Positions 1 through 64,000 of a DNA stretch of 64,000 nt are shown here, in pieces. Under the pieces are notes generated by a model that was not told the origin of the DNA, made no database searches, and saw nothing but the letters and a program-made list of their open reading frames with translations. Source of the DNA: Chrysomallon squamiferum (Eukaryota; Animalia; Mollusca). The stretch lies in contig CM022670.1 of assembly GCA_012295275.1 (NCBI GenBank), positions 19,344,001-19,408,000 of the forward strand, read 5' to 3'. The position numbers were made by a program, and so were the translations under genes. The stretch's first letter is position 1. The number at the start of each line of letters is the position of its first letter.

Positions 1-71
1 GTTTTTATTTTTTTAATATTTAAATTTTATTACAGACTTCATTTATAATTTTTGTTTGTTTTTAAATGAAG

Positions 72-3000
72 GTCCTGGAATATATCAAGTAGTCAAGTGT
101 GGATCATTTGGACATAACATCCGAAGCAAACCAAGTCTAAAGTCTACACCAATAGGCATGATCACCCTTAACAAGAAGGTGTATGCAACAGAGGATGTAA
201 GAATATATTTGTGTAATGAAGAAAATGTATATAGCAAAATTTTTTTTAAATTATAGGATATGAAATAAGAATAGAAATATTAATGATTCCAAATAAAATA
301 CAAAGAAAAAAATTAAGTTCCTTAAAATAGTTTTATTTACAGAAATAAATATATAGAATTTATATTGATAAATTATGTGTTTATCAATTTTATGTGTTGT
401 TAAAACAAGCAATACATAACTTTTCACTCTACTGACATTTGCATTACAGGTTACAAATGCTGATGGAACGTGGATAAAACTGGACACAGAAAGCATAGAG
501 GAGTACTGTGATTCTGCTGTTTCAGAGGCATGGACATTGTGTATGAGCAAAGACCACATTTATTACCTGCAGCACGAAAGTGATTTGGGTCTTGGAGGCA
601 GGGATCCATTTTCTTTCAGCACATTGCCATCCACAAGCACCAGAGGATTTGATTTCTCAGCAGCACATCATCACCAGTCAGCAGTGTTTCCTTCTTTTGG
701 AGAGAAAAATGAAGGTTAGTATTTCTGTTTGTTTCTTTCAAAAATCTAATTAAAAAAAATGGAAGTGTCTAAAATTTGAATTATGTGATTTTGTTGGATA
801 AAATAAAACTGATTGAAACTTCAACAAGGATGAATTTTTAAAACCTGACTTTAAAGATTAGTAGAAGAGACCATGGATTTCTGAATATAGTGTGTAAATG
901 AAGACAACAATTTTGGAGCAAACAATAAAAAAATGAAGGCATGGAAGAGGCTACTGTTGGCAAAACCTTAGACTTATATGGTATCTGTTGAAATTAAAAC
1001 ATTCTAATTACAATTTTATTTCTTAGTTTCTTGGATTGTTTATTGACAAAAATGGATTTATGATCATTAATAAAATAAAGCCATTCAGTAGGTGTATAAT
1101 CTTGGAAAGCTTAAAATATAAAAGTTTTAAAATAAGACACATTGACTTGATGATAAAGTGGTTTTATTGAAAGACCATTGTAATGGATGTATTTATTTCC
1201 AGTATTTACAGATGATGACCACCCAGAAGGTAATATGCTGCTGTGATTTTTCAATAATTTCATGATGAAAAAAACAGCATCATAATTAATTTATTTCCAC
1301 AGTAACATATATTCACAGTTAATATAAACTGAACTCATTATATATTACATTTTATGTTTATTTAGTTTGCAGCATGTGCCTCTCAGTATAAAGTGAATTC
1401 TGTTTGGTTATGGTTATCAAAATCTCTAATATTTTTAGTAAGAAATAAAATTCATAAAGTTAAAAATTCCAGTGAAGCTTTGAATAAAGTCTGTCTGTGC
1501 CTGTGTATCTTGTTCATTATTTGTACATTTTTATTCTTTCTCTGTTTCTCTGAAAAACTGAAACTGATACATACCATACCTACCTATTTTACAGAATAGT
1601 ATGAAATAAAAATTAATGAAGATAACTATTGCCATAAGAGTAGCATTAAAGAATAAAATCAAAAAAAAAAATGTTAAAATCAACAAATGATTATTTTTTT
1701 CATAATGAAATGGTAGTTTTTTTTAGTTTTACTTGTATATTGCAAATTGTTTATTTTCATGGGGTAAATTGGGGATAGGTGGGTATATGGATCTTAACAT
1801 CTGTATTGTCACTAAAATGGCTATATATGACTTGTAATATGTTTAATGTAATACATAACACATTATAGCTTAAACAAACTGAGTACATTATAACTTAGTT
1901 ACTTTATTTTATAACAGCAGTAATAAATACATATATAGTTTTCAGTAAACCTTAATGAAAGTAACATTTTTCTCATATTTTATTGACCCCTTTCCCCAAT
2001 AATAAACCCAAGAAAAACAACAAAAAACAAATGCTCCAAACTAAACAAAACAAAGATACATTTTATTGCACAGGTTAATAAGTGATAATCAAATAACAGC
2101 ACTTGAACCTGGTTGCAGTGTTTTGTGTTTTTATCTCCAGGTTTTGGTCGAAGTGCAAGCATGCCTTCGTACGGTTTTCTCTTTGGGCATCCAGGTAAAT
2201 CATTCTGTGTGTTTGAACAGCATAATTTAATCCTTGCACTATATTGGAATATTTGTTATTTTTCCTTTCTGCTTTGTTTTTAATGCATGTCATCATCTCA
2301 TTCATTTTTGGAATACCCAGGTTGAAATACAGCATGTTGTGTTTACTTTTCTGATTAGTACATTCATTAAAGACTGTTTGTTGTTTGAATTGTTACACAT
2401 TAGTATATATTTTTGGATGAATTTTTTAAATATTGTTATCTTAGAATTAATTAGCATTTGAAAATATTTTCAACTGAATGAAATCAGAATGATTATACTT
2501 TCCAGATGTTATCTTAGAATAAATTATGGTTTTAAAAATATTTTTGAATGTATTATTAGAGATATATTATTTAAAATTAGGAATTTTGTGATGTTATGTT
2601 GGAATAAATTATTAGGATTTGAAAATGTTAATATTTAGTATGAATTACTTGATATTACCTTAGAATGTATTACTAAGTAGTTTGAAATTTTATCTTAGAA
2701 TTAGTAATCAGGAATTTGAAAACATTTACAGACAGATAACAGTGCAGTGGGCTGAATCCTAAATTGTTTATTATACATGTATTTCATGTTTAGTCACTTT
2801 TAAAGTTTTAATATTTTGGATTTAAAAAAAAAAAGATTATAATAATATACTTCGTTTTATATAACTTAAAAAGTTTAACCAGAGAAAATATTTATAGTTT
2901 AGATAAATCAGCAATTTTAATTACAATTCTTCACCTGGGTATGTCTTAATAGTAGGTAAACACAGAGACAAACTGTAAACAAAAAGTATCTTTATAATTT

Positions 3001-4042
3001 CTGTTGATAAATACTTTTTGATCATTCTTTTCTTTACCTTTAAATATGTTTGGTGAATATTCCTAAAATCGCCTATTGCATTAACTCTTTCATTTCTATT
3101 CTTTCTCTTTCTAAAACTACTGCTAATTTAATTAATAATAATTACATTGCCATAATTTTGGACATCATAAAATCCTCATCATTATATTACACTTAACTAC
3201 AGTAATACGTTTATAAAAAAGTGGTACACATGAGAGTAGTTATTTCGTAACAGTTTTTATTTAAAAATAATAATAATAATAAATTAAACTAAATGTCTAA
3301 AAATGTTTAGTTCCCTACATTATATAAATCGTCCATGGAAAAATGTCAAACATTGCAAATAATAATATATTTGTGACCATTGCTTTTAGCTTAAAAAGAA
3401 GACTATATATATATATATGTATATGTATGTATTTTTTATTTTTTATTTTTGTTTTTTGTTGGGTTGGATGTTTGAATTAATTACTGTTTTGCTTCAACCT
3501 TTATTGCTGTTCAAGCTTATGTTATCTTATAATTTTTGTAAATTCCTTTTTTTTTTCAGAAAATATAAAATTATTTTGGTTATGTCACATACATGTACAC
3601 AGAATAACGTTTTTTTTTTTTCAGTAAATATTTCAGAATTATCTGATTAATTAATTAGATACACATTAAAATGGAGATTAATTTGGTGGATCTGAGAAGA
3701 AATCTTTTTTTGATTTTTATTTCTTAGATTGTGAACATAAAAATCTGTTATACCAAAAGTATATATCTTTGTAACAGTTTGTTATTACTGTTGCATATGG
3801 TCCAGTTTACAAAATGCCAAAACTAAAATTTTTGTTTTATTATAAAATTTAATAATTTTCTTTTGTCTTTTTATTTTGCACAATTTACTTGCACATTATT
3901 TAGATACTATAATCAGTATTATGTCTGTTTCTTCTATTTTCTTTAGTCAAATTCACATTTAGACAAAATATTTTCCATCTGTTAAAAATAATTTTCTTTT
4001 TTAAAAAACTTTCAATTTTTGTTGTAAAAAATATTAAAAAAT

Positions 4043-4094
<52 letters not shown>

Positions 4095-5662
4095 CTTTTA
4101 TTATAATATTCATCAGGTGTGTATCAAAGTATTTTATTATTATTAACAGAAAATATTCTTATTTTTTTTTAACTTAATTACATATTTCTATTTCTTTCCT
4201 TTTTGCAATATATTTTGTGTTTCCAAATTGTCAGACTGAAAATATTTTCTAAAATCAATCAATCATTGCTCTCCAATAAATAGAATACTATCTTATTTTA
4301 GCTGCATTTAATTTATATATAGCTTTTTAAATAAAATTATTAAAAAAAAGAGGCAAATCTAAATTATCATTTATAGTAATGTTTGTGATTCTAGGTGCTG
4401 CATCAAGTGTTCCTGTGTTTGGCCAGGAATCAATGGGTGCCACAGCCAGCCCATTCATTATCCCTTCTATGCCTGTTACTGGAGCATCTGGACCTTTTAC
4501 ATCCACACCAATGATTGAACGATGGGTGCAACCAGCCCCAGAAAGACGGGCCTCTCAACCAATAGCATCAAAACCAATCCCTTCAAAATCCATAGACAGA
4601 CGCCAATCTCAGCCAGCTTATTTAGAAAGACAAGCAGTTGATCTGGGAATGCTGAAGGGAGTAGGGAAAGACAAAGAAATACCACCAGAACTGCTAGGAG
4701 TGTCTGTCAGAGAACTTGTTAATGCTTTAGGTAAATGGGGGATTTAAGTTTTGTAACAATTATTTTGGGAAAAAAAATTTAGTATTTATTTTCAGCATGT
4801 TTTCTAAGTAACACCTGTTTAGGATCCATTTTTATCAAGTTTATTTCTAACAGACCTAGTTGCTTTTTTTAATCAAAACTTACATTTCTTCCTTTTCAGT
4901 TATAACTTCATAATATAGCTGCTTGTTAACATTGTTTTCATTTTTATCATTCATTGTTCAGAAAATCAGTATGAACAAAAAATTACATTAGAATGGACAT
5001 AAGAATGATGCTTTATGTTTAACATATTTAAAAAAAAAAATATAGGTTTGGCCATAAACATCCAATTAAAAAAAAGGATATTATTTAAAATTGTTTATAG
5101 CCATTTATTGTTTCAAGATCTTTTAATACTACTACTACTAATAACAATAAGTAAGACAACAGCTGTAATAATAACAATGATGTTGTCCCAAAAATGCAGT
5201 TGGTGTGTCTGTTTTGTTAAAATGTTCATGTTGTTACATTCCACAAAATGTACAAGTTAGACAAAATTTATTAGCATCCCATTTTGTAGTAACAGACATA
5301 ATAACAGTTTTTCTCTGTCAACAGAAATTATTTAAAATGAAACTGTCCTTTTTGTAATAACATAAATTTGTTTTCCCTTTTCACAACACCATTTCCCATG
5401 ATGAATAGGTTTTATCTGAACACTTCGTTAGAAATAAAAACAGAAACAAAAACGTAATCATTGTTCTTTTTGCATTGTTTTAAAAGAACAACACTTTAAT
5501 CTCATCATCAGTAAACATTTCACAGATCATAATCTTCCATGTTTTAAATCATCAGTCTCATCCTAGTGGTTTGGTTTGGGCCGTTTGTTTTTGGCATTCT
5601 TTTGCTCTTTTGCTTAATGTTTCTTTTTCTCATTAATGCACCAAGCCACATTTTTTTACATT

Positions 5663-5705
<43 letters not shown>

Positions 5706-8700
5706 GTGTGCTTGCTTACTGCTGCAGCAGACAAAGTTAAACCTGGTGAGCCTTTAAGAATTGCTGGTAGATTGTGGAACAAGGATGGTAAACATATGGA
5801 TCGATGCACAAATCACTTGTTTCGCTATCAAATACGTGCAGTTAGTCCCAAACGACTAGCTTCCCTTATTGGTAAGATGGTTGTTGTGAGCACAGTCTCT
5901 TTTTGACAGTTTCCCTGTTGTCTCTCTATTGGTTGTAAAAAAATATTTATAAACTGAAATGACAACATCAAAGTGGGCTTTTTATAGTCAAATATCCCAT
6001 TACATTTTAAAAAAAATAAAAAATAAAACATTTGTTTATAAAATGGAATTACTAGAAATAATTTAAAAAAAAAAAAGAGGAGAAATTAGTTAAAAAACTG
6101 CTTATTTTTATAATTTTTTTCATTGGATTGTTTAATATCTTTCATAGAATTTTTTTTTTTTTACCTGATCATTTTTTAAATCTTATTTCCAGTTTATGCA
6201 AGGTCTTAGTTAAAATAATCATAGAGCAACCTGAATTAAATAAATAAATAATATTGTAACCTTATTTAGCAGTGCTATTCTACATCACATATTTAATAAT
6301 TGCTTTTGCTAGGCCGAGTTTCTGCAGTATTTTTCTTTACATCACTATCATCAGCCATATTATTTATGTATTAACATCAATTTCTTCATTCCTAGATGTA
6401 TCTTCTTGATTTCTGATGCTCACCAGTTAAATGATTTATATATATATTTTATTGTTATTCATTGATTCATTCATTCAGACAGTTAGTCAGTCTATCTGTC
6501 AGTCAGTCAGTCATTTGGTCATTTCTATCAATTTAGTGATAACATTTTGGTATTGTCTATCCATCGTTCTTTGCATGGAAGTGTTGTGAATCTGTACGAA
6601 TTGTCCTTAACAACAGTTAACAATATATAGTGAAATGCTTTGCTTTTGCTGTAATTACAGATATTTAGTATCTTCTTTGCCTTAATTATCATTAATTTGC
6701 TTTCAGCTTTTGCTCTTGTATAGATACTTATGTTTATAAATCTCCATTTACATATCTTTTAATTTGTTGTATTATTTAATATACTTTTGTGTCATATATT
6801 TTATATTCACAGTATACTGGATTGATACCTGTAATTTTTTTTTTATCTCAGTATTTGATTATTATTATTAATTTAAAAATCAGTATTTTTAGTTTATATA
6901 TTTTATTCTTTATTTGATTAAGTTATTTATTTAGAAGAATATTAAGTTAAACATTATAATAAGAAATGAAAATACTGAATCACACTCACAGTCATTTAAA
7001 AATAATTTTTTTGCCAAATGTATGATGTTTCTGTCAGTGAACATGAAAATTACATCTAACTGACCAAATTATTGTGACTTAGTTGAAATTATCAAAATTA
7101 ATAAAAGAAATTAGATTTATCCAAAAGAATTTCTTGATGTTTATATTGTAGAAAATTATATTTGGATTTAAACTGGCAGATTTTTATCCTGTTGTCATGC
7201 ATTTTTTATCTACTCTGTTAAACATCTGCAAGAATTATGGCTAACTTGGTTCAGATACTCTTTCATTTGCTCTGTTTTGCAATGATTGTTGTTTTTGGGG
7301 GTTTTACAGGTGAAAGTAGAGCAAATGGCAATGGCCCAACACCAAACCCATCACCTCCAGGATCCCCAAGACAGAGCTCACGAAGCAACAGTCCTAAAGC
7401 TTCTAGTGATTCAGGTACTTAGTTTGAAATAATAATATCATCATTTAATTTAACGGAAACTAAATATATTACATCTTTTCAGGGAGAAAGAAAGGCTGTT
7501 ATTAAATATATGAAATGCTTCTTTGAAATCATTTGATGTTTTATTGCAAAACTCATTCCATGTGTTTGTTCATTTATTTTTTCAATTCATTCATTCACTT
7601 ACTTGTAGGTTCAAGATCCGGATCACCAGCAACAAGAGGTGAACGAGATAGTCCTCACCATCGAAGTACAGTCCAACGAGACCATGAAGAAACCTTCAAA
7701 ACACCACCTAGCAGTCCTATACCATTTAGAAGTAGACTTCACAAAGAACCTTCCTTTGAAACTACATCACTATCACCACCTAGAACCCCACCCTCTGGAC
7801 GTAAAGATCTGTCTCAAGTGAAAAGATCTTCATCACCTGGAGTTCCATCTGCATCTCCAGCAGGATCAGGTTCAGCAAGTCCCAGATACGCTTCACCAGC
7901 CAGAAGTGGAAGGTAAATGATTGTAGTTATCTTAAAATTTTAAATATATTTACAAGCAACAAATGAGATGTAATTGGCTAAAAATAACTCAGTAAAATTT
8001 CATTTGTATAGATTTAAAATTCTTGCAAATTATGTGTAGACAGAAAACGCCAATAAACAGAACACCAATGATTGAATAAATTGAACGGAATTACTCATTT
8101 TATAACATATAATGTAATAAATTGTTATTTAAGACATTAATATTTGTAAAAAAAAAAAAAAAAAAAAAAATTTTGAAAATGAGTTGTGCATCAGTTAACA
8201 TAATCTAAAGAAGATGCATGAAATTATTTATTTAACTTGTCAAATATTTAAGATTTTCAGAAATCTAAAATAAAACACATAATAAATGCAACAAAAATAT
8301 TTATTTACTATAATAAATGAATAAAATGATTGTGTTATATCAGTCCTCAGTTTCGAGGTTCCAACAGTTGTTTACAGTTGGGAGCAACAGCTTCAAGCAT
8401 AAGATCATCAAGTCCTTCACAGCTGATGGGTGCTTTCAGCATTGGCTCATCTCCTCCTAAAGATGAAACAATCAGGTAAACATCTATATCATAAGACTGT
8501 TTTGATTTCATTTGTATTTATGTCTTTTTGGATTGCTTTACTGCTTTAAAGTGAATATTAAGTTGATATTTTTGTCAAATATTTCATAGAATTTATATGA
8601 AACTATTGAATTTTCAAGGTTTATCACAAATCTCGGATATTTGTATTCTATGAGACAAAAATTTTAAATGTTTAAAATTATTTAATTTTTATATTAATTA

Positions 8701-11700
8701 ATATTTGCATCATTGAAATAAAGGTCAGTTTAGTCATTTACATATTAATATGAAAAATGAAGTCTTCATCTTGTGATAAATATGCAACTTTAAAGACTTG
8801 ATGTTAAATTAATATATCTACCTATAGTTATATGTTACTAAAATTGACTAATTCTTTTTACAGATTATCACCAAAGGCAAACAGAAAAGATAGAGGTCGT
8901 CAGTTAAGGTCTAAACGTGAAAGGGCATCTTCACCATCTCTCAGAGACACAGCCTTTGTTTCCAGACAACAATCTGCTTCAGCCTCTGTTATTCTTGACC
9001 AGCCACGAGAACCAGTAAAGGAGGCCCTTTCTCCTTCAGTAGCTGAATGTCTTAGAGCTGTTTTTGCAGCCTTTATGTGGCATGAAGGAATTGTACATGA
9101 TGCTATGGCTTGTGCCTCTTTCCTCAAATTTCATCCAGACTTGACAAAAGAAATGTCCAAATTTGTCAAAAATAAGGATCATGAAAAAGTTAGAATGAGA
9201 CATGCAACAGAATCAAGTAAAGGTTCTTCAAGGGATAAAAGAAAAGAGAATATGAATGAAAGTAGAGTTCGATTTAATCTTGAGCCACAAGTAAAGGATC
9301 TTGACATTGGTGAAAGGTCAGCAGCACAATCTAGACCTCCTATAGCTCGCCACAAGTCTGAAGGGAATGAAAAATGGACTCCAGAATTCTGTCAGAAGTT
9401 GAAGGATGATGCTGAAGTAGCTAAGGAGACTCAGCTGCCTCCAACTCTTCAGCATTTGGTTTATTTCTGGGAAGAACTGTCAACCTCAGTTATAAGAGTA
9501 ATAGACCAAGAGTTAATTCTTCCAAGTCCAGCTGTTGCAGCAAAGGTGAAGAAAGTGGAAAAGAAAGACAAAGAAAAGGATAAAGAAAAGAAATTCAAGA
9601 AAAGAAAAGATCAGAAATCTATGGCCAAAGGACATATGTTTGCTGAAGCTGTGGCAGGTATGTTTGGAGGAGCTGTAATTGGAGTTGGAGGAGGTGAAAG
9701 GGAAGCCATATGTGAACTGTGTGGTGGATCCTTTCCACATCCTGTGACATACCATATGCGCAGTGTCCATCCAGGATGTGGAAAACATGCCTGTGGTAAA
9801 GGTTACAACAGTGGAGGTAACTTTTGTGGAGGTTGGGCTGGCAACTGTGGTGAGGGAGGCATAGGAGGGAGCAGTTGGTATTTAATGTGTGATGTATGCA
9901 GAGACAAATACCTGAAAGAGAAACGCCAGTCTGAAAAACTCAAGGACAAAGTGAAGAAGTTGAAGAAAAGAAGTATTCTGTCAAAACAGCAGACTATGAT
10001 GTCACCACTGGAACCACATGTCATACTTAAAAACAATGCCATGTTTCTGCTGGATATGGCCAGTGCTTCTGGTTTCACTTTGCCAAAACATCACAAGAGA
10101 CATATTCTAATGAGATCAGACATTGGACTTCCCAGTGTCAGTGAAAATGCTGGCTCTGATATGGAATCTTTCCCACCAGTACCATTCCAATACCTGATTC
10201 AGCATAATGCTCAGAATGCAGATTCTGCTTTTGCTGAGGACATTTTCATAGATGATGATGATCGTGTGTTTGTAAGGTCAGGGTCAATGTCGATGGCTCA
10301 AAGACGGGTTATATATCGACCCCGCCTTCCGACTGAGCCTAGACACAGTCCTTTGGCACGGTCAGGATCTCTTGGGCAAGATGTCAGATCATTTTCACAG
10401 TTCTCATCAACAGGATCTCAGGTAAATAAAATTATATTTGTTTGTTTGGCATGTATTTGCGTTATTTTTTAATCATTATTTTGGTTTTGTAGATTTTCTG
10501 TTTATAGCATAATAGACAAAGAAAAAGTCAAATAAATACAGTGATTATAAAAATTAAGCTTACAAAAGTTATGAATAATTTCAGTTTTGTAAATAATTAT
10601 TGTTAATATAATTTTATTGCAGTGATAGTTTTTTCTTTCATGATAGTGGAATGAATTGACAATGGTATAGTTACTAACTAAAAATTACTGATTAATTTTT
10701 TGTAACAAGTAATTATAAAATACAATTTATTTTAATTTATTTGTTTCTGATTTGCATGAATACATAATTTTTCTTGATAAACAAATAAGCTTCACAGTTG
10801 TTTTATTGTTATAGGAACATAGTATTATTGTTGTGCCTGAAAGCAGAGTTGTGACAAAAAGTGCAGGCACAAGTCCTGAGTTTGAACAGGAGCAGTTCAA
10901 GAAGACTATATTCCAGCGCAGTGTGTCAGAAATTACTTCAGAAGAAGAGAACAGTCAGAGTACTGCAAACAGATCTCTGTCCAGACGAAGAAACAACAGT
11001 GGTGGAGTGTCAGGTGAGTGAAGAATGTCTGGCATACAGGAAAATTGTTTTACTTGTGGTAGTTTTAACAATTAGTAACCTAAAGACATTATGGTATACA
11101 TTAAAATCAGTGTTTCATAATAATAAAGAACAACATTAAAATAAAAAGACCTTCTGGAAGCTGCCGTATTATCTTCTTTCTCTTATATTCATGACATATT
11201 CACAGAATTTTAAAAAGTCTCAGTATACCGACATCTAAATAATAATGATTTATCATGGTGAATAAATCAGTTTTTTCAGTTTATCATTTCTGTATACATT
11301 GTTGTCATATGTGATTATGTAAGAATGGATGGATATTGATAGCATCAGTATAACTGTGCAATATATTAATGATTACAACATACAAAATTGTTTCCTAATC
11401 TAAAATAATAATTTTAGATGGGGGAATGTCACTTCTCAAACACCCATCGGCAGCCATGACAAAGTTGATCTCATCTGTTGATCGACATTCAGAAAATGGA
11501 GAGCGCGCACTACAACGGCCTGTTATGGAATTTATAATTCAGCGTCATGATTTGGATAATCTTCAGCTGGCAATGAGACAAGCATTGAGAAAAGCGGCTT
11601 GTCGGGTCTTTGCTATGCAGGTTTGTAGAAATATTTAAAATACGAATGAAATATTGCATAATATTTAAATAAGAATAAATATCAGCTTTTTGCAACTCTT

Positions 11701-13407
11701 AATAGTATGAATTTTTAATATAATATTCATTTTGTTTCTTCTTCTACTCTTTTCTCTTTCTTTCTTTCAGTTATTCAGTGTAAAATTAATCTAATTTTCA
11801 CTATCAAATTCATCGCAGGCTGAAGATTTTATTAAATTAAAACTATCAGATTTCAACTAACTAAAATATGTGTTAACGCATCTGTTAAAATCAATTAAAA
11901 ACCTTTTTTGCTTTAAAGAGAATTAATTTTATTATATAACTAAATATGTTATAACTGATTATATCGCATTAATATATCTCCTCTTTTATTAATAAGTGTG
12001 TTAGTTTTCTCTCTCTACATATATGGTAAAAGCAATCACTAATTAGATTTGATAATATTGTTCTCTCTTTCATGAAGGCATTCAACTGGCTGATGAGAAG
12101 TGTTGTCCAGCAGGTTTGCATGCATGATCTGCTTTGGTTCTTTGTTGCTGCACTGAGACCTTTACCTGAAGAAGAAGATGAAGAAGACAAAGAAGACCAA
12201 CAGAAAGAGAAACAGAAAGATGTCAAGAAGGATGTTGAAGTAAGAAATAATTTGAATGTACATGGTGGCTGTAAAAACAAATAGCCTAATAGTATTCTTT
12301 AAATTATCATTTCTTTCGTTCTTGTGAGTACTTACCTAATTTTCTTTATATTTGTTTGTGTTTAATAACTAATAGGAATAACTATAAATGTTTGAGACTG
12401 TCTTCAGTACATTAACATATGTTAGTTTTATGTTATGATCATATAAGTATATTTATTTTCTCTTTTTGTACAACAGTACTGTTTTGCAACATTACTTAAT
12501 TTTTGGTGCATTAATAGCAATGATTTTAATTATAGGATCTTCCCTTGTGTGAACATCCATTGGCAGACATCAGTATTGCAGGGAAGGCAGTAGCACCTCT
12601 ACCAGAAATGTTTCACACTTTGCTACAAACCATCTCTGATGTGATGATGTATTTGCCTGCTAGTACAGCACTACAGGTTTGTAGATGTTATTTAATTTAT
12701 AAATTAAAGTTATTATTAGAAGTATTTTGTGGTATATCTGTCATTATATAATGTAATTATTACTTTTATTATTTTATATACTAACTAAACCAAATGAAAA
12801 AACAAGACAAACAGATCAGTGTAAGTGTAATATGACCATTGTTGTAAAGTATAACATAAATTAAAATACAAAACAATACATTTTCTTTAGCTTTATTAGA
12901 TTCTTTTCACTTTACTTAACTGTAAGCCACTATTTTGATTAAAACAAAGTATTTTGTTCTTACATTCTTTCAGCAAATGGCTGTTTGCTGTTACTGTATG
13001 CGATTCCAGCAACATGACCACCAGTTTCTTCATGAGAGCCATGTCTTCAGCAATATCAGCCGCATCCTCAGCAAATCAGATGAGGAATCTGAAGAAATTA
13101 GTCTTGATGCTTCACAGGTATGCTGCTATTATAAATTTTCTCCAAAAGTTTGACCTGTGATATTATTAATGTAGTGTTGAGAAACATTTTATTTCCTTTG
13201 GGTTTGGATTATCATTAAGGAATTAGAATCTAGGGTCAAGATGTTAAAGGTCACAGTATCAGTCCTCACATTTCCCATTCTATATGGTGCCAAGCAACTG
13301 GTTTTGTTTAGCTTGTGGGATAAAGATCCCTTGTTATTAACTGAAAAAGAATATTCTCTTGTATTGTAGGAGTATGTTGCCTTTCCCATTATTTGCATGA
13401 TCTTTGA

Positions 13408-13452
<45 letters not shown>

Positions 13453-14199
13453 GTAACTACAGATTAAATTGCTAGATAAGATGTTTTAATTTGTTTATAT
13501 TGTTTATAATGTACTTACATGCTTACTGTATCATTAGTGTTTTATCAGTCTCCTATATTGAGTAATAAATTAGTTTTTATGTTATATTATTCTTGAGTCT
13601 TTATTCATTTATTTTTTTCACTTGTTTTATATTTCTGATAAAACTAAATATTTTGTTACAAAAAATGTTTGGTACTAAAGTTACATATTACTCATAATTT
13701 ATTTTATTTATTAACAATTACTTGCACGCCAAAACTTTTTTTTACTGATATTTGACTTAATTAATTTTTATGTTTATCTTCTACCACTGAGTGATGTTGC
13801 AGATTAATGATAACATAAAAGCTGATGTTATGATACATAAACTCTTAATGCACAGGACATTTTAAAATTGTAATAATGTTATTATCCAGTGTTATCAATT
13901 CAGGTGAAACATGTAAAAGATAAACATAGGGTGAGTGAACTGGACATTGCTTTTTGGCAATTACATTAAATTTATTTGCCTTTATGACTTCATTATTAAT
14001 TTTTATTTTTTTTCTTTGAATTTTTTCTTTCTTTGTCAGATCCATGGTAAATCCCATTTCTGTTCTTAAGAATCATTTGAATTCATTTTATTTGACTTTT
14101 ATTTTTATTTATTATTAAAATTAAAATGTACATTAAATAATTCTTATCTGTAAATTGTTCCTATATTTTAAAGATGGAATAATTAAACAAAGCTGCTAA

Positions 14200-14230
<31 letters not shown>

Positions 14231-17200
14231 TTTTTATAATAATTTGTAACAAGAATATAAGATAAGATAAAATAAAATATAACAATAATCACTATTTGTA
14301 CATTTTTCTATTTTCTTTGTTTTTTCTTCTTTTAAAAACATTTACATTTTATTTTATTTTATTTTTTTAATTGTGTTTCTTTAAAAAAATACTTAGTTTG
14401 TTTTTAATTCTTAATTTTTAAATTAGTTTTTGTTTTAATATTATGCAATATTTGAAACACCTAAAAATTTGCATTAACTAATAACTTAAATACTGCAAAG
14501 TTTAATAAACATGGTTGAAATTGGATATTACTAAACATTTTGATGTGAATGTTAATATCTAACAATAATAACATTAAAATATTAATTTCAGAGAATTATA
14601 TTAAAGAGTTAAAAATCTGAATATTTATTATTAAAGGTAGAAAAAGAATTTCTTGAAAGATCTGAAATGAAAACATTAATATTTACAACTTTGAAAGATT
14701 TAAGTTTTTATTATATATTATGAGAAATAATTTATTTATATAGAGTGTTGAATAGTATAATGAATTTCAATATTATTTTTAATATTGGAGAGTTATAGTT
14801 AGGGTATAAAAATTATCATTTAATCACATTAAAATGTAGATGGATGATACTGGATTATAAATACTTACAAAAGAACAAAAACTCTCAAATACAACAGCAT
14901 CAGCAACAGTAAAACAAACAAAAATGAGATAAAATATAAAGAAAAGAAACGAAAAGGTTTAAAAGATACATTTGTGAAATTTGTTTAATTCCTAACATAG
15001 AACTTGTAATATTTATCATCATTAATTTCAGATTGGCTTCTCTCTGTACTGCTTAAAAGATTTGACACCATCTGCTGAAATTACAGCCTCGAGTCGACAG
15101 GCCATGATTGGTAGTCTTACAGGTTTGTTTCCTTTGTTTTGGAGTTGCTTCAGCGTGTTTGATATTTATTTTATTTTAAGAGGTATTTTACTTGTGATTT
15201 AAAAGAAAACAAATCCACCAAAAATTCTTTACTGATTATAATGTAAGTTGCCTGTAAAATGAATGAATGAAATATTACATTTTATTATTTTAACTGTGCA
15301 TTTTATAATTTATTATTAATTATGTTAATGAAACAAAAGATCCTTTCAGTTGATTTCTTCACACTGCATTCTATTTTTGGATTAATAATATCAGATCAAA
15401 TATTTTATCATATGAAAAGTTTCTTTTGTTGTTAATTTCCTTTTTAAGTCTTTCATTATTATTATTCTTTTTTGTGTTAAATCACATATATTATTTAATT
15501 TTTAGATAACTCCACAGAAACATTCTGGGAGAGTGGTGATGAGGACAGAAACAAGTTAAAAGTTTTAACTGTTATCTGTTCTAAACGGTCAGAACCCAAG
15601 ATGGTGTATGTTCACATAGACAACACAAGAGATGTTGCTGTATGTAATATAAATATCACTGATTATTTTTATAAATTATTTCAAATCATTGTTGAAAGTT
15701 ATCTTCTTAAACTATTTCTCAGTTAATTTATTAGTTTATTTAATTTGATTATATGAATTATGTTTCTGTATGATCATGTAGACAATACAAGAATACCATT
15801 AAATATTGTTTGATATCAGTAATGAAAATTATCTTACTAAATTTTTTCCTCAATTTTAATTAAGTGCTTTATTTAATTTTCTTATGTGAATTATGTTTTT
15901 ATATATATATATATTTTTAATAATCATAACTAAATAAACTGTTTATATATTTATGTATTTTTATATTATAAATTCACTTTCTTTAGTTTTCAAAAAAATT
16001 AATGGTTTTGGGGAGAATGTTTATTTATTTATTTATTTTTTTTTGTCTTGAATATAACATTATTTAAAAATCACAAGACTATTTTACAAAAACAGTTTTC
16101 TGTTACTGTAAAAAAAGGGGGGGGGATATAAAATTCCATTTAACTTTGCATCACAGATTCTTAATTTCTATGATTCTGATATGGATCTAAAAACAGTATT
16201 CAGAAAAAAACAAAAAAAAAAAAACAAGATAAGAAAAGCTGGATCTTCATATCACTTATTTGACATACTTGTTTAAACTTATAAAAATGATTTATTTGCT
16301 ATTTTATTATTATTTATTTTAGAACAAAGTTGCCAATATAATATTTAGTGCTGGCTCAAGCTCTGAAGAACTGAAGAGAATTAAACAGGTAGACTTGAAA
16401 GTTTTTAAAATTAATTTCACATACATTGCATAAAACAAAATATATAAAAAAAATATTATTTGCAAAACTAATATTACTGGAAAATAATTTTGTAACTTTA
16501 TAAATATCTACATTTTAAAGGAATTTATTTGCAGATGTATATTTAAAAAAATAAATTTATTGTAAATCGGTGTTAATAAAATTAAGACAGTTCTATAAAC
16601 AAAACATCTTGATTTTTTATGTGTTTTTTTTTATTGTTTTAAATGTCTTTAATAATATATATATATATATATGTTCTTCTGGATGACATTTGTAAATTTT
16701 CTCTTTTATGACATCATTATACAGTAAAAATTTAAAAATAATAATAAACAAAAAGGAATTAAGAAATCATATATTTAACATCTAATAATGATTAATATTA
16801 AACAAATCTGAGGAGTTGTTAACCAAAAATATTCATTCATTCAGATGGAGTTAGATAACAGGAGTGCAGGCTGGATGAGCTGCTCACTTCCAGAGTCAAA
16901 CAGTTACTACATTCAGCTAGAACTGCGAGGATCTGACCAGAGTCTTCGTGTCAGGCAGATCAAAGTACTTGGAGAAGAAATCGGAGAATCGAACCGTCTT
17001 CCGATCAAAAAGACTGCCTCAGACATCCAGCAAGACAGCTGTGAGGCAGAAACATTGAAAGTTTTCAGAATTTTGACAGGACAGGTTAATATTTATAATT
17101 TTTTTCTTATTAAGTAGTTTATTCATTTTGGTTGTTTTATACACTCACTGTTTTTTGTTTTTCTTAATGTCACATGTGGATGTTGATTATAAAAATTTAA

Positions 17201-20200
17201 TGTTGTCATTAGATCAGTTATGACACTATTGTTTTTACAGATTTTCTTCCTGATTTATAGAGACTGTTAAAAAGATGTATTAAAATGTAACCCATATACA
17301 ATTAAAATTTAGAATCACAGTTATTGATTTAAAAATGGTTATAAAGAGGAGGATACTTCCATTTTTACTAGTATCTATAATTGTTATATATTCTCGATTT
17401 AATTCATTACTGTAGTTTTGTATTTATGATTTATAATAATGATTTAATCTGTTAATTGATGAAATGTTTATTTGTATCATCTCACCAAGTCAAAAATATA
17501 AAAGTAGTGCTCTATATAAACCAAATAGAATAAAAAAGTACTAGTTTCAAATCTCATAGTTTAGCTTGAATTGTTTAAAGTAAACCACTGTCTAGTTAAC
17601 TATGAAATATCCTAGCAGTGGTGTGAATAGAACAAGATGCAAAAAGGAAAACCCAACTCCATATTTCCATTTGATGCACTTTATCATTATGGAACTAACA
17701 ATTAAGTTTGGCTTCATATAAAACAATACTGAAATACAATGGTATGTTTCAGGTTTTTGGTCGTCTGATTTTCCCACTGGAAAAGTTTGAAGAGGTACCA
17801 GAGAACAAAGCAGAACTTGAACAGGTTGATGGTGATAATGATTTGAAGGAACACATGGTTGGCATCCTCTTCAGTCGGAGTAAACTGTCTCACCTACAGA
17901 AACAGGTATTTGTATAGTTTTTTGTTTTCTTTTTATATTATTATGTAAGTTTTAATTTAATGTTAGATTTTGTTATCAAAAATATTTGGAGAAAGCATGT
18001 GTAAACAAGAGTATGTTTGAATGCAGATGCTAAAATTTGTGTACTTTCATATGCATTTGTTTAAACACAATTCCTCTTCATTGTTGAAAACATGCATGTC
18101 CACACACACATAATACAAACACAAGTCTGCACACAAACATTTGCACACCTACACACATACACAGATGTACAAATATAAGTACTTTCTAACTTACAGACCA
18201 GATAATTATACATACATAAATGTTTTCATTTATCTTCTTTCCATTCATACGACAAGAAACCTACATTTAATATAAAATAGAAATAATAACCCTTTTTATC
18301 TTTCTTACCTTATTATTCAGTTCTAATTAACAAAAGCAATATCTTTAATTTTTAGGATTTGGGATTGCATGACATTAACAGTGACCTTAGACACCAGGTG
18401 CCAGTATTGTCTTACTAATAACACAACTAACCATTGCTTTGGCTTTTCTGCTTTTGTTTTCAATTCATTTTAATAGATGGGTTAATATTTGTTATTTAGA
18501 TTTAAAATAATTGTTTTGTGAATTTCAAATTAATGTAAAATACAATGATTATTATTATTAATTTTTTAAATCAATATAATCTTACTGGTTTATTGGAGTG
18601 AAAAGTTTTCAAATAAAAACTTTAAAAAAAATCCACACACACACACACACACGTGTGTGTGTTTGTGTACTGGATGGATACACTGACATTTTGAAAATAA
18701 TTTAATATTTTATTTACTTTAACCTTTCATAAAAGTTTATATTTCCTTAGTTTCTAAAAAGTTAGGTGGGATAGCTGCAGGTTTTGAATTTGGCTGTTTT
18801 TCAACTCCAGCAAAAGATATATTGTTATTTGATGCATAATTAGAATAACAATCATTCCAGACTGAATTATTTTACCCCTTTCAATTTATATCTTTAAATG
18901 AAGTATTTGTAAATAATTATTTAAATTGTTTATTTAATTTAATTTTATATATTTTAACATTTCACAAACATTTTGTTATACACACTGCATTTGTTTCCAT
19001 TCAGTTATTTATTTATTTCATTTTTTTTTTTTGTTGATTAAAGTGTATATGTATTTTTTTCAAGTTCATATTTAAATTTGGAACAGCAGACACATATAGA
19101 TATTCAAACTGAATGACAAACTTGCATAATAAATTATGTTTAACATTGATTTGTATCATTCACCTTTTGTAATTTTGTTAGCTTTTCTTATAATACATGT
19201 TGACAACAAGCAGATACAGAGTTCCATGTTAAGATATCCAGATAATTCTTTAAGCAGATGAAACACCAACATTTTCTTTAACATAGCTGCAAGTTTGATT
19301 TGAATGTACTTTATTTTAGTTCAAGTATTTTTTTATTTTACAGATAATAGAGTTATTTGAACATTTTTTTTCTGTTGTATATAAAGCTGTGTATTTTAGA
19401 TTCCAGATTATAAAATATGACTAGAAAATTGGTAAACGTCACATAAATTATGCTTTTCATTTTGTGTCATATAATTATTTTTTGTTTTGGTTTGTGTTTT
19501 ATAAGATATTATGACACTTTTATCAGGAACATAGATTAAGATTTAAGAATTTTATCACCACCAATAATTAAAAAAAGTTACTTTAAATGCAGTTTTTAAG
19601 AAATTATTTTTTATTTGGAGTTCACTAATAAATAACTTATATCTTCAAGATTTGTTTGCATTGCCAATAACTGTAAATACAGATAAATTGTTCTGTCACA
19701 GAAAGTAACAGACAGATGACAGCAAATTTTAAATTTTATATTGTTTCTTTTGAAGAATATTATTATTATTATTATTATTATTATTTATGTGGTTTTTATT
19801 ATTTGTTTTTATTATGGTACATTTGTTTTTCATTTTATAATGTGTCTTTAATAATTGTTAATGTTTTAAACTGTCCATAGATCGTTAAATAAATTATTTA
19901 AGATTTTATGTATTTTAGTATTATTTATTTTTCATTTTATAAGAAAAAAATAAAACAAATAAAAATAAATAAAAATAAAAATAAAAATAATTAAATAAAT
20001 ATATAAAAGAGGTACATATGCACATAAATGCACAAAATTACTGACATAAATTAATAACAACTAAAAAAAAAACCCACTATTAAAATTCTTCTTTTTTTAA
20101 AATAATTGTTGAAAATTATGTTTAAGTATATCTTATTATGTATGTGTGAACTTCTGTTTCAGAAATACTCATCAAGTGAATCCTGTTGATTTGATAATTA

Positions 20201-21940
20201 CACAAAACAAAGAAAATTAAATTATTTATATGTTTAATTAATTTAACTAGGTATAATTTTCTACTTGGAAGTTTGGTATTTTGTTTTGTAGGTTTGCTTA
20301 CATATTGTTCAGGGAATCAGAAAAGAGGCTGCACGAATCAAAGAAGAATGGGAATCAACTCTTGGAAACAAGCAAGAAATGGTTGAAGACAATAGGTACA
20401 TTTGTATCTTTTAAATTACATACTTTAATGATATGAGAAAAAAAATTGGAAATAAGTAGGTAACAAGATCTGCATAATATACTAATTCAATATTAATAAA
20501 TTCAGAAATTGAAAAAGTATATTTTAGATATTTTTTGTTCTATTTTATGTTGTTTTTTTTGTAATTTTTTGTTGTTGCAGCTTAATAGTTAATGAGTAAT
20601 AGAGCTTATTGATACAGTGATGAATAGTGATGAATTTAAAATCCAAATATTTAGTGAAATAATGGTCTATGTAAATATAAAAACCAAGAAACAGCAACAC
20701 ATACCAAGTGAATTTTTAAACTGTGTTATATTTATTTCCAGGGGTTCTGATGTTTATTGTTTTGAGCTGCTGTCCATGGTTCTGGCACTTAGTGGATCCA
20801 GTGTTGGTAGAAATTACTTGGCTCAGCAGTATAAACTTATACAAGACTTGTTTGGTTTACTACACACAGCAACTCCACGCATCATGAGACAGGTAAACAT
20901 TATATTATTATTATTATTATTACTTTATCAGATATATATGATAAAAGAACTTGTTTCAGAAAGTGAAATTTTTTTTTTCAAAAACAAAATGAGAATCAAG
21001 AAAGAAAGAAAAAGAATGTTGGTATCAACTTCAGTTTACATTCATTTTTATTTTGGGGCTAAATAAGAGTAGAGAGAGAAGGAGAAGATTATAGGATGAG
21101 GCCATAGCACTAATTACTGCAGATATAATACCATAGTCTTTTATTCAATTATATTATAATGCTTTTTTTTAAAGATAATTGAAAACTTGCTAAATGATTT
21201 AATTTTTGAATGTAATGTTTTTGAAAGATTAAAAACAAAACATTATTACCATTGTATTGATAAATATATTTTTATTGCCCCCTATTTTTAGGTAACATCA
21301 GTTTTGCGCAGAGTTCTGCCAGATGTCAAACCCCAGATTTTGGCCAACATATTATCTGTGCCACATTTACCACCTACTGACTACAGCATTGTGGCAGTCA
21401 CTGCTAAAGATGGAGTCAACGACACTTTCAATCCTGAAACACCTGGTAAGGGTATTCTGTTAAATGAATTTAAATGTTAAAGCAACACTTCTGTTATTTT
21501 TATTTTATTATTATATTTTTTATCTGAATTTCTTTTACTCTATTTTATAAGTTTTATAATTATATCTGAATAAAAGTTCCAGATAGACAGGGGCATACCA
21601 GTAGCATTTTTTCTTCTTTAAAATGAAATTGACTTCATCTTAAAAAAGTAATGGTGCACTTTTTGTATATTATCCAAAACCTTTTCTTAAAAACTGTAAT
21701 AACAATGATCTGCTGATTACAATTTCCTGTCATCAGTTTATTTTCTCTGTTTATTGTTAAATAAGTTTATATATTCTCCACAGGCATTTTGGATGTATTC
21801 TTGGCTTGTATCAGCAAAGCTTTGTCTGTACAAACTAGAGTAAAGAGTTGTGGTCCAAGCAAGGGAGTGTCCACCATCCAGTTGTCTGATTGTCTTCAGG
21901 GAGAGTCTGTCAGGTAGATTTCTTCTTATTTCTAAATCCA

Positions 21941-21975
<35 letters not shown>

Positions 21976-24900
21976 GCAGAAATAACTTGATAACTAGATC
22001 CTGACTTGGTACTCTAAGATTAATTTTGAATGCAAAATATACAAATGAAAATATTAATTGAATTCACAATTTGTAATTTCAGTGCCACAGGTTGTCGCTG
22101 GTGGTTGAGAGGTCATATGTCTGAAGCACAAGCTTCCTCCATCATCAACTTGGTCAGAGACATGGCTGCTGTAAGTTCACAGATAAGAAAATTATTATAT
22201 TTTCATTTATCTTTATAAATACTATAGTTAATTACTTGGTCTCATTCATACAGAGGTGTGGAGCAGAGTGATAGAGTATTAACATTGTATAATTAATTTG
22301 TTCAGTTTACATTTTATTAGTTCATAAAAGTTTGTGTCAGTTGGCTGATAAGGAGTGGTAAACACTAAAGTATAATTTATTTTTATTTTTATTTTTAATA
22401 TTATATTTGTCAGCTGTTTTACTATAACACTTTTCCAGGGTAATTTATCAGAGACTTGGGCTGAAGTAACCAAAGCTGCAATCGCTGAATCAATTCTAAA
22501 CCTGACCAAACTTAGTGAGGCAGATCGTGATTCTGTGTCCTGTGTAAAAATACCCACAGTAAGTGATACATAATATTTAATAATCATTATTACAAAATAA
22601 ATCAATTAAATTAATTACTATTATTATTATTATTATTATTACTATTTATTTATTTATTTCCAAAGTTTCTTTTCATACTTGAAATATTTATCTCCAATAT
22701 TGAAAACATTTTACCAATAATATCTTTTGAAATTATTCACTTTATTGTTGATTATTATCATCTTATTATTATTGTTAATATAATAATAAAACTATAAGTT
22801 CAATAAAATAATATTTTTAATGTATTTATCAGCTTTGGCTAGGCCTGGCTGCTCTGTGTGTGTTAGACCAGGACCATTCTGAACGTCTTTCCTCTGGAGA
22901 GTGGGTGGCCAGCCAAGATGGACAGCATGGACATCCTAGGGTAAGAGTTTTCTCTAATTAAAAGATATGATAAGAAGTGCATTTGTATACTTGGTAAACA
23001 AGTTCTAAAATTACAAAAGTGCTTAATACTGTTACCTCAGAATGCATAGTACGGTATGACATATTAGTATATGAATTATTCTGTTTGATTTGTTTACATG
23101 TATGCATAAGAAACACTGAACCTTAAGGTGTAGTTTCCAGTAAATTAAACTGAACTAATTTTATTTTAAACTATCCTTCAATTTTCTGTTAAAATATTTC
23201 TGTTCAATGATTTATTATTTTTATGTATTAGATAATACATACTAATTTGTCATTTTTAAATGTAATTTTCTAAAATAAATTTAATAATTCTAAAACTAAA
23301 ACGAAATATTAAATTATAAAATAGTGTGGAAAAAACAACAAAACAAAACAAAAATGACAACAACAACAAAAACACCAGAAAACAAATACCACAACAAAAA
23401 CAAACAACAAAACAAATAATTATAAAGTATAATTAATTTATTTCATTTATTTTAATAATTTTGATTTCAGCCTACTTGTGATAACCATGATGATGGACTC
23501 ACACCAGCCATTATTCTCTGTAATGAATGTGGTAACCTGTGTGCTGACTGTGATAAATATCTTCATCTTCAGAAGAAAACACGAACTCACCAAAGACAGG
23601 TGAAAAGATTGTTGGAATGTCAGATTATAACATATGCTAAAACTCTGAATTATCAAGAATTTGCACACAATGCTATATAAAAATCCCTTCTGGTTTTTTA
23701 ACCTTTTTTCATTTTGTTCTCAAATTTTTTTATTATCATTTAAAGTTGCTCAAATGTGATTTATATTTTACATAATTTTGTGACTACTGGAATAGCAGTT
23801 TCATGTCTTTCACTATAGTTAAAAAAAGATTTGGAAATATTTAAATATTTTCAGAGAGTGCTTTTTAAAAAGTGACAAATGTGAAGAAAAAAAAAATTAT
23901 CATTCAAATATATTTTTAGGTCTTCCGAGAGGAAGAAGAAGCAATCAAAGTTGATCTTCACGAAGGATGTGGTCGAATCAAACTGTTTTGGTTGATGGCT
24001 CTTGCTGATTCCAAGACACTAAAAGCAATGGTGGAATTTAGAGAAGGTAAATTAATTTTTTTATTCTGATGTAATCATTTTAGTCCTATAATATTTATTG
24101 GCATTTTTTTTTTTTTTTTTTTTTTTAAATAATTTTTATGTAATTCTCTTTGAAAATATATTGAAGGAGATTGAAGTTTAATATTTACTTTCTTGTTTAT
24201 GATGTGGTTCACAGGAAAATTATCAGCTGCAACAACTGTTGGTCTAGGAACATGTAGATTCTGTGGAACAACAAGTAACACAGGAATTCTGGCTATAGGA
24301 AATGTGTGTTCTGATCCAGACTGCCAGGTTAATCATTTTATTTATACTTGTTTATTATTTATATACATAATTTATTTTTTAGAAATTTTCTGTATTTTCT
24401 ATACAATTTGTAATAATTTTGTTATTTAGCTCATTGTTTTGACTATTTTATCAAGAACTGTTTTTGTTACATGGCTGAAGATATTTGTCTCAGAGATAGG
24501 ATTTCATATTAAAAAATATTCAGTTAACTACTGATATGTAAAATGTTTATCTTATTTTCATTATTTTATTTTATTTTATTATATTTTATTTTATTTATTG
24601 TCATCAAATCAAGTTGGGTATATTATAAACACAAAATTTATATATATTTTTTTAAAGGCACATGCCAATAATGCCTGCACCAAAATCCTGCCTTGTGGCC
24701 ATCCCTGTGGAGGAATTCGGAATGAAGAAAAATGTCTGCCATGTTTACACCGCTGTCAGTCATATGATCAGAAATCATTACGTCAGGATGCTGATGACAT
24801 GTGTATGATTTGTTTCACAGAGGCTCTGTCTGCTGCACCTGCCATTCTGGTATTTATGTTAACCATTTTCCTTCATATTTGCACACATACACAAAATTCA

Positions 24901-27129
24901 GACAGTCAATAAAAGGAAAAAAAAAAATTAATGTTTCTAAATAAAAAAATGTTTTATGTTTTTATTGCCATTGTTGTTGTTAATTTTATTGTCATATATG
25001 TGTATATATATATTTTTATTTTTATTTTTTTTATTTTTTTTTTCAGCTTAAATGTGGCCACGTGTTTCATCTTCATTGCTGCAGGAAGATTCTAGAAAAG
25101 AAATGGGTTGGCCCAAGAATCACATTTGGTTTTTCGTTGTGTCCTATATGCAAGGTATTTAACATATTTAAGTTCTGTGAAATATACTTTGGGATTTTTG
25201 AATTGATGTTAAAATTTTTTCTAGAATTACAATCCTGAAATTAAAGAAGCATTTGAACATGCCATGTAAAAGTTAAACATGGTTCTTTATTTACAACATT
25301 AAACATAATTTTTTATAGTGTTTGTTTTATATGAATGGTACACTGGAAAAGGAAATTGTGATATGTGCACAAGCTTCTCAATTTAAAGAATTTTAATTTC
25401 AAATGTTTATTAATTATATTTACAATAATCAGAATTTTACTTTGATATCTTAATAATATATGTGATATATATATTTCCCTGGACATTAATCTATGTATGT
25501 TGGTAATCAAGTAACATATTTAATTCTTTTTCAAGGATCCAATTGATCATCCAGTGTTGAAGGAACTACTGCAGCCAATAATGGAACTATATGAGAGTGT
25601 GAGGAGAAAAGCTCTGATGAGGCTGGAGTATGAGGGCCTGATGAAAGCTGAAGCTATAGAAACACCTGGAGCGAGATTTTACAAAGACCCTTCTGGCTTT
25701 GCAATGGAACGATATGCTTATTATGTCTGTTACAAATGTTTAAAGGTAATTTCACAGTATGGATGATGAAGACAAAACAAAAACAAAATCTAAAACAAAA
25801 AGAAAAGGCTTAAATCCTTTGTTACCAGTTCTGGAGGAAAAATAATTAAAAAAATATGTATATATATTTAAAAAAAGAAACAGCATCAGATAAAAAGACA
25901 TCACTGAAAACTTGTAACATTCTTCATTTCAGATTATAGTAATATATTTCATATTATTTGAAAATAAAAAATTCTGCTAGATTTTTCATTGTAAGTTGGG
26001 CTGGTGTACTGGTTTTCAGTCTTATTCTCTTCATTACAGGCATACTATGGTGGAGAGGCAAGATGTGATGACCAGGCTGGAGCAGGAGACAACTATGATC
26101 CAAAAGAATTAGTGTGTGGTGCTTGTTCTGATGTGTCCAGAGCACAGGTTATTATTATTGAATTTATAAGTATTTTATTATTAAATCAGCTACAGTTATC
26201 CCACAAACTTCATTACATTTAACTTTTTTTTTTTATCTGTGGAGATTATGAATCAAAAATAAATATTGAGTAAATATTTGACCATTAACAAATAGAAATG
26301 TTGTCTGGCAATCCCTAAGCATTTGCAAATATAAATTTAATTATCAATAAAAGTTATTTTTTGCTGATATATTTATAACATTTAACACAACTTTTGTTAT
26401 TTACAGATGTGTCCAAAACATGGAACAGATTTCTTGGAATACAAGTGCAGATACTGCTGCTCTGTGGCTGTGTTTTTCTGTTTTGGTACCACACACTTCT
26501 GTAATGCCTGTCATGATGATTTTCAACGAGTTACAAATATTAGTAAGACAGAGTTACCACACTGTCCAGCAGGTAAATCATTAAAATTGTAGTTTGTTAC
26601 AAGGACTCATTAATTTCTGATTGTTTTGGGTCATACTTAGATCAGCAATTATTTTATTTTAACAGATAAAGATTTATTATGATTTATTATTGTAACAAAA
26701 AATAATTAGAAAAACAAAAATGTCTTTAAAATCAACTCATAAAAAATAGAAGGAATAAACTAATACTGAATTTAATTTTAGACAATAACTGGAAGATACA
26801 GTTAAATATTTGAAGCAGTTATTTCTGTAGTCTTTAAAAGTGAAAATTGGTAATGCTGATGTTTATGTTATGTTAATTGAATTATAAACACACCCATTTT
26901 TTCATAATGAAACAGCAGCAAAAATATTTTGTAGTTTTTTGTTTGAAATTATTTAAAAACCTTTCTCAAGCATTTTACATTTTTGTTAACAATGACAATC
27001 ATACAATTTACAGGTCCTAGAGGTAAACAGCTTGAAGGAGAAGAATGTCCTCTTCATGTACAACATCCACCAACAGGAGAGGAATTTGCACTTGGATGTG
27101 GAGTGTGTCGAAATGCCCACACTTTCTAG
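72..27129 (+). CDS. MYCBP2: E3 ubiquitin ligase MYCBP2/highwire/RPM-1 (PHR family), 3' portion; gene begins upstream of the window
   Basis: GT-AG exons joining in frame: 72-196, 450-714, 4395-4730, 7310-7414, 7609-7912, 8344-8475, 8864-10421, 10815-11013, 11418-11620, 12078-12239, 12536-12676, 12974-13117, 15032-15122, 15506-15639, 16323-16388, 16845-17084, 17753-17905, 20292-20395, 20742-20892, 21292-21445, 21784-21913, 22083-22170, 22439-22558, 22833-22940, 23471-23599, 23920-24046, 24215-24327, 24658-24849, 25047-25154, 25536-25745, 26040-26147, 26407-26572, 27014-27129 (TAG). PHR hallmarks: [33 protein letters not shown]-like [25 protein letters not shown]-box CDNHDDG, RING-H2 [32 protein letters not shown], and C-terminus [21 protein letters not shown]. 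Confidence 0.97.
1212..1229 (+). CDS. Candidate 18-nt MYCBP2 microexon (DDHPE)
   Basis: atttacag|atgatgaccacccagaag|gtaata; symmetric phase 1, stop-free. Confidence 0.6.
2141..2194 (+). CDS. Candidate 54-nt MYCBP2 exon ([18 protein letters not shown])
   Basis: ttttatctccag|...catccag|gtaaat; phase 1/1, stop-free, GC-richer than the intron; TGCATG at 2284-2289. Confidence 0.75.
4045..4092. repeat. (AAT)n microsatellite
   Basis: Perfect AAT run; similar runs near 21946, 42548 and 62342. Confidence 0.95.
5728..5871 (+). CDS. Candidate MYCBP2 alternative exon ([19 protein letters not shown]...[10 protein letters not shown])
   Basis: Long poly-T tract, tandem CAGCAG acceptor (5725-5730), donor G|gtaaga; 144 or 141 nt, phase 1/1, stop-free. 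Confidence 0.65.
8864..10421 (+). CDS. MYCBP2: MYCBP2 large internal exon (1558 nt) with Cys/His-rich segment
   Basis: ORF 8832-10472; acceptor ttacag|8864, donor CAG|gtaaat at 10421/10422; [24 protein letters not shown]...GWAGNCG...WYLMCDVC. Confidence 0.95.
24658..27129 (+). CDS. MYCBP2: MYCBP2 RING-Cys-relay (RCR) catalytic module exons
   Basis: RING-H2 followed by [14 protein letters not shown]...[22 protein letters not shown]; the two relay cysteines (EARC and FFCF) are 52 residues apart, as in human C4520/C4572. Confidence 0.95.
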
Positions 27130-29628
27130 ATATCAATTTCCTTCATTATATTACACCAGTATTTTATACACTACACAATGGAAAATGTGCTGAATTGCTA
27201 TTGTCTGTGAAACACTCCAACATCACACATTCTAGGCTGCTGGATTTGTTACTAAGCTGATGCATTCTGAGCTGTAAGATGAAGCTCAGAGCTCAAACAT
27301 TCAAGCTCTCTGTACAAAATATTTTGTGAGAAGTGCTAGACATTTTTATTATTTCTTTCTTGAAGTTTGCGGTGAAAACAAAATGGCCTATAATTATTTA
27401 CTCAAGATATATTTATTGGAATAAGAAATTAGATGTAATCTTTTGGTATTATTGATTGAAATACATTTCTGACTCTATGAAATTGTTCTCAAGTTTTAAA
27501 ACAAAATTCATGTTGTGGATGCATGATGATGATTTTTTTTTTTTTATGTGTTGTGTGATAATGTTTGATTTTACATTTAAAAAAAGATATCGAAGCCAGT
27601 CTATTTACTTAAATGAGAGTTGAAAAGATAATTCCATCTTGTATATATATATATGTGTATGTTTTGTTACTTTATACAGTTGTATTTACTTATATACTTG
27701 TACATGTGTTATATATGTCAATATTTGTGAAAACATGCAACAGATTACTGTCTTGTTCTTTTTTTTTATTAATATGAATGTTAGAAGAAGTGTATTGTGA
27801 AGACTGAAAAGTTATTTTGTGAATAATAAAGCACAGGAAAATACCCTTTATTATTACAGAATTCAAAAACTGATTATTGTAATTTTCTTTTATCTATCTT
27901 AATTTTTGGTAGGAGAATTCCTTTAAATAATAATAATAATAATTATTATTATTTTTTCCAGAAGTTTAACAGAATTACTTTATGAATTAGTTTGTAAATT
28001 TGACAAGACGGGGAAAAAGAAAAAAACAAACATGTATTACTGTTATTTGTCTTGTTATACTGGTTACTATGTGTTGTAAATCTCCAGACAGGGGAGGATG
28101 TATTGTTAACTGTATTTTCATATTCTCTTTGTGAAGATAATGTTTGAAGTGTGTATCAATCTGATAGGTGTTGACATTAAATCATGTAATTTTATTGTTT
28201 ATTTTTTCCTCTTTTTTTTAAAATTGTAATATCTACTGAAGTGTTATTGTTTTGTATATGTAACAGTCTCTCTATCTCTCTGATTATGATATTTGTGAAT
28301 GCTATTTATTCCAGATGTAATCAACACTGAAAAAGGTAACATACTAGAATATGAAGAGATTTGTTAGTAACTTAAATGCTGATTTGAATGGACTTTCCTG
28401 AAAGTTTGCAGTCTTGCCAACAAATTAAGGGAAGTAACCAGAAAGGGGAGAGAAGCACCACTCTCTTGCCATGTGTTTAAAATGACAAATTGGAACTTGG
28501 AGACTAATGATAAATAATTTACATCATTTGCTTCTGTGTTATTTGTGTAACTCTGTATTTTAATAATGATAATATCTGAAAGAAATCGTTTTTTGTTTCT
28601 ATCCTTTTAAAGACTTATGTATGTGAGTTATTTTTATACTGTGGATTATTTTCTTTTGTTTTATTTGCAAAAGAACTGTTAAAGGTGAGATAATAAAACA
28701 TTTTTACTTCGGACATACCCTTTGTTTAGAGACGTGATGAATGAAGATGAAAATTAATTGTATTTAAAATATTTTCATGTGTATTATTTGTATTGGGTAA
28801 AAGTACAAAAAGAAAAGGAAAAAGAATAAATAAATGCTCTATTTATGGCCGGTATTTCATGATAGTACTGATAGTTAAAGAGCAGAAACAAGTTGGTACC
28901 TACTAGCAACAACAACAAATAGAGATGGATTCTCCATAACATAAAAATGTCACAAATTGGTAGATAGGAATTTAAAAAAAATTATTTTCCTCCCTAAATA
29001 GGGAAAGTTTTTATTTAGATACTGCAACAAATGTTTCGTAGTTCAGTATAAAGTAATAAAAGCAGTTAACACTTCCAAAAAGCATTAATATATGTAGAAT
29101 CAAACCTGATTGTTGATGAATTTTCGTCAGTAGGAAGATGCACATAAAGATTATTTGGTGCTAATCTGTGAGAATAATGCATCTTTTAAAGTAGTCAGCC
29201 TAACACATTTTTTTTTTTACTATTAATTTATAAAAACTGAAATTTTTAATAATAAAAGCATGATCTAAATAGCTAAGTCCTACTGCTAATATTAATATTA
29301 CAAAGTGGCTAAATCAGTTATTCTTATTCTGTCAGTTAATGTCATCCAACAGCCAGTTATTTTTATTTCTATTTTTAAAGTGCATTTGTTTCATTTTAAA
29401 TTTAATTTTGTAGTTAATGGAATATAATAATCATTTAGTTAAAATTTCCCAAAATATTTGATTCACACTGCTTTTTTATTGTAACTCATTAAACACAAAT
29501 TCAGTATGACACATTTAATTGTTTCATCACATAAAAAGTTTACTGAAGCCAATTTCCTTACTCCTGTATGATGTGTAACAGTGGTTTGAAATGTTTTCTT
29601 GAAGAATTTTATCTAGCTGTAAACATCT

Positions 29629-30035
29629 TTATGACAGTGAAGCAAGTTCCTTCTTGATCTCTGCTATCATTTCTGTTCTAGGAACCTCTCTCTGTAAATT
29701 ATAGAAAGATTTTTTTTCAGTTATCTACACAAGAACTGTAATTAGTTTTAAAACCTTTTTCTAACATTCAACTTAATTAAAAGAAGGGAAGACAATAAAA
29801 AATAAACATCAAAAAAATTCTTATGTACCTAAATCTAACAAACAAAACAAATCTGCTTCATTAAAATATTTTTAAACTCAATAAATTATATTTCTTCAAA
29901 GAACAGTTATCTTCAAAAAAAATAAAAATAAAAAAATTAATATATATATATAATTTTATTAAGTTAATAATTTTTTTTCAAAATTGTATACAAATTGGAA
30001 ATTTCAATTCTTTTATCTTCTTTCCAATCCCTGAC

Positions 30036-30072
<37 letters not shown>

Positions 30073-32320
30073 ATCTTACCTCTTCTCTAGTTGCTATTTT
30101 TCTCAGTTTAACTTTGTTTCCTTGGATTTCTGACTGGCCAATAACAACAGCTATAGGAATTCCATTGGTTTCACAGTACTGGAACTGATCCAAAGCCTTT
30201 GGGTTCTTTTTATATGACTGTTCTGTCTGTTGGAAAATAAAATAAACAACTTTGAAATTTATTAAGGGAAAATTGTTGAGAGAAAGAGAAAAAAAGGTTT
30301 TAATTTTCTCCTATGGTCTCTAACTGCTATTATAATTGCTGCATAAAAATGTAATGGATAGCTGCAATTAATTTATTTTTATGTTTGAATGCTCTGGTTC
30401 ATGAAAGAATGCCATATATAATTTCATGTTGTAGGTAATGTATTTGAACTTCCTGTGCAAAACTCATTGCTTAGGCATGGAGACAATAGTAAAAAAATAA
30501 ATACTAATAATAATTTAAAAATTTAAGAACCAAATTTTTTCTTCTTCTCTTTTTTTTAAAATCAATTTAACAATGTGGAGATCGTAACTCAGTGTGTAGA
30601 TAAAGGTATTCGAAAATAACTGGCTTATTGAAAAGGTGTATGGTAATATGGCTAACTTATAAACAATATTTTTGCATTCTCTGAAATTTAATACTTCTGT
30701 GTTTGGTATACATATCTGACAATTACTGCTAATTTTTAAAATAGAACTTTCACAGACACACACACACACACATACACATATAAAAATAATAAAATAATAT
30801 TTCAGGTAATTATTTTGTTAAGAAATCTAGCATATACTAACAAGGAATTACCAGGTTTGGTTAATAGTCATCACCCACAAAACTAAATAGATAACACACA
30901 TATTTCATCTCTTATGGTAATAAATTAATCTATAATTTCACACACACTCACACACACACACAAAATTTACTTTAATGTTGGCATCCCACAGTTCTTTACA
31001 GAGTTTTAATCTTTCTTCAACCAAATTCTTCTGAGCAGACAAAACATAAACCTCAGTCTCAGTTGTCCTTGTCTTTTCATTGGCAGCCTTAAATAATAAT
31101 TAAATCAACAAATGTCTGCACATTCTACAAAATCTTTCTTTAGAAGTGTACTGTGAAAGATGAATGAAGAAAATATTTTATGCATTTGGTACAGTTTATG
31201 ATTACATAGCATCATTAAAAATAAACAGGAAAAATAATGATCTTATATGATAAGCCATATTTTTTGTTTTTAAATTATATGCTCTATCCCAAAGAAAGGC
31301 AAGTACTATGGCTTTTGATAAATCAAACTGAACATAAAAAGAAATGTTTTTAAGATAGTAATATATATGGTAAAAAAACCAGATCTGATATCTTTTTTTA
31401 TAGTTTGTAGTTCCTGAATATACAACATTAGCTTTACAATGTAAAACAATTTATGATGAAAAAAAGATGAAAAGACATAGATTTTTTTTTACATGTAAAA
31501 TTAACATCAAATTGTGTTTATAAAATTTAAAAGAAAAATTCCACAATAAGTACCATTTAGAAACTGTTAAACAAACAACTTTATGAAAGGTCAAACTATT
31601 GGTAAAATTTATATCAATTATTCTTGAAATAAAACAACAAATTTATCACTGAATCCTGTCCAGTAACAAACATCTTTTGTCAACAAAACAAACTGAAATA
31701 AACTTACAGCTGCTCTGGCCTCCATAATTGCAAAAAGTCTTTCAATACCAATGCTGACACCGACACATGGCACCATCTTTCCTTTAGGGTCAAACATTCC
31801 AACCAGACCATCGTATCTTCCTCCACCAGCAACACTCCCCACACCCACTGCCTCCTCTTCATTTTCTCCACTGCCTGGTTTGTGACTGTAACCAGTAAGG
31901 ATTCCTTCATAGATCACACCTGTGTAGTAGTCCAAACCTCGGGCAAGACTCAGATCAAAGGTTACCTGTTATTGTAATTTAATACAAAGAATAAGAAATA
32001 AGTTGATACATAGTGATATATATATTAAGTGATATCTACAGAGTGTGAAAATCATGTTGATTTCAACTGACAATTTATAAATGTCTGAAAAAAAAAAAAG
32101 AGTTAAAATTACTTTATTTTTAATTTCACTTTATTTTATTACTTTCTGTTGTAATAAATTGTTATTTTTGTTCATTTAATGGTCTGAAAGATAGCAAATA
32201 ACATGTTTATTAATCAGAATGTATTGGCAACTTTTATTTTCTTGTTAATGTAATACAATTCATTTGAATTCCTTTGCAGTCAATGTCTCTGTCATATGTG
32301 ATACTTTACAACACACACAC

Positions 32321-32351
<31 letters not shown>

Positions 32352-35300
32352 AAGTCTTCAGTTACATTATGTCAGTGTAAGGGAAGAAACAAAACACTGA
32401 AACATAGAAACTACTTCATCTTCTTCAAAATGTAACTGATAAAAGATAATAAATCTGCAAGGACTTACTTTGTCAATGATTCCATAGAGTTCACAGTACT
32501 GCAGCAGCACCCCGAGTTCCTCCAAACCTTTCACAGCCGATTTCTGTTTGCTGAGATCCTCATCCTTTAGTAGTGTGTTGATCAAGTCAATACCACCTGA
32601 AATAAAACAATTACTTTGTGTCAGAGTGTTTAAGTGAAAGAATATGAATAATTAACTGATTTTGATAATAACTCATATTTGTTTTTGTTTATATAATGAA
32701 ATAAAAACTTCTGCTTACATTCAGAGGAGGATTGACACTGTAACTTGTGTATTTAGTCTTGTCTACTGAATTTGTTGTGTTATTATAATCATTTAAAAAC
32801 AAAAAACCTATTATAAAATTAGAACTGATATGTATGTAAAGGAGAGAAGGAGGGTATATATACATGTACATGTTAGGTTGAAAAATAATTTACAAAAGAT
32901 AAATACACACCTCTGTTTTGTACATATTCTCCAATTTTATCAGCAGCTGCAGGATCCAGCCCCTTTTCACCAATCATTTCTGCACGCACTTCATTCCACA
33001 GTGTCTAAGATGAAAATGAAACATGCTGACTACATGGTCTGAATATGTAAACTTTGTTTATAACAATTCTATAAAACAACTAACATTTTCTGCTTTCTTG
33101 TTGCTTTTGTTTAATCAAACTTTTAACACATTTTTATGTCTTTTTAGTAGAAAATATATAAAACTATTTAATATAAATGGCTGGAAAAGAAAACACACTG
33201 TCTGACTCTATAAGCTACTTTGATCTTCAAACAGCAAAGGTCTTTTTAAAACCTATCCCTAGTGTGGTGTTATAATAATTAAATGTGGAATGTAGTCATA
33301 TTGATAAAAACAAATTTAATGGTCCTGCAGTTTCTTGTGTATCACTGAATGCTTTAAACTGTGAACTAAAGTCTCATCTTACTGTCAGAAAGGGTCAGTT
33401 GAAGCACAATTGCTTATAAAGTAACTTTAATGTTATTTTTTGTTGAATATGTAATATTGTTTTAGTTAATAAGGAAATGTCTTTAAATTCCTTTAGTTTC
33501 GTAAGAGTTAACTGCAATAGGACAAATATATATGCTAATACATTACTGTGAACAATATAACAAATACTGTAACTAAAATACACCCAGTGTACATCCAATT
33601 AAAACTTTTCCTTCTCCTACCTTATCCAGTTTGTCAACAGAAGAACAAATTGTTCTGAACTTGTCATCAGGCACACCACATGCAGCAAACATTCCATCTA
33701 ATAACTGTCTGTGATTCACCTGAAATTAATAAAGTAAAACTGGAAACAAGAGACAAACAACTGTTGTTGCAGGTGAAATATGTAGTTAATTTATGAAAAA
33801 ACTGCATCACATTTTAGCACACTTGTTATTGGCAGTTTCCCATCATCTCAGTATGATCTGGTTCAGAAATAATCTTGAAACATCGTAACTGCTGGTCTTT
33901 TGAATACATTTCTCCCAATGCCACCCAGAATATCATTGCAGGTAGGAAATACTGATGCCACTGCATCTTAAAGATAATATTGATTTATTTTTATGTTTGA
34001 ATGCTTGAATTTAAAATGGTTCAGGAAAGCATTTATCTAATTTCATGCTGTAGGTAATGTATTTGAACTTCTTTTGCAAAACACACTGTGTAGATATGGA
34101 AACAGCCATATTAGTACTTTTAAGTATTTACCTTTATGACAAATTCTCCAAGTTCCAGAGACTGCAAAATTTCCACAACTATTTTGATGCATTCTACATC
34201 AGGTAACATCACATCATATTGACCTGCAATATCAAAGTCCTGAAAAAAGAAAGAAAAAAACAACAAAAATATAACATAATTAGATATTAATTCAATTTCA
34301 GTTTTTATTAATATCTGACATTAAAGTAAATTTGGAAAATGTGCAAATAAGAAAAATATATATATTAAATTTCAATGAAACTTTATAGTTTATTGCATTG
34401 ACATGAAATATAAATTGTATACATGTCAGTTTTTTGAAATTTGAAAACTACATTTTAATGTGCAAATTTTATTTACAATATATTAAGTTTAACCATATTA
34501 AATTAAATATTAATATTTTTTTTTATTTTTTTTATCTTTACATTTTCCCACTAATACGTATTAATGTATTAATTACTTTCCCAAAATATTAAAAGAGCAA
34601 GTGGGTTCAAATGGTAATTAAGTATATTTTTGTCACATTTTTCAAAAATGAGAAAAACAGAATATTCCTATTGTTCTCAAGAGCTCTAACAGATGCAATA
34701 TAATGACAACACAATACTGGTAAAAGCTCAAAGTTTAAGACAAGTAATAAAAATTAAACCTACACACTGGTAAAATTCTCTAAATCGTCCTCTAGTCATT
34801 GCAGGGTTATCTCGCCTGTAGACTTTGGCTATATGATATCTTTTGATATTGGATATTTTGTTCATTGCTAAATAGCGGGCAAATGGTACCTGTATACAAT
34901 TAAGGAAACCTTTTCCAAAAAATTATACTTAGAAATAAAGTAATGAAGACTGACAATTCGTGATCTGTCATTTTAACAAAGATATACAGATTCTATCTGA
35001 TAAAACAGGAAATATTGATTTACATATTAAATATTAAATCTGAATATAGTACATTCCATTTTATTTTATTTATATACAAATGCTGATTGATTAATTTACA
35101 ACCATCAGAAAATTTAGATGTGTAATCTGTAAGTCTTCATAAGAAAACCACTACTAAGTGTATTTGCAACAACAGAATTTTCATGTGAACCTTTCCATGA
35201 ACAGGAAACATACTATGAACTTTGGTAATCATGTCTCATACTAGCATTCTAACCCAAAGCTGAAAACCATATCAAAGCAAGTTTAGTAAGACATTTTATT

Positions 35301-38300
35301 ATCTTTAGATTTTAATGAACTGGGACATATTTATTGGACTGGCTAAAATATGTGTTCTGATAAATAGGGATTTCCCATAAAAAATATCTGATATAATGCT
35401 CAGCTTTTTCTTTGAAAAAAAAAAAATATATATTATTGTTATTACTCCAGATTTTATGACAATAAAGAATAAAGAAGGATACAGTAAGATCATATCGGAG
35501 TGACAGAAGTTCTCCACCCTGATCTGCAAGGTCATATATTAGTTTGGAATCTTCACCATACTTCCCAGTGAGTGTATCCTGAAATTAAGCACAAACAAAA
35601 TATTTGAAAATTATCTAACACCAAGTAATGTCAATTTAATGACTGAATATTTCAAATGTGGTATATGTCATTAAAAATTATTTATTATTTTTTCATTGGA
35701 GGTCAAGTAAAACCATCTAAGACTACATAAATACTAAATAGGACAACTGACCTTCTTGACCCACCACATCTCAGGCAACACTCAACAGATATTAACAAAT
35801 GAATATGAAAACAAACCTTGAGTTCAAACACTGGTGTATCAATTGTTTCAGCACCATGGCGTTTGAAACATTGAGTAATTTTGTTGAAAACTCCTTCTCT
35901 AATTGCCATTTGTTGGGGTGTGAAGTCCCTTGTACCCTAAAACATAAAAATGTAAAAAATAATAAATATAATTTCATTTATTACATTTAAAAATAAAAGG
36001 AATGGTAGCAGAAACAAAATGCTTGGTTTTACAAACAAATAAATAACATAAGCTTGCCATTCTATCAAAAGGAATTGAAATTTATAAAGCTTCTGCTTAT
36101 ATAGAATGTAAACCTTCACTAATACTGACAGATAAATGGTCTTCCTTAATACATTTACTTCTAAACATTTTTATCTAATAGGTTAAATCCACCCATTCAG
36201 TTTTTCTTTACATCAGAATGTCTGGAAAACTGGATACTGTTAATCCTATTCATGAAATTTATGACACTTTTCATAAAAAAATTAAATTTGAAGGCAATTG
36301 ATAACTAATCAAAGATAATACTTTTATATATTTATTCTGCAGATTAAAGCTTTATTGCTTATGTAAATTAATGTAATAAAAACGAATAAATTTAACATTG
36401 TTAAACACTCCCTGATTAAAGAAAAAGGTAGTATTATTTGGACTGGGAAATAAAAATTATAAATGTAAAATAATAATAATAATAATGATGACAGTGCTAA
36501 AAAATTCATTAACAACATACTGATTTGTGTTGAAGATCTGAAATCACAGGAATATGACAGTTGCAATAATATTGATGAAAAAAAGAATATAAAACAATGG
36601 ATTTACCTTAGGGGTTTTAAGCACAAACTTCTGTGTTCCTTCATCACTGATTTGAGCTTTTAATTGCAACAACTTGGCTATTTCTTCATCAATCTGTTGG
36701 TAAGAAATACATTTTTAATTACAGCTTTCTTGACAACTGGAATCGTAGGATATAACTGAAAGTGTTAAACAAGTTAATAAATCTACAAATTATTATTAAC
36801 AAATATTAATAAATTTAGGAAGCATATTAGGATCTCCAAATGTACATTTTGATAATATTAACAAAGCTTTTGTAAATACAAATGTATTAAGTATAATAAT
36901 AATAATAAAATAATATTAATCATCTAATAATTAAAAAATACCCAAAACAAAAACAAAATTTGACAAACCAAACCAAAACCAGCATATTACTAGTTATAAT
37001 TCAGTGTATGGATTTATAATTTTTTTCTTTAATATATACCTTCTGTTTGGTCTTTTTGGAATCTGGATCATACAAATGTATGCTTTTGTGAATTCCACCA
37101 TCACACTCTTCCATTTTTTAGCAAGAAAACAATACTGACCATTTGTTTGTTTTTTAACTTCTTACACACATTATCTTTTTTTACTTCTGTACACACATTA
37201 TCTTTGTTCCAAATAGATAACATTTCTGAGAAATTTAACATATGTTTTAAAGTAATGGAAATATTTTATGTTTAAAAGGCATAAATTATTGCAGATATGT
37301 TGTTTAAGATTCATTGTCTGAATTGACAATGGGATAATATTATTGTAAGTAAATGCACCATGCATGTAAATATTTGTTACTTGTTTATATTTGTTTTATA
37401 TAAAAGAATAGGTTGGGCTTTTTAAAGGATTGGTTATGGGAAAAGTAACATCTAACTTTGTTGTTGTCTAATTTATGTAGGAGTGATATCAATTTGATTT
37501 GTATGCTATTAATAGGCATTCATATGTTTTAGTTACTCAGGAATATTCCTTACTGAAGAGCAAGGATTTAATTTGTGAGTATTTCACTGAGAATCATAAC
37601 AATTACTGATTATTACTGAGCAGTCTCTGGATGTGACTGACCACCTGAAATCCTGACTTAAAATTTGAGGTCTGGAATTTAATATTAAATTTTTGTCAAT
37701 AAATTTTACAGTGCCCTAATAAACATTTTTATCTAAATTCTGTCTGGATCTTTGAAAAACAAAATGTTTATTTTTATTTTATATATTACAGACTATTAAG
37801 ATTAGAGATATAACTTAATAATAATAATAATAATCCTGTTTTATATAGCTTTCACTGATAAAAAGGTATTGTTTTTTTTTCTCTTGCAAAATATTTTATT
37901 TTGTATAACGAAAAATGAACATGGCTAAAAATATTACCGGAAATTTTGTAAAAATGCTCATAATAATAATAAAAATATATTAAAAGTGAGAAATAACATT
38001 AAGTCTCTTTTACTTTCTTCTTTCACAAAATTATTAACAACAAAAACAACATATTTATCACATTTTTCTCTCACCTGTTTGTTAGCCATATAGCGCACCA
38101 GTAGTTTAGATTGTTGAAGCAAGGTCCGGTGGACATGACACAATGAAATTCCAGGAAACATGTTGACCACAGGATGACAGCAAATTCACATAGACACACA
38201 CAGAGTTGAAGATGATAAGAAATATGGAAAGGAGAGAAGAAAGTCCTTATCAGCAAATCTGGTAAATAAACAAAGTTAAAACAAGAAAAGCGTACCTCCT

Positions 38301-39874
38301 GAAAAAGAATGATTGATTAGTAGGCTTGAAAAGAAACAGGCACAGAACACAAAGTTGTTGTCAAAGATACACTACTTTACTTATATTATAAGAATTAAAA
38401 CTGAATTTCTTATTAAATCCATTTTTCTAATTATGTTAATTTTACAAAGCGATAAATCATTAAGAAAGAAATTAACTTCTAAATGTTTGGCTTTATCATC
38501 CTTTCTGTTTAGACCAATCATAATTGTGTAAATACTATATTAACAGAAATATTGTAACATAATTATGAAAAACGTATATTCAAATTTAAAATGTTTTTGA
38601 GATCATTGCATTCCTATAAAGATATAAACTGTGCTATTTAAAGATGAGACAGGAAAAAGACCAAAAAAAAACAAAACAAATTAAATTAAAATAAAATAAA
38701 GAAAAAAAAAAAGAAAGAAAGAAAAAAAGAATTAAAATACTTGTAAGAATAATTTTTTTTAGACTTACTTCATTATCGCCTATCTTAAAAATAACTTTGT
38801 TTTTTTATATTAAAAATTCACTAAAATAAAAGAAAAAAGAAATTAAACAATTTGTAGGACTTAATCCATGGATTCAGAGATTTTAAAGATTTGTAAACAT
38901 TGTGAAAAGTGTGAAGTATTTTTGTGAACAAACAGTTTTGAAAGCAGATAAACTTTAAGTTAATGGGATTCTTCGTTAATACTTTATCAGAATTTGTACT
39001 GATCATTTTTTGTCATGTTTTCTTTTCTGAAACTAGGACATTTAGAAATTTTGGCATTATTTAAGTTTGTGACATACTAGAAAATAAAATTTTAAATACA
39101 CTCAATAAACAAACTAAAAAAAATCTGTGGATACCAAATAAGGTGAATATAACTGAATACTGTCTAAAATTAACATGACACATGCATATATCATTATATG
39201 ACACTGTGACAGTCAGTGTGAGTACTGTTTCTGTTACTGTTTCTCAAATCACCGTATGATGTGTCAAACGTTAATGTATATTTTTAATCTTTCATTGCAT
39301 TGCATCATTCTAAATCAAAATTCAGTCAATCATATTATTACTGGTATTATATCCACCGAACCCCCCTAAAAAATGTTTTTTGATTATTTTTTATAAATTT
39401 AAAAAAACAAAATTTTTAATTATAAACTTTTTTTTACACACTAAATGTTAAGTGGTTATATACATTTTACAGAAAACAGAAGCAAACAATTCTTCAACAT
39501 TTCAAGCCATCAAAAGAATCCCTCTTTATATCAGTGATAACCAGGGGTGTGCGGGAGAAAATATTTCCTTAATACACCACCTGTATGATCAATCTTTAAA
39601 TAACCTATAATTATGCTCTGCTTTCGAGCAATATTTCGATTTAAAACACCCGCATTTTAGATCAAATCTTTCCAAGACGGACAACGTGGGTGCACATGTA
39701 ACATGCAGATGGAAGCATGTTGACTACTAAAAAAGAAACAAAATTTAAAGATCATTTCGGGTATCGAGTACTGATACTAACCTTAATTTTATCAGCTTTT
39801 TCAGCCTTTAATTTTCTGACAATCTCGCCTTGAACTTTTATTTCCTCTTTAAGGTTTCGCTTTTCGACATCCAT
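29629..39874 (-). CDS. HARS: Histidyl-tRNA synthetase (class II), cytosolic-type isoform, 13 coding exons, 511 aa
   Basis: Exons 39874-39782, 36693-36607, 35936-35817, 35578-35483, 34889-34764, 34239-34132, 33719-33621, 33004-32911, 32596-32469, 31965-31708, 31087-30971, 30226-30080, 29691-29629 (TAA) join in frame. WHEP start ([28 protein letters not shown]), [72 protein letters not shown]. Confidence 0.97.
30371..30485 (-). ncRNA. Intronic duplicated element copy A, putative H/ACA snoRNA
   Basis: Shares two exact 23-nt blocks with 33983-34104; on - strand a hairpin, a possible H-box, and an ACA near the 3' end. Confidence 0.35.
33983..34104 (-). ncRNA. Intronic duplicated element copy B, putative H/ACA snoRNA
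   Basis: - strand: hairpin (agtgtgttttg/caaatacatt), AGATAA H-box, hairpin (aatgct..tgaa/ttca..agcatt), caaACAtaa. Confidence 0.4.
34890..35482 (-). other. U12-type (minor spliceosome) GT-AG intron in HARS
   Basis: Donor ACT|GTATCCTTC; branch site TTCCTTAAT about 10 nt before the acceptor (ggtttccttaattgtatacag|GTA); no polypyrimidine tract. Confidence 0.9.
37040..37114 (-). CDS. Possible third HARS first exon ([25 protein letters not shown])
   Basis: AAAAATGG start context, 25 stop-free codons, phase-0 donor AAG|gtatat. Confidence 0.4.
38075..38161 (-). CDS. HARS: Alternative HARS first coding exon encoding a putative mitochondrial presequence ([29 protein letters not shown])
   Basis: ATG at 38161; phase-0 donor CAG|gtgaga at 38075/38074 matches the phase-0 acceptor at 36693; no acidic residues, R/K/L/S-rich; upstream acceptor tttatttaccag| at 38259. 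Confidence 0.75.
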
Positions 39875-41202
39875 GATCTCTCTTCGTGGGAAGATTCTAA
39901 ATTCGACATAGAATCATACTTGGCATTGGATTCAAAAATTAATTAAATGCACAACTCGGTTAATCATAAATACAATATATTATGATATAATTAAAATATT
40001 ATTAATAATAAATCAACAACAATAAAAAAATTAAAAAAAAAAAAAAAAAGAAGAAGAAAAAAGATAAAAGCAATAAAAACAGATTTAAAAAATTAAATGA
40101 ATAACAAAACAAATGGAGATAATTTTTATTATGCTTACCTATCTCTTCGTACCGAAATAACACCCTTAATTTTACTTCTGATACCTAAGATGTTTTTCGA
40201 ATTATTACGATGGATTTATTTATGAAATGCCTTTAGATAATAAACTTAAGAAGCAATTACTTTCCTCTTATTAGAGACGCTACACATGCGCAATTTCACC
40301 TATGTTTATTAGCCGACACTCGTAATCGAAATTCTTATCTGAACTTGAAAAAAAAAAAAAAAAAAAAAAGGAAAAAGCATGAGTAATATATAGTAATCAT
40401 GAGAAGTTACATAATAAAGTGAAAACAGTGATAATCAAATGCTGGAAATGCTATTCATATTAAGTTATTTATTTATTACCTACTGACAAAATAAATAAAT
40501 AAGTAAATAAATATATAAAATAAACCAAACCAAACCAAACTCATTGAAACATATAAATGTAATTTTGATTTGTTCAAAAGATGTACGTGCCACTTTCTTT
40601 TTGTCTTATCCCAGTGCAAATAATTTTCTATCTAATTTTGCCAACCATCGCTGTTTCTGGCCCTTCTAAGCGAAGGCAACGACGATTAAAAAAACAACAA
40701 ATAAACCTACGACAACCCCCCCACACAAAATAACAGATAAGAACCCCACACAACAAACATTAATCCCTGACAATAACTACCGATATGTTGTTCTTGACAA
40801 TTATTACTGAAAGGCATGTTTATTTATTCACTTATTTATTTATTTTAGCTGTTCAGATACATTTGTTATTTTGAACGGCAGTAACAAATCCGAATTCGCA
40901 ATATTCTTATTTACATTTTTACATTATCGGAAACGTAAAAAGAAAGTGGGATTAATTTTATTTCCTGCAGTGTTTTCTTGCGTAGTAAATTTGTGGTATT
41001 TACTTAACATGTCTCGTAGACGGAAATTTTAAAAAGTGTTTCGTTTCCCAGGATATACTTATCATTAATTCTTATCAATACAAGCTTGTAGTTGAGTTTA
41101 TTATAATTTTTAAAATAATTTAAATATTATTTCAAATATAATGTGACATTGGAAACCAATAATAAAAACATCATTTATTTTATTAATAAAATTAAAAAGG
41201 GT
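39875..41202. promoter_or_regulatory. Putative bidirectional promoter between HARS and the BUD23-like gene
   Basis: 1328 bp between divergent ATGs; CpG visibly more frequent than in the flanking gene bodies; partial NRF1-like TACACATGCGCA at 40281-40292. Confidence 0.55.
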
Positions 41203-42030
41203 ATGGCAGTATCTACAAGACGACATATATTTTTATGCTTAAAGATATGTACTGATCTCAAAAAGAGACATCTTTCTAGTTTTAAACACAAACCAGCTAT
41301 ATACTACTTTCCAAACACCTCTCCCGCGATACATGACCACGATAAGGTGAAACACTTACTAAATGAGAGATCTCATCTGGTTGAATTAAAAAGCGTTACG
41401 GAATTTGGTATACGGAATTTAAAGGGTAGGAAAGCCAGGCGCCCAGAGTTATCAGATCTGTTGGCTGGAAGACAATCAAAAGAAGCAGACAAATACTTCA
41501 AAGGAGGTCGTATGTACAAGATACAATCGGAATTGGCAGAGAACGCTTTGGATCTGTTACGTTTAGTATGTGATGTACATCCAGGATATATCTTAGACTT
41601 AGGATGTGGCAATGGCATAAGTACAAAAGTTATTGCTGAAAGAGGTCATATTCCTGTCAGTATAGATATCAATCCTGCTATGCTTAAATGCATGGCTGAA
41701 CAAAATGACACACCTGATGATGCAATACTAGGAAATGTCAGCATGGGTCTTCCTTTTCGTAGTGGAGTGTTTGACGCAGCTGTTAGCATCTCTTTCTTGC
41801 AGTGGCTAATTGTTGATGAAAGGAATGAGATTTTGAGGATATTTTTTAATTCCTTAAAATTTTGTTTAGCTGATAAAGGTTCAGCAGTGTTTCAGTTTTA
41901 TCCGAGAACTCTGGCTGATGTAGAGAGAACAATTGAAACTGCATCATTGTTTTTCAGAGGGTTTATTATAGGTGATCATCCTCATGAAAATAGAGGAAAA
42001 AAACTGTTTATGATCCTTTTCTCTTTATGA
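41203..42030 (+). CDS. Intronless BUD23/WBSCR22-like class I SAM-dependent methyltransferase (divergent paralog, 275 aa) with N-terminal extension
   Basis: Motifs collinear with BUD23: RRPE, EADKY, RMYKIQ, ALDLL, ILDLGCGNG, IDINPAML, GLPFRSGVFDAAVSISFLQWL, FFNSL, AVFQFYP, KKLFMILFS. First ATG 41203 (GGTATGG), TGA 42028-42030, AATAAA at 42041. Confidence 0.88.
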   Translation: MAVSTRRHIFLCLKICTDLKKRHLSSFKHKPAIYYFPNTSPAIHDHDKVKHLLNERSHLVELKSVTEFGIRNLKGRKARRPELSDLLAGRQSKEADKYFKGGRMYKIQSELAENALDLLRLVCDVHPGYILDLGCGNGISTKVIAERGHIPVSIDINPAMLKCMAEQNDTPDDAILGNVSMGLPFRSGVFDAAVSISFLQWLIVDERNEILRIFFNSLKFCLADKGSAVFQFYPRTLADVERTIETASLFFRGFIIGDHPHENRGKKLFMILFSL

Positions 42031-42546
42031 TGGAAAACTAAATAAAATTATTTTAAATAGCAAAGCTTCTGTTGTTAAAAATATAATAAAAATAATAATT
42101 ACAAAAATTTAAATTATTATTGTAAAATAATGCTATGATAAAATATTTTATTAATGTTATTATTTTCAAAAAACCAACAATAAAAAATCAACTCCCCACA
42201 AAAAACCCAAACAAGCAAGCAACAAAACAAAACAAAAATCAAATTTTTCAGTTTAACATAATTGTTTTAGATATTTTGCCAGCATGTTGTTATTTTAAAC
42301 TGATGCTTTCATTTTATTACTAAATATGTTTTTAAATGTTCTGAAATATATTTTACTAATATATACAAGAAAAAAGATCCTGTTACTGCAGTATTTATAC
42401 TAAATTATCCATGTGAATTAAATTAAATTACTTTTATAAATGGTATTTATTAACCAATTATCAGTTGCCTTCAGTCTGAAATGTAAGTAATTTTTTGTGA
42501 AGAAAGATGTGTTATTCTTATATATTGTTGAAACTGAAGGTTTTAA

Positions 42547-42547
<1 letters not shown>

Positions 42548-42600
<53 letters not shown>

Positions 42601-42601
42601 T
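42548..42601. repeat. (AAT)n microsatellite
   Basis: Perfect AAT run. Confidence 0.95.
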
Positions 42602-43171
42602 AACCCCCACAAAATCTAACGGCTCCAAAAATAAAAAATGAATAAATAAAAATCTTCTAAATTCTTGATTTGTAACCATATGGGGATATGCTGCATTTTA
42701 GAGTAAACATACTTGTGGTATCACATTTTGTTATAAATCTTGTATACATAAGTGATCAATATTCAGTAATGTATACATAAACAAGTGAATAAATGTGACA
42801 AGATGTCAGTTTTGTTTCATTTTTCTCACACATTCCATTATTAATATGTCATGTGTTAATAATAAAATAAATATTACTTATTTTTATTTTTATTTTATTA
42901 TTATTATTATTATTTAGTTATTAAAAAAAATATATATATATATATATATAAAAACCAGAAAAACAAAACAAAAATAAGTTTTTGCTTTCTTCTGAAATCA
43001 TTTCTTTTGTAATTATGTAAATGTAGTTAAATTTTTATTTATTTATTATTATTGTTTTTCACTTGCTTAAATGGAATAACATTTTCTTTTTCTAGAAGGT
43101 AAAAATACTTTGAAATCTGTCATTGCATTTCTTCTTTGTTAAACCATTTTTAATTTTTTTTTATTTTCTTC

Positions 43172-43202
<31 letters not shown>

Positions 43203-43929
43203 TTCTTTTAAGCTTTACTTAATAATTTTTATATTTCCCACAAGATTATGTATTTCCTTTCAGTTTATATAATACTTTCTAACCAGGTGGGGTGTGATTA
43301 TCTTAAAGGGGTCATGAAATATCTTTGTATTCCCTTCCTTCTTATTTATGCTGTAGATTAATTTTTTTTTTTTAAACATTTCACACTTCGTTTAATTAAC
43401 CTGTTAGTTTGTCTTTTAGTTTTAGTTTTTAACTTAATTCTTTTTTTTTTTTTTTTTTTTTACAAACAAATAATGGGGTCGCTTTCATTTATATACATAC
43501 TGTTTTTGATTTTGGTGTAAAGTACTGTTAGAATATGAGAAAATTGACTGTATTAGTCACAAAAGGTATCATTTAGATTTTACTATAAACTTTGTTGTAT
43601 GTCAAATGGCTTTTTGCCAACTGCTTCCAAACAGCTATGTCGTTGGACGGCAGCAGAGGTAAGTTTTGCTTTGTTTGATTGTTACAGATATATCAAAACT
43701 GTGCACAGTTGAACAGGACATTAACATTAACATTCAGTGTACAGCCATTGATACATTTATTTTCTCTTCAAGGATAGATTGTTAATGATTTTAAAATCTT
43801 GTTTACAACTGTTTTCACTTATTAATACTGCAATTAGGCTTAATTATATACATGCACACATGTAAACACATTAAAATAAATATTGACATATGCTGACAGG
43901 TATTAATTCATGCACAAAAACAGTGTTGG

Positions 43930-43933
43930 ATAC

Positions 43934-43980
<47 letters not shown>

Positions 43981-44330
43981 TATAAATACATTATTACATA
44001 CATACATATATAAACACAAACATACATACACATATGCACACATGCACAAATGTACACAAACACATGCACACACACACACTCTAGTTTCCAAACAAACAAA
44101 TATAAAAATAAATTAACATACATATGCATACATATATCCATCAATTCATTCATTAATATGTATTTTGTATACATACATATATTCGTTGATCCATACATAA
44201 ATATACAACCATCCATCCATCCATCAGTTCATACAAATGTATACAAATAAAAATTCCTATATACGTAAATATATCTCATACACATATACATACTGCACTC
44301 ATTCACATATACATGAATTATGTGTGTATA
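43930..44330. repeat. Compound (TA)n/(CA)n/(CATA)n low-complexity region
   Basis: Simple-repeat mosaic. Confidence 0.85.
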
Positions 44331-44681
44331 GATACTGATTAATGATAGGTATTTGTAAATTATTATTTGATGAAAGGGAATATAACCTTTATGGCATGAA
44401 AAATCAGACCTAGAAAGAAAGAAGAAAATAATGCATGTTTTTAATTTGTTTAGAAAAGGAATCTGTTGCTGCATTTTAAGTATGTACATAGTGAATGTGT
44501 ATAATGTATATATATATATTAATTTTTTTTTTTTTGGTGACTGTTCTTAGCCAATATAAATTTTGTGGTGCAAATTATATGACAGGGATGGATCCAAAAT
44601 GTGAGAAATAGGGGTAAACTACAGTGTGTGCATATGCTGGTATAAATATATGTATTACTGCATGCATTTCTTTGTGCATGT

Positions 44682-44713
<32 letters not shown>

Positions 44714-45784
44714 GTAAATATACAATTCATTCTGCCCTTCTTTCATATGACTACTGTCCGAAAAAGAAGAAAAGGAAAAAATATTTCTTTAAAAAAAAAA
44801 AATTAAATATTTAATATAAATATTCTTTACTTCCATATTTTAAATAAACTTTATATCCACATTTTAGATAAATTCACAGCATTAAAATGTCACTGTTACT
44901 TATTTACATATGTAGATTCCAACAGGGCAGAGTTAATAACTCCAAAAATAAAATAAATATATATATATATGAATCTGTGTGTGTATATATATTTATGTAT
45001 GTATGTATGTATGTATGAATGTATGTATGTATGTAATAAACTTCAGGAGACTCAGTCTAACATGGTTTTTTCAATAGGTCTATTTTTAATTGCTAGTATG
45101 TCTAAGAATCTGGTTAATAAACGGTGGTTTAAACTTATTTATCAATGATAGAATTTACAAACAGGAATACAATTTATCTTTATATGTGTTTTGTATGTAT
45201 GTATAATTCATATTCGTTTGTGTTTGTTCATAAGTATAAATAAATATATATATATACGTACGTATGAAATATGTATGTTTATATGTACTACTTAGGTATG
45301 TGTTTTTTTACCTATCCATATATGCTATTAATTATAACTTGTTCTGACAAAATATGTATTTTTCGCATTAGTTAAACATTTTAAACCACTTTTTCTGCTA
45401 ATGTGGTTGTTGTTCAGATATAATATTATCGGAAGTTTTTTCTTTTCACAATTTACACTCACAAGTAAACATCTATCAGACTCGGCCTAAAAGACCACGT
45501 GATTTTTCCTTTGTTTGTTTTCAATGAGTTCCATTCCATGTTCTAGTTCGTAATGCGCGAAAATACTAGAGAAATATCTTGGAGTTATTGTAACTATAGT
45601 CTCCTCTCGAAGAAAAAAGAAAAAAAAAAAAAAAAAAAAGAAAAGAAATAAGGTCACTGACATTTTATCCTGATCGGCTAACATGCATTAACATCGGGCA
45701 ACTTGTATTATTTGGAAAATAAACCTGTATATTTTTTTCTCATTCTCTTTTTTCTTTATTTCTTTTCAATTTTTTTTTTTTTTT

Positions 45785-45816
<32 letters not shown>

Positions 45817-47860
45817 TTTTTGCTTTAAAGTATCTGGGTTAAATTAACACGACTCTGAAAACAAACACTTCAAAGGGAATTAAAGAAATGGCAAAACGCA
45901 GTGCAAAACCTCCTCTTTGCGAGAGATGGACTTGAAATAGAGACGTTGAAGAGATAAGGACTAAGATTTTGTTCGATTCACTTAGCGATAAGCCTAACTA
46001 CCTTTTATCACTCTCTAAAACAAAGATGTACCTCTCCGATTTCGTAGGCGAATTTATAAACCATATGTTTAGCAGGTGCCAGACATTTTTTCTTCTGTTT
46101 TTTATTTCATTTATTTCATATCAACCTTCCCGACAGGCTTTGCTAGTTGAATTTAGGATTGTTCCAACCAGTTTGTGTACAACTCTGATTTGCGATAGGA
46201 AAGAGAGCCCTTGCTTTGGCCAGTCTGTGCTTATGTACACATATTTATAATATATCGTCATTATCTACATCGGAGGTCTTATGATGGACAAATAGCACGC
46301 CCGAGATTCACGAATGCTCTCCAGTTTCTTTTGATATGCTAGCCGGGAAGTAATGACGCGAGAAATTGAATTAAACATTATTCGGGTTGCCAGAGGAGTC
46401 ACAATGGAAACAAATATTTGAGGAGTTTTGAAAAACAAAATATTTTGATCCAATTAATAAGTGAAAAACGCTTCAGAATTAAAACAGTACATACAAGAAG
46501 CCATTCGTGTCTGTGAACTTTAAGGTTAGTACATATTTAAAAACTTAAATAAATTAGCATTAATCTTAACTAATTTTTTTTTTTTTTTTTTTTTTGGTAT
46601 CATTTTTTAAAGATATATCACTGTGTCATGGTTTTTTCTTTATGTTAGTTTTATTTGCAAACTGTTAATCTATCTAACTATCTAACTAACTGACGTCATA
46701 ATTTCATACTTTGTTTTCCAGAACGTAAACATTTTTTTGTTACGGATTTGTCATTCTCGGAATATGTCATCTGTATCTCTGTTAACTCTGTATGTCTGAT
46801 AAGGAAATCCCTGTTTCCATTACTCTCATTTGTACGTCTCTTTTTTGGAATAATCCTTATCTGTCTTTGTCTGCCTGTCTGCTGGCATGTCTGTCTGTCT
46901 GTCTGTCTGTCTACAAATCTATCCCTCTGGGTATCTGTCTGTCTTTCAATCTCTTTGTCTGTCTGTTTCTTTCTAAGTAATAATTATCAAATAAACACAT
47001 TAATTAAATCTTAATAGAATGTACTTTTTATACTTTTTAAAGTCAGCTGGTTTGGTACAGCCGTTTATTTTCTCCCGACTTGGGAAAGTGTAATTTGGAA
47101 CATTCCACGGAAAACATACTGAAGATAGGAACTGCCACGTTAAATTTTTATTGTCGTTTTAACGATGCAATTGAGGAAAACGGAAGGATTGTTTATAAAA
47201 AGATTTTTTTTTTTAGTTTAATTATTTTTATTATGAGGTTTCTGGGATAACCAACAGATATTTACTCTTTTAGAGCATGAGGACTCATATTTAAGTTCAC
47301 CATGCAGAATCTGCGTGCCGTAAATTATAGCTCCCAAATGTCCTTATTTCTCTGATTTTAGTATTTCCATTGAAATAATTATACAGTTTATTTTAAATGC
47401 CGATCGATAATTCGAGGCGTGATTTTTTTTTTTTTTTTTTTAATTCAATCAACAAATGCCTTTTTGTATGGTTCAGTAACGTGGATATGGTTTCTAAATT
47501 TTTCTTCTTCTTCTTCTTCTTCTTCTTCTTATTATTATTTATATACATTGTTCAGTTCATATTAATTTCGCTAATTCATTTGCTAAAACTTTATAACATT
47601 TAATACGGCTAGTATGTGAAATAGGGTTAATGCATACTACACTTAAAGTTTGTGCGGTAATCTGCGTGCATATGAACTTTGTCTTCACAGATTATTGTAG
47701 AAACATTGTAACTTTGAATACAAGTATGACAGATAGCGTTAATGCTTACTGAACTGAAGAAACTCCAAATATCCTTTGCATTCATATAAGCAATAACCGC
47801 AAAAAAAAAGAGAAAAAATAATCAATAATTAATCTATCTCTCTATCTATCTGTGGGTGTG

Positions 47861-47893
<33 letters not shown>

Positions 47894-50800
47894 ATGTATG
47901 TATAAAAAATCTCTCAAAATCTCATTACTGTGCATAAAATGTCTTGAATGTTATATAAATTCTTTTAACTTTAATTGCTTCTTACGTGAATTTTCATTAG
48001 AGAGTATTCAGAACAAAAATTCTTTCGAATATATACATTTCTGTACGATAAGCGCAGACAAGAAACTTTATAATTTAGATAAAAATGAATTTCTCAGTTC
48101 ATTATTTGGTTTTAACAGATACACTTTTATTTTTAGAAATAATTTGTTTTCCTACCTTTTTCAACCCTTCATTCAAAGATAAAAAAAAAAAAAAAAAAAA
48201 ACAACCCCAAAAACAAAACAAATAATGGTCAAATAAAATAAAATAAAAAAACAAAATAAAATAAAACGAAGAAAACGAAACAGAGAAATGATTTAGTAAG
48301 GTCATAATGAAAGTGAACTTTTAAACAGACATTAAGAGTAATATAAAATAGTATGCTGTTGTTAGTATATTAGGTTATATATTATATTACCGCTATCTAG
48401 AATGCATACATACATACACAGACAGCTACATACATATTTACTTATAAGGCTTTTCCCTAATATCTTAGTCATAAACAAATGCAAAAATACGTTAGTATAT
48501 ATTTTTATATTCAATCTCTTTCTATCTGCCTGTCTGTCTATATATCTATAAATCTATATCTATGTCTGTATCTACCTATCTATATCTGTATCTGTATATT
48601 TGTATGTTTATATAAAAGTACATTTATGTGCATAAAACATGATAAGAAAACTATTTCATAGTATAAAAACGACAAAAATAACAACAAAATTCCAGATTAA
48701 TATCAACAGCAGGAATATTACAAAACTCGACCCAACATGACGTCAAGCATAAATAAAAACGGTATGTTTATGAAAATTAATATAAACAAGCGGATTCAAG
48801 GACAGTAAACTAGATTAGTGTGCCCATTTTATCCCGACTCGATTTATATGCATTTTTCTTACATTTTCAAATATGTCAAAATAGGTTACAAAATATTAAT
48901 ATCACTTGTATCAGCGTGTCTCGCTAACGTTTTCGAATAACCAATTCGTTATCTACGCTTTTGATTTTAGGAGTAAGGCGTCGTATATTTTCAATATATT
49001 TTACAGTTAGGTATTCTTTCACGTTGAAAAAGACTTGCACGTTCTGTAAAACCAGATTTATGTTGAATTATTTGTAACATTCTTTCTAAAAGCATTCCTT
49101 ACTTCATTGTTTGAATATAAAAAGCGATACATCTTAAGGTAACCGAGTCTATCCTGAGCCCTGTCTAGAAACATATTACTACTCCTGCTGTTGCTGTCAC
49201 TAGCAGTACTACTACTACTATTACAGTTGATAACATCTACTACTACTACAACTACTAGTACTATTACTACTACTACTACTGCTGATGCTGCTACTACTAC
49301 TACTACATCTGTTATTATTATTTAAAAAAAATGGCTTGTCATGTCTGCGCCTGTTATATATAATGTTATTTTACAACATTTTACCTGGTAAACAAACATT
49401 TTTGAAATATTAACCTTTATTAACAGGAGCTAATATTTAATATAATTTATTTAAACAGTGGTTAAAAAGAAGAAAAAAGAGAGTAACACTGCAGTCCACT
49501 CCAGTCATACTTCGTTTCCTCCGATTTTTTCTTTCTTAATAATGCAGTTCATTTTATCTTGACATTTGCATAGTTGGTATTGCTCTTTTCTGAAATTCTA
49601 GATTCGCCCTGGAGCAAAGATAAAACGGAATTGTCCAACAAACTGTGCATAATTTTGAAAATAATTATATCGGGAATCTAGAAGTTCAACCACAACATGT
49701 TTATTTAAACAGCTTGGTTTTCTCACTCTTACTTTTAATATTTGTGAAACACGGTCTGTTTTGTTTCGTAACGAGAGTCGATATATGTACCAGTATCAGA
49801 TGTCCTTCGTTTTATTTGTTAAAGAATACTGTTTTCTTTCTTTCCTTTCTTTCTCTTTTTTAACAAATCTGCTTCATAAATGAAATTTTGTAAATTCAGA
49901 ATTATTTTCGATAAATCATTAAAGGAACTTTCATTTTGTTTATTTTGCTTGTTACGAAAATACTTTCTGAAAAAGACATGGATAGCATTCATATATTGCA
50001 CTGCATAAAAAAAGAGAGAAAAATCCACACCAAACAGTTCCACAATAAAAATGTTTTCTATAATGATATTGCTTTTAGATTAAATATATGTCCAAATATG
50101 TAAGTATGTATGTATGTATGTATCTGTGTATGAATGTTTGACTGTTTGTGTGTGTTGTTGTATAAGTGTGTATCTGTGTAGGTATGCACGTACATATACA
50201 ATGTAAATACACAAAATATGTCTTATTATATATGCATTCTATTATGGATATGTATATGTATGGCTGTGTTTGTGTGTGTTTGTATGTTTATGTGTGTGGG
50301 CGTGTGCATGTGTGTATATGTTTGAATCATCCTGCCGCCCTAGGCTCTAACCTAGAAAGCCTATATGAGAAATCCGGCCTTGGGTAAAGAAAGACTGAAT
50401 TATAACTGGAAGGTATACGAAGCGGAGGATTTTATTTTGGGCAACATTTCTTTAAAAAAAAAAACGCATACAGATACCCCCCCCTCCAAATATTAGCGCA
50501 AACAACAATTTAAATAGGTCAGCTGGCAAGCTAGAAAGGGCAAAAAAAAAAACTCTGTAACTTTTTGTCAAAAAGTATTTCCTAAATCTGGGTCGCCAGC
50601 TTGGTGGTTAAATGTGCCTTGGTCGCACTTGTTGCAGAATTATTTTGTTTCATTCTGTCATTTGCTTAGCACTGTAGAGATTTGGGCTGGACGCTTAATG
50701 TGTGACGAAAGTAAGGAAAAGAATTTACGTGTAGGAATATATGTTAGCTTATCTGTGCATATATGTTTTATAAGTTCTGTTCAACACGTGTCACATTATA

Positions 50801-51344
50801 GCACACACATACTAACAACTTACTCCATACCTACCTTTCTATGTACATGGATATATATATATATCTCTTAATTCGTTTATATGATGCGTGTATTTTGTTG
50901 TCGTATTTATATCCTATTAAACTGTGCACATAGACAACATTTTGAAACGTACTGCACAGGAGAACAAACTTGAATCATTAACTCATAAATGTCAGATGCA
51001 TCTGACAAGAGTCGAACAACAGCACGCACTTCTAAGACGGTCGATGATATGATATACCGAGTGTAGCGTATTTTAGAGAATATATTCACATTCACTGGAA
51101 GCAACAACAATCTGATACTCGCACTTACAGGTAAGCAGGTAAAAAACAAAAATACGTGGTCTGTTACGTATAATAATGTTATTAATTTGTCAAAACACGA
51201 AATGCAACTATAAATATTTTTATATGTCGTATTTTAAAGCATTTACTTATTAAAATGTAATTTAATTATTGTTGCATTCCAGTAATCAGTCTTCTTAACA
51301 TGGTAATTCAGTTTTTTGCAGATAATTTATACTTGTGACGTGAA

Positions 51345-51630
51345 ATGATATCTCTTCTTAATATGCGATATTATCGCGTATAATTATACTTCTTAATATG
51401 TTATATGACATATAATTACACAGCTTCTTAATATGTGATATGTTATGACGTTTAATAATCTCTTCTTAATATGTGATGTTATAGCATGTGATTATATCTC
51501 TTCTTAATATGTGATGTTATAGTATGTATTTATAGGTCTTCTTAATATGTGATTTTATAGCGTGTAATCTCTCTTCTTATTACGTGATATTATACTATAC
51601 AATTATACATTTTCTTAATATGTGATGTTG
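51345..51630. repeat. Degenerate minisatellite, about 8 units of 33-40 bp
   Basis: Recurrent (CT)CTTCTTAATATGTGAT(G/A)TTATA core near 51351, 51389, 51424, 51459, 51498, 51538, 51571, 51611. Confidence 0.85.
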
Positions 51631-52060
51631 TGCATCATCACAGATCTAATAACATTTATCACGACTGTTTGTCGTTCTCAAGTTTAATTTATTGTGATAT
51701 TCGTAAAATAGACGTAGCATCTTCCCAGGTGGTCTTTGCAGTTGCGCACAATGCTTACAGCCACTTAGAACCTCTTAGTTTAAACTTCACTTAATCGCTT
51801 TTGTCATAAAACTACTGGCGACTTAGTGCTGTGTATAATGATAAATGGTTTCTTGGCAAAGTTTTCAGAAATTATCCATGTTTGTTTACTCCATTCAAAC
51901 GTAGATGTTAGATTTAAACGGTATTTGTACTTATAAGTAATTGTGAGTGTGTGTGTGTGTGTGTGTGAGTGATGTATGTGTATAAATGAATATATTATGT
52001 ATATGTATATGTACAGCCATACAGATAATTAATTATGTTGTTTCATACACATACATAGTG

Positions 52061-52063
<3 letters not shown>

Positions 52064-52154
<91 letters not shown>
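52064..52154. repeat. (AG)n microsatellite
   Basis: About 90 bp of perfect AG repeat. Confidence 0.97.
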
Positions 52155-52157
<3 letters not shown>

Positions 52158-54866
52158 CTTATAGATAACGACACGTAAGCAATACATAATCAGTTTTAAA
52201 ACAAAACCTTAGACTACGTTCCCATTTTTATTTCGAGGTAATTTACTCATACGATAGTTCTAAAATCCCAGATTTTTTACTTCGAGACTAATTGCTAATT
52301 TTCAGACGATGTAAAGTAGGGCAGACGATAGCGCATGTTGTTGTTCCTGGTTGAATGAAACTATCTCGAATCGTGAAGTTTCTATCAAAAATAGTCTGAC
52401 GCCGTTTATTCTCTGCTGTCAGTGTCAAAGGTAGCAATTGCTTTTCCGTATGCTATCCGATCAAATGACGAAAATACACGGTGCAGCAGAATTCCTGTAG
52501 ATTTTTCAAATGCATTTACATGTAGATACTATCAAGTGTCACTGATATACATTGAAATCTGTTCTCAGCTATCAAGCAGTGTCATTTCTCATTTATTCTT
52601 ACGATCGTAGGTTCATTTTTTTTTTCACTTTTTTTTTTCTCATCGCAGATCTCTTCCCCTCCTCTTCCCCTCTCTCACTCTGTCTTTCGACAAATAAATA
52701 AGTAAATTTATATCCACAAAGGTAGTATGGACGGAAATTAAATAAGAATGCCTACGTGTTTGCTAATTTCAGTGGATGTGTTTTGTTATGTGTGGTTTTC
52801 TTTCTCCTTTCTCTTCCTCCTTCTCCTCTCTCTCTCTTTTTGTTTTTATGTATTTAGGCTTATACATCAGATAAAGAGACAAACAGAAAAACGGAGATAA
52901 AGATAGAAAGAAAGTGAAAAGAAGATAGAAATATGTACATAGATAGAAGTAGAAAGATAGATAAACAGAATAGATAAAGAGGTAGATAGACAGACAGATA
53001 GACGTACGTACATTTGGAGACCAAAACAAACAAAAAAGGAGATCTATTTAGCTTTAGGAAATAAATAAACGTTTACAAATATTTTGCAGATATTTGTTTT
53101 TTTATAAAACAGAATACGGCACGCGTCAATTTTTGGGTGTAGGCGTCATGGAATTCTCTTGAAACATTTTGCAATTTACAAATATTATTTCAGTTAAAAA
53201 AAGAGTTTTTTTGTAAGGTGGAACTGGTGTTAAATTACCCGTACCGAATTCTTTCTGCAAATCTGCATTTGATACGCATACTTGTATACATTCCAGTCAT
53301 TTTTTCCAAGGTTTTCTTTTTCTCTCTCTCTGTTTTTTGTTTGTGTGGAGAAAAGTATGAAGCAGATAAATGGTATACAAAAGGAATTATTTTGGCAATC
53401 AGTTGTTTTAAATAAAAGTACAGCGGTAATTAATTTTATATAAAAATATTGACGTAATTAATTTTAAACAGAGCTATACATTTTAAGAAGAATTTCACCG
53501 AAAAAAACTTCAGAATAGTAAATGAAAATGCTCTCTGTATAATATATAATATACCTTTTAGTTTGTTAATGTACATTACCTATTTATGTTTAATATTTTA
53601 ATTTGTTTTATTTATCTGATGCACACTTGATGAATCAACATATATTTTTCTGGATACTAGTACTAAGGCACTCTCAACTTTTACTGAATTGTATAAATAT
53701 TTATTTAATAATATAACATCTATTATTATAAATCTTCAACTTTGCTCATTTTAAAGCAATAAATAATTTGACCCTTGACCTTTGATAAGATATAAAGAAT
53801 AATAATTATCGCGTTATATTCATTCCAAAGTCTAGAATAAACCGAATTAGACCAAAAAAAACCCCATTATATCACATACATTTTAAATTTAAACAATCTT
53901 GTATACAGAAATGCAATATCATATTTATTAATAGAAATGTCATATTTTTTTTAAACTTCTATTTCAGCAACCGATTGTGTAGACTGGGATGTATTTGCAC
54001 TGTTTCTAATTTATGGATGTGGTTAAAGTCCTATATTTTGCTTTATAAAACTTTACAAAGGTAGATCTTCATCGTAATGTTCATCACTTAAGTGCTAGCA
54101 TAAAGGGCAACAAACGGTGTGAAATATAATATATCCGTAACATTCGTTCCAAATACTATGGCATATTAAAACCAGATATGAGATGAAATAATGATTCGAT
54201 TTTTTTTTTTCCATTTAATAAAAATATACTTCCATAATAATTACTTTGTTTGAATTATTACGAAAAAGGGAATGCTAGATCAAAATGCAGTATAAAATTT
54301 ATGTGATTACTGCTGAATGTTTTTTTTTAACACAGTCACACTACGAGCACATTAAATTTCATATTTAGTACACTGTTTTCGTTTTAACCCGTTAGTGTAC
54401 TTGCTTCAGTAGTGTCACTTCTTAAGACGCGAACCTCAGGTGTGGTATTTGCTTTCTATTCTTGATCTTATGAAATTATTTTATTCACTATCATAACAAA
54501 AGATATGGGCAATATAGAAGATACATACATATACAATAATACAAAAAGTAGACAGACTCACATGCAGGCTTACAAATAGAGAAATAGACTCGTTAATGGA
54601 TTTCTAGATGTGTTTTGAATGAATATTATGTAATAAATGATTACATAGGCTTTCCGAATTTCTCTCTGAGATTTAAGAAATTACTGTTTACTTATCGAGT
54701 AAGTCTGGCTTACACTTTACCACTTACAAAACTGATACGCTAACCTGTCTCTTCTGTTTAATGTAAACAACTGAATGTTATCGGCAAAATGCTGTCATAA
54801 AGCAGATTCTGCCGTAAAGGCAGTTTATCGCTGTTCCTAGATAATTCAGGGCTTTGTGTAAACTAA

Positions 54867-54977
<111 letters not shown>

Positions 54978-56550
54978 TATTTGTATATATATATGTATGT
55001 ACGAATGCATGCCCTACATGCACGTATGTATATGTTAATGTAAATGTGCAAAGTTTATATATACGAATACATGCATACAAATGTTTTAATGATACATCCA
55101 TTCCTTCTTCAGGTTTTTTCCTACTTGAACATATTTTTAACTTTTGAATCTGCTTGCATTTTTCGTTATGATATGATTATAAAAAATAATAATGAAACAT
55201 TGCTTTTATATTAGATTATTTACCTTCTACCGTAGGCAGAAAAAGATGAATGTTCTTATCTTTCATGGATAGATTAACACGAAAAAAGTGAGACTACCTG
55301 TATCTTGTTTGACAACATTCACGTTCAAAGGAATTTAAAGGGTTGGCGTTATTTTCGTCGACTTGTCTACTAATCTGACTGTTTTTCAGTTTACCTGTCA
55401 GTCAGCCTATATTTAGGCCCATACATGTTTCTGAACGTTGGGCTTTTTATTACACATTAAAATCTGACATAGAATTGGCTGACATAGAACAAATATTTTT
55501 TAAACAAATCATATTATGATTTTTTGTAGAAACAAAGACATCGTAACTTAATACTTTTTCGATCTAATTAACTTTGCTGAAATCGGTTAATAAAATATTC
55601 GAAAACGAATAACACTCACTTATTAAAATGTAAATGTCCACAACAACCTGGATATATATGAAAGGTTAGTTAAACTGTACGACCTTCGTCATTTAAGTTA
55701 ACTGAAAAGTATAATTTTTTACCTTTTTAAAAAAGAATTAAAACATATATATTGTATTTCTGATAGCAGCTGAAGATTATTTAATATAAAATGTCATGGA
55801 TATAATGAGGTGTTTATTTAGTCTATTCAATGTTTGGAATAAAAACAATTATGTGATTATCATTCTTGATACCTTTTAAAAAATAGCAGTTCTTGTTAAT
55901 GTATCATGTCAGATTTTATATTACCATATAAATATTTATACAACTGGATATAGGGCGGCAGTGCTTGAGCACTCTGTTACGGATGACATATTCAAGTTTT
56001 GTGACATGGCGATATATATAACGGTGTAATTAACTGAGATTAGAAAATATACAGATGAATTAAACTCTCTCGATATGTTTGTCCTAATTATCATATTACA
56101 TTTTTAGAAACAGAATAATTATTATTAATGTACAAGAACATACAAATATACATTTATACATTCATATATTCATACATACACCTATAAACGTATACATACA
56201 TATACACACACACACACATATATACACACACACACATACACATACACATAAACATATACACACATATAAACATACACGCGCATATAAAGAAAGCGAGACA
56301 GAATGAGAAAAAAGTATTGAGAGCTAGAATATGATGGAAGAAGATAAATATTAGGCAATGAGTTGTATTAATCTATTAAGATATGATGGAACTCCTGTAA
56401 AACTGTCACGTCAGTCTGCCACTGTGTCATCCTTACAAACAGTCATACATTATACACTAAGTAGTAATCTATGACGTATTATAAATGAAACCCTCTGAGT
56501 TTGGAAAGTAGTTCAGTTTTTCACACACACACACAAACACATGCACACGC

Positions 56551-56700
56551 GCAGGTTCGTCTTGATGGCTTAACGGTAACATCGTCCGCCTTCGGAGTGC
56601 GGGTGAATGGGTACCATATACGAGCCTCGTCAGCGGCATCTGACGTGGTTTTCTGAGGTCGTGACTGAACTTCGTCCTTCTGTGTCAGTGCATTCCAGAA
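56551..56700 (+). mobile_element. Possible degenerate tRNA-derived SINE fragment
   Basis: GC-rich island with a Pol III A-box TGGCTTAACGG at about 56565; no clean B-box; flanked by CA/CATA simple repeats. Confidence 0.35.
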
Positions 56701-58479
56701 CAAGAAAGAGAATGATAAAATCCTAAAATATATATACATACATTCGTAAGTAGGTACATACATACATACATTCGTAAGTAAGTACATACATACATACATA
56801 CGTACATAAACAATTGAACAAACACAAAATCTGTAAATCAGATGTAAGAGGTTTTGCCACAAGAGCTCACGTCCGGTCTGGAAATGCGCATCATTCTGGA
56901 AAGTCATCAGAAACAGTCTTCAAAAGGTTTCACTTTGAGTGAAAGTGTGACAGTTATTCTGTACTTTGTAATATCAAACTGCTAGGCTGACCATCATTTT
57001 GAGGTGCTGTTCTTTGATTTCAGTGGAACTTCAAAGCCATCAGACAGTTTAAAGTGATGGTTCACTGGGTCGCTTGAAGTCGTGTAGGACACGACTGTAC
57101 TTACTCCGTTTCTGTCTTACCTGATCTCATTTTGTCTTTCTCTCTATTTCTCACTCTTTCATTCTGTTTTATCCAAGTTTTCCAATTTACTTTTTATTAT
57201 CTTTCAAACTATTATTACTTGCTATAGTTTGTTTTAATTATATTTTTCTCATTTCCTTCGACCATTGTAAACATTTCTCGCTCTTTTATATATACCTACA
57301 TATGAAGATTCTAATACACACTAATACGAATACTAACATACACACCCACACACTAATACATAAAAACACACATAATTTCTGAATCGGTACTTGATATATG
57401 AAAGGACTGTGTTGGATTTGAAATGAAACTCGTTATTTTGCATTTGTAATCGAGGACAATAACTTTACCCTGAAATCTAAACAATCCTCCCTAATGACAT
57501 AAAATACAAACAAGGTGTTATTATTACAAAAGATAAATAGAGACTGATACTGTTTTTGAGATAGGCTATCGTGGGTTTAACACCTTGAAGTGTCAGTTAT
57601 AACTTAACGTTTAGCGGTTTTAAATCTATCGTATCTCAAACATGAAATCAATGTAAATTTATTTCCTTAGGATCTTGAATAAAATATATTAATGAATGAA
57701 CTTTTAAAAATAATGAATAGGAAGGAGATCAGTACATAATAAATACATAAACAAACAAACAAGCAAACGAACCAACCGATCAACGAAGCAAGCAACCAAT
57801 CAACAAACAACTAAAAATAATAATTAAAAAATCACGGTAATAAATTTGTTTTGACATAATGAAATAAACACAGTGATTGACTGACCAGGCTAGAGATACA
57901 TTTGAGGTGATCGGATGGGTTTTAAATGGTGCCAGTGAAATAGGTTTGACAAAGATATGATTTTAATAATTACAGTTTAACAGAAGAAGAAAGTTTATAA
58001 TAAATGCAATACGCAGCACTTCGTTCATTAATTTTATCAACCAGAGGTCATTTTCATTAACGAGCGGCCCAGTAACTTATCATATACATATTTCATTATT
58101 AATTTCTAATCAGTGTCTTGCATATAAGTACAAACAGTTATCAAGAATCCATCTGTTATTTTTTACTAAATCATAATATTACTTTGACCCTGTTATTTGA
58201 TAATTGGTAGTAATTAGCAATATGGCAGTTCAGACGTTTATTACTGGACTGGCAAGTTGTATGAAAAAACGTCTTACCCTGGAAAAAATTATTTACGAAT
58301 ATAATTTAACTGAATTATCACTGGTTTATTTTAAGACGTTTTCCTGATCACAGTGAAGCGAATTTTTCAGTGGATCAGTAAGTAATAAATGTGAATAGTG
58401 AAAATGAAATTATCTGTGATATTTTAAAACGAAGTATCATGTCAAATGTCTTTTTCTTTTTAATTTACGTCAATGCAAA

Positions 58480-58594
58480 TACTACTACTACTATTGCTAC
58501 TGCTGCTACTACTACTACTACAAATGCTACTACTATTGCCATTGCTGCTATTACAACTATTAAAACTGCTACTACTATTGCAACAATACCATTT

Positions 58595-58632
<38 letters not shown>

Positions 58633-58945
58633 GCAAGAACTACTACTTCTACTACTATTTTCTACTATTGCTATTACTCCTACTACTATTGCTACTGTAG
58701 CTACTACTGCTGCAACCATTGCTACTGATACTACTGTTCCACTAGAGCAACTGCTGCTAATATTAGTCTACTATTACTGTTACCACTACTGCTACTGCTA
58801 TTACTATCGCTGCAACTACTATTTCTATAACTATTACTACAACAACAATTACTGCTATTACTACTACTACTGCTACTGCAGCTATTGTAATTAATTATTA
58901 TTACTTCTACTGGTACTACTGATTCTGATATTATTACTACTAGTA
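58480..58945. repeat. Degenerate (TAC/TGC)n trinucleotide array
   Basis: Long imperfect CTA/CTG array; explains the low-complexity ORFs here. Confidence 0.93.
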
Positions 58946-60765
58946 GTAGCAGATCCCAATTTCCATGTTATCCTTTAACTTTTAAGTCCTTTAACTTTTC
59001 AGCAGTATTAGTAGCTGTATTTATACTCATACTGACATATCAGCTATAATGATTTATTATTTAGATTTCTCAGTCTGAAGAAAAAACCAACAAAAAACCC
59101 CCAACAACAACAATTAAAACAAACAAACAAATAAAACAACAGTAGCACACTGCATCAAAGAACTTATAAAGTCGTATATTTTACTTTATACCGACAACTT
59201 TGGCTCCTATCCCTTTCTGAAATCTTGGAATCACTCACTCCTAATTTCGTTTAAAGTGTTCACTTCAAAATCATAGTAAAAATAATGGTCTTGATATGAA
59301 GATTCTGTACAATATTTTGGTTTAGATAGGAAATGGGCGAACACAATGTTATCGATTGATTCCTTATTTCATAAAGGTTCAGATATACGTAAACGGATGT
59401 AACTTCTAATGTGCACATTTCCTCTAATAGGCAACCTTTGTAGAATGTCATAAAAGACAGATTCTTTTCAGTAGGAGTATTTCCAAGCGATAAGTTTCGC
59501 AGAGTAACCGCTTCGTGAACTTGCAACAGTCTTTATAGATTTATGTTTACGTTGTCTGTTTTAACCTTTCAAAACGGCGGTTTCCATACGATTCATTATA
59601 TAATCATTTGGCAACTTTTCGAGACTACCAAAGCGAAGCGTTGAGAAGTATTACATTCAGCCTGACAAGAAAAGCGAGCGGTTGTTGACCGAAAGACTGC
59701 TTGAATGTGTCTGAAGTAAATGTTCTAAACATTGCCCACAAAGAAGCTGATACAGTATCTCTGGCCAGAATGAATACTAATATAAATACGGATAAATTCT
59801 TTTCCAAAAACCTTTTTTTTTTTTTTTTTTTTTTTTAAATCAAAATAATTTAATTAACGGCTTCTAGTTAAAAAAAAAAAAAAAAAAAAATTATAAAAAT
59901 AAAAAAAAAAATAAAATAAAAACTACTACTACTAGTATTAATAATAATAAAGACTAAATGTAAAAAAAAAAAAAAAAAACAATATCAGTGCAAAATTAAA
60001 CATCTCGTCATAAAAAAGAAAATTAAACAAAATCCAATCCCTCCTCAACCCTCCAAACCCACAAAAGCAACAATCCGCCCACAAATAAAAAAAGAAGGAA
60101 AAAAAAGAAGAAAAAAGAAAGAACCCAAACAAAAACAACAACAATAAAAACAAAACAAAACAAAACCATATCCAGTACACACAAAACAATTACCCTGGTT
60201 GTTTTTTTAAACGATTTCATGTTTTTAGAAAATAGTTTATTAACATAAATTTTATTATCCTCTTTGTAGTTATATTTTCTGATTCAGTAAAATAATTCTA
60301 CAAACAGTTTTAAATTGTTTCTTGTAATGCAAAAAAAGAAAGAAAAAGAGAAAACAACAACAACAACAAAAAACGAATAACTAAAAACAAATAAAAACAA
60401 CAATAAAATAAAACATAAAACAAACAATTAAATAAATAAATAAATAAGTGAACACGACACAACAACACAGTAATAACAATAACAACAACAACAGAATAAT
60501 AACAATAACAACAACACCAATAGAATAATAACAATAACAATAACAACAACAACAGAATAATAGAACATTCGCATATCAAAAAAATATTATAAGGTCAATT
60601 TAAAAAAGATAATTTACTTGAAATCCAAACTAAAAATATTTTCCTTCTGTTTTGTATTCAATAACTAAATGAACATGAATTCATAAAAATGTGTGAATCA
60701 TTTGCTATTGCAATTTATATTATTTTATTTTCACAAATATACTTCTTATTTTTCAGAATTTTAAA

Positions 60766-62341
60766 ATGTGGAAGACAAACATGGCGGCGATTGTTGGAGT
60801 TTGGATCATTGGTCAAGGAATGATGGGCACAGTTGGGGGTTTTAATAACGAAACATGCGACGATATTACTATCGTCTCCAATGTTACGTTAGGGTAAGAA
60901 TGTGTTTTATAGAATATTTCTGGTGTTAATTAAGATAAAAATAATACATGCCATCGCTGAGCTAAGGGTAAATTACAACAGACCATATGTAGCACGTTCA
61001 AAGTGACTTTAAAATATGACAGTAAATGTGACTGTTACGATAAAATAATACAGTATTTAAAAAAAAAAAAGAAAGAAGAAAAATCGCATTATATTACAAA
61101 AATATTGCCGATATTTCACGTTACAGTTTAATGATATAACACACAAAACACTGTTGTAATGAATTTATTATATAATTTTATAGGCATTTTCGAGGTATCT
61201 TTCTGGTAAAACTGCATATTATGTAGAATGTATGAAATTTCCAGTTTTACATAACACTGAAACAGAGTATTACATACATTACCGAGGATACTTTACAGAA
61301 AAACCGAAAATCTTACAATATCGCTGACACTTTCAAGGTTACGTTAGAGTAAGACAGTAAAACTGATAACGTTACGATAAACATGTATACTCTATAACCT
61401 TTGCAACGTTACCAAGGATACATTAAAGTAAGGCCTCGTATTATATAATATTTCGTTAGAATCAGAGATTCAGTGTAATAACCTTGAGATAAACGAGAAC
61501 ACGGTTGATTAATACTGGTGACTTTTTCACGATATCGTTATCGTAACATTGTTGAATTTTCAAGGTCACACTATATTAAATAATGTTTTATATAATATTG
61601 CCGAAAATTTATACTTTAATAAAAAAAATTGGTGTAACGTTTATACATTTGTATACCAGTCTTTTCAAGTTTTACAGTAAAACAGTATAAAAGTATACAT
61701 CTGTTTTATAATATTTAGACTGACAAGTACATTACAGATTCTTATGTTTTTTATATACCTAATCGATTGTGTTATATATTGCGTTTGTATGTGTTCGTTT
61801 GCTTGTTTACCTGTACGATACAAACATGATACATATAAACAGAAACACATTTGTATTTAGTTGTGTGTGCATATGTGTTTGTATGAGAATATTATTAATA
61901 AAACGTCATTAATTTGTATTACAATATTTATCCATTTATTTAGTAAAGTAAGTCACGAAGTGGAGAAGTATGAAGCGGCTTTGGTGATTCTACTCGGATT
62001 TGGCGGGTTCTCAATTCTTTTGGGAATGCTTTACAACCTAATACGGAAGTACGTCTTCGAAGACTCGCACAATCTTGACACGACGTTTGACGCCGGCGGC
62101 AAAGTCAGCATGAGTTTAACTGCTGTGACAGTCGCTTCTCAATTACTGTGGCCTGGTGACTTACTGCAAAGTGCCACCGTGGCCATAAAGGTGATTTCAA
62201 TGAAAATTATAAGATTATAAGGCCATTAAAAGAAAGAAAGAATAGAAAGAAAAAATATATTTACCTAATTTAATGTGCTAATCTCTCTCTCTCTGTGTAC
62301 AAAAAAGAAAGAAAACAGCACAAAAACAACAAAACAAAACA

Positions 62342-62381
<40 letters not shown>

Positions 62382-62972
62382 CAAATAAATAAATAACCGT
62401 AAAGAAGAATTATTTATGGAAAAAGAACGCATAGCAATAACATTTCGCTTAAATCAAGCGTCAAATAAAAATTCATTACCCATTTTATTTCCCAAGTTTT
62501 TGCACTGAAAGAAACCAGTAAATAACAAATGAAAGGGATGACTAACATTTCACTAAAAGTAACTGTCTTACTCTTCTGTCAGCATTAAATTCTTTTCTGT
62601 GTTAATTGGTTCACCTGTCGAAAGATGTAAAATGCGTATTAAAAATGCACAGTCTTTGTCTTCTGAATGCGGCTGCCTTACATTAATCTAATAGTAACAA
62701 TTTTTTGTTTTTTGTTTTTGTTTTGTTTTTTTATGTGAATCATATATCAGTCCTGTTGTAATGATAAAGTATAATAATAATAATTATAACAATAAGTATA
62801 GACTTTAATAAAAAAAAATTGTGACGTCATTTCTTGTTTTATTACACAGTTATTTTTACTATCAAATGTATATGGGATTTTAATGATACTTATTAATATT
62901 CTACATGCAGAATGCAAAAAATAATTAGTTTATACATGCATGCATACATACATATATACATACATACATACA

Positions 62973-63004
<32 letters not shown>

Positions 63005-63367
63005 CATACGTACGTACATTCATAAATATATACACATACATACATATACAGATAAAGCCGTCTCGAGGTCCGAACGTTCCTGAATATTGTCTATGTGCAA
63101 AATCTAATCAGACGTACATAAGTCAGAGAATATTAAAATCCTAAAAATACATAAATTCATACATTGATACATACTTACATACATACATACATACATTTAT
63201 ATGTATATATATACACATGCATATTATTATTAATATTTTATTGTTCACAGAACGGCATTGCTGGTACCTTTTGGTATTCCGTGGGAGCAGTCATCAACAT
63301 GATTTTGTTTCCAGTTCTTTCGGTACATTTTAAAACGAGATCTCCAGGGGCTAAGACATTTCTTCAG
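60766..63367 (+). CDS. DUR3-like urea/solute transporter (sodium:solute symporter family), first three coding exons; continues beyond the window
   Basis: Exons 60766-60893, 61944-62190, 63251-63367 in frame; FDAGGKVSMSLTAVTVASQLLWPGDLLQSATVAIKNGIAGTFWYSVGA...KTRSPGAKTFLQ matches the DUR3 pattern (AGxxV..L.A...VSQWTWAATLLQS...G..G.FWYA.GA...K...P.A.T.L). Confidence 0.85.
62943..63050. repeat. (CATA)n microsatellite
   Basis: Tetranucleotide run in a DUR3-like intron. Confidence 0.9.
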
Positions 63368-64000
63368 GTAATATTAACATTTCCCCCCCTCCCTTTTATA
63401 GATTCTTTGTATTGCATATTACATAGTGTATGTAGAATAATGAACTTATGTTAATCTGATGTATATAAATCAAAGTTTGTGTTAGTAATATGTGTTTAAC
63501 ACTGATTTTCTTACCCTTTGATGTACTGTCGTACGCCCTTTCTTCTTTTAACTGTATTTTGAACGACTGTCTACCGCTGAGCTACTTTCATTATCCCCGT
63601 TTTGTAGAAGAGCTATTCACAAGATTCAACAACACTGAGTCGCATATTCATTCTTTTCACACATCTTTCACACGTGCAAGTTTGGCATTTTAATTTAATA
63701 ATCTCATATCTCTATATTTAAATTTCATAATCTGTTATTATATAAAAATATTTAAAAAAAAAAAGACATGGTGGTGGATTTTATACGGGGAAAAAATGCA
63801 CTTTTCAACTGGCTTCCAGTTTCCTCATACCCAAATTTTCAGTCAGTTTCTTCAAAACAATTGAAAGATTTTTGTTCACATCAACGAAAAAATTATAACC
63901 GTTTCGGGCGCAGTTTCTTGGATGTTTTTAATGACAGTCATTCTGCTGAGTAAAGCAATTGTAGGATGAGCAGTAGAGCAGACAATAAGAATAAACGCTT

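Follow-up and report, generated by a model that had tools for sequence, protein, structure and literature searches.

A 64,000-nt window of the Chrysomallon squamiferum genome was found to encode, at nt 41203..42030 (+), a 275-aa BUD23-like protein (P0001). It belongs to a genuine and old family of BUD23 variants, apparently undescribed, that lack the C-terminal tail and have an N-terminal extension. Mitochondrial import of this protein appears likely from the sequence of its leader. The explanation that we consider best, offered tentatively and at slightly under even chances, is that P0001 would be a guanine-N7 methyltransferase of the small mitochondrial ribosomal subunit and also a factor in its assembly.

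The coding sequence was a single ORF under the standard code, with the ATG context GGGT-ATG-G, and was intron-free, as an RNA-library contig crossed it without a joint; it was also the sole match when canonical BUD23 was searched by tblastn within the 64-kb window. A sequence-only reading had described a divergent, tail-less BUD23-like protein with the BUD23 motifs in order, about 78 extra residues ahead of RRPE, and a first stretch of 30 aa with eight R/K, one acidic residue and R-H-L-S-S. All of this was borne out: RRPE began at residue 79, hence 78 residues lay upstream, residues 1-30 contained 8 R/K and 1 D together with R22-H-L-S-S, and the family had a conserved extension and long branches in the tree. 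The BUD23-type class I SAM methyltransferase domain, assigned from sequence and structure matches and from conservation, comprised residues 79-275 (nt 41437..42027, +) and carried RPE, Q108, DLGCGNG, D155, D191, SISFLQW, QFYP, DHP and K267. The best sequence matches among solved structures were human BUD23 (E 2.6e-32) and yeast Bud23 (E 1.3e-28) (residues 91-274), and the top Foldseek matches were all BUD23. The AlphaFold model, with a mean pLDDT of 84.3, gave a Z of 24.9 and an rmsd of 1.9 over 184 residues with yeast Bud23, whereas other methyltransferases gave a Z of 18.5 or less.

Twelve positions (E82, Q108, D132, G134, G136, D155, S195, W201, Q231, Y233, P260 and K267) did not vary in 31/31 family members and varied little or not at all in 33 canonical BUD23 proteins, the pocket assignments for P0001 resting on this conservation. 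D155 aligned with human BUD23 D82, a residue whose change abolishes catalysis according to the available part of PMC4472018. D191 corresponded to human D117, described in the accessible text of PMC4516353 as a contact at the BUD23-TRMT112 interface; it was retained in P0001 and in 27/31 members and replaced in the other four. On the other hand, the columns R114, P207 and R210, invariant in canonical BUD23, were lost in the family, which counts against the explanation given above, and with several such positions lost the substrate of the family may differ. The kept core and the lost canonical surface residues would fit an active enzyme docking on a different particle.

The proposed loss of the basic C-terminal tail was upheld. 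The WBS tail (PF12589) was detected neither in P0001 nor in any of the 25 aligned family members, and a canonical BUD23 used as positive control scored E 1.2e-18. By structure match, residues 78-275 of P0001 were equivalent to residues 6-207 of human BUD23, i.e., the tail-less domain, and the protein terminated with KKLFMILFSL*, so that the abrupt end noted earlier was nearly right, one further residue (L) preceding the stop. The loop after QWL, previously thought to lack CNA(D/N)KK altogether, was shortened, not absent, with about 5 residues fewer than that of human BUD23. Human BUD23 1-207 is reported to be cytoplasmic and unable to rescue a yeast bud23 deletion (PMC4516353, available part), and the tail to contact h18 of 18S rRNA (PMC9723619, available part); P0001 would therefore be unlikely to perform the canonical nuclear job.

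A phmmer search against 1.84 billion representatives yielded 1390 matches, and the family was picked from the best 150 of these; tail-less N-extended members were chosen by pattern, two were selected by eye, 8 more came from a C-terminal profile, and the members without a species name were assigned to lineages by similarity. The same architecture was present in at least 15 named species, of which one was an annelid and the other 14 were molluscs from three classes, namely Gigantopelta, two Haliotis, Patella, Littorina, Babylonia, Physella, Aplysia, Plakobranchus, Elysia, Argonauta, three Mytilus and the annelid Owenia. P0001 is thus not a recent retrocopy. Regarding the retro-duplicated paralog originally proposed, the intron-free CDS was consistent with it, but the occurrence in three mollusc classes and an annelid means that any duplication was ancient; from these sequences, the family would have originated at least as early as the mollusc-annelid split, an age at which marks of retroposition such as target-site duplications are unlikely to have survived. 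Literature searches, mainly of open-access papers, gave no description of the family, in agreement with the earlier remark that no mitochondrial BUD23 family was known to be described, and a term search of the metazoan METTL survey PMC8662637 gave no mention of BUD23 or WBSCR22.

Three of 61 matches to a full-length profile were family members (P0002, P0003 and P0152), the ESM Atlas gave archaeal and eukaryotic BUD23-like clusters for whole P0001 and only scores below 0.9 for residues 26-110, and five metagenome loci matched residues 127-196 only (32-34% identity) and were not used. In a 66-row tree, 33 tail-bearing or canonical-like rows formed a branch excluding the family (96/98), and 21 of the 23 family rows grouped together at only 86/74, with long branches. 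An origin of the family from animal BUD23, imposed on the tree as a constraint grouping the two, was not rejected (AU p 0.16), again with long branches. P0152, P0100 and P0037 were missed by the held-out extension profile, and P0100 and P0037 also fell outside the 21-member branch; these three are doubtful members. Canonical tail-bearing BUD23, which molluscs presumably also possess, constituted one well-supported clade over animals, fungi and others. This clade, as well as the failure of the tail-less human domain to do the nuclear job in yeast (PMC4516353, available part), makes it extremely improbable that P0001 is the sole BUD23 of the organism, a fast-evolving orthologue minus its tail, even though the searches gave no canonical BUD23 of this organism or of any named mollusc among the matches listed.

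Two parts could be distinguished in the extension of the family. The first was a basic leader, variable and about 25-65 aa long, that was unalignable among members; downstream of it lay a conserved segment corresponding to residues 31-78 of P0001 (IYYFPNT ... FGIRNLKG; nt 41293..41436, +). This segment was homologous across lineages, since leave-one-lineage-out HMMs, built without the RPE motif and with columns from one joint alignment, scored 28 of 31 held-out members higher than any of 190 non-family proteins (at most 5.7 bits), two of these passes being marginal and P0152, P0100 and P0037 failing. It also lay outside the region covered by the BUD23 structure matches, and it is likely part of the mature protein. 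In P0001 the leader comprised residues 1-24 (nt 41203..41274, +) with R22-H-L before S25-S26, and is predicted to be a mitochondrial presequence with its cleavage site on the grounds of sequence, AlphaFold secondary structure (helix at residues 5-29) and family statistics. The suggestion that the protein had gained a presequence holds in that a presequence-like leader recurred across the family; this appearance, however, is limited to roughly the first 26 residues of the 78-residue extension.

Composition of the leaders was evaluated by simple residue counts, not by a trained targeting predictor. Leaders of 27/31 members, four rows with late starts and no leader (P0002, P0009, P0087 and P0042) being left out, contained 147 R/K and 24 D/E in 903 residues (16.3% and 2.7%), versus 9.2% and 4.7% in 244 control ORF starts from the same window. 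Within the first 30 aa, a net charge of +4 or more combined with no more than one D/E was observed in 11 of 19 members versus 9.4% of controls. In the first leader test (19 of 25 members versus controls), R/K were enriched (p 1e-7), but there was no depletion of D/E (p 0.33) and only a weak difference in hydrophobic moment (p 0.034), the latter two results counting against import. A junction motif, [RK]x[FLYIM][SAC], was present in 16 of 27 leaders (7/12 lineages) versus a mean of 3.1 and a maximum of 11 in 2000 shuffles, a figure to be read with the facts that the motif was defined and widened after the sequences had been seen and that the members are related. With R only, it was present in 8 of 27 (5/12 lineages; shuffled mean 1.4), again more than in any of the 2000 shuffles, and all 6 heterobranch matches used K, not R. 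P0001 itself has a motif of the R-3 type, a putative cleavage motif, at the end of its leader.

We interpret a leader that is variable and basic and closes with a cleavage-like motif as probably a matrix presequence. The extension might instead be an RNA-binding or nuclear-localisation segment of a nuclear or cytosolic P0001 acting on the pre-40S particle or another cytosolic RNA, which we regard as unlikely. The K/R clusters KKRH, KRFKK and RKARRPE, the null result of the D/E test and the basic character of the segment beyond the leader (18.6% R/K) agree with such a role, as do the annotated proteins of three Mytilus species, which begin after the leader and count against import. P0002 is probably mis-started, as its sister P0003 has a full leader, but the late start common to the three Mytilus species may be real. 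A nuclear or cytosolic role is less easily reconciled with a leader that varies in length and sequence and whose end, marked by a cleavage-like motif, keeps a fixed distance to the conserved segment, or with the loss of the canonical surface residues and of the h18-binding tail.

Under the preferred explanation, P0001 would be imported into mitochondria and its leader cleaved near R22-H-L|S-S, as the composition of the leader and the position of the motif suggest. Once imported, the protein would use SAM to methylate a guanine at N7 on the small mitoribosomal subunit and, in addition, would be an assembly factor for this subunit. More weakly, the target may be the 12S guanine equivalent to yeast G1575, a position that we take to correspond to E. 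coli G1338. We know of no m7G in mapped mammalian mitochondrial rRNA, which counts against this explanation. With a similar reserve, docking on the subunit could have passed from the lost tail to segment 31-78, and TRMT112, which enters the human mitochondrial matrix according to the available part of PMC13539109, could be the partner. A fairly improbable variant is that P0001 is mitochondrial with another substrate (tRNA, mRNA, another purine or a protein) or is mainly an assembly factor. The long branches and altered surface point that way, and so do the available parts of two reports, in which canonical BUD23 is required for assembly independently of its catalysis (PMC4472018) and TRMT112 serves a tRNA methylase in mitochondria (PMC13539109). 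The active-site motifs shared with canonical BUD23 are nevertheless invariant, which would favour a flipped guanine as substrate.

In its widest form the mitochondrial explanation is doubtful, albeit possible: molluscs, annelids and perhaps more animals would have a BUD23 devoted to mitochondria, which would introduce m7G at the P-site ridge of 12S rRNA and use a new N-terminal module instead of the nuclear tail. If the family is mitochondrial, an unmapped m7G is predicted in the mitochondrial RNA of a large group of animals, and an enzyme of the cytosolic ribosome pathway that has archaeal relatives would have been redeployed onto a bacterial-type mitoribosome.

The gene sequence was present in four RNA runs of one study, and contigs from three of them were examined. 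One contig of 1265 nt covered nt 40955..42155 (+, strand inferred from the ORF) and included a 5′ leader of about 250 nt with two short out-of-frame ATGs (nt 41009 and 41141) and a 3′ UTR with AATAAA at nt 42041 and 42085, soon after which it ended. Partial contigs from two other runs lay almost wholly inside the CDS; in run X5, 0.97 of the words were present, yet none of the listed contigs crossed the gene. Since these contigs are metatranscriptomic and can include DNA, transcription is likely rather than proven.

Compared with the window, the allele of run X1 carried 6 non-synonymous and 2 synonymous differences (8 coding sites in all) and one in-frame codon insertion; its pN/pS of 0.87 was above the expectation for strong constraint, in a small sample of eight sites. 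The chance of at least 6 non-synonymous sites in 8 was 0.055 at omega 0.2 and 0.005 at omega 0.1. In addition, P0001 had S153, also found in run X3, where 28/31 members have G; the change S153G restores the family consensus, and the alignment gives no such support for N137S. The allelic differences and S153 would agree with a real family of which the copy P0001 is decaying or relaxed, like a young or dying retrocopy. This is very improbable, because the window ORF was intact, the listed allele differences brought no stop or frameshift into the CDS, the sequence was found in three RNA libraries, and eight allelic sites are few. Moreover, the Gigantopelta protein, the closest relative of P0001 among the matches listed (58% identity), had the shortest tree path to it, with a terminal branch of 0.28 for P0001.

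Upstream of the BUD23-like gene and head-to-head with it, nt 29981..39874 (-) contained the gene for histidyl-tRNA synthetase, split into several exons including a WHEP exon and identified from sequence and the Pfam domains PF13393, PF03129 and PF00458. The ATG of the WHEP exon at nt 39874 was 1329 bases from the BUD23-like ATG, and the two genes are inferred to share a promoter region. A donor lying upstream, near nt 40138, could be joined in frame to the WHEP exon and would then add a basic stretch, with no ATG ahead of it. Elsewhere in the window, a 554-aa open frame at nt 8808-10472 (+), P0233, had only a weak glycine-rich Pfam match and presumably represents a large exon of a MYCBP2/Highwire-like gene; nt 61861-62217 (+), without a Pfam match, resembles what we take to be a DUR3-type urea transporter exon; and short frames at nt 45843-46420 (+), also without a Pfam match, resembled exons of an additional gene.

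In databases, the family occurs as "uncharacterized", as "bud23-like" or under wrong names. The Aplysia member P0015 (XP_012934673.1) was labelled "7SK snRNA methylphosphate capping enzyme", apparently a misannotation, and, together with several close relatives, had long insertions within the methyltransferase domain. Six tail-less eukaryotic proteins with long C-terminal parts (P0046, P0111, P0149, P0098, P0139 and P0153) formed a branch outside canonical BUD23 (98/87) and are possibly a further paralog family. Archaeal-type BUD23 look-alikes were represented by P0007, P0212 and P0068 and by Atlas clusters, the latter mostly from Promethearchaeota and also from Nanobdellota and Bathyarchaeota; P0007 and P0212 retained RPE, SxSxxQW and QFYP, and P0068 had two such domains. 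These archaeal clusters stand against the available parts of PMC5372719 and PMC6144793, in which a Bud23 homologue is reported to be absent in archaea.

Among known systems, the family is closest in fold to BUD23/WBSCR22, the enzyme for 18S m7G1575/m7G1639 (PDB 4qtu, 6g4w and 7wtt), with which P0001 shared 35-37% identity; the SAM and active-site motifs are kept and the D117 equivalent mostly so. Unlike this enzyme, the family has no PF12589 tail, has a shorter post-QWL loop and in the tree occupied long branches outside the canonical clade, and it adds the variable basic leader and the conserved 48-aa segment. Among archaea and other eukaryotes, tail-less BUD23-like proteins (P0007, P0212, P0046, P0111, P0149 and the Atlas clusters) similarly have no WBS tail and a short post-QW loop, and six eukaryotic ones have H at position 261 as in the family, but they are without the 31-78 segment. 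For the mitochondrial role proposed, the available part of PMC13539109 provides the nearest parallel: TRMT11-TRMT112 in human mitochondria is a TRMT112-type methyltransferase in the matrix, so the cofactor can be there, although TRMT11 is a single dual-targeted protein whose signal is cryptic and whose product is m2G on tRNA, rather than a separate paralog bearing a long leader. Further mitochondrial partners of TRMT112 are left open in that part of the report, and the P0001 family, if mitochondrial, would be among the candidates for them.
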